A DNA stretch of 64,000 nt, taken from a bacterium. Lineage in GTDB: Bacteria; Electryoneota; Electryoneia; Electryoneales; Electryoneaceae. Location of the stretch: NCBI GenBank assembly GCA_963675295.2, contig CAXXKJ010000002.1, positions 3,744,001 through 3,808,000 of the forward strand. The letters run 5' to 3'. Positions 1 through 64,000 of this stretch are shown piece after piece. Made by a program: the position numbers and the translations under genes. The notes under the pieces are model-generated. The model saw only the letters and a program-made list of their open reading frames with translations, was not told the origin of the DNA and ran no database searches. Every line of letters begins with the position of its first letter. Position 1 is the stretch's first letter.

Positions 1-85
1 GAAGTAGCACCGGCGAACTGCTGAGCGGAAACACCGAAGGTTGGGTTGTCTCGATTCGGGGTTCGTCAAGAGATGGAGTAAGAGT

Positions 86-2845
86 TTGGCAGCAAACGTA
101 AAAAAGCGCAAACTGTTTCAGGTCGCCAAGGAGTTGAAGCTCGCCACAGGCACGCTGATTGAGGTGCTTGAGGAAAACGGGATCGAGGTGACGAAGAAGC
201 AGATGACGCCTGTCGATGAGGACATGTACAGGCTTCTTCTGCAACGCTTCGCTCCGGAACGTTGGGCTGAGCTGAAAGACGAGGCGGCACGTGAGGAAGC
301 TCTCCGGAGTTCCGAAGCGGCCCAGCAGGCGCGTGAAGAAGAACTGCGGAAGATCCTCGAAACGGATGCTCCCAAGCCCGCCAAACCCGCTCCATCGGTT
401 CGGAAGCACGATCCAACAGCCGTTCCCAAGGAACAGCCGGTTGCGGAGGCGCCTGAAGAGGCCGAACAGTCCGAACCCGAAGCGGATGCTGTCGCGCAGG
501 ACGTTGAGGCCGAAGCTCCGGCGGCTGAGGAGCCGAAGGCCCCGGCGAAGCCGAAGCGCCGCACCACGTCTGTACGTGGCGAAGCCCGCGATCTTCCCGT
601 TGAGGAAAAAGCGGCGGAGCCGGCTTCTGACAAAGCCCCGGTAATGCCGAAACGCCGAACCACGTCCGTACGTGGCGGTGTCAGCAACGAAGATATTCTC
701 CCGTTGTCCACGGCCTCGGTGACTCCGCAGGTCGATGACGTCAAGCTCCGTCCTGCTCCAGCGCGCGACAAGCCGCCGAAAATGGAGGAGGATGAGGACG
801 AGCAGAAGGCACGCCGCAAGCGTCGCCGCAAGCCGCCGAAAGATGCCGGCAGCACTACCGAAACCCGCAAGCCGGGTGGTGGTGCGGTAGGCACGGGGGA
901 CGCGCCGACACGGAAACGCCGTCGCCGCAAGGACAAGAAGAAGAAGCCGGATGCGACGGAAGTCGCGGCGCAAGTCAAGCAGACGCTTGCCGCGATGGAA
1001 ACTGGCACCGCGAAGAAGAAGCGCAAGCGTAAGGTTCGGCCCGAAATCGGCGTTGTCGATGAGGATCAGAACCTGCTCAAGATCACCGAGTTCATCTCGA
1101 CGACCGATCTCGCGAACCTGATGGATGTTCAGGTCACCGACCTCATCAAGGAATGCTTGATGCTCGGTTTGCGTGTCACCATCAATCAGCGTCTCGAGAA
1201 AGACACGATCCAGTTGCTCGCGGAAGAGCATGACTACCGTGTCGAGTTTGTCGATGACCTCGAGCATCAGGAAATGATCGCCGAGTCCGAGGAAGTTGAA
1301 GAGGAAACGGGCGAGCAGGAACCGCGTCCGCCGGTGGTTACGGTGATGGGTCACGTTGACCACGGCAAGACGACGCTGCTCGACTACATCCGTCACACGA
1401 AGGTGGCGGAAGGCGAGGCCGGTGGTATCACGCAGCACATCGGTGCGTACGAGATTGAGCACAACGATCAACGGATCACGTTCCTTGACACTCCGGGTCA
1501 CGAGGCCTTTACGGCGATGCGTGCCCGCGGTGCACAGGTGACGGATATTGTCGTTCTCGTCGTCGCGGCCGACGACCAGGTCATGCCGCAGACGATTGAA
1601 GCGATCGACCACGCCAAGGCGGCGGAAGTGCCGATGGTGGTGGCGATCAACAAGATGGACAAGCCCGGCGCGAATTCGGAGAAGGTTCGCCAGCAGTTGG
1701 CCGATCACGGTGTGCTGGTCGAATCCTGGGGTGGTGAGGTGCAGGCTTCGGAAGTGTCCGCGAAGAAGGGCACGAACATTGAAGACCTGCTCGACAACAT
1801 CCTGATCGCGGCGGAAATGCTGGAGCTGCAGGCGGTGCGTGACACCACCGCGCGCGGCTACGTGATTGAATCCCGGATGGAGAAGGGTCGCGGTACCGTG
1901 TGTACCGTATTGATCCAGCGGGGTACGCTGAAGGTTGGACAGGTGTTTGTCGCCGGTCCGTACTTCGGCCGTGTGCGTGCGATGTACGACGAGCTTGGCC
2001 GCAAGCGCGACGAAGTGCTTCCTGGCCAGCCGGTGCAGATCACCGGTTTCGAGCATGCGCCGCACGTCGGTGACCAGCTGATCGTGTTCAAGGATGAACG
2101 CGAGGCGCGTGAAATCGCAACCAAGCGCCAGCAGCAATTGCGCGAGCAGGAAATGCGCATGCGTGAGGGCAGCGGTCGCAGCAGCCTGCTGCAGTTCGTC
2201 GAAGGCCAGGAAAAGGCGGAGCTCAACCTCATCATCAAGGGCGACGTGGACGGGTCGGTGGAAGCCATCGCCGACAGCCTGATGCGTCTCTCCACCGAAG
2301 AGGTCGAAGTCAAGATCCGTCACCGTGGTGTCGGTCCGATGACCGAATCCGACATCCTGCTGGCCAGCGCGTCCAACGCGATGATCATCGGCTTCAACGT
2401 CCACCCCACCGCCAAGGCGCGTGAGATGGCGACGATACATGAAGTCCCGACGGAAACGTACCGCATCATCTACGAGCTGATCGAAGATGTGAAGAACATC
2501 ATCATCGGCATGCACAAGGTGGAAGTAGCGGAAGAAGTGACGGGTTATGTCGAAGTGCGTGACCTGTTCAAGATTTCGCGGATCGGTACGATTGCCGGTT
2601 GTTACGTCACCGAAGGCAAGATTGAACGCACGAACCGTGTCCGCCTGCTGCGTGACGAAACCGAAGTGTATGACGGAACCATTGAAACGCTGAAGCGGTT
2701 CAAGGACGATGCCAAGGAAGTCGCGCAGGGCTTCGAATGCGGCATCAAGATTGCCAACTACAACGATGTCAAGGTTGGCGACGTGATGCAGTTCTACAAG
2801 ATGGTCGAAGTGGAACGCGAGATCGAAGTCGGTACGGGTGACTGA
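86..2845 (+). CDS. infB: Translation initiation factor IF-2
   Basis: G-domain motifs [17 protein letters not shown] and NKMD; C-terminal IF-2 domains. Start moved to TTG at 86, downstream of GGAG. Confidence 0.97.
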
Positions 2846-2849
2846 TAGA

Positions 2850-2946
2850 CGGGCTGCGGACTGCGGGCTACGGACTGCGGTCGCAACGTGAGTCTGGTTG
2901 TCTGTGGTGGTTTTACTGACCACTGATCACTGACAACTGAAAACTG
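2850..2946. repeat. Two 7-nt periodic arrays: CGGRCTR x4 and ACTGAnn x4
   Basis: cgggctg cggactg cgggcta cggactg (2850-2877); actgacc actgatc actgaca actgaaa actg (2915-2946). Confidence 0.85.
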
Positions 2947-2950
2947 TCTT

Positions 2951-3235
2951 ATGGCTTCAATCGGTCTGTTGGAAGTTGAATTCCTGTTGCCGGTGGCGCA
3001 GTCGTTGAAGGACAAGCGGCGCGTGCTGCGATCCTTGAAGGATCAGGTAACAGGCAAGATGAACGTATCGGTGGCCGAAGTCGGCTACCAGGACAAGCCG
3101 GGGCGTTGCCACCTCGCCGTGATTACGGTTGCGGCGGAACGGTCGGTGGCGGAGAAGCGGTTGCGGGACGTAGAGGATCGTATTGACGCTCATCCGGAAA
3201 CGACGGTAATTGACCGTCAGGTGCAGTGGTTATGA
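2951..3235 (+). CDS. DUF503 (YlxP-like) protein
   Basis: SLKDKRRVLRSLKD...NVSVAEV motif; usual position between infB and rbfA. Confidence 0.9.
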   Translation: MASIGLLEVEFLLPVAQSLKDKRRVLRSLKDQVTGKMNVSVAEVGYQDKPGRCHLAVITVAAERSVAEKRLRDVEDRIDAHPETTVIDRQVQWL

Positions 3236-3621
3236 AATTTCCGAAGAGCAAACGTGCCCGCAGAGTCGGTGTCGAAATTCAGAAGATTGCCGCCGACAGT
3301 TTGCGTGACCTGATGCAGATGTTGTTTCCCGGTGTGATCGTATCGGTGCCGGAAGTCCGGGTCAGCGATGACTTGGGAACGGCTGAGATCTATGTTTCAG
3401 TGCACGGCACGGACGATCCACACCCGGTGCATCGTGAGATTTTGAAGTACCAGAAGCAGGTGCGGAGTAAGGCAGCTTCCGCCCTGCATATTCGAAAGCT
3501 GCCTGAGTTTCGCTTTGTCTGGGACGACACCATGGAGCGTGCTGACCGGATCGAGCAGTTGTTGAACCAACTGAACGACCCTTCACCTCCTCATCCCGAG
3601 GATCCTAGTGCCGCTGAGTGA
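3232..3621 (+). CDS. rbfA: 30S ribosome-binding factor A
   Basis: RARRV...EVRVSDDL..A.IYVS and IRKLPEFRFVWDDTMERADRIEQLL motifs; synteny. Confidence 0.93.
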   Translation: MKFPKSKRARRVGVEIQKIAADSLRDLMQMLFPGVIVSVPEVRVSDDLGTAEIYVSVHGTDDPHPVHREILKYQKQVRSKAASALHIRKLPEFRFVWDDTMERADRIEQLLNQLNDPSPPHPEDPSAAE

Positions 3622-4591
3622 CGTAGTACAGGCGTTGAACACGCATCAGCGGTTCCTCGTGACGACTCATCAGAATCCGGACGGCGACGCGGTGGGCTCT
3701 CTGTTGGCCATGGCTCACCTGTTGCGTGCCGAGCTGGAGAAGTATGTCGTCGCCGTGCTCCCCGACCCGTTGACCAAACGATACCAGTTCCTGCCCGGCC
3801 TGGACACGCTTGTAGCTCCGGCCGAAGCGGCGGACATGGGACCGTATGACGCGATCATCACCGTGGACGTGAGTACGCCCACCCGTATTGGGAAGGTGTA
3901 CGAGCTGATCACGGAGTCGATGACGCGGATCAATGTCGACCATCACGTGACGAATCCCCGCTCGGACGATGTCGTCTGGGTCGAACCGGAAGCGTCCGCG
4001 ACCTGCGAAATGATGGTTGACCTGTACGAAGAGATGAACGTCAAGCCTACACCTGACGTTGCGACGGCGATGTACACCGGAATCATTACCGACACTGGCC
4101 AGTTCGCGTTCAACGGCACCACCGCGAAGGCGATCTGTGCCGCGTCCAAGCTGGTAGAATCGGGCGCGGAGTTCGAACGTGTCGCCCGCGAAGTGTACCA
4201 CAAGACCGACGTTGCGATGGTGCGCACGCTGGGTAACGTGCTGAACCGGATGGAGTTGCACGACGAGGACCGCATTGCGGTGACGTGGATGGAACGCGAA
4301 GAACTGCCTGTCGATCACGAAGGCTTTGTCAATCACCTGCTGGACATTGAGACCGTCGAAGTCGCGGCCTTGCTGCGTCCGTTGGACACCGGGCAGTGGA
4401 AGATTTCCCTGCGTAGCGCCGGTCTGGTTGACGTCACCTTCATCGCGAAGCAGATGGACGGTGGCGGCCATCCGATGGCTGCCGGTGGAACCCTGCCGGC
4501 GACCGATGCCGGCCTGGCAAAACAACGCGTGGTCGATCTGTGTCTGGCTGCGTTGCAGAATGCACGTGAGGCGGGTGCTGCACGTGCCTGA
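3608..4591 (+). CDS. nrnA: DHH/DHHA1 nanoRNase / pAp phosphatase
   Basis: HQNPDGDA, DHH, TDTGQF, SLRS and GGGH motifs. Confidence 0.92.
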   Translation: MPLSDVVQALNTHQRFLVTTHQNPDGDAVGSLLAMAHLLRAELEKYVVAVLPDPLTKRYQFLPGLDTLVAPAEAADMGPYDAIITVDVSTPTRIGKVYELITESMTRINVDHHVTNPRSDDVVWVEPEASATCEMMVDLYEEMNVKPTPDVATAMYTGIITDTGQFAFNGTTAKAICAASKLVESGAEFERVAREVYHKTDVAMVRTLGNVLNRMELHDEDRIAVTWMEREELPVDHEGFVNHLLDIETVEVAALLRPLDTGQWKISLRSAGLVDVTFIAKQMDGGGHPMAAGGTLPATDAGLAKQRVVDLCLAALQNAREAGAARA

Positions 4592-5327
4592 AGCCAGTGA
4601 TCAGCGGAGTGGGATCCTGCCAGTCCCGGACGGGGCCTGGATCCTGATTGACAAACCTACGGGCATGACGTCGTTCGACGTTGTCGCGCGAGTACGCCGT
4701 GTTACCGGAATCAGGAAAACCGGACACGCCGGCACGCTCGACCCGATGGCGACCGGCCTGCTGGTCGTCGGTGTCGGCAAGGCGACCAAGCTGCTCGGCG
4801 AAGGCTTGACCGGTGGCAAGACGTACGAAGCCGTCGCCACGCTCGGGCTGGCATCTCCGACGCATGACCGTGATTCGGACAAGGTGCTGACCGTCAAGAC
4901 GATCGAGTTTTCGCGCGATCAGGTCGAGACGGCACTACAGCAGTTGGCGGCGCGGACCAAGCAGACTCCGCCGCTAATGTCAGCGCTGAAGGTCAAGGGG
5001 CAGAAGTTGCACAAGGTTGCCCGTCGTGGCTGGTGGTTACCGCGTGACCCTCGGCCGGTGGATCTTGAAACATTGACCGTGCTGGACTATGACGCACAAA
5101 CTGCGTCGGTCCGGTTTACCGTATCGGGTGGCGGTGGAACGTATGTCCGCTCGCTCGTGCGGGATCTGGGGATTGAGCTTGGCGTGCCGGCCGCATTGAC
5201 CGAGTTACGGCGTGTGGCCGCCGGTCCCTACAACATTGAGCAGTGCATTCCGCTGGAGAGCCTGGAGCAGCGGTGGGGGGAGTTTACACAGAGTCGTGGG
5301 TTTCCGTCGGACGAATCTACAGGATGA
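4584..5327 (+). CDS. truB: tRNA pseudouridine(55) synthase, short form
   Basis: DKPTGMTSFDVV, GHAGTLDPMATGLL and GTYVRSL motifs. GTG start at 4584 overlaps the nrnA stop. Confidence 0.93.
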   Translation: MPEASDQRSGILPVPDGAWILIDKPTGMTSFDVVARVRRVTGIRKTGHAGTLDPMATGLLVVGVGKATKLLGEGLTGGKTYEAVATLGLASPTHDRDSDKVLTVKTIEFSRDQVETALQQLAARTKQTPPLMSALKVKGQKLHKVARRGWWLPRDPRPVDLETLTVLDYDAQTASVRFTVSGGGGTYVRSLVRDLGIELGVPAALTELRRVAAGPYNIEQCIPLESLEQRWGEFTQSRGFPSDESTG

Positions 5328-6274
5328 CCGCCGCAGAGATGGATGTCTACCGCTACGGGGAAGAACGGATTCCGCATGTCGCTGAAGCGACCGTGACGAT
5401 CGGAACATTTGATGGTGTCCACCTCGGTCACCACCACCTGCTGCAGGAAGTGCTGAACGGGCCGCATCCGACCGTGGTCACGTTCGATCCGCACCCGCGG
5501 CACGTGCTGTCGACCGGACCGAACCGGCTGCAGATTCTGACTCCAACTGAGGAGAAGCTGCGCAAGCTGGCAAAACTGGGCATCGAACGGGCGATCATCA
5601 TCCCGTTCAACAAGGAAATCGCGGGCCTGAGCGCGGAAGCGTTCCTGCGCGAAATCCTGGTGAATACGGTCGGCATGAAACGGCTGGTGGTCGGCTTCAA
5701 TCATTCGTTCGGCCGCAACCGTGAAGGCAATATCGAGTTCATGAAGTCGCGGGCGGATGATTACGGCTACGAACTCCGTGTCATCAGCGCGCATGAAGCG
5801 GATGCACTGGCGGTCTCAAGCACCAGGATCCGCATGTCGTTGGAAACTGGCAAATTGAACGACGCCAACCGTTTCCTCGGCGAATACTACCGTACTCACG
5901 CCCGTGTGATCGAGGGCGAGGGACGTGGGCGTGACCTCGGCTACCCGACGGCGAACCTGGTCTTTATCGACGAAGACCAGTTGCAGCCCGGCGAGGGAGT
6001 CTATGCGGTTCGTTTGGGCACCGATGACGGGGAGTGGTATGACGGCGTCGCCTCCATCGGACGAAAGGAAACGTTTGGCGACCACTACGGCATCACCGTT
6101 GAGGTGCATGTCTTTGATCATCAATTAGACTTGTATGGCCAGGAAATCTGGGTTGAATGGATCGAGTATCTGCGTGGACAGGAAGCGTTCGATTCGGCGG
6201 AAGCGTTGATCAAGCAGATGGATGAGGATTCAATGCGAGCGCGGGAAATTCTTGTAAAAGACAGTAAAAGATAG
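5324..6274 (+). CDS. ribF: Bifunctional riboflavin kinase / FAD synthetase
   Basis: GTFDGVHLGH, SSTRIR, GRDLGYPTAN and EVH motifs. Confidence 0.96.
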   Translation: MTAAEMDVYRYGEERIPHVAEATVTIGTFDGVHLGHHHLLQEVLNGPHPTVVTFDPHPRHVLSTGPNRLQILTPTEEKLRKLAKLGIERAIIIPFNKEIAGLSAEAFLREILVNTVGMKRLVVGFNHSFGRNREGNIEFMKSRADDYGYELRVISAHEADALAVSSTRIRMSLETGKLNDANRFLGEYYRTHARVIEGEGRGRDLGYPTANLVFIDEDQLQPGEGVYAVRLGTDDGEWYDGVASIGRKETFGDHYGITVEVHVFDHQLDLYGQEIWVEWIEYLRGQEAFDSAEALIKQMDEDSMRAREILVKDSKR

Positions 6275-6303
6275 GCAAAGAGAGTAAAAGACAGGAAAAG
6301 ATA
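6254..6303 (+). repeat. Left arm: five 10-nt units
   Basis: gtaaaagaca gtaaaagata ggcaaagaga gtaaaagaca ggaaaagata; contains the ribF stop codon. Confidence 0.9.
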
Positions 6304-6327
6304 AAACAAAAAACATTAGAGTAGATT

Positions 6328-6684
6328 ATGCGTGATCACAAAGAAATAAAAGCTTGGCAACTATCGGACGACTATATCATAAAAGTATATTCTATTACAA
6401 AACAGTTTCCACCTGATGAAAGATATGGCTTGGTATCGCAGATGCGTAGGTCTGCTATGTCTATCCCGACAAATATTGTCGAAGGTTGTGCACGTTCTAC
6501 GAAGCAAGAGTTACTGAGATTTCTGGATATTTCTTATGGATCAGCCAGAGAACTGGAATATCAAGTCAATGTGGCAGGCAGGTTGGGATATCTGCCAGAT
6601 AATTCAAGAGAGAAACTAGAGCATGATATTGAAGAGATCGTACGCGTTTTAAAGGCGTTGATTGCATCGTTACGTCGAAAGTAA
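6328..6684 (+). CDS. Four-helix bundle protein (23S rRNA-IVP / TIGR02436, Avd-like fold)
   Basis: AWQ...FPPDERYGLVSQMRRSAMSIPTNIVEG...RFLDISYGSARELEYQ signature; AT-rich codon use unlike its neighbours. Confidence 0.93.
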   Translation: MRDHKEIKAWQLSDDYIIKVYSITKQFPPDERYGLVSQMRRSAMSIPTNIVEGCARSTKQELLRFLDISYGSARELEYQVNVAGRLGYLPDNSREKLEHDIEEIVRVLKALIASLRRK

Positions 6685-6693
6685 CAGGCAGTG

Positions 6694-6734
6694 CTATCTT
6701 TTACTTTCTTTGCCTGTCTTTTACTTTCTTTTAC
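6694..6734 (-). repeat. Right arm: inverted copy of the 10-nt array
   Basis: Reverse complement matches 6254-6294 at 37/41 positions. Confidence 0.9.
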
Positions 6735-6787
6735 TTTTTCATAGAGAAACAAACGATAGATTGCAGCACAAGTAAGGAGACGGAAAA

Positions 6788-7057
6788 ATGCCTTTGACCA
6801 AGGACCAGAAGGCAGAGATCATCAAGAAGTACGGCCGTGACGAGAACGACACCGGTCGTGCCGAGGTACAGGTTGCGTTGATGACTGAACGCATTCGTGA
6901 GTTGACGGAACATTTCCGTGATCACAAGAAGGACCATCATAGCCGTCGTGGTTTGTTGATGCTGGTAGGTAAGCGTCAGCGTCTGCTGCGCTACCTCAGG
7001 GAGCAGGACGTCGAACGGTATCGTACGCTGATTAAGGAGTTGGGAATCCGTCGGTAA
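6788..7057 (+). CDS. rpsO: 30S ribosomal protein S15
   Basis: [16 protein letters not shown]...[12 protein letters not shown] motif; AAGGAG Shine-Dalgarno. Confidence 0.98.
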
Positions 7058-7106
7058 ATCTCCGTCACTTAAAAATCAGACGGAAAATCCGGCAACGGAG
7101 GAAGTC

Positions 7107-9299
7107 ATGGTATTTCGCAGAGAGATTGAGCTGGGTGGACGAACCCTCTCAGTCGAAGTAGGCAAAGTCGCCAAGCAGTCGGATGGTGCCGCGTGGGTGC
7201 AGTACGGCGACACCATTGTCCTCGCCGCGGTGAACTCGAAGAAGGAACGGTCGGAAAACACCGATTTCTTCCCGCTCACCGTCGACTACCGCGAGAAGAA
7301 GTATGGTGGCGGCAAGGTGCCGGGTGGGTTCTTCAAGCGTGAAGCCCGTCCGCACGACAAGGAAACATTGATCGCCCGCATGACCGACCGTCCCCTGCGG
7401 CCGCTGTTCGCCAAGGGGTACTATCACGAGACGCAGGTTCTCTTGAACGTGTATTCGCACGACCAGGAGAACGAGGGTGATATCCTCGGTCAGATGGGTG
7501 CCGCGATCGCGTTGCTGATCTCGGACATCCCGTTCCAGACCCCGGTCGCCACCGTGCGTATCGGCCGTCTGGAAGGCGAACTGGTCATCAACCCGACCAT
7601 CCAGCAGAGCGAAGAATGTGACCTGCTGCTGCTCGTCGCTGGCACCGAAGATGCCATCGCGATGGTCGAAGGCGAAGCGAAGGAAGTCAGTGAGGACGCG
7701 TTCCTCGAAGCGATTGATGTCGCGCACAACGAAATCAAGCGCCTGGTCGAGTTCCAGAAGGAATTCGTCAAGGAGCTTGGCAAGCCGGAACGTGAATGGG
7801 AACCGGTTGTCACCACGGAAGAAGTGGCGGCGGCGGTGAAGGAGCTGGTTGGCGACCGTGTCAACGAGCTGATCACGATTGCGGACAAGACTCAGCGCAA
7901 GACGCGTCAGAAGGAAATCAAGGTCGAGATCCGCGAGGCGTTGGCTGAGAAATTCCCGGACCAGGAAAAGCAGATCGGTTGGGCGCTTGAGGATATCGTC
8001 AAGAACGCCATGCGCAGCAAGGTAATTGCTGACAAGAAGCGGATCGACGGCCGTGAGCCGCACGAAATCCGCCCGATCAGCGTCGAAACTGGCACGCTCC
8101 CGCGTGCGCACGGCTCCTCCCTGTTCACTCGTGGGCAGACCCAGGCGCTGGGTTCCTGCACGTTGGGCACCAAGATCGACGAACAGAAGATCGACGGTCT
8201 CGAGGGTGAATACTGGAAGACCTTCATGCTGCATTACAACTTCCCGCCGTTCTCGACGGGTGAAGTGAAGCGCATGATGGGCCCGGGCCGCCGTGAGCTC
8301 GGCCACGGCCACCTCGCGGAATGCGCGCTCAAGGCGACGCTTCCGGACTGGGATGATTTCCCGTACACCATCCGTATCGTCTCGGAAGTGCTCGAGTCGA
8401 ACGGCTCGTCGTCGATGGCGACGGTCTGCGCCGGTTCGCTGGCGTTGATGGACTGCGGCGTTCCGGTCAAGAAGTCGGTCGCGGGCATCGCGATGGGCTT
8501 GATCAAGGAAGGTGATGACTTCGTGGTGTTGAGCGATATCCTCGGTGACGAAGATGCGCTGGGCGACATGGACTTCAAGGTCGCGGGTACCCGTGACGGC
8601 ATCACCGCATTCCAGATGGACATCAAGATCGCCGGCATCTCGAAGGAGATCATGGCGAAGGCGTTGGAGCAGGCTCAGGCCGGCCGGTACCACATCCTCG
8701 ACATCATGGATTCCGTGATGCCGAAGCATCGTGACACCATCTCCAAGTACGCCCCGACGATCATCAACACCTCGATCGATCCGGAATACATCGGCATGAT
8801 CATCGGCCCCGGTGGCAAGATGATCCGTGCACTGCAGACGGATTACGGCGTCAACATCGAGATCGATGACGACGGCACGGTCAGCATCTCCTCCACCTCG
8901 CGCGAGGCGGCGGAAGCGGTTCTTGGCATCATCAAGAACATGACCCGTGAGCCGGAAATCGGTGAGGAGTTTGATGCGAAGGTCGTCAAGATCGTCGACT
9001 TCGGCGCGTTCGTCGAACTGTTCCCGGGCAAGGAAGGTCTTGTCCACGTGTCCGAGCTCGAGTGGAAGCGTGTCGACAAGGTGACCGACGTGCTCAACAT
9101 GGGCGACACCGTGCGTGTGAAGCTGGTCAGCAAGACGCCGGAAGGCAAGCTTGACCTGTCACGCAAGGCCCTCCTGCCGAAGCCGGAAGGTTACGTGGAA
9201 CGCGAAAAGCGTCCCCCGCGTCCGGGTGGCGGCGGTGGCCGTGGTGGCAACCGTGGTGGCGGAGGCAACCGTGGCGGTGGCGGCGGTCGCCGGCGTTAG
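7107..9299 (+). CDS. pnp: Polyribonucleotide nucleotidyltransferase
   Basis: FFPLTVDY, RRELGHG, ESNGSSSMA and GDMDFKVAG motifs; KH and S1 domains; RGG-rich tail. Confidence 0.98.
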   Translation: MVFRREIELGGRTLSVEVGKVAKQSDGAAWVQYGDTIVLAAVNSKKERSENTDFFPLTVDYREKKYGGGKVPGGFFKREARPHDKETLIARMTDRPLRPLFAKGYYHETQVLLNVYSHDQENEGDILGQMGAAIALLISDIPFQTPVATVRIGRLEGELVINPTIQQSEECDLLLLVAGTEDAIAMVEGEAKEVSEDAFLEAIDVAHNEIKRLVEFQKEFVKELGKPEREWEPVVTTEEVAAAVKELVGDRVNELITIADKTQRKTRQKEIKVEIREALAEKFPDQEKQIGWALEDIVKNAMRSKVIADKKRIDGREPHEIRPISVETGTLPRAHGSSLFTRGQTQALGSCTLGTKIDEQKIDGLEGEYWKTFMLHYNFPPFSTGEVKRMMGPGRRELGHGHLAECALKATLPDWDDFPYTIRIVSEVLESNGSSSMATVCAGSLALMDCGVPVKKSVAGIAMGLIKEGDDFVVLSDILGDEDALGDMDFKVAGTRDGITAFQMDIKIAGISKEIMAKALEQAQAGRYHILDIMDSVMPKHRDTISKYAPTIINTSIDPEYIGMIIGPGGKMIRALQTDYGVNIEIDDDGTVSISSTSREAAEAVLGIIKNMTREPEIGEEFDAKVVKIVDFGAFVELFPGKEGLVHVSELEWKRVDKVTDVLNMGDTVRVKLVSKTPEGKLDLSRKALLPKPEGYVEREKRPPRPGGGGGRGGNRGGGGNRGGGGGRRR

Positions 9300-9321
9300 T
9301 CACACCCCAGTTATACCATCG

Positions 9322-9354
9322 AACGGCAGGTGCTCCAGGCTCCTGCCGTTTTTT
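9322..9354 (+). terminator. Intrinsic terminator after pnp
   Basis: aacggcagg...cctgccgtt followed by a T-run. Confidence 0.8.
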
Positions 9355-9449
9355 CATGGTAGAGTTGAACGGAATACACCCCACGTCTTGGTAATGCCTT
9401 GATTCTCAAGCTAGGTTATGATCAGGACTGGATTCTGTGGGGGAATCTC

Positions 9450-10142
9450 ATGCACAGGCACACGTTCACAATCACCTTCCTACTTGTCATGACAGCGTTG
9501 CTTGTTGGTTGCGAGGCGAACAAGCTGATCTGGGACGCCGCCGGGTACAATGATGGCGATCCGCAAATCGCGGTCAGAATCTCGGTTACCGACGACATCG
9601 TCGCCGACACATCGAGCAGCCTGGTTGATGTATGGCCGGCCCTGCACTATCCGCGTCCGTGGGGCGGGAGCCTCGAACCGCAGGCGAATCAACGTGTCTT
9701 CATCAACGGCGAGCCTTACTACACAGACGCCGAGGGCAACGGTGTCGAGGTGTACGATCTCGACCTTCAGCCAGGCGAAACGGTCACCGTGGAGGTCTGG
9801 ACCCATCAACGTGATTTCTCGGTACCATACTCGCCCTTGTATTCAGCTCCTACAGAGCGCGAGGTGACAGCCGGTGATACCCTCCACTTCGCCTGGTTGC
9901 AGGCACCTCGTGGCTTGACCCAATATCTGAAGCTGAGCACTCCCGGAATAGCCACCCATTACAACAGCAACATCGACAGCAGCGACGCGACTTTCGTGAA
10001 CTTCATCGTCCCGGCTGATGTGGACTCGTTCAACCTTCGCTATGGAGTTTACAGCCAGGAAAACGATCCGGACCGTGAGAACTGGGACGTCATCACCCTC
10101 GGTTACTACGTAGTCGGAACCTATCATGTGAAACTGCCCTGA
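9450..10142 (+). CDS. Putative lipoprotein, beta-rich (paralog family A)
   Basis: Signal peptide with LLVGC lipobox; ATG at 9450. Confidence 0.75.
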   Translation: MHRHTFTITFLLVMTALLVGCEANKLIWDAAGYNDGDPQIAVRISVTDDIVADTSSSLVDVWPALHYPRPWGGSLEPQANQRVFINGEPYYTDAEGNGVEVYDLDLQPGETVTVEVWTHQRDFSVPYSPLYSAPTEREVTAGDTLHFAWLQAPRGLTQYLKLSTPGIATHYNSNIDSSDATFVNFIVPADVDSFNLRYGVYSQENDPDRENWDVITLGYYVVGTYHVKLP

Positions 10143-10365
10143 TCTGGAAACGGCGGCCCAACTTTGACAAAACCAACACCGGACAGGCTGGAAATGTTCC
10201 TGGCAGGTGTTTTGTCGATTTCTCCAGTTTGCCAAAGTCGGCGAGCCATGTCTGACTTTTTGTGTGCCTGAACACGTAGATTTGTATTCCCATCCGGGTT
10301 GGGGTATCATTCGGCTGTTGGGCAAACAGCCTGGGGTGTCAGTAAAACGAGTGGAGTGTTGGGAG

Positions 10366-11043
10366 ATGGCAACGAATCGGCTTGTTGTCCTCGCGATCCT
10401 GTTGCTGGGATTTGTGCTTGCCGGCTGTGGTGAGCGAGACACCGGTGAGCGCCGTATCGACATGAAGCTGTGGTATTACAACCCACCGCAGAAGGTCGCC
10501 GACATGGATGACAGTTTGCGTACTGAAATCCTCGTCTTCGCGGATGAACACTGGGACGGTTGGTTCAGCGACAGCTACAATCCGGTCACGGACGCCGTTA
10601 TCGAGCTGAATGACGACCGCATTTTCTGGCGGGCGTCCTGGCGTGGCTATTACGAAGCGAACGTCCTGTTTGGACCGGAGTCTCCCGTTGACCTCTACTG
10701 CGAATTGACTCCGTCGGAGCATTACGCATTCCACGACAGCATCCCCGACCTGAACGTCTGGGGCCTCCCTTCCGGCCGGGACACCACCCTGGCAGCATCC
10801 GACACGCTGCTGATTACCTGGAACCAGATCGGCGACCAGCAGGGACGGCTCGACATCATCAAGGGCGAGGATACCATCGAATCAGTCTATGGCAAAAAGC
10901 GGCTGCGTTGGTCCCCGAAAAGCTCGTATCGCGGGGAACGGTACCAGATGGTCTTCCGCTTCACCTATGTCTATCCGTCGATGGACCCGTTCAACGTGAT
11001 GCAATACCAGTACGTCGGAAAGCACTTTGTTAATGTGGAATAG
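10366..11043 (+). CDS. Putative lipoprotein (paralog family A)
   Basis: VLAGC lipobox; DTGERRI shared with the next gene. Confidence 0.8.
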   Translation: MATNRLVVLAILLLGFVLAGCGERDTGERRIDMKLWYYNPPQKVADMDDSLRTEILVFADEHWDGWFSDSYNPVTDAVIELNDDRIFWRASWRGYYEANVLFGPESPVDLYCELTPSEHYAFHDSIPDLNVWGLPSGRDTTLAASDTLLITWNQIGDQQGRLDIIKGEDTIESVYGKKRLRWSPKSSYRGERYQMVFRFTYVYPSMDPFNVMQYQYVGKHFVNVE

Positions 11044-11062
11044 TCAGCATCTTCAGAGTCTC

Positions 11063-11098
11063 AAGCCGGATACTGCTCCTGTATCCGGCTTTTCTTTT
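11063..11098 (+). terminator. Intrinsic terminator
   Basis: aagccggatac/gtatccggctt stem plus T-run. Confidence 0.8.
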
Positions 11099-11247
11099 GA
11101 CTGCATTCCAGTGCAGCGAAGTTGTAAATGGACCTCGCTCTTTGTTGACTCGGTAGCCTTTCTTGCTGATGTTATTGACAGGCAGCTCCGATCTTCATAG
11201 CCTTGAATTGATTCTGGCTGATATACACAGCTTTCCGGGGGGTAAGA

Positions 11248-11913
11248 ATGTTCTATCGGATTATTTTGCCAATCCTTATCCTGACCACGTTGTTGCTCAC
11301 CGGTTGTTCAATGGACGACACCGGCGATCGGCGTATCAATGTCCGCATCTATGAATATGATCCCGCCCTGGAGGATCTGTACAACTTGCCATTGTCCAAC
11401 CAGATCCTCGTCTGGCCGGAAGAATACTGGGAAAACATGCTAAGCGGTGAATACCGGATCGACGGCAACGCGTCCATCAGTTGCGATACCACAACACTGG
11501 TGTTCAGCGAAAGTCGAGGCGGGTATCGCGCGTTTAACTGTGATTTCGATGTTGGCGACCCGTTCAACCTGCTGGTGACCCTCGACGATGGAAGCCTGCA
11601 TGAGTACTCGGAAGAGTTACCCGCCGTCAATTTGCAGGGTCATTCTCCTCATGAAAGCGTCGTCGTGGGCGACAGCCTGAAGTATGTATGGAATTCCATC
11701 ACTCCCAATGATGGTGAGTTGACAGTTGTGCAGAACGGCCGGGTGGTGAAGCGCCTGTCCGGCTCAGGCAAAATTGTCTGGAACATTACCGACGGATACT
11801 CGGGCAAGACACTTGATCTGGAATTTGTCTACCAACGGAATATGCCCGTGCGCGGTCTGTTCACTGAAGTGAAATACGAGTACCGTGCCTTCAGCACTCT
11901 TGTCGTGCCCTGA
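11248..11913 (+). CDS. Putative lipoprotein (paralog family A)
   Basis: LLTGC lipobox; DTGDRRI...ILVW.EEYW resembles 10366. Confidence 0.8.
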   Translation: MFYRIILPILILTTLLLTGCSMDDTGDRRINVRIYEYDPALEDLYNLPLSNQILVWPEEYWENMLSGEYRIDGNASISCDTTTLVFSESRGGYRAFNCDFDVGDPFNLLVTLDDGSLHEYSEELPAVNLQGHSPHESVVVGDSLKYVWNSITPNDGELTVVQNGRVVKRLSGSGKIVWNITDGYSGKTLDLEFVYQRNMPVRGLFTEVKYEYRAFSTLVVP

Positions 11914-12066
11914 TTTTCGAAACTGATCTCCGCTACGCGCGTACCTTAGTGGTCCGGGAACAAGTGAGGTTCGCCGTCGTGGAATCTCTCCATCGACTCC
12001 CCGGCAGGGACCGTTATTCCCTACTATTCCGCATCACGCGCACAGACAGTCAGGACCAAAGAACCT

Positions 12067-13314
12067 ATGCAGCGATTTAACAAAACAACGTTGGACAACG
12101 GCGCCCGCATCGTCACAGAAAAAATCGACTCCGTCCGCAGTGCGGCGGTGGGCTTCTGGTTTGAGACCGGATCCCGTGACGAAACCCCGGCCGAAAACGG
12201 CATTTCCCACTTTCTCGAGCACATGCTGTTCAAGGGAACGAAGAAGCGGTCTGCGTTGAAAATCGCCCGTGAGATCGAGCAGGTCGGCGGGCATATGAAC
12301 GCCTTCACCAGCAAGGAAATCACCGCGTTTCACGCGTCGCTGCTGGACGAACACCTGCCGCTGGCAGTGGACACACTGGCGGACATGGCGTCTTATTCAC
12401 AGTTCGCGGACAAGATGATCGAACGCGAACAGGGTGTGGTGCTGGAAGAAATCAGCGGCTACGAGGATTCGCCGGAGGATGTGGTCCACGAGGACTTCAG
12501 CAAACTGCTGTTCGCGGATCATCCGCTCGGCCGTCCGATTCTCGGCACGCGCGAAACAGTCTCCTCGTTCTCCCGCGACACGCTCGTCGGCTACTGGTCG
12601 CGTCAGTATCAACCGAAGCGGCTGGTCGTTTCGGCGGCAGGCGCGGTCGATCACGACAAGCTGGTCAAATTGGTAGCCCGCAAGTTGGAGCTTCCGGACA
12701 AAGCCAAACCCCTGACCAAACGCGCCCTGCCCGAGCTCAATGTGGACAAGACGCACGAACGCCGCAAGGCGATTGTCCAGGCTCATTTGACCATCGGCGG
12801 CAACGGTCTGTCGTACGGAGATGAAGACCGCTATCCGTTCTTCGTGATGAACACGGTGCTCGGCGGCGGGATGAGCTCGCGTTTGTTCCAGCGGCTTCGG
12901 GAACGGTCAGGTCTGGCCTACTCGGTCTATCCGTTCCACGAAGCCTACCACGACACTGGGTTGTACGGGATCTACGTCGGCCTCGAAGAAAAGCAGGTCA
13001 AGCGCGCGGAAAAGATGATCCGCGAGGAACTGCAGAAGCTGATCGATAAACCGATCAGCAAGGCGGCGTTGAAACGCGCCAAGGATCAGCTCAAGGGCGC
13101 GTTGATGCTCGGGTTGGAGAGCTCGGCGGCACGCATGCACCGGCTCGCCCGGATGGAGATCTACCTCAAACGGTATGTCACCCTGGATGAGCTACTCGAC
13201 GGGATCAACGCGGTCACGCCGGACGATGTGCAGCAGGTTGCACAGCGGTTGTTCGGCGGCGATCTGTGGGTGGCGACGGTCCTGCCGGATGGTTCCGCCC
13301 CCCGGGCAGCGTAG
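12067..13314 (+). CDS. M16 family (pitrilysin-like) zinc peptidase
   Basis: Inverted zinc motif HFLEH, NAFTSKE and GGGMSSRLFQ. Confidence 0.95.
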   Translation: MQRFNKTTLDNGARIVTEKIDSVRSAAVGFWFETGSRDETPAENGISHFLEHMLFKGTKKRSALKIAREIEQVGGHMNAFTSKEITAFHASLLDEHLPLAVDTLADMASYSQFADKMIEREQGVVLEEISGYEDSPEDVVHEDFSKLLFADHPLGRPILGTRETVSSFSRDTLVGYWSRQYQPKRLVVSAAGAVDHDKLVKLVARKLELPDKAKPLTKRALPELNVDKTHERRKAIVQAHLTIGGNGLSYGDEDRYPFFVMNTVLGGGMSSRLFQRLRERSGLAYSVYPFHEAYHDTGLYGIYVGLEEKQVKRAEKMIREELQKLIDKPISKAALKRAKDQLKGALMLGLESSAARMHRLARMEIYLKRYVTLDELLDGINAVTPDDVQQVAQRLFGGDLWVATVLPDGSAPRAA

Positions 13315-15444
13315 TTACCGGGACGCTCTTTCGACGGTTACTTGTTTCAACAGCGAGCGCACTCGCACGAGCAGGTTGCGTTGCGAAAATGGTTTCTGGA
13401 TGAAGCCGGCCACCAGATTGTCATGGCTTGTTTCGTCCAGTTTCTGCGAGTAGTAGCCGGACATGAACAGGACCGCGACGTCGTCGAAGCATTCCCGTGG
13501 CAACGAGTCAACCACTTCCACCCCGGACAGCCCTGGCATGATTACGTCGGTCAGGATCAGGTCTGGTTTTTTCTCCGCGTTCAGCAGGTAGTCCACCGCT
13601 TTTTCGCCATCGCCGAAACTGGTGACGTGATACCCGAACAGGTTGAAGGTGCGTCGCAACGAAGCCCGCAGCAGGTTCTCATCCTCAATAATCAGGATCG
13701 ACTCGTCGCCATGCAGGTCCACCGATTCCAGCTCGGTCGACGCAACCGGCACCGACGTATCCGCCGCCGGGAAGGTCACTGTGAACGTGGTCCCCTCCTC
13801 CGGTTTGCTATCAACGACGATGGTTCCGGAATGCTGTTCAACGATGCCGTAGACTGTTGACAAACCGAGCCCGGTGCCGAGATCCTTTGGCTTGGTGGTG
13901 AAGAACGGGTCGAAGATTTTCTCCAGCGTCGCCTCGTCCATCCCGTGCCCTGTATCCGTGACGGACAACTGCGGTAATCGCTCGGTGCTGCTTTCAACAC
14001 ACGACACACAGACCTGGATCGAACCGTGATCACCAATTGCATCGCGCGCGTTGACCACAAGGTTGACGATGATCTGTTCGAGCTGGGTTGGGTCGATCAG
14101 GATCAGTGGGACGTTCAGGTCCAGATCGAACTCGAGCTTGATGTTCGGTTCAACAAGCCGCCGCAGCATTTTCTTCAGCTTCTCAACGGTGTCGGTGAGG
14201 TCGACATGTTCCGGTTTCGAGCTCTGCTTGCGGCTGAACGCCAGCAGTTGGCGGCTGATTCTGGACGCTCGTTCGCTCGCCTGCACCACTTCATCCAACC
14301 CGGAACTCAGATCATGTCCGTCATGCAGTTTCAACTGCATGAATTCAGCGTTCATCAGGATCACCGACAGAGCGTTGTTGATGTCATGCGCGACCCCACC
14401 GGCCAGCCGCCCGACGCTCTCCAGCCGTTGCGCGTGATACAATTGTTCGCGCATCTCGGCTTTTTCACGAGCCGCTTGGATTTCCTGTGAAATATCCTCC
14501 GCAACATTCATCGAGCCGATGATTTCACCGTCTTCGTCAACCCACGGCGCGGCTGACACGCGGAGCTCGACCGTCGTCTCATCCTTTCGGATCATGGTGT
14601 AGCCCAGACCGTGCCGGATTTCCCGTTGCAGCACCATTTGAACGTGAGATTTCAGGAACTGGTTCCGATCCTCGGGGCGAACGATCGGCAGGAATTTGCC
14701 GATGACTTCGTCGGCACTGTACCCGAACACCTTCTCCGCCTGCTCATTCCACAGCAGGACATCGCCCTCGAGGTCCAGTGCGAAGGTCGGCAGTGGCGAG
14801 GCGCGGAACACGGCTGTCAGCTGGTTGACCGCGTTGATCTGTTCCGCCTCGGCACTCTTCTGTTCGCTGATATCCCGCAGAATGCCCTCAACGATACGGC
14901 CCTCACCGTCTGATTCGTTAATCACCCGCCCGAGGATGCTGGTCCAGATGCTGTTGCCGTTTTTCGCCACCCAGCGGATTTGTTCTGACACTTGATCCTG
15001 CGACAAATTCAGCGCGGAGTCCAGTACTTCATGATCCTGGGACTGAACGATCTGAAACAGAAAATCGGGATCGTTGTAGAATGTTTCCTGCGGATAGCCA
15101 AGAATACGAGAGACGGAAGGGCTGATATACTCGAACTTTCGTTCCGGAGTCAGGCGCAGTCGGAAGACGACATCCAGCGCGTTGTCCGCGAAGAGACGGA
15201 AGCGGGCGTCCTGCGACCGGGCCCGTTTCTCATCGTGCCGCAGGAAGAGCAGCAGCAACAGACCTGTCGCGAAAACGAAAAACAATCCCTTGGCGGTCTG
15301 CATCTGCGTGATCCGGTTCGCGCTCTGGTCAGGCAAGAGCTCGACCAGATGATCCGATAGCAGAATCCACAAGCCGCCGAGGATCAGGTACACCACAAAA
15401 ACACGCAGCGAGGCACGCCACCATTTTTCCCGTACGTCTTGCAT
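13315..15444 (-). CDS. Hybrid sensor kinase (TM-PAS-PAS-HisKA-HATPase-REC)
   Basis: GGVAHDINN H-box; NLVVNARDA, DTGHGMD and GTGLGLS boxes; receiver DVIMP...KPF. Confidence 0.93.
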   Translation of the reverse strand: MQDVREKWWRASLRVFVVYLILGGLWILLSDHLVELLPDQSANRITQMQTAKGLFFVFATGLLLLLFLRHDEKRARSQDARFRLFADNALDVVFRLRLTPERKFEYISPSVSRILGYPQETFYNDPDFLFQIVQSQDHEVLDSALNLSQDQVSEQIRWVAKNGNSIWTSILGRVINESDGEGRIVEGILRDISEQKSAEAEQINAVNQLTAVFRASPLPTFALDLEGDVLLWNEQAEKVFGYSADEVIGKFLPIVRPEDRNQFLKSHVQMVLQREIRHGLGYTMIRKDETTVELRVSAAPWVDEDGEIIGSMNVAEDISQEIQAAREKAEMREQLYHAQRLESVGRLAGGVAHDINNALSVILMNAEFMQLKLHDGHDLSSGLDEVVQASERASRISRQLLAFSRKQSSKPEHVDLTDTVEKLKKMLRRLVEPNIKLEFDLDLNVPLILIDPTQLEQIIVNLVVNARDAIGDHGSIQVCVSCVESSTERLPQLSVTDTGHGMDEATLEKIFDPFFTTKPKDLGTGLGLSTVYGIVEQHSGTIVVDSKPEEGTTFTVTFPAADTSVPVASTELESVDLHGDESILIIEDENLLRASLRRTFNLFGYHVTSFGDGEKAVDYLLNAEKKPDLILTDVIMPGLSGVEVVDSLPRECFDDVAVLFMSGYYSQKLDETSHDNLVAGFIQKPFSQRNLLVRVRSLLKQVTVERASR

Positions 15445-15713
15445 TAAGCCTTCCTTCAATCTGGAAATCCTTAACAATTAACGCTCTACAAAAATGTTCA
15501 GATTTTTCAAGAATAATGAAAAAACGCCAGGATGAATTACGGAAAGCACCAAAGCGGGTGTCATACTTGGTAAAACAAATAAGCATATAAGCCGATCACA
15601 AGTAAGAAAGCGAACGATTTAAATGTAACGAAAACGTCAGGAGTGTCCGGTGATCAGAACAGCATTGGGAGAGGCGGAGGAGTGTGCGTATCAAAGGAAC
15701 GTAGCTGGATAGA

Positions 15714-17183
15714 TCAACCGAGACGGCGGGTCACACCGTCCCGTTCTTCGTCGTTGAGGATGTAATACCACCACAGCAGCGGCAGGAACAGCAGAATCCC
15801 GATTCGCAGCCACATCCCGCCAATCCCGTCAAACGGTTGCGCGAGACCGTAGAACGCGCCGACCGTCGCCGCGATCCGGATGATGCGCGGCCACTCATAC
15901 GGCACGTGATACTTGCGGCGGATGTAGCTGAACAGGATCACGGTCATCACGACATAGCTGACCACGGTCAGCCACGCCGCAGCCATGTAGCCGTAGATGG
16001 GGATCAACAGGCCGTTGCCGCCGATGTTGATCACCGCGGCGGCACCGATCGCGACCGGAATGATCTTCGTTTTCTTCTCGAGGTATACTCCGACCATCAG
16101 GTTGGCGTAAATGCCGTTGAAGACGTGCGCCAGCATCACAATCGGCACAATCTGGAAGCCCGCCCAGTAAGCGGCATTGATCAGGTGGCCGGGCTCGCCG
16201 TTTTCACCGATCCCCGGAATCGGTATCTTTAACAACGTCGGCAGGAAGAACGCGCAGAAGATCCAGATCCATCCGGTGAACAGGATGTAGTAGGTCAGCA
16301 CCCGCGCAAACAACGGCTTCGCGTCGGCGTCCTTGGCGGTTTTGAGGAAGAACGGTTGCCACGCATAGCGGAACGCCTGCGCGATCATGCTCATCAGCAT
16401 CGCGACACGGTAGCCTGCGGCGTAAATTCCGGCATCATCCAGCCCCATGTACAGCTCGATCCACTTCCGGTCGCTGAACTCGATCGCGATCATGAACAGC
16501 TGGCTCGGCAGGTTGGGCAGCCCGAAGATCATCCATTCCTTGACCATCGGCCAGCTCCAGCCGAGCGTGATGTCGCGCCACGCCAGCACCGCCAGCGCGA
16601 TCAGCACGGCGGTGGACGCTCCGAGGAACGCCCAGAACGCACCGAGCACGCCCCAGCCGAAGACACCAACGAACAGGATGTTGAGACCGATGTTGACGGC
16701 GACATTAACCGTGCGGATCGTCGAGAACGCCGCCGCGCGGTTGTTGATCCGCAGCCAGTTGTAGATGTGTGCGCCGAGGGTGTCGACCAGGATGATGATC
16801 GCGGCGATCCGGGTCAGTTGTTCGCCGAGCACGCCGGTGTCCGAGACGAACAACTGGGAGACCACCGGCGCAAACACGAACAACGCAACGGTAATCACGC
16901 CGCCGGTGATCAGCGAGTGCACCAGCATCGAGCCGAGGTGCTTCTTCTGTTCGTCACGGTTCGCGTCCGCCGAATACCGCAGGTATGCGATGTCCATGCC
17001 GTGGATGTACACCGGTTGCAGCAACGCGACCAGCAGCATGAACAGCGCGTAGATGCCGTACTCCCCCGTCGTCATCAGGTGGGAGTAGTACGGCAGCAGC
17101 AGGAAATTCACGGCCCGGGCGGCGATAGTGCCGAGGCCGTAGATCACCGATTCTTTCAGCAGTTGGCGGATTTTTGCGAACAT
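15714..17183 (-). CDS. MOP/Wzx-type oligosaccharide flippase
   Basis: Many TM helices; IYGLG...FLLLPYYS and GIYAAGYRVA patterns. Confidence 0.85.
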   Translation of the reverse strand: MFAKIRQLLKESVIYGLGTIAARAVNFLLLPYYSHLMTTGEYGIYALFMLLVALLQPVYIHGMDIAYLRYSADANRDEQKKHLGSMLVHSLITGGVITVALFVFAPVVSQLFVSDTGVLGEQLTRIAAIIILVDTLGAHIYNWLRINNRAAAFSTIRTVNVAVNIGLNILFVGVFGWGVLGAFWAFLGASTAVLIALAVLAWRDITLGWSWPMVKEWMIFGLPNLPSQLFMIAIEFSDRKWIELYMGLDDAGIYAAGYRVAMLMSMIAQAFRYAWQPFFLKTAKDADAKPLFARVLTYYILFTGWIWIFCAFFLPTLLKIPIPGIGENGEPGHLINAAYWAGFQIVPIVMLAHVFNGIYANLMVGVYLEKKTKIIPVAIGAAAVINIGGNGLLIPIYGYMAAAWLTVVSYVVMTVILFSYIRRKYHVPYEWPRIIRIAATVGAFYGLAQPFDGIGGMWLRIGILLFLPLLWWYYILNDEERDGVTRRLG

Positions 17184-17268
17184 GGGGTGAAAGTAGGTCT
17201 CCGGGTTCTCGTTTGCCAGCGTCCTCTCTCACCTGTGAGGACCGTGGGGATACCCCTGCAGCTCGTGA

Positions 17269-18510
17269 TCAGAAAAAATCGCTGATCGCAACGGTCATGC
17301 CGAGCCAGAATGTGGTGAACGTGTAGTCACGGCTGCCGTCAACAGACTGATGCAGCCAGTATTCCCAATAGTGATAGGATTGGTCGTACTGTTCGTGTTC
17401 GTAAGCCGCGTTGATGCTGAAGCTGTCGAAGTCGATGCCGAGGCCGCCGGTGAGCACGGTTGCGACAACGTTTGGATCGTCATCAGAGGACATCGGGAGT
17501 TCATGATAGCGGTAGCCGCCACGCAGGTTGATCACGGCCACATCCCACGGAATCAGGTACTCCGCTCCGAAGCGGAACTGGCGGCTGGTGTCCGACGCGT
17601 ACTGGTCACTGATGCCCGGCAGACTCGCCCCCCCATCGGCAGCGGGTGCGGCATAGATACGGTTGATGCTGTGATCGTACCGCCATTCTCCGTCTACGGT
17701 GACCGTCAACCGGTTCCACCCCAGCCATTGCACGCCAAGACCGTACGCCGTGCCCAGTGGAGTGAGGCGATCGTAGTCCAGGTAGTCATTCGCGCCGAAC
17801 GCTGAGTAAACAAACCCTCCGTCGGATTCCAGGTTGATACCGGGCCGGAACATCCCGGCGAAGGTAAGCTGATGCGAGGTTCGCGGAATCATGAGCGGAA
17901 CTGCCACCCCGAGCGTGAGGCCATTGCCGGAATACGTCACTTCGGTGTCTTGAAACATGTAGTCAACGTTTGAGGCAAGCTGTTCATAAGGACTTCCGCT
18001 CGATTCACGGGAATACGATCCTGACCAGATGTTGTACGCTGCTCCCAGGCAGAAGTGCTCTTGCGGCTGAACTCCAACCGAGAACGAGTACATCATCATG
18101 CCGCCATCCCAGTCGTCCTCGTTCAGCACGGGATGCATCGCACGTCCGGCCAGCACGCCAAAGGACAGCGTGTGGTTCACGGGAACAACGAGCGACGCCT
18201 GGTGCAATGCGATCTGTCCACTGGACCCAGGATTCACAAAGGGAAACGTGGACCCGGAAACATCCTCCGAGCGGGTCTCACCAGCCAGGGTGATCGTCCA
18301 GTCTTCACTCAATCCAAGCAGCGCCGGATTGTGATAGATCGCCTCGCCGTTTTGCGCGGAGGCGATCCCCACCCCACCCATCGCGGAGGAACGCACACCG
18401 AACCCTTCCGGATCGAAGAATTGCGCGCGCGCGGCGGCTGCCGTCAGGCACAGAATGGTCACGGTGAATACGATCAGGAAACGGCTGAGTCCGGCGTGTT
18501 GCCCGTGCAT
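17269..18510 (-). CDS. FadL/PorV-like outer-membrane beta-barrel
   Basis: Signal peptide; GVRSSAMGG.G.A...AIYHNPALL N-terminal motif; alternating beta strands. Confidence 0.75.
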   Translation of the reverse strand: MHGQHAGLSRFLIVFTVTILCLTAAAARAQFFDPEGFGVRSSAMGGVGIASAQNGEAIYHNPALLGLSEDWTITLAGETRSEDVSGSTFPFVNPGSSGQIALHQASLVVPVNHTLSFGVLAGRAMHPVLNEDDWDGGMMMYSFSVGVQPQEHFCLGAAYNIWSGSYSRESSGSPYEQLASNVDYMFQDTEVTYSGNGLTLGVAVPLMIPRTSHQLTFAGMFRPGINLESDGGFVYSAFGANDYLDYDRLTPLGTAYGLGVQWLGWNRLTVTVDGEWRYDHSINRIYAAPAADGGASLPGISDQYASDTSRQFRFGAEYLIPWDVAVINLRGGYRYHELPMSSDDDPNVVATVLTGGLGIDFDSFSINAAYEHEQYDQSYHYWEYWLHQSVDGSRDYTFTTFWLGMTVAISDFF

Positions 18511-18526
18511 GATGCCCCCCGTTTGG

Positions 18527-19777
18527 TTACCACAATTCCGACAGATTCACCGCCGCTCCGGCGATGAAGGTGTTGTATCCGTAGCTGACACGTTCCTCAA
18601 TCGACTTGATCTCGCGGAATTCGACCGGCAGGATGTGTGACGCGCTGGATTTCTGATACGCCAGGTTGAACTGGAACAGCTCCGAACGGAACCCGATCCC
18701 GAGGCTCAGCGCTTCCGCCCCGACCGGGCTGTCGTCTTCATTGAGGAACGGCATCGTGAAGTGGCGATAGCCCATTCGTAGCGGGATCTCGAAGTTCTCG
18801 AACGGGATCGCGTACTCAGCGCCCGCGCCCAGCTGCCACGTGTGCTCTGCGTTTGGCACCTTCAGCGTCACCGAGTCATTCACCGGGCCAGGGAACCAGT
18901 CAATCACCCGTGTGTATTCGTATGGTTCATCCCAGATCCGGTATTCGAAGTCGGTCGCGATGGTGACCCGGTTGTTGATCAGCCAGCCGAGCCCAGTGCC
19001 AAGGGTCAACGGCATGTCGATGTCCTCCTTACCCTCGAACGTGTACAGCAGGCCGTTCACCACGCGCATCGAGTTGGGATCGCTGTTCAGCTTGAACGGC
19101 AACCGCGCCGCCGCGCCGAGATACACCTTGTGCTGTTCGTAGTGTTCGTACAGCGTCACCTGCGTACCGATGGTCGCATTCAGCCCGCTCAGCTCGATGT
19201 CTTCCCAGTCGGTTTCGGCAATGATGCTGCCATCCTCTCGCGAATACACGAACGGATGAACCTCCGGTGAGTCCCCCTCGAATGTGAGTTTCCCGGTCCA
19301 GATGTTGACTGCTGCCCCGATCCGCCAGCCATCCATCACCTGCACTGCAACGCTCGGCGAAATCATTTCAACGCCGCCGTCGAAGCCGAAATCGTTGTAG
19401 ATCGGTTCCACCGGCCGGGTGTGGGCGATGCCGAAGGTAACGCGGTCATCCCAGACGGGGAGTGGCAGCACCAACGCGGCGAGGTGGGAGCGGGTCGTGG
19501 TGCCGTCCACGATCGTGCCGACAAAATCCGAACGCATGACATTCTCGCCGCGTGTCCGGATCGCGAGGCTCAGGATGGTTTGGCCGTTCCAACCAATTAA
19601 CGCCGGATTGGTCATGAACGCTTCGTCCCCTGTCGCTACCGCCAGCCCGGTTCCACCCATGGCGACGGTTCGCGGTCCGACCGGGACATAATCCCAGGTT
19701 TGCGCGCTTGTGATTGTTGGCAGCACAAACACAGCGGTTACCAGAATGCAGAGTGCAAGCTTGCCCTTGATTGTCAC
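18527..19777 (-). CDS. FadL/PorV-like outer-membrane beta-barrel
   Basis: GPRTVAMGGTGLA...AFMTNPALI; GAGAEY...PLRMGY. Confidence 0.75.
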   Translation of the reverse strand: MTIKGKLALCILVTAVFVLPTITSAQTWDYVPVGPRTVAMGGTGLAVATGDEAFMTNPALIGWNGQTILSLAIRTRGENVMRSDFVGTIVDGTTTRSHLAALVLPLPVWDDRVTFGIAHTRPVEPIYNDFGFDGGVEMISPSVAVQVMDGWRIGAAVNIWTGKLTFEGDSPEVHPFVYSREDGSIIAETDWEDIELSGLNATIGTQVTLYEHYEQHKVYLGAAARLPFKLNSDPNSMRVVNGLLYTFEGKEDIDMPLTLGTGLGWLINNRVTIATDFEYRIWDEPYEYTRVIDWFPGPVNDSVTLKVPNAEHTWQLGAGAEYAIPFENFEIPLRMGYRHFTMPFLNEDDSPVGAEALSLGIGFRSELFQFNLAYQKSSASHILPVEFREIKSIEERVSYGYNTFIAGAAVNLSELW

Positions 19778-19813
19778 GACTCAATCCCCCTCACGGTGAA
19801 GCGGTCTGCCAGA

Positions 19814-20995
19814 TCAGTTAACAGTGGGTACGAACGGCATCGGCATCGACACTCCCAGCGATAACGTGCCCAGCTCGGTGTCGCTCAGCGACGGCAACGC
19901 CATTCTCATTTCCTGGTCAAGATAGGCGTCGTAGTCGGTCTGATACAGGCTCGACCACGCGAGCTCAAGCCGGTAACCGTTCAACTCCACCCCGCTGCCG
20001 CAACTCCAGCCCCACGCCGAGTTCTTATTCTGCCGGAACAGACGCGTGGTCACAGAACGGACCCCCGCGCGCACCGGAATGCGGGCATCTCCCAGCAGCA
20101 CGACATACTCTCCACCCACCCGGAAGCCGCGTTGTTCGCCAGGTGTGTCGCTGGTTTCCGGCCGGTATTCGAACTCGAAGGACGCGGTCACGATGTCCTT
20201 CCACTGGAACGCGTATCCGTAGGTGATCTGCCACGGCAACTGGATCTTGTACTTTTCACCGATGTTACTGTCGTCCCGTGGGATCGGCGGCCGGCCGTGA
20301 AGTTCGAGGGTCAGCGGCGATTGCACCGCCATGCCGAGCAGGAAGGTTGCGCTTGGCGGCACCCAGAACGAGAACCCCAGTCCGAACGTCGCGTTGACGC
20401 CGCTGAGATCGCTGCGTGGCGCGCCGGCTACATACCCGCCGTCCGGATCACGTGGCAGCTCGACCGCTTCGACGTTGTACTGCCCGCGCCAGATGTTAAC
20501 TGAGATGCCGGTGTTGAGCCCCTCCAGCGGCTGCATCGCCAGCGACGGGCCGAAGGTGTAGACCTCGCCGCTGCTGTCCCATTCACGGTAGAGCAGGCCG
20601 AGCGGTGTGCCGGCGTGTATCCCGGCGACAAACGGGCGGCCGTACAACTCCCCCTGCGGCAGTAGAATCGCGAGATAATCGAGGTTGAAATCGGAGGACA
20701 GTTCGCTGAACGACAGGCTGTTGTTTACGTTCGGCGGAGTGGAATTCCAGCGGCCACGAGTGTGCAGCACCACCTCGCCGGAGGTCGCGGCCACCATCCA
20801 TGCCGGGTTGATCGCCAGCGCTTCGCCGGGTGCGACCGACGCGACCCCGGTGCCGCCCATCGCCTGCACTCGCACGCCCACCGGCAGCCGGTCGAAATCC
20901 TGGGCATGAGAAAACGCCGGGACCATGCACACGAGCGCGCACAAGACACCGGCGGAAAGAATGCTGTGAATGCTTACACGGCCAGCTTTCATCAC
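19814..20995 (-). CDS. FadL/PorV-like outer-membrane beta-barrel
   Basis: GVRVQAMGGTGVA...ALAINPAWM; RVGGEY...PVRAG. Confidence 0.72.
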   Translation of the reverse strand: MMKAGRVSIHSILSAGVLCALVCMVPAFSHAQDFDRLPVGVRVQAMGGTGVASVAPGEALAINPAWMVAATSGEVVLHTRGRWNSTPPNVNNSLSFSELSSDFNLDYLAILLPQGELYGRPFVAGIHAGTPLGLLYREWDSSGEVYTFGPSLAMQPLEGLNTGISVNIWRGQYNVEAVELPRDPDGGYVAGAPRSDLSGVNATFGLGFSFWVPPSATFLLGMAVQSPLTLELHGRPPIPRDDSNIGEKYKIQLPWQITYGYAFQWKDIVTASFEFEYRPETSDTPGEQRGFRVGGEYVVLLGDARIPVRAGVRSVTTRLFRQNKNSAWGWSCGSGVELNGYRLELAWSSLYQTDYDAYLDQEMRMALPSLSDTELGTLSLGVSMPMPFVPTVN

Positions 20996-21211
20996 ACGTC
21001 CCTCACTCGACTTCTGTCTCAGCGCCGGAAGCTGTGTCCATGGCGCGGGAGCTGTCTACAGTGTGAGCAACGTGTGCTGACGACCTCCTGAATGGCGTTG
21101 ACCGTGTCGTTAACAATACATCGAAAAACGCAAGCGTGGCAAGGATTTGCTCGAACGAGCATGAAAATCTGTCTCGGGAGGGGCACCTCAGACCCCACCG
21201 GGAGTCCAAGC

Positions 21212-21345
21212 CAACCGGGGACACTTTGTCCGACCCGAAGTACAAGCCAGCTGAACACACAACCGGGGACACTTTGTCCGACCCGAAGTACAAGCCAGCT
21301 GAACACACAACCGGGGACACTTTGTCCTCAAAGTGTCCCCGGTTG
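21212..21345. repeat. 48-bp tandem repeat ending in a perfect 17-bp hairpin (REP-like)
   Basis: caaccggggacactttgtcc at 21212, 21260 and 21308; caaccggggacactttg-tcct-caaagtgtccccggttg at 21308-21345. Confidence 0.9.
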
Positions 21346-21392
21346 ATCTATACACACAGATGGTCGACCGTAGCCCGCAGCCTGTGATTCTC

Positions 21393-23780
21393 CTATTCCA
21401 CCCTGAGCGTATCCGCCGGTTTGGTCAGCGCGGCACGGATCGCCTGCCCACTCACCGTCAGGAACGCGATCGCAAGCGTCGCCAGCGCCGCTAACGCAAA
21501 CACCATCGGTTCGACACCGACCTTCACCTGGAACGATCCCAGCCACTTGTTCATTACGTACCACGCAAGCGGCCACGCGATGGCGTTCGCAATCAGCACC
21601 AGGATTACAAATTCCTTCGACAGCAACATCACAATCGACCCCACCGATGCGCCCAGCACCTTGCGCAGCCCGATTTCCTTGGTGCGGGCCTGTGCGACAT
21701 ACGCCGCCAGCCCGAACAGGCCCAAGCATGCGATGAAGACGGTGAACGACGCGAACGCGAGGAACAGTTCGCCGAAGCGCTGGTCGGCGGCGTACTGGCT
21801 GGCGTACTCCTCGTCGAGGAAGAAGTATTCGAACGGCCATCCCGGCGCGAATTCCGACCATACGTCCTTCGTGTGCGCCAACGCGCCTTCCAGGTCACGG
21901 CCGTCAAAACGGATCGAGAGGAAATTCAACGGGAACACGTTCATATGCATCACCATCGGCGCCAACGGTTCGTGCAGCGACAAATGGTGATACGCCTTGA
22001 ACACACCGATGACCGGGCCTTCGTTGCCGTCCCCACGCGGCGGAAAATCAAATTCCATCCCGACCGGATTCTCCCAGCCCAGTTCCTTCGCCTCGACTTC
22101 GTTGATCACAAACGCCGCAGAATCCGCGGGGAAATCCTTATCGAAGAACCGGCCCTCGATCATCTCGATCTGGTAGGTATCGAGGTAATCCTCATCAACG
22201 ATCTGAATCCCGGCCCGCCGGACATCGTCATCCGGCACTCCTTCCGGCAACACCAACAGGATCGGATGCTGCCGTCCCGGGACTGATCCCGAGGCCGCCG
22301 CCGCCCTGATTGCGCTGTGTTCGAGCAGGCTGTTCTTGATCGAGTCGATCTTATCGCGCACTTCCTGGTTCTGCAGCTGCAGCACGAGGATGTGATCCTT
22401 CTGGAAGCCCAGGTTTTGCGCGTTGAGGAACTGCATCTGACGGAAGACGACCAGCGTACCGATAATCAGCACCACCGAGACCGCGAACTGGGTGACGACC
22501 AGCGCCTGACGCACCCGTGCGCCGATCGGTCCCTGTCGTACCTGGCCCTTAATCACGTCCACCGGCTTGAACGAGCTGAACACCAGCGCCGGACCGAGCC
22601 CGGACAGGAACGTGACCAGCAGGTAGAGTCCGAAATAGCTGAGCAGAAACATCGGCGACGCGAACACGCCACGGGCCAGTTGCAACCCGAACAGGTTGTT
22701 GAAGGTCGGCAGCAGCAGCTCCAGTGCGAGGTACGCGATGGCAAACGCGACAAACGCCAGCAGCGCCGACTCGCCGAAGAACTGCTGGATCAGCTGCCCA
22801 CGCCTCGCGCCGACCACCTTGCGCAACCCGACTTCGGCGGCACGTCGTGTCGAGCGTGCGGTTGAGAGGTTGATGAAGTTGATGCACGCGATCAGCACCA
22901 CCAGCACCCCGATCGCGCCGAATACCATCACTCGGTACAGGTCGCCGTTGGTCTGGATCTCGCCGATTTTGTGCGAGTGCAGGTGAACGTCGGTCAGCGG
23001 CAGGATCGTCGCCATCAGGTGATTCCCGAACGCGTCGAACCATTCCTTGGCCGTCGCGTCGATCACATCCTGCATCCCCGCCGCAATCGGCTCAATCGAC
23101 TCGCCTTCCGGCAGCACGATGAATGTGCTGAACGACAACAGGAACCAGCCGTTCGCCGGATGGCCGGGGGTCTGGTAGTACTTCAGGCCGCTGAGCATCT
23201 GGAACGAGAACTGCGACTCCTCCGGCATCTCGCCGAGGATCCCGGCGACCATCACGTCCTGCGTGTTGTTGATCGTGATTGACTTGCCGATCGGGTCGTC
23301 GTCGCCGAACAGTGCGTGCGCCGCTTCCTGCGTGATGCACACCTGGTGCGAATCGGCGAGCACCGTGTTCGGATCGCCCTCGAGCAGCGGCACGTCGAAC
23401 ACGTCAAAGATGGTCGTGTCCGCGCTGCACAGGGTCTCGATCCGGTAGCTGCGGTCTTCATGCGAAATCAGCAGGTTGCGCTGGAACGTCATCCGCACAC
23501 CGGTCTCGATCTGCGGGAAGTGTTCCTGCAACGCCGGCAGCAGGTCCCACCCGGACCGCGCGGTTTCGGTGACCGTGTCGCCATTCTGCATGTCCAGCGC
23601 CAGCCGCCAGGTCCGGTCCGCCATCGGGTGATGCTTGTCGTAGGACGTTTCGTGGATCACGTACTGGAACAGGAACACGCTGAGCATGATTCCGGACGCG
23701 AGGCCGAGGATGGTGATCAGGCTGTGCAGCTTCTGGCGTTTGTGCACGCGCAGGGCGAGTTTCAGGTCATTCCAGCTCAT
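21393..23780 (-). CDS. MacB/FtsX-type duplicated ABC permease
   Basis: Two MacB_PCD+FtsX halves: IACINFINLSTAR..RAAEVGLRKVVGA and RTKEIGLRKVLGAS. Confidence 0.92.
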   Translation of the reverse strand: MSWNDLKLALRVHKRQKLHSLITILGLASGIMLSVFLFQYVIHETSYDKHHPMADRTWRLALDMQNGDTVTETARSGWDLLPALQEHFPQIETGVRMTFQRNLLISHEDRSYRIETLCSADTTIFDVFDVPLLEGDPNTVLADSHQVCITQEAAHALFGDDDPIGKSITINNTQDVMVAGILGEMPEESQFSFQMLSGLKYYQTPGHPANGWFLLSFSTFIVLPEGESIEPIAAGMQDVIDATAKEWFDAFGNHLMATILPLTDVHLHSHKIGEIQTNGDLYRVMVFGAIGVLVVLIACINFINLSTARSTRRAAEVGLRKVVGARRGQLIQQFFGESALLAFVAFAIAYLALELLLPTFNNLFGLQLARGVFASPMFLLSYFGLYLLVTFLSGLGPALVFSSFKPVDVIKGQVRQGPIGARVRQALVVTQFAVSVVLIIGTLVVFRQMQFLNAQNLGFQKDHILVLQLQNQEVRDKIDSIKNSLLEHSAIRAAAASGSVPGRQHPILLVLPEGVPDDDVRRAGIQIVDEDYLDTYQIEMIEGRFFDKDFPADSAAFVINEVEAKELGWENPVGMEFDFPPRGDGNEGPVIGVFKAYHHLSLHEPLAPMVMHMNVFPLNFLSIRFDGRDLEGALAHTKDVWSEFAPGWPFEYFFLDEEYASQYAADQRFGELFLAFASFTVFIACLGLFGLAAYVAQARTKEIGLRKVLGASVGSIVMLLSKEFVILVLIANAIAWPLAWYVMNKWLGSFQVKVGVEPMVFALAALATLAIAFLTVSGQAIRAALTKPADTLRVE

Positions 23781-23944
23781 GGCAGGGTCTCGTCATGTGT
23801 GGACGCGGCAACGGTCAACTCTGGCTTGCTCCGCACAACAGATCTTCGCGGTTGCGCAAACGTGTCGTGCCGGGTATGCAAAAGCTACGGCACGCTTCGT
23901 CGAATTGCCCATACGACGACAGGCCTTGGGGGGAGGTTACAGAA

Positions 23945-24092
23945 TCAGTAGTCAGTAGTCAGTACACTGTCCTCAGTGGATAGTCAGGTAGTCATCCTGA
24001 CGCGCCGCAGGCAGGAGAAGGATCCCTCTTCATCAGTGGTCAGTGGTCAGTTATCAATTACTCATCACTCATAACTCATCACTCACCACTCG
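23945..24092. repeat. 7-nt periodic arrays surrounding a GTCATCCTGA...AGGATC element
   Basis: tcagtag x2 tcagtac; tcagtgg tcagtgg tcagtta tcaatta; ctcatca ctcataa ctcatca ctcacca. Confidence 0.85.
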
Positions 24093-24095
24093 AGG

Positions 24096-25553
24096 TCAGA
24101 TCTCATCCCCGACCGTCAGCGCGCGGAGAAAATTGGTCGTACCGGCTTTTTCGACGGGCAGACCGCCGGTCAGGATCACACGATCTCCCGCCGCGACGTA
24201 GCCCTCCTGTTTTGCTTTCTCGATCAGCAGCTCGGTGGTTTCCTTCATCCCCTTGCCAGGATCGACCATCACCGGGTGCACCGCCTGGTAGAACGCCAGC
24301 CGTCGCGCAGTTTCCCGTCTTGTGGTACCGACGAGGATCGGCACGCCCATCCGTTGCCGGCTCATCCTCATCGCGGTCGAGCCGCTGCTGATCGGCGCGA
24401 GAATCGCCTTCGCCTCGAGTTGACGTGCCAGTTCCTTCACCGCGCGGGAGACGGCGCTGTCGACGCTGCTGTCCTTCTTCTTCGTCAGCGGGATCTCGAC
24501 CACCGGCTCGGTCGCGGTGAGGATCCGGCTCATGATCTCGACCACCAGTTGCGGATGTTTGCCGATGGCGGTTTCACCGGACAGCATCACGGCGTCGGTG
24601 GCGTCGTAGACAGCGTTCGCGACGTCGGTAGCCTCGGCACGGGTCGGACGTGGCGCGCTGACCATTGACTCCAGCATCTGGGTTGCGGTGATCACGAAGC
24701 GGCGTTGTTCGCGCGCGAGGTGGATCAGGTGTTTCTGGATGACGGGTACCCGTTCAATCGGCATTGCGATGCCGAGGTCGCCACGCGCGACCATGATTCC
24801 GTCACAGCGCTGGATGATCTGTTCGATATTTTCGACGGCGCGCGGTGTTTCGATCTTTGCGATCAGCAGCGGCGCATACTCGCCTTTGCGTTGCATGAAG
24901 CGACGTACGGCAATGAGGTCGTCCGGTCCCTGCACGAAGGATAACGCGACCGCGTCCACACCCAGTTGCAGGCCGAACGCGATATGATTCCAGTCGTCCT
25001 CGGTGACCGCCGCGAGGTCGAGATCGGTGTCCGGAAAGTTGAGCCCTTGGCGGGAACGGATCTCGCCGTCGGTGCGAACCGTGGCGGTGATCGTGTCGTC
25101 CGAGACCTTCTCGACCTCGAGCTGCATCGCGCCGTCCCCGAGCAGGATGCGTTCCCCGGGCTCGACCGAGCGGTGCCAGCCGTCGCTTGCGAAGCCGACG
25201 CCGGACTCATCCCCGGTTGACTCGTTGTTGACACGGAAGGTGAAGGTGTCGCTCGCGGCGACGGTCACCGGTTCGTCCTTGAATTCCCCGATTCGCAGTT
25301 TCGGGCCGGGGATATCCTGCAGGATGGCGATGGTCTTGCCGGACTCTTCGGCGATTCGGCGGATGGCGTCGAAGGTGTGCGCGTGCTGGTCGTACGTGCC
25401 GTGGCTGAAGTTGAGCCGGAAGATATCGGCGCCGGTATCGATCAGGGCGCGGATGGCGTCGTCGGTATTGGATGCCGGGCCGAGGGTGGCGACGATCTTC
25501 GTCAGGTGGCTGCCGGGCTGCGAACTGCGAGCGGTCGCAGACATGGGTTTCAT
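24096..25553 (-). CDS. pyk: Pyruvate kinase
   Basis: TKIVATLGPAS, RLNFSHG, IMVARGDLG and ATQMLESM motifs. Confidence 0.97.
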   Translation of the reverse strand: MKPMSATARSSQPGSHLTKIVATLGPASNTDDAIRALIDTGADIFRLNFSHGTYDQHAHTFDAIRRIAEESGKTIAILQDIPGPKLRIGEFKDEPVTVAASDTFTFRVNNESTGDESGVGFASDGWHRSVEPGERILLGDGAMQLEVEKVSDDTITATVRTDGEIRSRQGLNFPDTDLDLAAVTEDDWNHIAFGLQLGVDAVALSFVQGPDDLIAVRRFMQRKGEYAPLLIAKIETPRAVENIEQIIQRCDGIMVARGDLGIAMPIERVPVIQKHLIHLAREQRRFVITATQMLESMVSAPRPTRAEATDVANAVYDATDAVMLSGETAIGKHPQLVVEIMSRILTATEPVVEIPLTKKKDSSVDSAVSRAVKELARQLEAKAILAPISSGSTAMRMSRQRMGVPILVGTTRRETARRLAFYQAVHPVMVDPGKGMKETTELLIEKAKQEGYVAAGDRVILTGGLPVEKAGTTNFLRALTVGDEI

Positions 25554-25710
25554 CCCTTGCTAGGTGGTAAACCTGTTCCCTACTATCATCAGATTGCGGT
25601 TGGCTTTTGCGTCCTGTTTCCGTAGTTTACAGGGTTCACAATCGCGGCCCCGCGACACGAATCCCGCAGATCGTTGTGAAGAGTATGCTACGGCAACCCG
25701 TTGGGGGAAG

Positions 25711-26982
25711 ATGATGAAGCTTGGATCCCGCGTTCTACTGGTGTTGATGCTGGCGTTGTTGTTTGCCGCCTGCACCTCACAACTCCGGGACGTCCCCAGT
25801 ACACTGTTCGTGACCAACGAACCGATGTCGGATTCGTTGAAGGAGTATACAACGTTCACGTTCAAGTCGGGTGACGCGAAGGGCAGCGCTCTCATCCAGG
25901 GGTATCTTGAACGTACGATTCAGTCGATGATGGAAGCGAAGGGCTACCAGCGCACCGAAGAAGATCCGGACTTTTTCATCTCGGTTGACTGGTCGTCCAA
26001 CCCCCGGCAGTATTTCCTCGGTGTCGGCGGCATGTTCGCCCCGGCGCATGACCATTCCCCGTTCTCCTATTGGGAAACCGATCCCGGCGACATTGAGCAA
26101 TACTACGAGCACGAGTTCCAGGTAAAGTTGTGGAAGTGGGGCTGGGAAGAACCAGTGTGGACGTACAAGGTGAATGCGAACGCGATGGTCCAGGATTATC
26201 GTGTCTCTGCCGCGTCGTTGCTGAAGAACTTCATGCTGTACATCCCCACGATTGGCACGGCGGAACGTCCCGGCGAATTCGTCGCTGACGACGAGTTTTT
26301 CGCGTACGCACGCCACGCTGTCGCCAACCGTGACTGGGCCCTCCCCGGGTTGAACACCTACATCACCTTCACCGAACGCCACTCGCGTCGCTGGGATGTG
26401 CGCGCGTTCAAGCAGGAAATTTCCAACCCGCCGATGATCGGGATGTACGTCGACCTGCTCGACAACGCGGTCCATTACAAGGTCACCGGCAACCAGGTTG
26501 AACTGGGCGGCCATTACGAAGTCAACGGCGAGGATTATTACGTCTCGCTGCGGGGCACGTACAACGGGATGAAGTTCATCATCGACGACGCCCGGCCGAT
26601 TACGTCCAGCGCGTTCGCCGAGTTGCGCACCGACATGATCGCGCACTCCCGCCGGATCGAGAAGGTGTACGATGTGTTCGAAAACGCCGTGCTGCCGTTC
26701 GGTGCGGTGATCGAGGAGTGGGACGGTGTCCCGAATCCGTTTGAACCGACCCCGGCCGGCATGCAGCAGGATGGTCCGCTGATGGAGGATTCGGAAGACG
26801 CCGGCGATCAGGACGAGCCGCAGATGGAAGAGGACGCCGTGACCCAGGCGGAGGACGAGGTGACGGACGAGCCGGTGCTGGATCAGCCGGAGGAAACGCC
26901 GGAGGAATCACCGGAAGTAGCACCGGAAGAGACGCCAGAAGAGACCCCGGAAGACACTCCTGAGGATACTCCGGAAAAATAG
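25711..26982 (+). CDS. DUF4136-like lipoprotein with acidic PEET-repeat tail
   Basis: LFAAC lipobox; EYTTFTF...MEAKGYQR..EDPDF pattern; about 8 PE(E/D)x units at 26887-26979. Confidence 0.7.
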   Translation: MMKLGSRVLLVLMLALLFAACTSQLRDVPSTLFVTNEPMSDSLKEYTTFTFKSGDAKGSALIQGYLERTIQSMMEAKGYQRTEEDPDFFISVDWSSNPRQYFLGVGGMFAPAHDHSPFSYWETDPGDIEQYYEHEFQVKLWKWGWEEPVWTYKVNANAMVQDYRVSAASLLKNFMLYIPTIGTAERPGEFVADDEFFAYARHAVANRDWALPGLNTYITFTERHSRRWDVRAFKQEISNPPMIGMYVDLLDNAVHYKVTGNQVELGGHYEVNGEDYYVSLRGTYNGMKFIIDDARPITSSAFAELRTDMIAHSRRIEKVYDVFENAVLPFGAVIEEWDGVPNPFEPTPAGMQQDGPLMEDSEDAGDQDEPQMEEDAVTQAEDEVTDEPVLDQPEETPEESPEVAPEETPEETPEDTPEDTPEK

Positions 26983-27074
26983 ATCGAACCGCTTTGCTCC
27001 GTACAACCCGCGTTGTCGGAGCCAACACGGGCAAGAATTTTAGCTTACGAGCCTGTACGTGCACATAGAGTAGA

Positions 27075-27104
27075 AAAGGGTCACCTGCGATCAGGTGACC
27101 CTTT
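27075..27104. terminator. Bidirectional terminator
   Basis: aaagggtcacctg-cgat-caggtgacccttt between convergent genes. Confidence 0.85.
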
Positions 27105-27216
27105 GAATTTACTACTGCTCCGTTTACCGACCGCTTGCCGATAAATCGCAGTCTGCAACTGGAACAGAAATCTGCACGTATCCGCCGACTAGCCAGCCTT
27201 CGACTTGCCGACTTCC

Positions 27217-28986
27217 TTACTGGTCTTCCTCGGTGCCGGTGTCCGCGGCAGCGTAGGTTCCGGCCAGCAACGAGCTGTACAGGTCTTCGTCGGACAGCAC
27301 CTCAATCGCCTTGACGATGTCCGGATCGATGGTCAGCGAGGCCTGAGTCCGGCCCGCGCTGCCGTCCAGCGCTGCCGCCAGCTCGACCACAAGACGGTTT
27401 TCCAGTTCGTCCCGTTCGCGTTCAAACAGGGCCGCGTGTTCCGCCTGCGCGAGGGTTTCCAGCTCGCCGATCGATTCGAGGAAAATGGTGCTGTCGGAAA
27501 CGGTAGTCAGGGATTCGTGCAGCTCAGCAATCCGTCCCTGCAGCTCGGTTTCGAACTCGAAATCGGTGGTGTCCATGTAGGTCAGGAACTGCTCATGCAG
27601 CACCGGCCCCATGTCCTTCCACGTGTGCTGCTCCGGATTCTGGTCCATGAACTTGCTGACGAAATCGAAGAACAGGTCCTGCCGCCACAAGGCGAGGGTC
27701 AGTTCGCCGACTTCATCGCCCTCGACCACGACATCCGGCACAATGCCGCCGTGCGCCACGACTTCACGTCCACCAGCGGTGTGGAACAGCGTGTCGGAGA
27801 TGACGTCCAGCTCGGACGGAATAATCGCGTCGTTGTCGTTAAAGTAGTCGGCCTTCTGGATCAAGCGTCCGGACGGGGTGTAATACTTCGCGGTGGTGAC
27901 ACGCAGCGCGGTGCCATCCTTGAAGTTGATCACATTCTGCACCAGCCCCTTGCCGAAGGACGTTCGTCCAATGATTAATCCACGATCGAGATCCTGCACC
28001 GCGCCGGAAACGATCTCGCTTGCCGAAGCCGACCCGCCGTTGATCAACACGACCAGCGGGATATCATCGTCCAGTGACGGTGGGGTCTGGGCGTAGTACA
28101 CGTTGTTCGTGCGTTCCAGCCGTCCTCGGGTCGAAACGATCTCCTCCCCCGGCTGCAGGAAGTTTTCCGCCACCGAAATCGCTTCCGGCAGCAACCCGCC
28201 CGGGTTGGACCGCAGATCCAGCACCAGCCCCTTGAGCTCCTGCTGCGCCTGCAGATCTTCAATCGCCAGCTTCACCTCTTCACCGGCGGAGCGGCTGAAC
28301 CGTGTCAGGCGCACGTAGCCGATACCGTCGCTGATGTACCCCGCGTAGCTGACGTCCTTGACCTCGATGCGCTCACGGGTGATCGTGTATTCCAGCAGGT
28401 CATCGACGCCGTAGCGGTTGACCTTCACCTTGACCTTGGTACCGGCCTTGCCACGCAGTTTGGACGCCGCGTCCGAGGTGCTCCACCCTTCCGTGGACTC
28501 ACCCTCAATAAACAGGATCTGGTCCCCGGCGCGAATGCCGAGACGCCACGCCGGTGTCCCCTCGATCGGGCTGATCACGGTCAGGACACGGTTTGTGCCA
28601 CGGGTACCGATCTGGAGGCCGACGCCGCCGTATTCCCCTTCGGAAAGGATTCTCAGATCATCCGAGTTCTCCATTTCCATGTAGTCGGTGTAGGGGTCGA
28701 GCGTCGCCAGCATACCCTTGATGCCGGCCTTCATGAACTCTTCCGGTTCCACCTGGTCCACGTAGCGCATGTTGACCTGGCGGTAAATTTCACCGAACAG
28801 GCTGACATTCTCGCGGACGGCACGGATCATGTCCATGCGTTCCTGCGCATCATCGGGTGAAACCTGCTGCTGTTGCAGATCTTCGTCCGGTTCTTCGGTC
28901 TGCGCCTGAACAATCAGCGGTGTGGTCAGCAGGAAGGTGAGGATGAACAGGCCGAGCAGGGCACGGCGGGATGTGAGACGAAACAT
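27217..28986 (-). CDS. S41A C-terminal processing peptidase (PDZ)
   Basis: LDLRSNPGGLL, SASASEIVSGAVQD, SFGKGLVQ and TTAKYYTPSGR motifs. Confidence 0.95.
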   Translation of the reverse strand: MFRLTSRRALLGLFILTFLLTTPLIVQAQTEEPDEDLQQQQVSPDDAQERMDMIRAVRENVSLFGEIYRQVNMRYVDQVEPEEFMKAGIKGMLATLDPYTDYMEMENSDDLRILSEGEYGGVGLQIGTRGTNRVLTVISPIEGTPAWRLGIRAGDQILFIEGESTEGWSTSDAASKLRGKAGTKVKVKVNRYGVDDLLEYTITRERIEVKDVSYAGYISDGIGYVRLTRFSRSAGEEVKLAIEDLQAQQELKGLVLDLRSNPGGLLPEAISVAENFLQPGEEIVSTRGRLERTNNVYYAQTPPSLDDDIPLVVLINGGSASASEIVSGAVQDLDRGLIIGRTSFGKGLVQNVINFKDGTALRVTTAKYYTPSGRLIQKADYFNDNDAIIPSELDVISDTLFHTAGGREVVAHGGIVPDVVVEGDEVGELTLALWRQDLFFDFVSKFMDQNPEQHTWKDMGPVLHEQFLTYMDTTDFEFETELQGRIAELHESLTTVSDSTIFLESIGELETLAQAEHAALFERERDELENRLVVELAAALDGSAGRTQASLTIDPDIVKAIEVLSDEDLYSSLLAGTYAAADTGTEEDQ

Positions 28987-29163
28987 GCGGGTCTCCGGTG
29001 CAAATGCGTATGGTGCAAACGGGCGGTCAGGGCGCTGGAATGTACACCCTGACCACTCGAAAGTCTGTGATTTCTCTAGTCGTACTCCCCCCACGCCGAT
29101 TCGGTTGCACGATGCGCGCGATCCGGCCCCTCATCATCTTAGACGAGCCAGAGGTGTGGTTCG

Positions 29164-29916
29164 TTACGCTACCACATGATAGCCACCGTCCACGGTGATT
29201 ACCGTGCCGTGGATCATCTTCGCATATTCGCTGACGAGGAACAGAGTCACGTCCGCGACATCGTCCGGAGTGACCAGCCGTCCGGCGGGAGTTTTCTCTT
29301 CGCTGTTGCCGATCAGGTCGTCCCGGTTCGGGAAATGCTTCAGTGCGTCGGTATCGACGACACCGGCGGACAACGTGTTTACGTTGATCCCCTGCGGGGC
29401 CAGTTCGACGGACAGGTGCCGCACCAGCGACTCCAGCGCGGCCTTGGACGCGCCCACCGCCGAGTAGTTCGGAATCGCGCGCACCGACCCGAGCGAGGAG
29501 ATCGCGACCACCTTGCCGCCGTTCTTCATCAAGGGCACAGAGTGTTGGACGAGATGCAGCAGCGTTGCGGCATTGATATCGAGCGTCCAGCTCCAGTGAC
29601 GGCGCGTCAGCTCCATCGCCGGTTTGAGAACACCGGATGCCGCGTTGGAAATCAGGATATCGATCCCGCCGAAATCTTCCTGGAACTGTTCGAACATCGC
29701 GTGCAGATCGTCTTCATTGCCGACATTGGCTCGGTACGCCTTCGCCTTGACACCTTCCGCTTCGATCAGTTCAATCGCTTCCGCCGCCGCCTTGCGGTTG
29801 CGCATGTAATTAACCGCGATGTTGCATCCCTGCTGGGCCAGACGCTGGGCGATCGCCCGTCCGATACCCCGAGTACCGCCGGTAACCAGCGCCACTTTCC
29901 CCGTCAGGTCCACCAT
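29164..29916 (-). CDS. fabL: Enoyl-ACP reductase FabL-type SDR
   Basis: NAASGVLKP.MEL...HW.WT..IN, SSLGS, SKAALE and DTDALKHFPNR closely follow Bacillus FabL as recalled. Confidence 0.85.
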   Translation of the reverse strand: MVDLTGKVALVTGGTRGIGRAIAQRLAQQGCNIAVNYMRNRKAAAEAIELIEAEGVKAKAYRANVGNEDDLHAMFEQFQEDFGGIDILISNAASGVLKPAMELTRRHWSWTLDINAATLLHLVQHSVPLMKNGGKVVAISSLGSVRAIPNYSAVGASKAALESLVRHLSVELAPQGINVNTLSAGVVDTDALKHFPNRDDLIGNSEEKTPAGRLVTPDDVADVTLFLVSEYAKMIHGTVITVDGGYHVVA

Positions 29917-30140
29917 ACTTCACCTCTCTCCGTATCTCAACGTCCGCTTGATTGTTCGATTCCGGTTGCGGCCGAATGATGCGTGAATGTTTGTCCGCAA
30001 CGGTGCGCGGATAAGTTGGGTTATCCAAACCCTCGCGGAAAGTAGCGGGCATGGGTCATTGGGTCAACGGGGAGACGGCGGCAGGATTGCCGTTCGGGGT
30101 TGATTCCATCAGAATCGCAGCTTCGCCAGAACGTCATTCC

Positions 30141-30256
30141 GAACGGAACGCAGAGCGTATGCCCCTACGTTTGCCCCGACGAGCTTGCTCGTCGGGAATA
30201 TCCAGTGTTTACAAGTTGAACTTGCAGTAGAACCCGACGAGCGAGCTCGTCGGGGC
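30141..30256. repeat. REP-like palindromes including an inverted pair
   Basis: cccgacgagc-nn-gctcgtcggg at 30175-30196 and 30233-30254 (the second preceded by GTAG); GTAGGGGC element on the minus strand at 30141-30168. Confidence 0.75.
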
Positions 30257-30296
30257 ACACAACACAATCGGAACCGTCCACCCCCAGACACAAAGC

Positions 30297-30324
30297 AGGC
30301 GCTGGATGGGGAGATCCAGCGCCT
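30297..30324 (-). terminator. Probable terminator of amt-porin
   Basis: aggcgctggat/atccagcgcct 11-bp stem. Confidence 0.55.
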
Positions 30325-30439
30325 CAGGGGCTCGGACGGTTGTGGTCAGAGTCAACAGTCCGAGGGTCGGTACAACAACACAAGCAACACGCGGCGGTTG
30401 ACATCAGCTTCCCCGTCAACCACCGCGGCAGGAATCAGA

Positions 30440-31450
30440 TCAGAAGGTGTAGGTCATCTCGAACGCAACTGTGTTCTCGCTGCCGACCGGTTTATTGTCC
30501 GCATCGAGGAAGATGTCTTCATCCGCCATGTCCATGCGGAACTCGATCAGGGCGCCGAGGCCCGGGCCGAGCACGAAGGTCGGGGCAACGGTGAACGAGG
30601 AACGGGTTTCCGCTGCGAAGATGTACATGTCGGTGTCCATCACGCTGTCATAGCGGCCCGTCAGACCCAGCCAGTTGTTGAAATCGTAGTGGGTCATGAC
30701 CATGAAGCCGGTCCACGTGTACTCATCGAGTTCGGTCGGCAACGGATCGTCGTCGGTAACCGTACCCATGTTGAACTCACCACCGAAGATCCAGTTTTCC
30801 GCCGGCATGAAGGTGACATCCACATCGATCACGGTGCGGGTCTTGGTCTGGTCGGGTTCGAAGACACCCATGATGCCGGAGACGCCGATGTTGAACTTGC
30901 GCAGATCGATGCCGAGACGGCCACCAACGGTCTTCGTCGAGTTGTCGTCCGTGTTCAAGTCCCAACCGTTGGCGACGTACGCCAGCAGGTTGACACGCTC
31001 GGTCAGATCAACGCTGAACATCGCGCCGGTCAGGTTCGTCGGCAGGCAGAAGTCGAACAGCAGCGAGTGCGAGTACTGGTACATGTCGTTCGGATCGAGC
31101 AGTTCCCAGCCGATCGGGGCGTTGAACTTACCGAAGGTGACGCCGACAGCCGGCGCGAACGGCAGTTGCCAGTTCATGTAGCCCTGCTCGACGCGGGCAC
31201 CATTGCTGAAGAACTCGAAATCAACACGCAGCGCGATGCCGATATCGTCAACCATGCGTTCCAGATCGATCTCACCCTGGTCGAAGCCGAAGGTGTTGTC
31301 ACCGGAATTCATGTTCGCCATGTAGCTGCCATCAACAAACCCGTTGATCGTGGTCTGTTCCAGCACGGTCAACACCGGCACGCCTTCCGCCGCGAACACA
31401 CTGAACGGCACCAGCAGAGCCATGATAAACACGGCCGTCAACTTCTTCAT
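30440..31450 (-). CDS. Putative porin (DUF1597/BBP2-like beta-barrel)
   Basis: Signal peptide; TFGKFNAPIGWE...NYSHS-like segment; ANGWD...DN..KTVGG; terminal YTF. Confidence 0.8.
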   Translation of the reverse strand: MKKLTAVFIMALLVPFSVFAAEGVPVLTVLEQTTINGFVDGSYMANMNSGDNTFGFDQGEIDLERMVDDIGIALRVDFEFFSNGARVEQGYMNWQLPFAPAVGVTFGKFNAPIGWELLDPNDMYQYSHSLLFDFCLPTNLTGAMFSVDLTERVNLLAYVANGWDLNTDDNSTKTVGGRLGIDLRKFNIGVSGIMGVFEPDQTKTRTVIDVDVTFMPAENWIFGGEFNMGTVTDDDPLPTELDEYTWTGFMVMTHYDFNNWLGLTGRYDSVMDTDMYIFAAETRSSFTVAPTFVLGPGLGALIEFRMDMADEDIFLDADNKPVGSENTVAFEMTYTF

Positions 31451-31500
31451 GTTTCTCTCCCTCTACGTTTCCGCAGCAATCCCCAGCTGCTCTCCCTGGA

Positions 31501-32709
31501 TTACAGTCCCGGCTCGTAGGCGCTTTCACCGTGCAGCGACATATCCAATTCGCCTTCTTCCACCTCGGTGGTCTTGACCGGGGTGATCTTGTTGATCAGC
31601 CACAGCATGCCGTAGGTGAAAATGAACGCGTAAATGGACGAAAGCAGAACTGCCAGAACCTGTACCCCGAAGAACTGAACGTTTCCGCCGAAAATCAAGC
31701 CCGACTGCCCGTTGATCGCCTCACTCGCCAACAGGCCCAGCATGATGATCCCGAGCGCGCCACCGACACCGTGCACGCCCCAGACATCCAGCGCGTCATC
31801 CCAACCGAGCTTGTTCTTCAGGCTGACCGCTGCGTAGCAGACAATACCCGCGGAAAGGCCGATAATCGCGGCAGAGCCCGGAGATACGAACCCGGCAGCC
31901 GGAGTAATCGTCGCCAGGCCGGCAACCGCACCGGTCAACAGACCGACGAACTTCGGCTTCTTCACCAGTGACCACTCCAACAACATCCACATGATCGCTG
32001 CGCAGGAGGCGGCGATATCGGTGTTGATGAAAGCGGTGACGGTGATGGTGTCAACGAGCAGCTCGGAGCCGGCGTTGAACCCGTACCAGCCGAACCACAG
32101 CAGACCGGTACCCAGCGCGACCAGCGGAATGCTGTGCGGCTGAGCGTCTGCTTTACGCCGTCGTCCCACGTAAAGCACAGAAGCGAGGGCGGCCATACCC
32201 GCCGTGTTGTGTACTGCAATGCCGCCCGCAAAATCGAGTACACCCCACTCTGCGAGCAGGCCGCCACCCCACACCATATGCACGAACGGGAAATACACCA
32301 GCACCAGCCACGCGATCAGGAACAGCAGATAAGCCGGGAAGCGGACGCGGTTGGCGAACGCGCCGGTGATCAACGCAGGCGTGATGATCGCGAACATCAT
32401 CTGGTAGGAGAAGAACAGGAATTCCGGAATCTCGCCCCCGCCGAACGGCGTGTTCAGCGTGACGCCGTGCAGGAATGCCTTGTCCAGGTTCCCGATGATT
32501 CCGCCCTCGCCGCCGCTGAAGCACAGCGAGTAGCCGAACGCGAACCAGAGGATGGTGGTGATGCCGAGCGAAACGAAGCTCTGGTACATGATGCTGAGCA
32601 CGTTCCGGCGTCCGACAAGCCCGCCGTAGAAGAACGCCAGTCCCGGTGTCATCAGCATCACGAGGCTGGTCGCGACGAGCATGAAGCCCGTGTGTCCCGT
32701 ATCGAACAT
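31501..32709 (-). CDS. amt: Ammonium transporter
   Basis: MTPGLAFFYGG, FAIITPALITGA, DFAGGIAVH, LWFGWYGFNAGS and DDALDVWGVHG motifs. Confidence 0.97.
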   Translation of the reverse strand: MFDTGHTGFMLVATSLVMLMTPGLAFFYGGLVGRRNVLSIMYQSFVSLGITTILWFAFGYSLCFSGGEGGIIGNLDKAFLHGVTLNTPFGGGEIPEFLFFSYQMMFAIITPALITGAFANRVRFPAYLLFLIAWLVLVYFPFVHMVWGGGLLAEWGVLDFAGGIAVHNTAGMAALASVLYVGRRRKADAQPHSIPLVALGTGLLWFGWYGFNAGSELLVDTITVTAFINTDIAASCAAIMWMLLEWSLVKKPKFVGLLTGAVAGLATITPAAGFVSPGSAAIIGLSAGIVCYAAVSLKNKLGWDDALDVWGVHGVGGALGIIMLGLLASEAINGQSGLIFGGNVQFFGVQVLAVLLSSIYAFIFTYGMLWLINKITPVKTTEVEEGELDMSLHGESAYEPGL

Positions 32710-32837
32710 TGTATCCTCCCTGGAAATCCAATCCGCCTGATAACAGGCATCTACGAAGAATCAAGTTCGAAAATGCACAAACTCGTAACAATCGGGGAAA
32801 CCCTGATTCTTTGCGGGGATTTCCCTGAGACGAAAAA

Positions 32838-32900
32838 CGGTAGTCGGTATACGGTGGTCGGTGCTAGGTAGATCAGGGGTTGTGGTTGGTGGTCGGTGGT
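32838..32900. repeat. Nine in-phase 7-nt units, consensus CGGTGGT
   Basis: cggtagt cggtata cggtggt cggtgct aggtaga tcagggg ttgtggt tggtggt cggtggt. Confidence 0.75.
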
Positions 32901-33107
32901 ATGATCAAGGGGACATCTGACGGCACCTAGCGCAGCTGGTTGGATGTGAGCAACCAGAACGATCTACGGATACAACCAATGAACTGAACGGTCAGTGCCG
33001 GCAGGTGTCCCGGGCAATCGATCTGGCCAGAAAACGATTCCCGCGGGAGCTTCTGTTCGCTACCGTGGCTTATCCATCTAAACCCGTCACCCTCTCCCTC
33101 AGCCCCT

Positions 33108-33761
33108 CTACCCATCCAGCCGCGTCAACCCTTCCCGGATGGCGTACTTGGTGAGTTCGGCGATTGAATTGAGGTTCAGCTTGTTCTTGATCTGGACACG
33201 GTGGGTCTCGATGGTTTTGACGCTGACATTCAGCTTCTCCGCCATATCTTTCGTCGAACTGCCTTCGGCGAGCAGTTGCAGCACTTCCCGTTCGCGCGCA
33301 CTGAGCACGGTGTAGGCCGATTCTTCGTCCTCGCGCACCCGTTCGACAAATTCCTTCACCACCAAATCGGCGATCGCCGGGCTGAGGTACATCCGTCCCG
33401 CACGCACTTCCTGCAACGCGTGGATCAGCTCGTCGAACGACGATTCCTTCAGCACATAGCCCATCGCGCCGGCTTTCAACGCTTCGGTGACATACCGCCG
33501 GTCGGCGTGCATCGACAGCACCAGCACCCGGATTTCCGGACTCTCAGCGAGGATCTGCCGTGTCGCCTCGATGCCGTTGAGGCCAGGCATCGACAGGTCG
33601 ATCAGCACGAAATCGGGCTTCAGCCGCCGGACATCACGCACCGCCGCCAATCCGTCCGCACCCTCCCCTGCAACCTCGAGATCGGGTTGACGGTCGAGCA
33701 GCGGCTTCAACGCGTCCCGGAAAATCTTGTGATCGTCCGCGAGGTAAATCGTCTTCGGCAT
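33108..33761 (-). CDS. NarL/FixJ-family response regulator
   Basis: LADDH, DLSMPGLNG and LSAREREVLQLLAEG...TIETHR LuxR HTH. Confidence 0.95.
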   Translation of the reverse strand: MPKTIYLADDHKIFRDALKPLLDRQPDLEVAGEGADGLAAVRDVRRLKPDFVLIDLSMPGLNGIEATRQILAESPEIRVLVLSMHADRRYVTEALKAGAMGYVLKESSFDELIHALQEVRAGRMYLSPAIADLVVKEFVERVREDEESAYTVLSAREREVLQLLAEGSSTKDMAEKLNVSVKTIETHRVQIKNKLNLNSIAELTKYAIREGLTRLDG

Positions 33762-33766
33762 CGGCC

Positions 33767-34447
33767 TTACGCCCCTCGTTCCGGCAGAATAATTCGAATC
33801 CGCGTGCCCTTGCCCGGTGTGGAATCGCACTCGAGCTGGCCACCGGTAAAGTCAAGCTGTTCCCGGATGTTGAACAATCCGAGCCCGTGGTCTTCGTCCG
33901 GCATCGACTTTAATGTGGCGGTGTCAAATCCGACCCCGTTGTCGCTGACTTCGACGTATTGCCGGTTGCCATCGCGCCCGAGCGTGATCTGCGCTTTCTT
34001 CGCGTTGGCGTGCTTCACCACGTTGATCAGCAGTTCCCGTGCAGTGCTGAACAACTGGCCGTTGAGCTCGTCGTCGCCGGTGTCCACCGGATACTTTTCC
34101 ACGACCTTCACCTTCAGGCCGTGCTTGATCTCGAAATGTTCCGCCAGCCATTCGAGTGCGGCGGGCAGGCCAAGCTCATGCAGCACCGGCGGGCTGATTT
34201 CGAAGCACAGCGTGCGCGTGTTGCGGATGGTCTGGTCGAGCATCTGCAGGATTTCGTTGACGTTCTTGTCGAACCCACTGAAGACCGCGTCCCCGCGCAA
34301 CGTGATCAGCTTCATCCGCATGAACGCCAGCGACTGCCCGATGTTGTCGTGCAGCTCGCGCGCAATCTGCCGCCGCTCGCGGTCACGGGCACGGCTGAGT
34401 TCGCTGGCCAGTCGTCGCAGACGCGCTTCGTGCGCTTCGGAATTCAT
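33767..34447 (-). CDS. HisKA_3 histidine kinase without sensor domain
   Basis: ERRQIARELHDNIGQSL, ELLINVVKHA, DNGVGFD and GLGL motifs; in-frame stop just upstream of the ATG. Confidence 0.9.
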   Translation of the reverse strand: MNSEAHEARLRRLASELSRARDRERRQIARELHDNIGQSLAFMRMKLITLRGDAVFSGFDKNVNEILQMLDQTIRNTRTLCFEISPPVLHELGLPAALEWLAEHFEIKHGLKVKVVEKYPVDTGDDELNGQLFSTARELLINVVKHANAKKAQITLGRDGNRQYVEVSDNGVGFDTATLKSMPDEDHGLGLFNIREQLDFTGGQLECDSTPGKGTRIRIILPERGA

Positions 34448-34653
34448 CGTCTTCCCAGTTGGTTACCCGCCGTCCCGGATGGCAGCCTGGTGTCACATCC
34501 AGCAACAATATACGTGCATCGGGCAACAGCACCTCGATCGCGCTCGTCACGGCCCGCAATCTCGCTTGGAACACAGGTTCTCATTGCAAACGTGCTGGTA
34601 AAATACGATGTTGGATAGGCCGGATAACATTATTCTACATATAGGGGGCCCTC

Positions 34654-35088
34654 ATGCTGTTGCAGGATCTGCTTAAAGGCAAGGATGTCGGCGTCGTCAC
34701 CGTTCCCACCGGAACGCTGGTGATTGAAGCCGTCAGGCAGATGGTCAAACACAAGATCGGCGCGATTCTCGTCGTCAACGGGGAGGAGATCCTCGGCATC
34801 TTCACCGAACGCGATCACCTTAAAGCCTCTGCGGTGGGCACGCCGGATCCGGGCAATGCGATCATCGACGATCACATGACGCGCGATCTGGTCGTCGGCC
34901 TGTTGGCGGACACGGCTCAGCGCGCGATGGCGACGATGACCGAAAAGCGGGTCCGTCACCTCCCCGTGATGGACGGCAGCAAGCTGGTCGGGATTGTTTC
35001 CATCGGTGACGTGGTCAAAGCCGTGGTCGATGTGCAGGAAGTTGAACTACGCTACTTGAAGGATTATGTCAGCGGCCGTGTTTCCTGA
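34654..35088 (+). CDS. Stand-alone CBS-pair protein
   Basis: GIFTERD, RVRHLPV and GIVSIGDVVK motifs. Confidence 0.92.
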   Translation: MLLQDLLKGKDVGVVTVPTGTLVIEAVRQMVKHKIGAILVVNGEEILGIFTERDHLKASAVGTPDPGNAIIDDHMTRDLVVGLLADTAQRAMATMTEKRVRHLPVMDGSKLVGIVSIGDVVKAVVDVQEVELRYLKDYVSGRVS

Positions 35089-35231
35089 TCAATACCGCTG
35101 GTAGTCTGTCTCTGAGAGAGAGTAACAAAACGCGACGGGGTCCACCGCGAACGGTGTTCCTTGTCGCGTTTTTGCGTAATTTCGATAGCATCAGCATGCG
35201 GTTAACTGCTGACATTCGAGAGGGAGGTATC

Positions 35232-36887
35232 ATGAAACGCTACGGATTGCTTTTTCTTCTGATCGTCATTCTGGCGGCACAGCCGGTGCTCGCCGACTGG
35301 ACGATCGTTGACGCCGGAATCAACGCCACGATCAACGCCGTCAGTTATCCAACCGCGGACGACGCCTGGTTGTGTGACGCATCCGGCGGAGTCTGGCACA
35401 CCGCCAATGGCGGACAGACCTGGGATGAACAGATCAATTTCGGCCTCGAAACCATGCGCGGCATCAGTTTCGCGGACAATCAGTTCGGCACCACGGTTGC
35501 CTATTCCGGTTCGATCTACAAGACGACCGATGGCGGCGACAACTGGTCCACCGTTCAGGAAGGCTTCCTGATCTCGTGGTACGATGTTTACACCATCCCC
35601 GGCACGCAGGCATCTTTTTGCGCCGGCCAGAACACCATCTTCTCCCCGCTGGTGATGTACACCACCGACGGCTGGGCAACCGACGACGCGTTTACGTTCT
35701 ACATCGACATTGGCGGTAGCCTCAACGAAGGCTCGATTCGTTGCTTCCACGCCTTGGATACCAGCACGTTCATCGCGGGCTGCCGCGTGTTCGACGGCAC
35801 TGGCGCGATCTGCCGGTCAACCGACGGCGGTGATACGTGGGTAACGGTCTGGCATGATTCGTCCCCGGTGTTCGACCTCGCGTTCCTCGATGCCAATGTC
35901 GGCGTCGCGGCGCTCAGTGACGGTTCGATCATGCGCACCACCGACGGCGGCGCCTCCTGGACGACGGTCATGGACGAGCCCGGTTCGCCGATGCAGGGTG
36001 TCGCGTTCCAGGATGCTGATCACGTCTGGGCGGTGGGTGGCGGTGGATCGATGTACTCCAGCACCGACGGTGGTGTCACCTGGACCGAGGAAGACAGTGG
36101 CACAACCATGTCGCTGTGGTCAATCGACTTCGCGAACGCCGATTCCGGGATTGCGGTTGGCGCGAACGGAACCATCCTTGTCTACGACACCGGCGGTGCA
36201 CCGGCGGCACTGGACCTGATCGCGATCAACACCGAGCTGCCCTCCACAGGCGGCACCATCTACTACGATGTGTCATTCGAAAGCACGTACCCGAACACGG
36301 TCAATGGCCTGCGCTTCTGGGTGATGGTTGACGCTCCCAACGAGCAGTCGTACCTGACGCTATCCCAGTATTTCACCCACACGCCGTCCATGAGTGTGTA
36401 CCTCTCCGCTGTGGAACAACCGGTACCATCTTTCGCGCCGGGCGGGACCTACACCCTCACCGGACACATCGGCTTCTACCCGAACGCGCTGCTGATGGAC
36501 AGCTTCGAGTTCTTCAAGGACGGCGGCGGCAGCTCAGATGGCACAAACTCTGATCCGTCAGCATGGCAGAGCAGGAGTGAGCTTGCCTTGGCGTCGGGAT
36601 CTGTGACAGCGGCAAACCCCAGCGAGTTTGCACTGAGCGCGGCATTCCCGAATCCGTTCAACCCGGCGGCCTCGGTGTCGGTGTCCCTGCCACAGGCGTC
36701 CGAGCTGACGGTTCAGGTGTTTGACGTCACCGGCCGGCTGGTGACGACATTGGCGAATGGCGGATTCACTGCCGGCCTGCACGCCTTCACCATTGACGGC
36801 ACCAACCTCGCCAGCGGGTTGTATTTCGTCCGCGCGAATGTGCCCGGCCAGTGGCAGATGACACGGAAAGTGACATTGCTCAAGTAG
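35232..36887 (+). CDS. Secreted YCF48/BNR beta-propeller protein with T9SS-type CTD
   Basis: Repeated TTDGG.TW Asp-boxes; C-terminal FPNPFNP...LASGLYF...KVTLLK; GGAGG SD. Confidence 0.88.
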   Translation: MKRYGLLFLLIVILAAQPVLADWTIVDAGINATINAVSYPTADDAWLCDASGGVWHTANGGQTWDEQINFGLETMRGISFADNQFGTTVAYSGSIYKTTDGGDNWSTVQEGFLISWYDVYTIPGTQASFCAGQNTIFSPLVMYTTDGWATDDAFTFYIDIGGSLNEGSIRCFHALDTSTFIAGCRVFDGTGAICRSTDGGDTWVTVWHDSSPVFDLAFLDANVGVAALSDGSIMRTTDGGASWTTVMDEPGSPMQGVAFQDADHVWAVGGGGSMYSSTDGGVTWTEEDSGTTMSLWSIDFANADSGIAVGANGTILVYDTGGAPAALDLIAINTELPSTGGTIYYDVSFESTYPNTVNGLRFWVMVDAPNEQSYLTLSQYFTHTPSMSVYLSAVEQPVPSFAPGGTYTLTGHIGFYPNALLMDSFEFFKDGGGSSDGTNSDPSAWQSRSELALASGSVTAANPSEFALSAAFPNPFNPAASVSVSLPQASELTVQVFDVTGRLVTTLANGGFTAGLHAFTIDGTNLASGLYFVRANVPGQWQMTRKVTLLK

Positions 36888-36933
36888 CGGCAGGCTGCAT
36901 ATCATGATCCAACGAATCGTTCACCGATTCCCG

Positions 36934-36967
36934 AGCCCCGGTTTCCGCCGGGGCTTGTTTGTTTTTT
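36934..36967 (+). terminator. Intrinsic terminator
   Basis: agccccgg/ccggggct plus T-rich tail. Confidence 0.75.
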
Positions 36968-37079
36968 CCGGCCCGGCACTATACTCTCCGGTAGAACATA
37001 GACAGCGCAACGTTTTCACGTCGCGTTCATCCTACCTTCATCGTGAATTGCCCCCCATCGATTCACCGGAGCCCTCAGC

Positions 37080-39413
37080 ATGTTCACTGTGAACCATGTC
37101 CGCAGACCGATTCTGTCTGGCGTACTGTTTCTGCTCTTCGTTCTGACCGTTCCCGCTTTCGCGACGATCTGGCACGGGCAGGTACTCGACGCCCACACCG
37201 GCCAGCCGATCGCGAATGCCACCCTGCAATCCGCCGCAGACAACCGCAGTTGGACCAGCGACGACAATGGCGATTTTTCGTTGCAGCTTTCCGGCGACGA
37301 TTCACCAGTCCATGTTCTGGTTTCCCGGCTGGGCTACTACGCCGCCGAGTTTGCGTTACGCGAGGACGGCGAAGCTGGCAACACTTTCCAGCCGTTGTTG
37401 CTGATCCCGAAGCCGATCGCGCTGGAAGAGATCTACCTCACCGCCCAGCGTGGCACGGGAGAACTGGTCGACTTGTTCGCCGGTGACCGGCTGCAGGAAG
37501 GGTTGCCGAACGATGTCGCGGAAGTGTTTGCCAATACGCCGGGTTACGGAGTGGTGCGCAAGGGCGCGTACGGTTCCGACCCGGTCATCCGTGGCTTCAA
37601 GCGGGATCAACTGCAGGTACGCATCAACGGCATCGGCACCTTGGATAGCGCCTGCCCGAACCGCATGGACCCGGTCACCGCGCAGATTCAACCGGCCGAT
37701 CTCAAGGACGTGCAGGTCACCAAAGGCCCGTACTCGCTGCGCTACGGAACTTCGTTCGGTGGCGTGGTCAATCTCTCAACCCACCGCCCGACACCGAGCT
37801 ACGGCGACCCCGGCTGGCAATCCTCCGCCCTGTTCCGCTATGAGGGCAACGGTGAGGGCAAAGTCGCGCGAGCGTCTCTGGTACGCAGTGACAAGCATTA
37901 CGGCTTCCGTATCTCCGGTGGTGTCAAGGATTATGGCAACGTGACCGACGGTGACGGCAACGAAATCCCGTCCAGCTTCTCCGTGTACGATTACACCGTG
38001 CTCGGCGCGCTACGTCCCGCGGCCAACCACATGCTCGACGTGCTGTTCCGTCAATCGTTCGGACGCGACATTGAATACGCCGGCTTGCCGATGGACGCTG
38101 CGATCGACGACGCGACGCTCGTCCAGGGCACCTGGCGCTGGACGCAACCGTTCCGCTGGATGCCACAGCTCGAGCTGGCAGGTTACATGAGCCAGGTTGA
38201 TCACGAGATGGACAACCTCGCCCGTCCCAACGCCGTCGCGGCGCAATCAGTTGCGAACACCTCGGCGGATACGTACGGCGGTCGTCTCGAGACCCTGATC
38301 TCCGGTGGTGACAGTGGGATGCTGTACGTCGGCGTGGACAATGATATCGTCGCCAAAGACGGTCAGCGCCGGCGTGAGGTGTACGTCAATACCTGCACCG
38401 GGATGACAATGGACCCGCCGGTAACGTTCTACGACGGTGTCTGGCAGGACGTGACCTCGATCCGCAGCGGCGTGTTCACCGAGTGGGAAGGCCGCTTGAG
38501 CCAGTCGACCCGTTACCAGGCCGGTGCGCGGTTTGACATGCACCAGGCCGACAGCGACAACCCGGCCACGCAGTTCATCTCGGCGTATGGATCAGACCTC
38601 AGCAGCTCCAACGAGGCTGTGTCGGTCACCGCATCCATCGCTCAGCAGGTCGCCCGCGACGCGGAAGTGCGTCTGTCGCTCGGCCAGGGCACACGCTTCC
38701 CCAGCCTCACCGAGCTGTACATCAACCATCTCACCGTCGGGCAGGACGCCTTCGAGTACTTCGGCAACCCGAACCTCAAGCCCGAGATGAACCGTCAGGT
38801 TGACCTTTCCTTCGGCATGGCAACCGGTCCGGTGGATTTCCAGTTGACCGGGTATGTTTCGTTCCTCACCGACGCGATCACCGCGCAGGTTGACCCGAAT
38901 TTACCCCGCTTGTACATGCCGTGCATGGACCCGCAGAATACCAAACGCTTTGTCAATGTGGATGAGGCGCGTGTCGCCGGATTTGACTGGACGGCGGGCT
39001 TTCAGCTACACCCGAAGCTGCACCTGCAGACCAGCCTCGCCTACACCTGGGCGCAGAACATCACCGACGACGAACCGATGCCGGAGATCCCACCGTTCGA
39101 AGGACGCTGGACATTGCACTACGCGCTGGATTTCATCCACGGTGGCTGGATCGACCTGCATGGCCGTCACGTAAGCGAACAGACCCGTGTCGCGTCCAGT
39201 TTTGGCGAACAGGAATCGGACGCGTTCAACGTGTTCGACGTGCGTGCAGGCATGGCGGTCGGCAAACATCTGCGGATTGTCGCGGGCGTGCAGAATGTGC
39301 TCGACGAACAGTACCGCGAACACCTCAACCGCAACTACAAGAACCAGTATACGATGCAGCCGTTGTACGAGCCCGGCCGCAATGTGTACCTGCAGCTTGG
39401 CGTGACGTACTGA
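37080..39413 (+). CDS. TonB-dependent receptor, OprC-like copper type
   Basis: Carboxypeptidase-regulatory-like N domain; plug DPVIRG; CPNRMD (CxxxM) and HEM (HxM) motifs; GNPNLKPE; C-terminal EPGRN. Confidence 0.88.
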   Translation: MFTVNHVRRPILSGVLFLLFVLTVPAFATIWHGQVLDAHTGQPIANATLQSAADNRSWTSDDNGDFSLQLSGDDSPVHVLVSRLGYYAAEFALREDGEAGNTFQPLLLIPKPIALEEIYLTAQRGTGELVDLFAGDRLQEGLPNDVAEVFANTPGYGVVRKGAYGSDPVIRGFKRDQLQVRINGIGTLDSACPNRMDPVTAQIQPADLKDVQVTKGPYSLRYGTSFGGVVNLSTHRPTPSYGDPGWQSSALFRYEGNGEGKVARASLVRSDKHYGFRISGGVKDYGNVTDGDGNEIPSSFSVYDYTVLGALRPAANHMLDVLFRQSFGRDIEYAGLPMDAAIDDATLVQGTWRWTQPFRWMPQLELAGYMSQVDHEMDNLARPNAVAAQSVANTSADTYGGRLETLISGGDSGMLYVGVDNDIVAKDGQRRREVYVNTCTGMTMDPPVTFYDGVWQDVTSIRSGVFTEWEGRLSQSTRYQAGARFDMHQADSDNPATQFISAYGSDLSSSNEAVSVTASIAQQVARDAEVRLSLGQGTRFPSLTELYINHLTVGQDAFEYFGNPNLKPEMNRQVDLSFGMATGPVDFQLTGYVSFLTDAITAQVDPNLPRLYMPCMDPQNTKRFVNVDEARVAGFDWTAGFQLHPKLHLQTSLAYTWAQNITDDEPMPEIPPFEGRWTLHYALDFIHGGWIDLHGRHVSEQTRVASSFGEQESDAFNVFDVRAGMAVGKHLRIVAGVQNVLDEQYREHLNRNYKNQYTMQPLYEPGRNVYLQLGVTY

Positions 39414-39520
39414 GCGTATGAGCGGGGAAGCAGCGTGTGTAGATGAATCTGAGACGCGTGTGAACCCACCGAATGCAGCGGTTTCGACCGATATCCCGAG
39501 CGTGGAAAGTGGCAAACGAG

Positions 39521-39546
39521 ACAACCCGGCTCATCAGCCGGGTTGT
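39521..39546. terminator. Bidirectional terminator between receptor gene and tRNA
   Basis: acaacccggct-catc-agccgggttgt. Confidence 0.75.
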
Positions 39547-39555
39547 TTGTGCTTG

Positions 39556-39643
39556 CGGAGAGGGCGGGATTCGAACCCGCGTCCAGGGGTTACCTGAAAC
39601 ACGCTTTCCAAGCGTGCGCCTTCAGCCACTCGGCCACCTCTCC
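39556..39643 (-). tRNA. tRNA-Ser (GGA); CCA not encoded
   Basis: Reverse complement GGAGAGGTGGCCGAGTGG...CACGC-TTGGAAA-GCGTG, long variable arm, GGTTCGAATCC, CTCTCCG. Confidence 0.96.
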
Positions 39644-39903
39644 AGCGCACAGTCTGTCGTGCAGCGATGCGGAAGGTAGCGCAGGCACATCGGATGACGC
39701 AAACTCCAGCTGCGGGGGTGGAGCCTGCTTCGTGTGAACCCATACGTCCAGTATTTCCGGGCGTTGCACCTGCCGTTCGTCTTTTGTGTTTTTGGACAAA
39801 CACTGCTCTCAGGGTACGGCTGATTTATCGCTGGCATTGTGCAGAGCCCGCTCAATTGTTCTGATTACGGGCGATTTGACCACCAACGATCCGGGCAGCA
39901 CGA

Positions 39904-41385
39904 ATGCACATCACGTTCCTCAATCCGCAGGGGAATTTCGACCCTCTTGACAGCCATCTGACCGACCATCCGGATTTCGGGGGCCAGCTGGTGTATGTCA
40001 AGGAGTTGACGATCCAGCTTGGCCGTCTCGGGCACAAGGTCGACATTCTCACCCGCCGGATCGAGGATCCTGAGTGGCCGGAATTCAGCGATGCTGAGGA
40101 CGGCTACCCGGGCCAGAAGAATGTGCGCATCCTCCGGTTTCCGTGTGGCCCGAAGCACTTCCTCGAGAAGGAAGATCTTTGGCCGTACATCGCGGAGTGG
40201 GTGGATAATGTCCGCTCGTTTTATAAGGCAGAAGGATCGCTGCCGGACATTCACACCGCGCACTACGCCGACGGCGGCCTCGCCGGCACGATGATCAACG
40301 AGCTCGACGGCACACCGTTTACCTTCACCTCCCACAGCCTCGGTGCGCAGAAGCTGGACCGGTTACTGGCGAAGGACATGCCGTTTGACGAAGCCGTCGA
40401 GAAGTTTCATTTCGACAAACGTCTCGCCGCGGAACGTTGCGCCGTGGCTCATGCCGAACTGATCATCACCAGCAGCGAAAAGGAACGGCTGCACCATCTC
40501 GCCCACAAGGTGTACCGCGACGCGATTGATGTCAGCGATGACAGCCGCTTCAAACGCATCCCACCCGGGGTTAATCTCGATATCTTTGCCGAAACCTCGA
40601 CCTACGAGAACGAGCAGCAGGTCGCGACCCTGATCGAGGAGACCCTCCATCGCGACATCCCGATGATGCGCCGTCACCTGCCGATGGTTGTTTGTTCCAG
40701 CCGGTTGGTGGAAAAGAAGAACATCATCGGCCTGGTGCGGGCCTGGGCTCACAGCGAAACGTTGATGGCATCCGCGAATCTGCTGATTAGCGTCACCGGC
40801 GATCCCTACCCCTTCCGGGCTCCGGCGGGTACCTTCACTCCGCAGGAAGACGCGATTCTCGACGAACTGCGTGAGCTGATCGACGAGCGGAATTTATGGC
40901 CGTGCGTGATGACGATCTCCCTCCCGACGCAGCATGACCTCGCCGCCGCCTATCGTCACCTGGCGAAGAACCGGCAGGGCGTGTTCGCGTTGACGGCGTT
41001 CCATGAACCGTTTGGCCTCTCGCCGTTGGAAGCGCTGGCCTGTGGCATGCCGGTGGTGGTGACCAACAGCGGTGGTCCAGCGGAAAGCCTCAAGGATGAG
41101 GCGGGTGTGCTGGTTGATCCCAACGATCCGGACGACATCGCGTCCGGCCTGTTGAAGCTGGTGCAACGGGAAGATTGCTGGCACAGCTACCGCGAAGCGG
41201 GCATGGCCCGGGTGATGCAGTATTACACCTGGCCCCGTTCGGCGGTGGAATACGAAAAGACCCTGCAGCAAGTCGTGAACAATCAACCAGCCCGCCGCAC
41301 ATCACAGGTATGCCCGGAGTGGTTCAGGCACCCGGGCAAGGACAGTTTTCCCACCGACTGGCTGCTAAAAGCTTGGTCCCGGTGA
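39904..41385 (+). CDS. Sucrose-phosphate synthase-like GT4 glycosyltransferase (no HAD domain)
   Basis: FLNPQGNFDP...HPDFGGQLVYVKE, HYADGG, TSHSLGAQK and EPFGLSPLEA resemble Halothermothrix SpsA as recalled. Confidence 0.85.
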   Translation: MHITFLNPQGNFDPLDSHLTDHPDFGGQLVYVKELTIQLGRLGHKVDILTRRIEDPEWPEFSDAEDGYPGQKNVRILRFPCGPKHFLEKEDLWPYIAEWVDNVRSFYKAEGSLPDIHTAHYADGGLAGTMINELDGTPFTFTSHSLGAQKLDRLLAKDMPFDEAVEKFHFDKRLAAERCAVAHAELIITSSEKERLHHLAHKVYRDAIDVSDDSRFKRIPPGVNLDIFAETSTYENEQQVATLIEETLHRDIPMMRRHLPMVVCSSRLVEKKNIIGLVRAWAHSETLMASANLLISVTGDPYPFRAPAGTFTPQEDAILDELRELIDERNLWPCVMTISLPTQHDLAAAYRHLAKNRQGVFALTAFHEPFGLSPLEALACGMPVVVTNSGGPAESLKDEAGVLVDPNDPDDIASGLLKLVQREDCWHSYREAGMARVMQYYTWPRSAVEYEKTLQQVVNNQPARRTSQVCPEWFRHPGKDSFPTDWLLKAWSR

Positions 41386-41561
41386 GGTTGGCCCTGCTAG
41401 TTGCCAACCTTTCCTGCTGCCTCTCCCCGGTGCAAAAAAAATACTGGTTTTTCGAGTAAGGCGTTCCGAACCCCGCTTTCCCGCCGTAGCTTGCGGGGGG
41501 ATGAGGAATACGTTTTGCCAGCCGCATTTTGCTTTGACTGCTAACAATGGAGCCCCCTCCC

Positions 41562-43841
41562 ATGAAGCGCTCTCTCCTTTCCGTACTCGTTGCGATTATC
41601 GTATTGATCAGTACTCAGGTTCATGCCCAGACCGAATTGTCGGGCGAACTTTCCGGCACGTTGCCGGCTGACCTGTATCTCGTCGTCGGCGATATCTGGG
41701 TCACTGAATTTGACACATTGGACATAGAACCGGGTGCGACGCTACGCTTCACTGGGATTTACAGCTTTCTCGTTAACGGTTTACTGCGAGCCAGCGGCAC
41801 CTCAACCTCGCCAATTGCGTTCACCGATCCCGGTAACCAGTGGCTCGGGATCACCTTCAGCTCCTCCGCATCGGCCGCCGGTAATCTGACCTATGCGATG
41901 GTGGAGAAAAGTGACTACAACGGCGTCACGATCAACGGGTCCGCGCCGGTGCTCAATCACTGCCTGATCCGCGACAACGCCGAGGCCGGTCTGTCATTGG
42001 GTGCGAGCGCGGGAACAGTGCAAGTCTTCAATTCTACCATCGAGGCGAACGGCGCACGCGGCGTAACTGTCGGTGGGTCATCCTCGTTGATCATGTTTGA
42101 CAGCGTGATCCAGGGGAATCTGTCGACCTCCGGCGGCGGTATGGCGGTATTCGGCGGTTTTGCCGATTTGCTTGGCATCCAGTTCATCGGCAACCAGTCC
42201 ACGGGATTCGATCAGGAAGGCGGCGGCGCATTGTATGCGACCGGCAACGCTACGGTAAACGTTTCCGACTGCATGTTCATCGGCAACTCGGCGTTTGATA
42301 GTGATGACGGCGGCAACGGCGGCGCGATCCACATCTCCGGTGCCGACGTCAACATCAGCGGCACCCTTTTCGAGGGCAACAGCACCGAAGCGTGGGATGA
42401 CGGTGGCAACGGCGGCGCGATCTACGCCAATGGCGGCAACCACTACCTCAGCAACTGCGATTTCTTCGGCAACAGTTCGACGGGCTGGCAGCAGGACGGC
42501 GCGGGCGCGGCAATCATGCTGGAGAATTTCGGCAACAGCCAGATCAACTATTGCCGGTTTGCCAACAACACCGCAACCGGTGAATACGCATACGGCGGCG
42601 CAGTCGCTCTGTTCAACGGCACCCGGATGGATCTCATCCGCGACACGTTCAGCAACAATTCGACCGACGTATATGGTGGCGTGGTTTATGCGGAGAATTG
42701 CGACCTGCTCACCTCGACCAGCAGCACGTTCTACGGTAACATGTCGGGAGACGCTGGAGCAGCGATTTACGTCATGGACACTGACCTTGAGATGAACAAC
42801 GTCCTCGTCGCGTACCATGACGGCGTCGCGATCCATGCTGCTGGTACGTCAACGATGGGCTTTGGCTATTGCGACTTCTACGGTCCGTCGCAGACCGACT
42901 TTGGCGGCAATGTCGCCCCGGGGCTTGGCGATATCGTACAAACGAACAACAACGGCGATCCCTGCGACGCGTTCTATAACATCTACCTCGATCCGATGAT
43001 TATTAACGGCCCGGATAATGATCTCCGCATCCTGCCGGGTTCGCCCTGCGTCGATGCCGGCGATCCGGACTTTGGTGATGATCCGGACGGCAGCATCGTC
43101 GACATCGGCCGGCACCACCTGCAGACCGGCGAAATCGACCTGCGGCTTGAGACGGTGCAGCAAACCGTTGAACCGGAAGGTGGGGCGTTCGTCTATAACG
43201 CTCTGCTGACGTCATATGCCGCGACGGGCTTCGCGTCCATGCGTTACGCCGCGCAGCTCGAGTTGCCGAATGGTACCGTGCTTCCGCAACTGTTCCATCA
43301 GGCGGTGTTCCCGCTGGCACCGTGGCAGATTCTGCAGGCGGAAGATTTGGCGATTAACGTCCCCTCCTTCGCACCGCCGGGGATCTACACCTTGACCGGC
43401 TATGTCGGCCTCTCGCCGTCTCAGATCGCAGACAGTTGGTTCATTTTCTTCCAGAAACTGTGGCCGACCACGGCGGACAACCGTCCGGTCAGCGGTTCCG
43501 ATTTTACGTCAAGCGGAAGCGCCTGGGTGGCAGCTCCCGGGTTTGAGGAAGGTGGTCAGTCTGCCGCTCAGCCGGACGAATTCGTGCTGCATCAGGCCTG
43601 GCCGAATCCGTTCAACGCACGTACTCAAATCGCTTTTGACCTGCCGGAGAGCAACCGCATCACCGTTCAGGTGTTCGACGTGCTCGGGCGTCATGTGACA
43701 GTCTTGCAGGATGGTCAGCTGCGTGCCGGTCAGCACAGCTTGTCGTTTAACGGCGCAGGCTTAAGCAGTGGGTTGTACTTTATCAGAGTGGACGCCGGAA
43801 AATACGGCTCCCGCATCCAGAAAGTGACGCTGCTGAAGTAA
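41562..43841 (+). CDS. Secreted right-handed beta-helix protein with T9SS-type CTD
   Basis: FxGN...GGAI repeats; SPCVDAGDP; WPNPFN...SSGLYF...KVTLLK. Confidence 0.88.
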   Translation: MKRSLLSVLVAIIVLISTQVHAQTELSGELSGTLPADLYLVVGDIWVTEFDTLDIEPGATLRFTGIYSFLVNGLLRASGTSTSPIAFTDPGNQWLGITFSSSASAAGNLTYAMVEKSDYNGVTINGSAPVLNHCLIRDNAEAGLSLGASAGTVQVFNSTIEANGARGVTVGGSSSLIMFDSVIQGNLSTSGGGMAVFGGFADLLGIQFIGNQSTGFDQEGGGALYATGNATVNVSDCMFIGNSAFDSDDGGNGGAIHISGADVNISGTLFEGNSTEAWDDGGNGGAIYANGGNHYLSNCDFFGNSSTGWQQDGAGAAIMLENFGNSQINYCRFANNTATGEYAYGGAVALFNGTRMDLIRDTFSNNSTDVYGGVVYAENCDLLTSTSSTFYGNMSGDAGAAIYVMDTDLEMNNVLVAYHDGVAIHAAGTSTMGFGYCDFYGPSQTDFGGNVAPGLGDIVQTNNNGDPCDAFYNIYLDPMIINGPDNDLRILPGSPCVDAGDPDFGDDPDGSIVDIGRHHLQTGEIDLRLETVQQTVEPEGGAFVYNALLTSYAATGFASMRYAAQLELPNGTVLPQLFHQAVFPLAPWQILQAEDLAINVPSFAPPGIYTLTGYVGLSPSQIADSWFIFFQKLWPTTADNRPVSGSDFTSSGSAWVAAPGFEEGGQSAAQPDEFVLHQAWPNPFNARTQIAFDLPESNRITVQVFDVLGRHVTVLQDGQLRAGQHSLSFNGAGLSSGLYFIRVDAGKYGSRIQKVTLLK

Positions 43842-43967
43842 TCTCCATTGCGCGACACCGTATGCCCAGCATACAGTAAAGCAACGCAACATTTAGATAT
43901 AACGGAACATGAACGTTAGATTTTTCAGAGTTCACGGGAGTGACATTCACGGGAGAGGGAGGACAGG

Positions 43968-46148
43968 ATGAACACAGCACGCGCTACATGGCCACTGAAA
44001 ACCTTATGGATTGCGATGGCGATCCTGGTGTTGGGCTTGCCCGCTTGGGCGAACAACACCGAACCGAATGAAGCGGTCGAGATTGACTACCGTATCTGGA
44101 GCATTTCGTACTGGCAGGATCTGGCAGAACGTGGATTGATCGATGTCGCGCCGGACGTTGCGTTCGAGCCGGCGATCGAACGTCCCGCGAATGAGCTGGA
44201 CGAGTTCGTCGACAGCCCGGATGTCTGTACCACGGGTACCCTGCCTTCCCATCAGAGCGAAAACTCGATTTTCGTTGATCCGAACGATCCGGATCTCGTG
44301 CTGAACTCGAACAACTCCAGCGACTGGCCGTTGGGACAGTTCTACGGCGTCTCGTCGCTGCCGTCCTTTGATGGTGGCTTGACCTGGGGCGGCACCATTG
44401 ATGGTTGGGGCGGCGGTGACCCTGCGGCAGCCATCGATAACGACGGCATCTGGTATCTCGGCCACATCGGGTCGAACAACAGCGGCAACGCGAACGGTTG
44501 CACCGTCTCTACCGATCAGGGTCAGACCTACACCACGTACGAAGCCGGTTCCAGCGGCGGTGCATTCCTCGACAAGAACCACCTCTGGGTTGACAACACC
44601 GGCGGTCCGTACGACGGCCGTGTCTACGCTGCCTGGACGCCCTTTGGTGGAACCAACGACAGCGAAATCGAAGTCACCTGGTCCGGCGACAACGGCCAGA
44701 CCTGGAACAATCGCCAGGTGGTCAGCCTCGGTTCCAATGCCGGCTACCTCTGCCAGGGTGTCAACCTCGACGTTGGCCCGAATGGCGAAGTCTACGCGAT
44801 CTGGACGGTCTACGAAACAGGCCTCACAGAATACGCCATCGGCTTCGCGAAGTCGCTGGACGGCGGCGTGACCTGGGAAACCGCGTACCGCATCATTGAA
44901 AACACCTACGGCATCCGTTCCTACACCGGCATGGATCAGAACCACCGCAAGAATTCGTTCCCGGTGATGACGGTCGATGTCAGTGGCGGGCCGAACAACG
45001 GCAACATCTACGTCGCGTGGACGAACGTCGGCGTCCCGGGCATCAATAGCGGTCCGGACGTCGCCAGCTGGCTGATCAAGTCGACCGACGGTGGCACCAC
45101 GTGGTCGGATCCGGTCCGCATCCAGACCGACGATCCGAACGCCGGCAACCAGCACTACTTCATCTGGATTCACTGTGACCCGGTGACCGGAACGTTGAAC
45201 GGCATCTGGTACGACAACCGTGACACCACCGGCGGCGCGGTCGAAACCTGGATCGGGTACTCGTTTGACGCGGGCGACACATGGGAAAACTATCGCAGCA
45301 GCGATGTTGCCTTCACCCCTGCACCGATTCCGGGCTTCGCGACGGGCTACTTCGGCGACTACCTCGGCATTTACAGCTACGAGGGTACGGTGTACCCGTG
45401 CTGGACGGACAACCGTGACGGCGTCGCGCGCACCTACGTTTCCCCGTTCCAGACGGAAGTGCTGCCTGCAACGGTCAGCCTCGACACCTACTTCACCGAG
45501 CCGATCATTGTCCCGAATTCCGGCGGTGTGATTGAATATGACGCCCAGGCCAGCTACAACCTCGACACTCCGGTTGCGGGTCAGATCTGGACGCAGGTCC
45601 AGTTGCCGAACAGCAACCTGATCACGATGGACATTTACAACATCAACTTCACTCCGGGCTGGAGCTTCGAAGCGATTGGCCGCACATTGAACGTCCCGGC
45701 CGGCGCTCCGATCGGGGTGTACTACTTTATCGCCAAGGTCGGCCTCTACCCGAACTACGTGGTCAGCAGCGACCAGTTCGAGTTCCGCAAGATTCAGTTC
45801 GACGCGGATGGCGCGACCGGGTTCACCGGTTCCGAGTGGTTCAAGAGTGGCCAGGATGTCGCGGACCTGAGCACCGAGTTGCCGTCCACGTTTGGCATCA
45901 GCGGTGTCTACCCGAACCCGTTCAACCCGGAAACCCGCGTTTCGGTGACGATTCCGGACGCCGGCAAGTTGAGCGTGCGTGTCTACAACACGCTGGGTCA
46001 GCAGGTGGCGGTGCTGGCGGATGGTTCGTATTCCGCGGGTACACATCAGTTGACGCTTGATGGATCGCAATTGGCCAGTGGTGTGTACCTCGTACGCGCC
46101 GAGATGGGCGGCCAGACGGATTTGCGCAAGGTTACTTTGATGAAGTAA
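43968..46148 (+). CDS. Secreted sialidase-like/BNR propeller protein with T9SS-type CTD
   Basis: S.DGG.TW Asp-boxes; GDPAAA, DKNHL and FGDYLG motifs; YPNPFNP...KVTLMK. Confidence 0.88.
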   Translation: MNTARATWPLKTLWIAMAILVLGLPAWANNTEPNEAVEIDYRIWSISYWQDLAERGLIDVAPDVAFEPAIERPANELDEFVDSPDVCTTGTLPSHQSENSIFVDPNDPDLVLNSNNSSDWPLGQFYGVSSLPSFDGGLTWGGTIDGWGGGDPAAAIDNDGIWYLGHIGSNNSGNANGCTVSTDQGQTYTTYEAGSSGGAFLDKNHLWVDNTGGPYDGRVYAAWTPFGGTNDSEIEVTWSGDNGQTWNNRQVVSLGSNAGYLCQGVNLDVGPNGEVYAIWTVYETGLTEYAIGFAKSLDGGVTWETAYRIIENTYGIRSYTGMDQNHRKNSFPVMTVDVSGGPNNGNIYVAWTNVGVPGINSGPDVASWLIKSTDGGTTWSDPVRIQTDDPNAGNQHYFIWIHCDPVTGTLNGIWYDNRDTTGGAVETWIGYSFDAGDTWENYRSSDVAFTPAPIPGFATGYFGDYLGIYSYEGTVYPCWTDNRDGVARTYVSPFQTEVLPATVSLDTYFTEPIIVPNSGGVIEYDAQASYNLDTPVAGQIWTQVQLPNSNLITMDIYNINFTPGWSFEAIGRTLNVPAGAPIGVYYFIAKVGLYPNYVVSSDQFEFRKIQFDADGATGFTGSEWFKSGQDVADLSTELPSTFGISGVYPNPFNPETRVSVTIPDAGKLSVRVYNTLGQQVAVLADGSYSAGTHQLTLDGSQLASGVYLVRAEMGGQTDLRKVTLMK

Positions 46149-46176
46149 TCGGGATCATCGGCTGTACATGACACCG

Positions 46177-46221
46177 AGCAGCGGGGGAAACTTTCGAAGA
46201 AAAGTGCCCTCGCTGCTTTTT
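46177..46221 (+). terminator. Intrinsic terminator
   Basis: agcagcg...cgctgct plus T-run. Confidence 0.65.
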
Positions 46222-46432
46222 ACATTCTGAGGATCGTGTCTCTGACCGGGCTTTGCCCATGGCCTCCTTTTCGTTGACTGGCACGATTGGATTCGACATT
46301 TTACAATGCTACCCATCTGCCCGCCGGAATCGTTTTGCCGGCTTGGGCGTATAAGATGGAAGGCGCGGAACAGGATTGCATTCAGTTCCCTCCAACGTTT
46401 GCAGTAACAGTGGTTTACTCTGTGGATTGCCG

Positions 46433-48121
46433 ATGAGACTGCCGATTTTACTCCTCCTGTTGTTCTCGTTGCCGTTTGCGGTCAACGCGGAAAACCGGAT
46501 CAAGCACATCATCGCGGAAGATCTCGATGAGATGCGCGAGGTTGCGGCGTTTGATATCGACGGCGACGGTGACATGGACATCGCCGGTGTCGCCCGTGGC
46601 CCGAACATGGTTGCGTGGTGGGAAAACGAAGGTGGTGAGTTTACCCAGCACGTCATTTCCGAAAAGGTCTGGGACGCGTGGAGCATCGCGGTGGCGGACA
46701 TCGACTTTGACGGGTATGGCGACATCTTCACCACCGGGTACTTCGCCGGCGAAGTTGCGAGGTGGGAATACAACCCAAGCACCCCCCCAGACAGTTTTGA
46801 TTATCAACAGGTCATCCATATCAACGGCAGCAAGGGTGTCACCCTCGTCGACATGAACCAGGATGGCTTTCTGGATGTCATCGGTGCCGGTGCGAAAGCG
46901 GACAAGATCATTGTCGCGATGAACCTCCGCTATGACTCCTGGGGTCTTGTGACCGTGGTTGAAGGTATGGAGGGTGCCCGTCAAACCTATGCGGCCGACC
47001 TCAACGGCGACGACCGTCTCGACATCATCGCCTCCGCCGGTGCATCTGGTACCATTGCCTGGCTCGAGTGGGACGAAGGTGACTGGATTGAACACGAGAT
47101 CATCGGTGAAGAGTACAGGGGGTCTCGTGGTGTGCACGCCGCCGACATCGACAATGACGGCGACATGGACGTGGTCAGCGCCGCCCGCTACATCAACGAA
47201 GTGACCTGGTGGGAAAACCGGAACAATGGTAAAAACTGGGTCCGTCACCCGATCCCCTACACCATCAAGCAGCCGCGTAACGTGCTGCCCACCGACGTGG
47301 ATGAGGACGGCGACATCGACATCGTCGCCAACGGTTTCCAGGATGACGCGGTCGTCTGGTTTGAAAACCTCGGCAACAATGAGTGGGCACGCCGGTTCAT
47401 CGTGCAGGGCTTTGACGGCGCGCTGGGCTTCGACTTGCGCGACATGGACGGCGATGACGACATGGATATTGTCGTCGCCGGAAACTCCTCGAACCAGGTC
47501 GGCTTGTGGGAGACCATCTCCGCCGAACCGGTGCAGGTGAACATCCGCCCGCATGCGCCGACGCAGGTGTTCTCCTCAGAGGGTGGCTCGATCATGTACG
47601 ACGTCACCATGCGCGGCGAATTCAGTTTCGCGACTGATGTCGAGTGGTGGACCGAGCTGATCGCCCCGAACGGAACCATCATCGACACCAGCGAGGTGCT
47701 GGACTGCACCTTCATACCCGGCGAGGTCATCACCATTACCGACCAGACGATCGAGCTCACGGACGTCAGCAAGGAAGGTGAGTACAAGCTGTCGGTGAAA
47801 GTCGGCAAGTATCCCGACGCCGTGCAGGAAGCCGGCACGATTGATATTCCCGTCGCACGCAGCATCCGGCTGCGCCCGGCCTACCCGAACCCGTTCAACG
47901 CCATCGCGCAGATCGAGCTGGTTGTGCCCAGCGCCGGGAACGCACGGGTGATGCTGTACAACGTGCTCGGACAACAGGTGGCGGTGCTGCACCGTGGCCC
48001 GCTGCAGGCGGGTGTGCAGTCGTTCGTGATTGACGGTACCGACCTTGCCAGTGGCTTGTATTTCATCCGTGCGGAAGTCGGCAAGCACTCCGCGATCCGC
48101 AAGATCACGCTGATTCAGTAG
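46433..48121 (+). CDS. Secreted FG-GAP/VCBS repeat protein with T9SS-type CTD
   Basis: Seven DxDGDGDxD-type repeats with WWEN; YPNPFN...KITLIQ. Confidence 0.88.
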   Translation: MRLPILLLLLFSLPFAVNAENRIKHIIAEDLDEMREVAAFDIDGDGDMDIAGVARGPNMVAWWENEGGEFTQHVISEKVWDAWSIAVADIDFDGYGDIFTTGYFAGEVARWEYNPSTPPDSFDYQQVIHINGSKGVTLVDMNQDGFLDVIGAGAKADKIIVAMNLRYDSWGLVTVVEGMEGARQTYAADLNGDDRLDIIASAGASGTIAWLEWDEGDWIEHEIIGEEYRGSRGVHAADIDNDGDMDVVSAARYINEVTWWENRNNGKNWVRHPIPYTIKQPRNVLPTDVDEDGDIDIVANGFQDDAVVWFENLGNNEWARRFIVQGFDGALGFDLRDMDGDDDMDIVVAGNSSNQVGLWETISAEPVQVNIRPHAPTQVFSSEGGSIMYDVTMRGEFSFATDVEWWTELIAPNGTIIDTSEVLDCTFIPGEVITITDQTIELTDVSKEGEYKLSVKVGKYPDAVQEAGTIDIPVARSIRLRPAYPNPFNAIAQIELVVPSAGNARVMLYNVLGQQVAVLHRGPLQAGVQSFVIDGTDLASGLYFIRAEVGKHSAIRKITLIQ

Positions 48122-48142
48122 CGGTCTCAGGTCTCAGGAAAT

Positions 48143-48453
48143 ATGTGGCCGTGTCTGTTTACAGACGCGGCCGTGTTGCTCTTGGTGCGGCAGACTGCGA
48201 GCTGCGGAAGAGAAGATGTGGCCGTGTCTGTTTACAGACGCGGCCGTGTTGCTCTTGGACTGAGGACTGGAATTTGCCGTTTCGTTTCACCGACGCGGCC
48301 AATTTTATCTTTGGGCTGCGCCAACCACCGCGTAGCGGTGAAGGATGAGTAGCGTGTGGCTTCAGCCACACGAACGGCGTCCACCACCTCCCCCCTTTCC
48401 AGTCGTTCAACTCTGTAGGGGTTGCGCCTGTTGAACTGCAGGCGTCACAACCC
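48143..48453. repeat. Cluster of REP-like palindromes including two identical 43-bp direct repeats
   Basis: Identical copies at 48143-48185 and 48216-48258; GTAG hairpins at 48349-48372 and 48415-48453. Confidence 0.85.
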
Positions 48454-48479
48454 GAACCTCGCGGACTAAACCGCCCTCA

Positions 48480-50732
48480 TCATCCGAGGCCGAAAAAGAC
48501 TGCGGTGTGGTAAACGACAAAGGCGAGTGTCCACGAAATCGCCAGCGTGTACACAGCGAGGAACAGGGTCCATGCCCACGCGCCAAGCTCTTTCCACACC
48601 ACGGCCATCACCGCCATGCAGGGAACATAAAGAAGGACGAAAAACATCAACGCGAGGGCCGTCGCGGGCGAATAGGACGGATCGTTGACCAGGTGTTCCT
48701 TCAGCGGGGTGCGTTCGGCAGCGCCCTCGGCATCCGGGTCGGCATCCTCGATGCCGTAAATAATCCCCATCGTCGAGATGATGACTTCCTTCGCGGCAAA
48801 TCCGGATAACAAGCCGACGGTGATCTTCCAATCGAACCCAGCCGGCTTCATCACAGGTTCGATGAAGCGCCCGATCCGTCCGGCGTACGAGTTCCGGATC
48901 TGTTCATTGCCGTCGTATGCCACCGCCGCGTCAGTGCCCGTGTCAAAAACTTGCGGACGCTGCTGCTCCATCCCAGCCATTTGTGAGGTCGTACCCGTCT
49001 CCATCCCGATCCTCGGGAACGCGAGCAGGAACCAGATGACAATACTGGCGGCAAGGATGAACGTCCCGGCTTTCTTCAGGTACATCCACGAGCGTTCCCA
49101 CATGTGGCTGAACGCTCCCCGTACCGTCGGCCGGCGATAGGGCGGCAGCTCCATCACAAACGGTGCCGCTTCCCCGCGGAACATCGTCTTGCGCAAGACC
49201 AGCGCCGCGGTGAACGCGATCAGCCAGCCGCCGAACCAGACCAGCCAGAAGATGATCCCGGAGTGTTCCGGGAAGAACGCGGCGGCGAGCATCGCAATCA
49301 CCGGCGATTTCGCGCCGCACATCAATAGCGGCGTTACCAGCACGGTGATTACCCGATCGCGCGGGTTGACCAGCGTCCGTGCGCTCATAATTGCGGGCAC
49401 CGCACAGCCGGTGGCAATCATGAATGGGACAAAGCTGCGCCCGTGCATCCCGAACAGGTGGAAGAACCGGTCCATGACAAACGCTGCGCGCGCCATGTAG
49501 CCGGAATCTTCGAGCAGTGATAGCCCAAGGAACAGCAGCACCACCAACGGCAGGAAGACCAGCACTCCGCCAACACCGCCGATGATACCGTCAACCAGCA
49601 TGTCGGTAAAGATTCCTGGCGGCAGTTGCGTCGTCAACCACCCGGACAGCATCCCGAACCCCTGGTCGATCAGGTCCGAGAGTGGATTGCCGATGGTAAA
49701 CGTGATCTGGTAGATCAGGTACATCACCCCGAAGAAGATGAACAGCCCGGCGTACTTGTTGAGTACGATGCTATCCACCATCTCAGTGAAGTCGATCCGG
49801 GTCTTGGCTTCCTTGTTGAAAACCGTTTCCCTTACCGCGCCGTGGATATACGCGTAGCGCTGTTCGGCAACGACCACCGGCGCATCTTCATCAAATTGTT
49901 TCCGGATGCGTTGCTGCTTCTCCTCCATCACCGCGATGACACGATCCGCCTTTACGTGCCCGGTCTCGACTTTCGCGACGGCGTCATCGTCATCCTCGAG
50001 CAACTTGATCGCGAGCCAGTCCAGATTGATCAGCTCCGAAAAGTCAGGATCGGTTTTCAGCTCCTCAACCAGGTCTGCTCGTGCTTTCTCGAGGTCACGA
50101 CCGTAGTTGATCCGCCGGCCGTTGATGTTCAATTCACCGTGCGCGGCCTTGACCAGCATCCCCATCAGTTCGGAAACGCCCTTGCCCTTATTGCCGACAG
50201 TCTTGACGAATGGAATGCCGAGGATGGTGCCGAGTTGCTGCTCGTTAATCGCCAGTCCCAGCGATTCGGCTTCATCGCTCATGTTGAGCACGCCGAGCAC
50301 CGGGATGCCGAGTTCCTGGAATTGTAGCAGCAGGTAGAGGTTCCGCTCGAGGTTGGTGGAGTCGAGGACGTCAACGATCAGGTCCGGCTTTTCACGCAGC
50401 ACGAAGTCGCGCGCGACGACTTCCTCCAGCGAGTAGGCGGACAGGCTGTAGGTGCCGGGCAGATCGACGATCTCAATCTTGACGCCGTCCCGATCGATCC
50501 GTCCGACCTTCTTCTCGACCGTCACGCCCGGATAGTTGCCGATATGCTGGTGCTGACCGGTGAGCGCGTTGAACAAGCTGGTTTTGCCGGCATTCGGGTT
50601 GCCGGCCAGCGCGACACGGAGATCGACATCAACCTTATCGTCGGTGACGCTGCCCAGCCGCCAGCCGCCGCCACCCATCATGCCAAACCCGTGGTTTCTC
50701 CGCTTCCGGCGTTGCTGGTGGTGATCAGGCAC
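48480..50732 (-). CDS. feoB: Ferrous iron transporter B
   Basis: GNPNAGKTSLFN, GNYPGVTVE, DLPGTYSL, GCAVPA and FVMELPPY motifs. Confidence 0.97.
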   Translation of the reverse strand: MPDHHQQRRKRRNHGFGMMGGGGWRLGSVTDDKVDVDLRVALAGNPNAGKTSLFNALTGQHQHIGNYPGVTVEKKVGRIDRDGVKIEIVDLPGTYSLSAYSLEEVVARDFVLREKPDLIVDVLDSTNLERNLYLLLQFQELGIPVLGVLNMSDEAESLGLAINEQQLGTILGIPFVKTVGNKGKGVSELMGMLVKAAHGELNINGRRINYGRDLEKARADLVEELKTDPDFSELINLDWLAIKLLEDDDDAVAKVETGHVKADRVIAVMEEKQQRIRKQFDEDAPVVVAEQRYAYIHGAVRETVFNKEAKTRIDFTEMVDSIVLNKYAGLFIFFGVMYLIYQITFTIGNPLSDLIDQGFGMLSGWLTTQLPPGIFTDMLVDGIIGGVGGVLVFLPLVVLLFLGLSLLEDSGYMARAAFVMDRFFHLFGMHGRSFVPFMIATGCAVPAIMSARTLVNPRDRVITVLVTPLLMCGAKSPVIAMLAAAFFPEHSGIIFWLVWFGGWLIAFTAALVLRKTMFRGEAAPFVMELPPYRRPTVRGAFSHMWERSWMYLKKAGTFILAASIVIWFLLAFPRIGMETGTTSQMAGMEQQRPQVFDTGTDAAVAYDGNEQIRNSYAGRIGRFIEPVMKPAGFDWKITVGLLSGFAAKEVIISTMGIIYGIEDADPDAEGAAERTPLKEHLVNDPSYSPATALALMFFVLLYVPCMAVMAVVWKELGAWAWTLFLAVYTLAISWTLAFVVYHTAVFFGLG

Positions 50733-51744
50733 TGATCTCCTCCACGATCACACCGGCGGCTTCCACCCGGCGCAACGAAAGCTTCGATCCGCTCAATTCG
50801 ACTTCCACCGGATCTCGCAGCAACGCCTCACGCAGGATTTTGCCTTTTGCGCCGCGGATGAAGCCCATTTCGGTCATCCGTTGACGGATTTCACCCTGCG
50901 CGGTCAGCTTGCGAACCCGGAAACTGCGGCCGATGGTCACGTCCGCGAGAGTACGGCTGACTAGCGGTTCGCTGCCCGCGTTGTAGCCGTTTCCATCCGT
51001 CCACCGGTCCCGCGACCAGACCAGAATGCTCTCAGCCTGCCGCTTCTCAAACTGCATCGTCTCACCAGCGACCCGCACCGTCATCTCGCCGCTGCGGTTC
51101 ACGTCCATCACGTGCAGGCTGGCACCGGGCAACACCCCACGCTGGATCAACGGCGTACGCATCGTTTCATCCGCGACAATCCGCGCGATCACACCACCAT
51201 CCCCGCTTTTCAGGGACGCGAGGCGGCAGATGCCTTCCCCACCCTCGTGCTTGTGGCATTCGCCTTCCACACGTTTGTCGCAGTGGCACTCGTGCGTGTT
51301 CAGGTGGTTGAGCCAGCGGTCGCGGAACTTGTCGATCACACCGGTTTCGACTTCCGGGCAATAGCTGAGGAACTCGCTCATCGACGCGATCCGCTCCAGC
51401 GTCGTGATACTGATCGCGTGTTCCATCGAACACGCGTCCTTTTCCGCTGTTTCCGGATCGACCTGGAGAAAATCGACGAGGAACCGCTTGAGGAAGTTGT
51501 GGCGCTGGTAGATTCGAAATGCGAGATTGCGCCCTTCCTGGGTCAGATCGACATACTCCCTGGCCTTATACTCAACAAGCCCTTCCTTGTCGAGCCGCCT
51601 CAAGGCGGAGATCACGCTGGACGTCTTAACGTCCTTCTCCCGTGCGATGTCACGGACACGCACCACTCGCTGCGTTTGCAGCAAACGGTACATGATTTCA
51701 AGGTAATCTTCGAGGCTTTCTGTCAACCGGCCAATAAGCATCAC
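50725..51744 (-). CDS. DtxR/MntR-family regulator fused to two FeoA domains
   Basis: SLEDYLE, RHNFLKRFL and DACSMEHAIS motifs; two FeoA-like SH3 segments ending LSLRRVEA. Confidence 0.88.
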   Translation of the reverse strand: MMLIGRLTESLEDYLEIMYRLLQTQRVVRVRDIAREKDVKTSSVISALRRLDKEGLVEYKAREYVDLTQEGRNLAFRIYQRHNFLKRFLVDFLQVDPETAEKDACSMEHAISITTLERIASMSEFLSYCPEVETGVIDKFRDRWLNHLNTHECHCDKRVEGECHKHEGGEGICRLASLKSGDGGVIARIVADETMRTPLIQRGVLPGASLHVMDVNRSGEMTVRVAGETMQFEKRQAESILVWSRDRWTDGNGYNAGSEPLVSRTLADVTIGRSFRVRKLTAQGEIRQRMTEMGFIRGAKGKILREALLRDPVEVELSGSKLSLRRVEAAGVIVEEISA

Positions 51745-51750
51745 TTCTCC

Positions 51751-51768
51751 TGGCAGACTAGTCTACCA
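51751..51768. promoter_or_regulatory. Candidate DtxR-family operator
   Basis: tggcagactagtctacca, 16/18 palindromic, abutting the SD of the regulator gene. Confidence 0.45.
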
Positions 51769-51983
51769 AAGGTACGAATTGAGCTCGGTTGTAGCAATTC
51801 CGGACTCGTGGGGTCAGGAATTCCTAACTGGCGTGAATCTGCTGAAACAACAGGGGTTTTCAGGCAATGGAGGCCGCATTAAAATCTAATAAAGCTTCGA
51901 CGAATCCAACATCGGAGACCATCTACCAATCCAGATCACGATCGTTGACTCTACCTGGCCGCGACAACGCTTCCAGCTGACGC

Positions 51984-53081
51984 TCAGTCAATAGCGACGA
52001 CGGACTCCTTCGCCTCCGGTTCAACAAACTTCAGCAGCTTCTTACCTTCCCGTTCCAGCTGTTTCTGCACTGTCTTGGTCAGCTTGATGAACGGCGTCAG
52101 GTTCAACGTCGCGACCTTGCGTTTGATCTCAGTCTTCCACGTTCCCGCGACGAAGCCGTCCATGAGGAACGTCGCCGGCACCATCAGGTTTTTCGTCACC
52201 ATTCCCTTGCGGTGTTCGTCCGCCACGATCCGTGTCCGGTCCTGATGCCCGAGAATCGCGTTGTCGTAGTCGGCGAGGTAGCGCACCGGCACTTTGGTCT
52301 CGGCGGGTGGACGGGGCGCGTCCGGGAGGTCGTACAGCGTGCGTTTGCGTTCGTCCTTGAACGTGACCAGCTCGTCCTCGAGTTGCTCGAAGATCGGTTT
52401 AAGTCCCTGCAGGCCTGACCAGTTCTGCATGTCGCCCGGAGTCGCCGGTCCGAACGCCGCGAGGTACCGTTTCACCAACTCCGGCAGGTATTCGCGGGGG
52501 TTGATCTCGGCGCCCAGCCATCGGTCCGCGACCGCGAACCCGGCTTTCGCGTGCCACGCCCAGCGGTCCTCATTCGGCACCATCACCAGCGGCAGATGGG
52601 TACGCACCAGGTAGCCGAGCATACGGTGGTTCGTGTCCGGAAACCGTTCCTGCAGCAGGGGACGGATCTCCGCGAACGGCAGGTCATCATCCCCGAGCAA
52701 CTCTCGCGCGCCAGCCACAATCTCGGCGAAGTCGAGTCCGTCCAGATCTTTCCGTGCGATCGACCCCAACGCCTTGCTCAACACGGGCTGCAGCGTTTGC
52801 CGGAAGGTGAGGAAATCGGTGGTGCTGATCAGGTGAATCGTCGCCCGCAGCCACGTCGCCCGCACCACCTGCTTCGACGTGATGGACGCGTACAAATCAT
52901 CGCGGCTGAATTTCTCCAACCTGCTCCACAGCGCGACGAACGGCGGCCGGGCGATCTGCGCCTGCAGTCCGCCAAGCTGGTTAATGGCGTCGAGTGGCGA
53001 GAGCGTCGCTCGTTCCAGCAGCAGCTGCCGTGCGAGCAACGCACGGTTCAGGTCACGTGTAGTCAAGGTTTCAGGGGACAT
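51984..53081 (-). CDS. HTH_42 / AlkZ-like DNA glycosylase
   Basis: LARQLLL...GLQAQ (QxQ), LWSRL, RATIHL and RYLAAFGPAT motifs. Confidence 0.88.
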   Translation of the reverse strand: MSPETLTTRDLNRALLARQLLLERATLSPLDAINQLGGLQAQIARPPFVALWSRLEKFSRDDLYASITSKQVVRATWLRATIHLISTTDFLTFRQTLQPVLSKALGSIARKDLDGLDFAEIVAGARELLGDDDLPFAEIRPLLQERFPDTNHRMLGYLVRTHLPLVMVPNEDRWAWHAKAGFAVADRWLGAEINPREYLPELVKRYLAAFGPATPGDMQNWSGLQGLKPIFEQLEDELVTFKDERKRTLYDLPDAPRPPAETKVPVRYLADYDNAILGHQDRTRIVADEHRKGMVTKNLMVPATFLMDGFVAGTWKTEIKRKVATLNLTPFIKLTKTVQKQLEREGKKLLKFVEPEAKESVVAID

Positions 53082-53488
53082 TGTTTTCCGGGTGTTGGTC
53101 TGGTCAGTAGCGTCGGACGTGTCAACTTTTGCGGTTGCTAAAGGAACGGATGTTCAGTCCCTGAATCAAAGCGCCGGATCACACGATGAACACCACCGGA
53201 GTCCACCGTACGGGGACATACGCCAATCCATGTGCCCCTGATGGCTCCGCCAGCAGGGCTTTTCCGCCGTCCACTCCATATGCCCCCGTGACCCACGCGC
53301 CAGCGTGGTTCGCAGGGCTACTAAACCGACCGTCTCCGTCTCGATCCGCTCGATAGAGGTCATTTCTCTCGGAAATCGGCAGCCGCTTGCTGTATCTTCA
53401 CCGCCATTGCAGCCGGGCTGGTCAGCCATACCGCGCGGAGTGTCTGACCTCCCGATCCCCTCCCCTTTCTGAACTGGAGGCCGTCGCC

Positions 53489-54904
53489 ATGAGTCAGTAC
53501 CAGAAAATATTCGAGTTGATCAAGACGAAGAATGTGCAGCAGGTGGACATCCGTTTCATGGATTTCCCCGGCATGCATCAGCACTTCACCGTGCCGGTCA
53601 GCCAGTTGACCGAGGAGTCGTTCAAGGAAGGGTTCGGGTTTGACGGATCCTCCATTCGCGGCTGGCGTCAGATCAACGAATCCGACATGCTCGTCGTGCC
53701 GGACATGCAGACGGCGGTGATTGACCCGTTCAGCGACATCCCGACGCTGATCCTGTTCGGCGACATTTTCGATCCGTCGACGATGATGCCCTACGACAAG
53801 GACCCGCGCGGCGTGTTGCAGAAAGCGCTTGCCTACATGCGCACCTCTGGCATTGCGGACGAAGCCTACTTCGGCCCGGAATGCGAATTCTTCGTCTTCA
53901 ATGACATCCGCTACGGCCAGTCCGCCAACGCCGGATTCTATTTCATCGACTCGAAGGAAGGGCACTGGAACTCCGGCACCGAAGAAAACCCGAACCTCGG
54001 ATACAAGCCGCGCTACAAGGAAGGGTATTTCCCGGTTCCGCCGTCCGACAAGCTGCACAACCTGCGCAGCGAGATGGTGATGATTCTCGAGTCGATGGGG
54101 ATCACGATTGAAGCGCATCATCACGAAGTCGCCAGTGGCGGGCAGTGCGAGATCAACATGCGATTCGCGCCCCTGTTGGCCATGGCGGACAGCCTGCAGC
54201 TGTACAAGTACGTGGTAAAGAACACGGCGTACAAGCACAACTTGACCGCGACCTTCATGCCGAAGCCGTTGCATGGCGATAATGGGTCCGGCATGCACAC
54301 CAACATGAGCCTCTGGAAGGGCAACCAGCCGTTGTTCGCCGGGGACGGATACGCCGGTCTCAGCGACACCGCGCTCTATTTCATCGGCGGATTGCTGCAT
54401 CATGCCGGTGCGTTGTGCGCCTTCACCAACCCGACCACCAACAGCTACAAGCGCCTCGTGCCGGGCTTTGAAGCGCCGACACGCCTCGCCTACAGCCAGC
54501 GCAACCGCTCCGCCGCGATTCGGATTCCGGTCTACAGCAACAGCCCGAAGAGCAAGCGGGTCGAGTATCGCGTGCCCGACCCGAGCAGCAACCCGTACCT
54601 CGCGTTCTCGGCGTTGCTGATGGCCGGCCTCGACGGCATCCAGAACCGCATGCACCCCGGCGATCCGTTCGACAAGAACATGTACGACCTCGAGCCGGAA
54701 GAGCTGGAAAATGTCCCGGAGACCCCACGCGACCTCGCCAGCGCCCTCGACGCCCTCGAGCAGGACCAGGACTTCCTCTACAAGGGCAATGTGTTCACTG
54801 AGGACGTGATCGACACCTGGATCTGGTACAAGCGCGATCGCGAAGTCACGGCCCTCGCGCAACGTCCGCACCCGTGGGAATTTGAGCTGTATTACGACAT
54901 CTAG
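53489..54904 (+). CDS. glnA: Glutamine synthetase type I
   Basis: FDGSSIRGW, HHHEVA, TFMPKP..GDNGSGMH and NRSAAIRIP motifs; KNMYDL adenylylation-type site. Confidence 0.98.
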   Translation: MSQYQKIFELIKTKNVQQVDIRFMDFPGMHQHFTVPVSQLTEESFKEGFGFDGSSIRGWRQINESDMLVVPDMQTAVIDPFSDIPTLILFGDIFDPSTMMPYDKDPRGVLQKALAYMRTSGIADEAYFGPECEFFVFNDIRYGQSANAGFYFIDSKEGHWNSGTEENPNLGYKPRYKEGYFPVPPSDKLHNLRSEMVMILESMGITIEAHHHEVASGGQCEINMRFAPLLAMADSLQLYKYVVKNTAYKHNLTATFMPKPLHGDNGSGMHTNMSLWKGNQPLFAGDGYAGLSDTALYFIGGLLHHAGALCAFTNPTTNSYKRLVPGFEAPTRLAYSQRNRSAAIRIPVYSNSPKSKRVEYRVPDPSSNPYLAFSALLMAGLDGIQNRMHPGDPFDKNMYDLEPEELENVPETPRDLASALDALEQDQDFLYKGNVFTEDVIDTWIWYKRDREVTALAQRPHPWEFELYYDI

Positions 54905-54937
54905 GCTTGAGTCTGGAGTCGAAACCACACAGTTCCT

Positions 54938-54969
54938 GCCCGCATTGCTGAAATGGCCAATGCGGGCTT
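54938..54969 (+). terminator. Probable terminator after glnA
   Basis: gcccgcattg/caatgcgggc 10-bp stem; weak U-tract. Confidence 0.5.
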
Positions 54970-55109
54970 ACTCGTTCTGCCTGCCTCGTTCTACCCGCTT
55001 ACCCTTCCTGCTCCGATTCCGCAAATAGGAGTCAATCCGAATTGCGGTCTGTACTCCTTTTTTCACATAGTGTTAGCGCAACCGTGAACTGAAGAGGAGC
55101 ACGATTGAT

Positions 55110-55340
55110 ATGGCACGCATGAAGACATTGCTGATGATGTTGTTTATCCTGAGTCTCGCAAGCTTCCCGCTTGGTTGTTCGGATGAGATGCAGGACGACG
55201 CGGAAGACACGATGGAAGACATTGGCGAAGAAGCTGAAGACGCAGCCGAAGATGTTGAGGATGGGATTGACGACATGACGGACGGCCAGGAAGGCAGTTC
55301 TTTGTTGCATCTCATCGACCGCAACCTTGATCTCGTGTAA
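55110..55340 (+). CDS. Small acidic lipoprotein
   Basis: AGGAG SD; PLGC lipobox; AEDxxED helical repeats. Confidence 0.75.
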   Translation: MARMKTLLMMLFILSLASFPLGCSDEMQDDAEDTMEDIGEEAEDAAEDVEDGIDDMTDGQEGSSLLHLIDRNLDLV

Positions 55341-55364
55341 GGTTGCCTCTGTCTTGTAGCAAAC

Positions 55365-55394
55365 AACCCGTTACGGTTCGCCGTAACGGGTTTT
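55365..55394. terminator. Bidirectional terminator
   Basis: aacccgttacgg-ttcg-ccgtaacgggtt. Confidence 0.85.
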
Positions 55395-55422
55395 ATCGTT
55401 CAATCAGCCAATCGTCTGCTAA

Positions 55423-56091
55423 TCAATCCCCGACATACACATCGTTCTGCTGTGTGAAGTAGTAGGTTGATTCTTCAAATGGCGAGCTTTTCCCGAGCGA
55501 CTCAGCATAATAGAACACCACCCGCAGGCTGTCGGTCAGGTATTGGCTCGGGATCGCGACCTCGAGCGGGCTCGTGCCGTAGAGGTAATCGTCGTAGGAC
55601 TCGGTCGTGAACTGGAACAGTTCGATTGTCCCTTCGATCGCCTCGTTGGACGACGTCCAGGTCACGATGAAGTACGGCTCGATCGGACTGTCTTCCACCT
55701 CGGGCATCCCGGACACAACCACGCGTTCCAGATCAACCGTGTACTTGTGGGTGCCATTCTTGTCAACCACGATTTCCACCGCGCCCTCGAGGTTCCCGTA
55801 CGCCCGCTGGTATGCGCCGAGGGTGGACGACCAATTCAACTGGGCGCCGTTGACAGTGACCGTCGCATCATCAGACTGATCAATCTCCTCGGTGCCGAGC
55901 AGGCTGCTGGTCTTGGTTTCGACGAACACGGTCACATACAGCAGGCTGTCGCCGTCCACAATCCGTTCGCTGATCTGGGTGTAGATGGTCAACTCTTCGT
56001 CCTTATCGCACGCGGTCAACATCAACAGCGCGACCAGCAATATCGCCACCAGCGCCAACAGAACCGGAACACGATTCACCTTTGTTTTCAT
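55423..56091 (-). CDS. Putative lipoprotein (resembles paralog family A)
   Basis: MLTAC lipobox; DATVTVNGAQLNW...GAY and IVTW patterns as in 10366 and 11248. Confidence 0.72.
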   Translation of the reverse strand: MKTKVNRVPVLLALVAILLVALLMLTACDKDEELTIYTQISERIVDGDSLLYVTVFVETKTSSLLGTEEIDQSDDATVTVNGAQLNWSSTLGAYQRAYGNLEGAVEIVVDKNGTHKYTVDLERVVVSGMPEVEDSPIEPYFIVTWTSSNEAIEGTIELFQFTTESYDDYLYGTSPLEVAIPSQYLTDSLRVVFYYAESLGKSSPFEESTYYFTQQNDVYVGD

Positions 56092-56102
56092 CGGACTTCC
56101 GC

Positions 56103-56552
56103 TCACTGATCCTCTCCCGGTTGCAGTTGTTTCTCCTGCCAGTTTTCCGCGTAGGCGATCCGGATATCCTCGTACACGTCCAGCACCCAATTGGTCACCA
56201 CCCAGTCACGTAGCGTACCGACGAACAGCAGCAGGGTCAACAATACGGTCAATCCAAGCTCCACCGGATGCCGCACCGCCCCGCGTGTCTTCCGGCCAAG
56301 GTAATGCAGGAACGGCTTCCAGTTGAACTTGAACAGGTGGAAACCGAACGCGACCATGAACACGATCATCGAGGTGAGGTGCAGGTCCCACCACTGGTCA
56401 CGGGTGATCGCGAGGAACTTCCAGTCCATCAGTGACGCCAGCCGGTGGTGCGGCGCAACGTACAGCGCGATGCCGGACAGGGTGACGACGAAGGTGCCAA
56501 CAAACAGGGCGAGTGAGGTGAACACTCGCCAACGGAAACGGTAACGTTTCAT
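56103..56552 (-). CDS. DUF4405-like membrane protein
   Basis: SGIALY.AP, W.DLH...HL..NW pattern; three TM helices. Confidence 0.75.
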   Translation of the reverse strand: MKRYRFRWRVFTSLALFVGTFVVTLSGIALYVAPHHRLASLMDWKFLAITRDQWWDLHLTSMIVFMVAFGFHLFKFNWKPFLHYLGRKTRGAVRHPVELGLTVLLTLLLFVGTLRDWVVTNWVLDVYEDIRIAYAENWQEKQLQPGEDQ

Positions 56553-56668
56553 GCCAGGTTCCGGTTACGTTTCGAACGACCTGCGAAGATGGGACGTTCG
56601 CCCCGAATCCGCAATGCTCGTGAAGCCGTGTCACAAGCCGGGGCACGCGTCAACCTATCAAAGTCGTT

Positions 56669-56896
56669 TTAACCGTTGGCCTGTTGGACGTCCTGTTCCA
56701 GCTCAAGGTTTACTTCGGAGACGAGCCCATCCACATCCTCGATCCCGGCGTCCTGGATCGCTTCCTCGACGGTCTTCCACAGTGGCGTGCCGCACTGAAT
56801 GCAGATAATGTCCCGGCGGGTGAGCAAACGGATGGCGAGCGGGGACACCCGGGCAACATCCTCGAGGTCCATGTCTTTCGTGATCGGCTGGTTCAT
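56669..56896 (-). CDS. DUF1858 domain protein
   Basis: ITKDM.LEDV...P...CIQCG...TVEEA pattern. Confidence 0.78.
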   Translation of the reverse strand: MNQPITKDMDLEDVARVSPLAIRLLTRRDIICIQCGTPLWKTVEEAIQDAGIEDVDGLVSEVNLELEQDVQQANG

Positions 56897-57104
56897 CGGG
56901 TTCTCCACAGTTCGTGTATGTTGCCTGTTGGATGCGCACCCGTGTGCGGAGTTGCACGTGTCTGATCCCGCAAGGCTGCTTCGCAAGTCATTGAATCAAC
57001 GTGAGTTCGTCGGCTTTTTCTCCCCGTTGAGAGGTCGCGTCGGTGTTGCTACCCGTCCCGCCGGGAGGCTACCCTGTCTAGGACATTTCCACTTGGAGGA
57101 TTAC

Positions 57105-57791
57105 ATGCAGCGCATTTTTTCAGCGGTTGGTTTGACGCTTTCATTGTTGTTGATGGTGTTTGTTCTCGGTTGTGGCCAGAGCGGAGATACACAGCAGGCG
57201 GCGAAGCAGGAAGCCGAACAGTCGGCCGATCCGCACGCCGGCATGATGGGACACGGCCAGATGGGCGGCGGTGTGCAGTTGGTTGACGGCAAGCTCCCGA
57301 TCGGCCCGTGGATGGCAACCCTGCCGGAAGGCTGGACCGCGGAACGCCCGGCGTCGTCCATGCGCCAGGCGCAGATTCACCTCGACCCGGTCGAAGGCGA
57401 TCCGGATGAGGCGAGCGTGGTTGCATTCTATTTCGGACCGGAAGCCGGTTCGGTTGAGATGAACATCGAACGTTGGCGCAACCAGTTCACCAAGCCGGAC
57501 GGTTCCCCGTTAACTGAGGCCGACGTCACCCGTTCCTCCGGCCCGCTGAACGACAACGAGCTGACCTTTATCTCATTCACCGGGACGCAGAAGCCGTCCT
57601 CCATGCCCGGCGCGCCGCAAACCGGCGAACAGTCTGGTTGGATGAACGTCTCAGCGATCATCATGACCGATCAGGGTCCGTGGTTCTTCAAGGGCACCGG
57701 TCCGCAAGCGACGATGCAGCAGCACATCGCGGCATTCAAGCAGTTCCTCAACGATCTTGAGTACGGCGAGATGACCGCCCACCAAGGGTGA
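57105..57791 (+). CDS. Hypothetical lipoprotein with His/Met-rich segment
   Basis: GGAGG SD; VLGC lipobox; DPHAGMMGHG, PEGW...SSMR, NIERWRNQF and WFFKGTGP. Confidence 0.8.
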   Translation: MQRIFSAVGLTLSLLLMVFVLGCGQSGDTQQAAKQEAEQSADPHAGMMGHGQMGGGVQLVDGKLPIGPWMATLPEGWTAERPASSMRQAQIHLDPVEGDPDEASVVAFYFGPEAGSVEMNIERWRNQFTKPDGSPLTEADVTRSSGPLNDNELTFISFTGTQKPSSMPGAPQTGEQSGWMNVSAIIMTDQGPWFFKGTGPQATMQQHIAAFKQFLNDLEYGEMTAHQG

Positions 57792-57875
57792 GCGGCTCGT
57801 CGCAACCCACTGAAACATTTTACCCGGGGTCGCCGGTTTGCATGCTGCCGGCCGGCGATCCGATCAGGAACCAGC

Positions 57876-59450
57876 ATGAGCCCACGTAAAAGTGCTTCGA
57901 GCTCGAGCGGTTCAAAGAAACGTTCCGCTCCGAAAAGTACACAGCAGATTAAACAGGAGGCTCTGGCGAAACAGAACGGATCGGACGCTGCTCCGGAATC
58001 CACTGCATCCACCGGCAAATCGGCGAGCGTGAAAACACCCCGCCCGAAGCGGGCCGCTGCCAAATCGAAGCCGAAACCCGCCAGCTCGGTGAAAGTGAAC
58101 ACGGCCCGTTCAAGCCGCCGGAAACGGCAGCCGAAGGTCTTCGTGCTCGACACCAATGTCCTGCTGCACGATCCCAGCGCCTTGCTCCGTTTCGAGGAGA
58201 ACGATCTCTACATCCCGATTACGGTGCTGGAGGAAGTCGACCACTTCAAGAAGGGGCACGACACGATCAACTTCCACGCCCGTGAGGTGGCGCGGCAGTT
58301 GGACGAACTCCTGCCCGCTGTCGGCATCAGCTCCCAGGAAGGCACGCCGCTCGGCCCCGGTCTTGGTTCGTTGCACATCTTCGCCGGCCGCAAGCTGCAC
58401 GACCTGGTACGGCAGTCGTTCATGGACGCCACTGCCGACCACCGGATTCTTTCCGTCGCCTGCGAGGTGACCGAACTGTTGCCGGATCGCGAGGTGGTGC
58501 TGGTCAGCAAGGACGTTTCGCTCCGACTCAAGGCCCGCAGCGTCGGGATTCCAGCCGAGGACTATGAGAGCGACAAGGTCCCGGACCTCGACAAACTGTA
58601 TAAGGGCCGCTTCGAGCTCGAGGACATCAACCCCGACCTGATCGACCAGTTGTACGGCGAACCGTTCGAGGTGCCGCTGGAACTGTTCGACATTGACGAA
58701 CCGTACCCGAACGCGTATTACATCCTGAAAAGTCACCGTAAGAGTGCGTTGTCACGCTACGATGCTGAACGCGGTGCGCTGGTCCGTGTCGACAAGCGGC
58801 AGGGTTATGGCATCACCCCGCGCAACAGCGAGCAGACCTTCGCCCTCGACGCTCTGCTCAACGAACAGATTAAGCTGGTGACGTTTTCCGGCAAGGCGGG
58901 AACCGGCAAGACGCTGATCGCATTGGCGGGCGCGTTGGAAGCCCGGCGGCATTACGACCAGGTCTACCTCGCGCGTCCGGTGGTTCCGTTGGGACAGCAG
59001 GAGATCGGCTATCTGCCCGGCGACATCGAGGAAAAGCTCGACCCGTTCATGCAGCCGCTGTGGGACAATCTTGGCGTCATCCGTGGCCAGTACAAGCACA
59101 CCGACAAAAAGGTGCAGGCCATCGACGACATGCTGAAGAACCGCAAGCTTCAGATCAGCGCGCTGGCGTACATCCGTGGCCGCAGCTTGAACCGCATCTT
59201 CTTCATCGTTGACGAAGCCCAGAACCTCACCGGCCATGAGGTCAAGACCATCATCACTCGCGCTGGCGAAGGCACCAAGATTGTGCTCACCGGCGACCCG
59301 AACCAGATCGACAGCCCGTACCTCGACAGCCGTTCAAACGGTCTCACCCGCCTCATCGATAAGATGAAGGGCCAGCGTCTTTATGCGCATGTGACGCTGG
59401 AAAAGGGCGAACGCAGCCAGCTGTCAGACCTGGCGTCCACCCTGTTGTGA
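57876..59450 (+). CDS. PIN-PhoH (PhoH2-like) protein
   Basis: FVLDTNVLLHDP PIN motif; GKAGTGKT, YIRGRSL, DEAQN and TGDPNQID. Confidence 0.95.
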   Translation: MSPRKSASSSSGSKKRSAPKSTQQIKQEALAKQNGSDAAPESTASTGKSASVKTPRPKRAAAKSKPKPASSVKVNTARSSRRKRQPKVFVLDTNVLLHDPSALLRFEENDLYIPITVLEEVDHFKKGHDTINFHAREVARQLDELLPAVGISSQEGTPLGPGLGSLHIFAGRKLHDLVRQSFMDATADHRILSVACEVTELLPDREVVLVSKDVSLRLKARSVGIPAEDYESDKVPDLDKLYKGRFELEDINPDLIDQLYGEPFEVPLELFDIDEPYPNAYYILKSHRKSALSRYDAERGALVRVDKRQGYGITPRNSEQTFALDALLNEQIKLVTFSGKAGTGKTLIALAGALEARRHYDQVYLARPVVPLGQQEIGYLPGDIEEKLDPFMQPLWDNLGVIRGQYKHTDKKVQAIDDMLKNRKLQISALAYIRGRSLNRIFFIVDEAQNLTGHEVKTIITRAGEGTKIVLTGDPNQIDSPYLDSRSNGLTRLIDKMKGQRLYAHVTLEKGERSQLSDLASTLL

Positions 59451-59479
59451 CCGCGCGACCTGGTTTCAGCACAGAGAAA

Positions 59480-59508
59480 AGCCCCGCCCGGATCATCCGG
59501 ACGGGGCT
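59480..59508. terminator. Bidirectional terminator
   Basis: agccccgcccgga/tccggacggggct near-perfect stem. Confidence 0.7.
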
Positions 59509-59531
59509 GTTGCTTGTGTTACAGGTCGTGC

Positions 59532-59918
59532 TCAGCGTTGTGCGATCCAGGTTCCAGAGGTCATTCCAATCACCAGCACCTGGCTGGTCTCTCCGAAATC
59601 GGAAGATGCGCGGAATGCGTTGTTCAACGAGCTGCGGAATTCGCTCTGTTGAGTCAGGATCGCATCCTTCGGGATGTCGTTCGCGACCGCCATTACCACC
59701 TCAAACAGATCCTCTTCAATCTGTTTCTGGGCACGCGGCAGATCCGGCGAAATCACCATCAGGTTGATGCCGACCATCGTGTTGTCGACATACTGGATGT
59801 CGTACTGCACCTGGAGCGGCGTCGCTTCTTCAGTCACCACCGGTTGCACGCTGGCGCACCCGTAGGCGAACAGCAGCACCGGAAGCAATGCGATCAATAG
59901 AATGTGTCGGCGGTTCAT
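59532..59918 (-). CDS. Hypothetical lipoprotein
   Basis: Signal peptide with AYGC lipobox. Confidence 0.65.
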   Translation of the reverse strand: MNRRHILLIALLPVLLFAYGCASVQPVVTEEATPLQVQYDIQYVDNTMVGINLMVISPDLPRAQKQIEEDLFEVVMAVANDIPKDAILTQQSEFRSSLNNAFRASSDFGETSQVLVIGMTSGTWIAQR

Positions 59919-60634
59919 CGTATCACCCTGACTTGCTCGTTTCGAGGGCTCGCCCAACCCCCGTGTACCGACCCCCAACAGAACTCGAACCTTTTATTAA
60001 CGCAATCCTAACACAACCGGGCCAAAAAAACGGGTCATTTCTACGTACTATAACCCGAGTTTGCGTATCCCGCCCGATTATCGTCTCCCTCGGACTGCGC
60101 AACCTTTAACCTGAACACAATATACCACTAACACATTCCTAATAAAACACCAACAACTCCTCGTGCTGAAAAAAGGAGAGTCGAACATCGATTCTCGCGA
60201 ATCACGATAATTCTGTCAGAATTTCGCAGTTTCATGCTGCCTTTTCGGGCTAATCGCAATCTTTAGCCAGCACTAACAAACACAGACTGTTAGCCGATCG
60301 ACAATCTCATTAAGTTGTTTTATCTCATTATCTAAGCAAAAACCTTGCTCTCGAGATAATTCCACTGGGCAATTCTTGCGTTTTCCTTGCTCCCACCGGT
60401 AACGAACCGTAATTTTCGTATCTGGGGGAATTGACTGCACTTCCTACCGCCTCTCCCCCATTCCAGCACATGTTCGCGTGGTTTCGGTTTCCCGCACTGA
60501 GCGCGTTTTGGGCTTCAAACGGGAGAACGGATGACTCCCGCTTTGCGGATCCGGTTTTCGTTGAACCGGAGCGTGGCCGTCTGATCGGTCACGAAACAGC
60601 GGCTGCACACTGGGCCGCGGAAGGAGGATGCAAC

Positions 60635-62479
60635 ATGAGGTGGACAAGGGGACTAGTGCTCGCAATGCTTGTGGTGATGGTGCCGTTTGCGGTATCGGCT
60701 GAGTTGGTTCAGCTGCCATCAGCGCCAGATAACGGCCAGATTCCGGCGAACACCGTGTACACCTGGCCGGGAACGGCGACGTTGACCGAAGACATGGTCG
60801 ATACGAACGCGGAACCGTTTTTCCCGGACATTCGTGCGGACCGGCTGAACGCCAACCAGGACGAAATCGGCCAGGGGAATCAGATCGATGATCTGACCCA
60901 GATCTACATTGACGGATTTTTCCCCGGCTGGGAAACAAACTGGGCCGGCCCCTATGGTGGCGGCTATGATTCCGGTGGCTCCTTTCACAGCTGGATATGG
61001 ACAGAGCGCACCGAACGGTCAAGCGTGGGCAGCTATGCGGCCTGGTGCGCCGGGGATGCGTCCGAGGTACCCGACCCGGGAACGGATACGTATCCGGACA
61101 ACATGGTCACCTGGATGTACTATGGACCGGTGGACATGAGCACGTATGATGGCGCGGCGATGGAATTCGATGCGTTCGTCGACTGCGAAGGACGGTGGGA
61201 CTACCTCTTCGCTGGAATCAGTTATGACGGCTACAACTTCACGGGGAACTATTATTCCGGTTACGACGGCGCCTGGCACACCAACCTGATGTTTTCGGAC
61301 GAATTCTCCGGCACAGCCAGCTCGGTCTATTTCCTGTTCAAATTCCAGAGTGACTACACCGGCAGCTCCGGTGAGGGCATGTGGATCGACCAGGTTCGTC
61401 TTTACGGTGACACATTCGTGCGGCCGGATCTGCGCCTGACCGGTTTCTCGTGGACGCCAATGAATCCGGCATCTGGCGCTTCAGTCGACATCACCTTGGA
61501 CTATACCAATGCCGGTGCGGGTGATGCCGGTCCATTTTACGTAGACGTATTTACCGACACTGACGGAGTGATGCCTGAGATCGGTCAGACTGGTGATATC
61601 GCCCACTACAATTCGAGTGGTCTTGCTGCCGGTGCCTCGACCTCGTACTCCTGGACCATCTCCTACCCGTCCAATGGTACTCGCTGGTTGACCGCGTTGA
61701 TCGATACCGATGAGTTAGTTGACGAATGGAATGAGAACAACAATACCTGGGGGGTCGAAAAACTTCCGGTCGGCACATCAACCATCATCTGGGCTGGTCC
61801 GGTCACACCAACCTTGGTGCCCGCCACTGGAGGCTGGATCAATTACGACGTGACAGCATACCAGTACACCGCAACGCAAACCCGCCCGGCCTGGATCAGC
61901 ATCCGCTACGGAACAGGCTTCTCTGTCGAAGTCTTCCAGACAGCAGGTCCGATCCCGATGGTTCCAGGACCACCACGCCTTGCTTCTCCCAACCACTACA
62001 TCCCGAGCAACGCACCGGGCGGCCACTATAAGGTGAACGTCTGCTTCGGGAGTTACCCGTGGTACCCCTACGACACCGGCGTCACCTATTTCTGGAAAGA
62101 TGGGCCGGTGGCGAACAGCCTGCGTGACTTTGAAGGGGTTGAGTTCCAGACCAGCGACCTCGAATGGACCGAAGTCATGGCGGATGATGGCACCACGATG
62201 AATACCCTGCCCACGGAATTCGCCATGGGCGCGGCCTATCCGAACCCGTTCAACCCGGCGACCACCATCTCGCTCGCGTTGCCCGAAACCACGGAATTGA
62301 CCGTCACCGTCTTCAACCTCCAGGGCCAGTTGGTGACCACTCTCGCGTCTGGTCAGTACCCGGCGGGTCAGCACCAGATCGTGTTTGACGCAACCGATCT
62401 GGCCAGTGGCGTCTACCTGGTTCAGGCCACGACCGGCGCTGGTGAGACAGCGGTACAGAAAGTGATCCTGATGAAGTAA
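60635..62479 (+). CDS. Secreted protein: jelly-roll/MAM-like + CARDB + Ig-like + T9SS-type CTD
   Basis: AAGGAGG SD; signal peptide; FKFQSD...GMWIDQV; PDL..TGFSW...DEWNENNN; YPNPFNP...KVILMK. Confidence 0.85.
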   Translation: MRWTRGLVLAMLVVMVPFAVSAELVQLPSAPDNGQIPANTVYTWPGTATLTEDMVDTNAEPFFPDIRADRLNANQDEIGQGNQIDDLTQIYIDGFFPGWETNWAGPYGGGYDSGGSFHSWIWTERTERSSVGSYAAWCAGDASEVPDPGTDTYPDNMVTWMYYGPVDMSTYDGAAMEFDAFVDCEGRWDYLFAGISYDGYNFTGNYYSGYDGAWHTNLMFSDEFSGTASSVYFLFKFQSDYTGSSGEGMWIDQVRLYGDTFVRPDLRLTGFSWTPMNPASGASVDITLDYTNAGAGDAGPFYVDVFTDTDGVMPEIGQTGDIAHYNSSGLAAGASTSYSWTISYPSNGTRWLTALIDTDELVDEWNENNNTWGVEKLPVGTSTIIWAGPVTPTLVPATGGWINYDVTAYQYTATQTRPAWISIRYGTGFSVEVFQTAGPIPMVPGPPRLASPNHYIPSNAPGGHYKVNVCFGSYPWYPYDTGVTYFWKDGPVANSLRDFEGVEFQTSDLEWTEVMADDGTTMNTLPTEFAMGAAYPNPFNPATTISLALPETTELTVTVFNLQGQLVTTLASGQYPAGQHQIVFDATDLASGVYLVQATTGAGETAVQKVILMK

Positions 62480-62509
62480 AACATGTAGGAAAAAGTATTG
62501 TATTTCAAC

Positions 62510-62535
62510 ATGCCAGCCTTTTGGCTGGCATTTTT
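62510..62535 (+). terminator. Intrinsic terminator
   Basis: atgccagcc-tttt-ggctggcat plus T-run. Confidence 0.85.
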
Positions 62536-62968
62536 GCTCTCTTCAGAGCAGAACTAACAATCGTTATCCAAAGCAAAACCAACGCAATACCTTTTATTAG
62601 CACATGCAAATACGCACTAACTACAGCAATGAAAAACGTGTGATAACAATCGGTTATCTTTGTAAATATGTCGTATTTTGTGATCCAAGTCACGGAACTC
62701 TGAATTCTTAACGTTGGTTCTTGACTTTAGGAGGGCTACGTTCTACTCTTTCACTCGGGTTGCGGGAGATATCCTACTATCACTCGCTTCGTACTGCTTC
62801 CACCCGCTCCCAATTTCTAGAACTGTTTCCATGATTTGATTTTCCCTTACAGGGAATCCGAATTTCTCTGCTCAATAAGTTCGGATACCCTAACATTCAG
62901 AATCTGCACGCTATTTCGGGTGTTGCAGAAAATCAAGTAGTGTAGTTTGACGAACCAGGAGAGATGCG

Positions 62969-64000
62969 ATGCGTTTGAAGAAAGCAATGGTCTTGACGTT
63001 GGCGGCGGCGATGGTCCCGCTGGCCTCGATGGCCGAGATCGTGAAACTTGACGCTGCCCCGCAGGAAATCAAGGGCACGGAAGTGCAGTCGGTGTACAGT
63101 TGGCCGGGTAGCATCACGGTTGACCAGAACATGATTGACCGCAATGCGGAATCGATTCAGGTGAAGCGCCCGTCCGCGATGCAGCTGGACGAGTTCAGCC
63201 AGAACGACACTCCGGTGATCGATGCTTTGACCCAGATCTACATCGACGGTTTCGCGCCGGGCTGGGATGCCAACTGGGCCGGCCCGTACGGTGGTGGCTA
63301 CGACAGCAACGGCGATTTCCAGTCCTGGCGTTGGAAGGAACGTACCGAACGTCAGAGCGTTGGCAGCTACGCCGCCTACTGCGCCGGTGATGCGACTCTG
63401 ATTCCGGATCCGCAGACTGATACGTACCCGGATGACATGGTCACCTGGATGTACTACGGTCCGGTCGACATGAGCACCTACGACGGCGCGGCTGTCGAAT
63501 TCGACATCTTTGTTGACTGCGAAGTCCGTTACGACAACGCCTTTGTCGGTATCAGCACCGACGGCGCCAATTTCGAAGGCTTGTTCTATTCCGGTTATGA
63601 TGGCGCCTGGTACACCAACGAATTCCTCCAGGTTGACATTCCGTCTGGTTCGACCCAGGTGTATTTCCTCTTCAAGTTCAAGAGTGACTACACCGCCAGC
63701 TCGGGCGAAGGCATCTGGGTTGATCAGGTCCGTTTCTACGGCTACAACCCCGATCCGGCTCCGCTGCCGGCCGACCTCCGCATCACTGACATCAGCTGGG
63801 CGCCGATGAACCCGGCTCCGGGTGCCAATGTTGATGTGACCGTCGACTACGAAAACGCCGGCCTCGGTGATGCCAGCTCCTTCTGGATCGACCTCTTCGT
63901 CGATACCGACGGCGTCATGCCGCCGATCGGCCAGACCAGCGGCTTCGCACACAGCGTGTCCGGTGGCCTCGCCGCTGGCGCGTCTGACTCGTACACCTTC
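62969..64000 (+). CDS. Tandem paralog of 60635, truncated by the window end and absent from the ORF track
   Basis: AGGAG SD; MRLKKAMVLTLAAAMVPLASMA...LTQIYIDGF.PGW..NWAGPYGGGYDS...; frame open to 64000. Confidence 0.9.
   Translation, partial: MRLKKAMVLTLAAAMVPLASMAEIVKLDAAPQEIKGTEVQSVYSWPGSITVDQNMIDRNAESIQVKRPSAMQLDEFSQNDTPVIDALTQIYIDGFAPGWDANWAGPYGGGYDSNGDFQSWRWKERTERQSVGSYAAYCAGDATLIPDPQTDTYPDDMVTWMYYGPVDMSTYDGAAVEFDIFVDCEVRYDNAFVGISTDGANFEGLFYSGYDGAWYTNEFLQVDIPSGSTQVYFLFKFKSDYTASSGEGIWVDQVRFYGYNPDPAPLPADLRITDISWAPMNPAPGANVDVTVDYENAGLGDASSFWIDLFVDTDGVMPPIGQTSGFAHSVSGGLAAGASDSYTF

Follow-up and report, generated by a model that had tools for sequence, protein, structure and literature searches.

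The closest described relatives of the element reported here are intervening sequences (IVSs) that carry an ORF within 23S rRNA, such as those of Coxiella burnetii (in helix 45, with the S23p ORF), Leptospira, and other bacteria. As described in excerpts of PMC4990558, the Coxiella IVS has terminal inverted repeats that form a 28-bp stem, which RNase III cuts in the middle, and carries tandem GACAGAT heptamers 5′ of the S23p ORF whose number varies among strains. A separate line of work, represented by portions of PMC4692102, concerns short tandem units, mostly of 7 nt, that are over-represented in intergenic DNA. Examples are the G-rich heptameric SSRs GGGAATC and GGGGA(C/T)T of Xanthomonas and Nostoc, together with tandem heptanucleotides of Calothrix that are cited there. 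In Xanthomonas, such arrays occur as convergent inverted pairs in 70-75 cases per genome. The terms “S23”, “intervening”, and “helix bundle” are absent from PMC4692102, which thus does not link the repeats to genes of the PF05635 family.

Here we describe a segment within a window of 64,000 nt, the whole stretch of DNA analyzed from the genome under study (G000). Coordinates are window positions on the + strand, and G001 denotes the congener of G000 that carries the same cassette. Segment 6254-6737 appears to be a copy of an insertion cassette with the layout of an ORF-bearing 23S rRNA IVS, a PF05635 gene placed between two inverted arrays. Shared with the rRNA IVSs, as these are portrayed in excerpts of PMC4990558, are the protein family encoded in the loop, terminal inverted repeats closing a long stem around the ORF (here a predicted fold), short tandem repeats in the 5′ arm, a sporadic occurrence among relatives, and the lack of a mobility gene. 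However, the IVSs interrupt an rRNA helix and have a 7-nt unit, whereas this cassette lies between two protein genes of an operon, ribF and rpsO, and has a 10-nt unit. Moreover, the same excerpts report the Coxiella ORF to be decaying and unexpressed and RNase III cutting to be demonstrated, while the present ORF is under purifying selection and cutting of the present element is a prediction.

All parts of the locus are read from the + strand. The upstream gene, ribF (FAD synthetase / riboflavin kinase; 5324..6274), is recognized by the Pfam models FAD_syn (146.7 bits) and Flavokinase (133.1 bits); its ORF is open from 5243, and the start codon is tentative. The left array (6254..6303) consists of five 10-nt units of the form GTAAAAGAYA, purine-rich on the sense strand, and TRF reports it as 4.8 copies at G000 C2:3750254-3750301. 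Because the ribF ORF ends at 6274, within unit 2/3 of this array, the repeats encode the final six codons of ribF (VKDSKR) and its TAG stop, an arrangement claimed in the initial annotation and visible in both the ORF list and the sequence. An A-rich leader (6304..6327) connects the left array to the start codon of the four-helix-bundle gene (6328..6684; PF05635/TIGR02436, IVP/S23p family, 118 aa), which is followed by the right array (6694..6737). The latter has about four units that are the reverse complement of the left unit and are pyrimidine-rich on the sense strand. Downstream lie rpsO (ribosomal protein S15; 6788..7057; Ribosomal_S15, 128.8 bits), which has its own Shine-Dalgarno sequence upstream, and 3′ of it, in the same orientation, a long ORF (7107..9299) that is putatively pnp (polynucleotide phosphorylase), as read from its translation.

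The GC content of the cassette is 0.35-0.44 versus about 0.6 for its flanks. Scans for sigma-70-like promoters and terminators found none on the + strand within the cassette, leader included, using a promoter model that may not be of the host's type. The sole Rfam match was to the S15-leader, below threshold (23.3 versus a cut-off of 39.5 bits). Among the contigs, as distinct from raw reads, of four public runs, none joins across the cassette, and coverage by the one RNA run was confined to part of rpsO and a 40-nt array look-alike.

The encoded protein matches PF05635 with 117.2 bits (cut-off 33.8; profile positions 1-105 of 106) and TIGR02436 with 117.9 bits (cut-off 24), and its gene has a GC content of 0.40, which bears out the earlier description of an AT-rich 118-aa 23S-IVP/TIGR02436 gene. 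A match to PDB entry 2gsc (E 3.9e-25) is to a structure with five chains, described as five four-helix bundles in a title within the reference list of PMC4990558. By homology, the cassette protein is thus predicted to be pentameric. Comparison of the gene between G000 and G001 gives dN 0.041 and dS 0.309 (dN/dS 0.13), and it is kept by purifying selection. All 19 PF05635 gene copies examined are low in GC. The protein has no defense-system match in PADLOC, and the family had 0 matches in 50,697 phage records, while 38 plasmid records matched, mostly of Nostocales. The family is very large, and the literature search found no function for it.

A repeat search and a script reproduced what the initial annotation had claimed for the arms. 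Positions 6254-6294 and 6694-6734 form arms of 41 nt each that are complementary at 37 of 41 positions (90%), are separated by 399 nt, and both show a direct periodicity of 10 nt. Every unit is mismatched at its position 9 (9, 19, 29, and 39 of the arm); as RNA the four mismatches are C.U, U.G, G.U, and C.A, such that two of them are G-U pairs. By our counting, only 14 of the 101,270 possible placements of four mismatches in 41 positions put all four on one unit position. The arm alignment score of 62 compares with a maximum of 31 and a 99th percentile of 26.9 among 309 displaced pseudo-gene placements taken as controls in 84 loci. The claim that the arms could form a stem of about 40 bp also stands as a prediction, with the arms paired in both the MFE and the centroid RNA folds (dG -142.1 kcal/mol, z -3.67).

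The ribF and rpsO genes had been described as normally adjacent, and indeed 27 of the 28 cassette-free loci of relatives have them 60-340 nt apart; in the 28th (L101), 435 nt separate rpsO from the contig start, and ribF is out of view. Among the 30 ribF-rpsO loci found in the 31 genomes searched, only those of G000 and G001 are filled. The cassette gene has a dS of 0.31 between these two genomes, which matches the values for ribF (0.39) and pnp (0.18) and points to vertical inheritance since the gain. Comparison of these loci places the gain of the cassette, at the 3′ end of ribF, in the shared ancestor of G000 and G001; it replaced the ribF tail by array-encoded codons and a stop. The left arms of the two genomes differ by whole units, and the right arrays are identical. 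The single ORF and the empty junctions of relatives fit the earlier view of a discrete cassette without its own transposase; no transposase family matched that ORF. The outer arm ends of neither G000 nor G001 show a direct repeat indicative of a target-site duplication, in a comparison limited by a RibF divergence of 27% at the empty sites. Exact breakpoints were not recovered, given this high divergence of the ribF-rpsO empty sites and the fact that closer G000/G001 pairs differ in the whole spacer. The empty sites of G002 and G003 contain words resembling the unit, either by chance or as remnants.

Across these genomes, PF05635 matches number 0-15 per genome and are present in 23 of the 31 relatives, several of them with stop codons. 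A scar of decay is seen in G000 at C2:1949380-1949475, where the gene is gone and the arm remnants form a short hairpin; three relatives retain a gene or pseudogene at this site.

Arms of this type are general to the family. Inverted periodic arms, with differing units, flank all six PF05635 genes of G000 and both cyanobacterial plasmid copies examined, and 51 of 84 PF05635 genes drawn from many phyla score above the 99th percentile of the 309 controls. Thus, homologs do have the flanking inverted arrays that the initial annotation had proposed to look for, and a literature search found no description of such an armed PF05635 cassette outside rRNA. The other five G000 copies also lie between protein-coding ORFs, with a Pfam match in 9 of their 10 neighbors. 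Five of the six copies are co-oriented with both Pfam-supported neighbors, and the sixth has no downstream Pfam match. In other phyla, 20 copies are co-oriented and 2 antisense among the 33 cases with both sides called, in a neighbor scan that covered 147 of 302 candidate ORFs (loci L007-L044). Antisense copies are those of L037, L041, and a Calothrix plasmid.

Even where species differ in the unit itself, complementarity of the arms is preserved except at a single degenerate position in each unit. When the left unit is compared with the right one in reverse complement, 0-1 positions differ across 18 cassettes (2 in one). Species vary in the unit they carry at the uvrB-purD site (TGAGGTG, TGAGTTG, or TGAGCTG), both arms having changed together, and three species at the SDR/exonuclease site retain a mismatch at the same fixed position of the unit. 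The single free, degenerate base per unit noted at ribF-rpsO is a recurrent property of such cassettes. In contrast, the idea of arrays matched to the oligomer, with five units for a pentamer, finds no support, because arms have from 2 to 23 units and the two arms of one cassette are often unequal. Co-variation of the unit with protein clade, which the initial annotation had proposed to test, was likewise not supported at depth: it was not significant in an automated test (Spearman -0.06, reached by 237 of 2000 permutations) that used the 47 cassettes with usable units among 80 proteins and whose unit calls are noisy. One protein subfamily does keep one unit type over at least seven phyla. Two proteins that are 73% identical at one site have units differing at 2 of 7 positions. 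The 10-nt unit of the ribF-rpsO cassette is the only such case among the 84 genes analyzed.

The arms are not private to the gene. Rather, the same family includes gene-less arrays spread across the genome, which the initial annotation had missed. G000 carries 336 tandem arrays of period 7, versus 7 of period 8 and 4 of period 11, and about 20 decamer arrays. Long stop-free stretches make up 89% of the genome, and about half of the heptamer arrays fall outside them; 232 of the heptamer arrays are found after stops versus 87 before starts. They show no polarity by a “NAG” profile (124 versus 108) that is itself only moderately informative (5.2 bits versus a maximum of 3.5 in 20 random sets). 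In the purine-rich family with 9/10-nt units, 18 of 20 stop-adjacent arrays lie no more than 120 nt after the stop, with the purine-rich strand in the mRNA sense. The heptamer arrays fall into 80 unit classes, versus only six PF05635 genes. The units of cassette arms rank 4, 6, 9, and 19 among these gene-less classes, a sum that random classes reach in 631 of 100,000 draws, and the commonest unit class has no cassette in either G000 or G001. The density of 7- and 8-nt arrays is 0-2 per 100 kb in four gene-free genomes and 1-8 in four gene-bearing ones, which at 100 kb per genome is a trend only.

REP and REPIN sequences are dispersed extragenic repeats lying after genes, and the few RAYT genes, which encode tyrosine transposases with a catalytic motif, are flanked by inverted copies of the repeat. 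The arrays described here resemble that system in combining dispersed post-gene repeats with a few gene copies flanked by inverted repeats. They differ in that the PF05635 protein is a 118-aa helical bundle without a recognized catalytic domain and in that the repeats are tandem arrays of many unit types instead of single palindromes. Relative to the heptameric SSRs characterized in portions of PMC4692102, the likeness lies in the 336 heptamer arrays, mostly adjoining gene ends. In contrast to those SSRs, every copy here consists of arrays around a PF05635 gene, with units other than the G-quadruplex type.

On balance, we think it somewhat probable that the segment is a selfish cassette resembling an rRNA IVS that resides in a protein operon, with arms that pair in the transcript and are cut by RNase III. 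Having no predicted promoter of its own, the cassette would be transcribed by read-through from ribF. In the operon RNA, the arms would then pair as a stem of about 41 bp in which one base per 10 nt is left unpaired. By analogy with the homologous rRNA IVS, host RNase III, whose gene is present in the G000 genome, would cut this stem and separate the ribF, cassette, and rpsO-pnp RNAs, leaving the operon unharmed. The periodic build would make pairing insensitive to the gain and loss of units. The predicted pentamer most likely binds repeated units, both in its own arms and in gene-less arrays of the same unit family after stop codons, and such binding would aid the upkeep or spread of arrays. 

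Several points stand against this reading. The ribF stop codon is located inside the predicted stem, which terminating ribosomes must melt. Antisense copies exist, units do not co-vary significantly with the protein in the automated test and can differ between proteins that are 73% identical, and the 80 classes of heptamer unit far outnumber the six PF05635 genes. A sense-strand RNA stem under selection would predict an excess of G-U among arm mismatches, yet across 38 arm pairs we count 60 A-C versus 47 G-U mismatches (40 versus 27 without three gapped pairs). Mismatches therefore carry no sense-strand RNA signature, and the arms look strand-symmetric. Complementarity could instead be maintained through gene conversion from one arm to the other or through DNA pairing. 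It is possible, though rather unlikely, that the cassette is an element acting purely on DNA, in which the arms are terminal inverted repeats or hairpin/cruciform DNA, gain and loss proceed by recombination, slippage at arrays, or host enzymes that act on hairpins, and the RNA stem is a by-product. The symmetry of mismatches would be expected from such an element, as would the antisense copies and the turnover of arms by whole units, as in the G001 left arm, instead of by point substitution. Furthermore, entire spacers are replaced between close genomes, and the same spacers of congeners hold cassettes with different units and divergent proteins. At three shared sites, dS of the cassette is 1.6-1.9 or saturated versus 0.47-0.66 for the flanks. 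An older array of another unit persists beyond the current right arm at the SDR/exonuclease site, and G001 assemblies break at arrays. However, the 118-aa bundle is the only ORF, the cassette lacks any domain of a transposase, integrase, or nuclease, and its arm ends show no target-site duplication. The bias of 20 versus 2 toward the orientation of host genes has no obvious need in an element of DNA only, and the homologous rRNA IVS is processed as RNA, according to excerpts of PMC4990558.

It is improbable, in our view, that the protein is instead a domesticated regulator that serves the host by binding post-stop arrays, for example as a stabilizer of mRNA 3′ ends or as a translation or termination factor, with the arms as autoregulatory sites. 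Purifying selection on the gene, the concentration of both purine-rich and heptamer arrays after stops, and the high ranks of arm units among gene-less classes agree with this proposal, and the pentameric state of the solved close relative would suit a natural reader of repeats. However, a host function fits poorly with the 8 of 31 relatives that have no match, with the common pseudogenes and the scar where the gene was lost, and with the low GC in 19 of 19 copies. The most abundant unit class also does without a cassette, and array density tracks gene presence only loosely. Still another explanation, that the gene is an Avd left over from a DGR, partnered with a reverse transcriptase, and that the degenerate unit position reflects adenine-type mutagenesis, is extremely improbable. 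PF05635 and Avd have related four-helix-bundle folds (PDB 4DWL compared with 2GSC in PMC10053308), each unit has one hypervariable position, and the protein shows weak similarity to the Avd models bAvd (PF22296; 34.1 bits) and DivGenRetAVD (NF033474; 31.8 bits). Both scores, however, are under their cut-offs (40 and 80, respectively), and there is no template/variable repeat pair. The sole reverse transcriptase of the genome is of the retron St85 type with an NDT effector and lies about 235 kb away. With no DGR-type reverse transcriptase in G000, whose genome is 92.8% complete, we reject a DGR/Avd mechanism.

A broader proposal, which we regard as unlikely, is that PF05635 pentamers are the missing partner of bacterial short tandem arrays (heptamer SSRs, STRRs). 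Each subunit would bind one unit and leave one base free, and the protein would help arrays of its own unit type to arise, persist, or spread, much like a RAYT/REP system without the nuclease domain. The rRNA IVSs would then be copies that landed in rRNA.

Over-represented heptamer repeats of bacteria were still called unstudied in 2015 (PMC4692102). The ribF-rpsO locus joins a PF05635 gene and such repeats in a testable form, with a gene under selection, a mutable arm unit, and a defined free base in each unit, and the congeners offer empty, filled, and scarred sites. Under the favored reading of an rRNA-IVS-like cassette, if the arms are RNase III substrates, then the cassettes divide operon mRNAs at defined sites (fliI|fliJ, trkA|trkH, and here ribF|rpsO), which would matter for operon annotation and for models of expression. 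If the protein reads the arrays, this would provide a first function for the PF05635 family and an origin for the arrays.

The arms enclosing the four-helix-bundle gene at the ribF–rpsO junction (6254–6294 and 6694–6734) were recovered in a repeat search as 41-nt segments that are 90% complementary, are separated by 399 nt, and share a direct 10-nt periodicity. Their alignment scores 62, compared to a maximum of 31 among 309 displaced controls. The four mismatches (C.U, U.G, G.U, and C.A) lie at arm positions 9, 19, 29, and 39, which is unit position 9 each time and also the position that varies among units inside each arm; by our own count, only 14 of 101,270 possible placements put all four at one unit position. 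These results bear out the initial annotation, which had described near-complementary arms differing at unit position 9 alone, with two of the differences being of the G-U type in RNA. The enclosed ORF (6328–6684) is likewise the AT-rich 118-aa 23S-IVP/TIGR02436 gene it was taken to be, matching PF05635 with 117.2 bits (cut-off 33.8) and TIGR02436 with 117.9 bits, and GC content is 0.35 to 0.44 across the cassette versus about 0.6 in the flanks. The left array indeed comprises five units (6254–6303) and supplies the terminus of ribF, which ends within it at 6274.

Flanking inverted periodic arrays are a recurrent feature of PF05635 homologs. All six PF05635 genes in the genome of the window (G000) possess them, with the arm units CAGTGNT, GAGGTRT (twice), ATGGTCT, GGGCTCA, and the 10-nt unit of the window, and all six cassettes sit between ORFs of their own orientation. 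The five other sites are fliI/fliJ, trkA/trkH, uvrB/purD, an SDR/exonuclease pair, and a PD40 protein/unnamed ORF, with Pfam support for 9 of the 10 neighbors. In a survey of 84 genes (the six G000 copies plus genes in 80 loci from many phyla, two genes being without flanks), 51 have an arm score above the 99th percentile of displaced controls. The unit period is mainly 7 or 8, and a period of 10 occurs only in the window's cassette. Both annotated copies on cyanobacterial plasmids carry arms (TTAGCTG in Calothrix, GGGAACA in Nostoc). Neighbor orientation was tallied by hand for loci L007–L044, with a Pfam scan of 147 of 302 candidate ORFs. Among 33 two-sided cases, 20 are co-oriented on both sides, 5 upstream only, 6 downstream only, and 2 are antisense to both neighbors; both antisense loci have the same gene context, and kinship also links some of the co-oriented ones. 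In one locus of the congener G003 (L126), composite arms on both flanks of the PF05635 gene interleave heptamer GGCTATA units with the decamer GGAAAAGATA, which is the decamer forming the arms of the window's cassette; the L126 protein is about 53 to 55% identical to that of the window. In the full-text literature covered, which mostly lies outside subscription journals, we found no description of inverted tandem arrays flanking PF05635 genes at sites other than rRNA, and a paper on Xanthomonas and Nostoc heptamers (PMC4692102) does not contain the terms “S23,” “intervening,” or “helix bundle.”

Complementarity between the arms is preserved except at one base per unit. In each of 18 cassettes from the genus and family, the consensus left unit matches the reverse-complemented right unit at every position or at all but one, save for a single case with two differences, and the disagreement falls where purity inside the arrays is lowest. 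Thus, the single free base per unit that had been noted in the window is recurrent. Arms at the uvrB site are built of TGAGGTG in G000 and its congener G001, of TGAGTTG in the congener G002, and of TGAGCTG in G003, the two arms having changed in concert, and at the exonuclease site the mismatch occupies one fixed unit position in G000, G001, and G003. Pairing at the remaining unit positions is therefore maintained. This maintenance need not operate on RNA. Among the mismatches of 38 arm pairs, G-U is not in excess over A-C (47 versus 60, or 27 versus 40 without three gapped pairs).

Comparison of the rpsO loci of 30 relatives, on each of which ribF, the four-helix-bundle gene, and rpsO were mapped, revealed the empty site for which the initial annotation had called. 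The junction is filled only in G000 and G001, whose proteins are 92% identical. The cassette is absent from G002 and G003 (RibF 73% identical), where ribF and rpsO are 70 to 80 nt apart, and from 25 other relatives with distances of 60 to 340 nt; ribF is off the contig at one more locus. In G002, ribF is about 20 codons longer and its stop overlaps the rpsO ribosome-binding site, while in the filled loci the ribF tail is swapped for array-encoded residues (ILVKDSKR* in G000, ILVKK* in G001). The right arms of G000 and G001 are identical over 41 nt, and the left arms differ by whole units, including loss of a GGCAAAG unit matching the right arm. The dS of the cassette gene (0.31) resembles that of the flanks (ribF 0.39, pnp 0.18), and its dN/dS is 0.13. 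The cassette is thus a discrete acquired unit that was gained once and then inherited vertically, with the protein retained. The 340-nt ribF–rpsO spacer of the relative G007 (L091) carries CTGCGGR-type heptamer units directly after the ribF stop and has no four-helix-bundle gene; these units could represent either a remnant or an array with no relation to the cassette.

Decay and turnover are seen at other sites. PF05635 matches number 0 to 15 per genome among 31 relatives, with at least one in 23, and several contain stop codons. At G000 C2:1949380–1949475, only arm remnants are left as a short hairpin, and the same site holds a gene in G003 and G007 and a pseudogene in G001. Cassettes at shared sites have often diverged well beyond their flanks. 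Cassette dS is 1.6 to 1.9 at the uvrB and exonuclease sites versus 0.47 to 0.66 for neighbors, and across the G000/G001 site pairs L001/L132, L003/L131, and L006/L127 it lies in that range or is saturated. The fliI/fliJ cassette proteins are 73% identical, compared to 93% for the neighbor. GC content is 0.38 to 0.54 in 19 of 19 copies examined, with the genome at about 0.58. The high dS and low GC may stem from cassette replacement, an elevated mutation rate, or selection favoring low GC. At the exonuclease site, the G002 cassette has another unit (GAGACGA), the closest relative of its protein is located elsewhere, and a GAGACNA array persists in G000 outside the present right arm. Whole spacers are unlike between G000 and G001; in one, the G001 cassette takes up everything between the stop codon and a point 9 nt ahead of the next ATG, and the G000 spacer has 138 nt of other repeats. 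These site comparisons yielded no clean breakpoint or target-site duplication.

The arms form part of a genome-wide repeat population. TRF reports 336 period-7 arrays of three or more copies in the whole G000 genome, along with 7, 20, and 4 arrays of periods 8, 10, and 11. Long stop-free stretches make up 89% of the genome, and roughly half of the heptamer arrays fall outside them; by a crude gene call, 232 heptamer arrays are within 120 nt after stops and 87 before starts. The 335 usable arrays form 80 unit classes, with 330 arrays joined in one network at one mismatch, and arrays of unlike units are often juxtaposed, occupying entire spacers. Among the TRF arrays, only seven same-unit inverted pairs lie within 1.5 kb, including three cassettes. 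Cassette arm units rank 4, 6, 9, and 19 of the 80 gene-less classes, a rank sum matched in 631 of 100,000 random draws, although for each cassette the best-ranking variant of the unit was used out of several, which favors this result. Array density (periods 7 and 8, per 100 kb) tracks PF05635 presence only loosely: four genomes lacking the gene have 1, 2, 2, and 0 arrays, four carrying it have 5, 1, 7, and 6 (one with an additional period-14 array), and G000 has 4 to 16.

The window's arms belong to a strand-asymmetric, strongly polar 9/10-nt family. Of its 20 arrays located after a stop codon, 18 put the purine-rich strand into the mRNA and 2 the pyrimidine-rich one; just 2 arrays lie ahead of a start, and 9 lie inside called genes. 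Given this polarity, the left arm at ribF looks ordinary for the repeat, and the inverted right arm is the cassette-specific part. Several other repeats were also observed. Two gene-less heptamer arrays, CTGCGGR and then ACTGANN (the unit flanking the fliI/fliJ cassette), fill a short spacer at 2846–2945 between two plus-strand ORFs, the first ending TGA/TAG just upstream and the next starting at an ATG near 2952. Arrays of CAGTAGT, CAGTGGT, and ACTCATC are packed, with irregular sequence between them, into an intergenic stretch at 23940–24090. A conserved GC-rich, REP-like hairpin of about 30 nt lies between heptamer arrays in several spacers (G000 C1:246660, C1:248890, and C2:4413180), and a different hairpin at C2:3951120 has matches at many places in G001. 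The long ORF 3′ of rpsO, read as pnp, has a Gly/Arg-rich tail, GGGGGRGGNRGGGGNRGGGGGRRR (9225–9299), where TRF reports a 9-nt repeat.

The cassette protein has sequence matches in the PDB to 2gsc (E 3.9e-25, five chains) and to 2rld, and 2gsc is described as five four-helix bundles in a title cited in PMC4990558. An oligomer-matched array had been suggested, but arms contain 2 to 23 units and differ in number within one cassette, which does not support a fixed five-unit site for a pentamer. Co-variation of unit with protein clade is also not significant in an automated test of 47 cassettes (Spearman −0.06; 237 of 2,000 permutations reach this value), and units are closer only among protein pairs at least 60% identical. 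The 25 genes most similar to the window's, from at least seven phyla, more often have AGRCTR-type tandem words in an arm (18 of 25 versus 4 of 53 for the rest; Fisher p = 1e-8, for a pattern picked after viewing the data and among kin that are not independent), and the window's own unit departs from this type. A DGR reading fails because models of the accessory protein Avd score below their cut-offs on the cassette protein and the only reverse transcriptase found in G000 is of the retron St85 type, in a type II-A defense pair (RT of 319 aa, NDT-type effector of 295 aa; minus strand, 3765–5788 of locus L133, G000 C2:3511000–3520000).

We favor a cassette resembling the intervening sequences (IVSs) of 23S rRNA. 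As had been proposed, the arms can fold into a stem, being paired in both the MFE and centroid predictions for the 521-nt RNA 6235–6755 (−142.1 kcal/mol, z −3.67). A sequence scan found no sigma-70-like promoter or terminator-like site on the plus strand inside the cassette, and G000 has an RNase III gene. PMC4990558 describes a Coxiella IVS with a homologous ORF and with terminal inverted repeats forming a 28-bp stem, to the middle of which RNase III cuts were mapped; upstream of the ORF lie tandem GACAGAT heptamers, numbering two or three depending on strain. On these grounds, the arms would pair within the operon transcript, RNase III would probably cut them, and the PF05635 protein would probably bind the array units. 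A sub-threshold match to the Rfam ribosomal S15 leader (6726–6844; 23.3 bits, gathering cut-off 39.5) begins within the right arm. If this match is real, the cassette adjoins the autoregulatory leader of rpsO.
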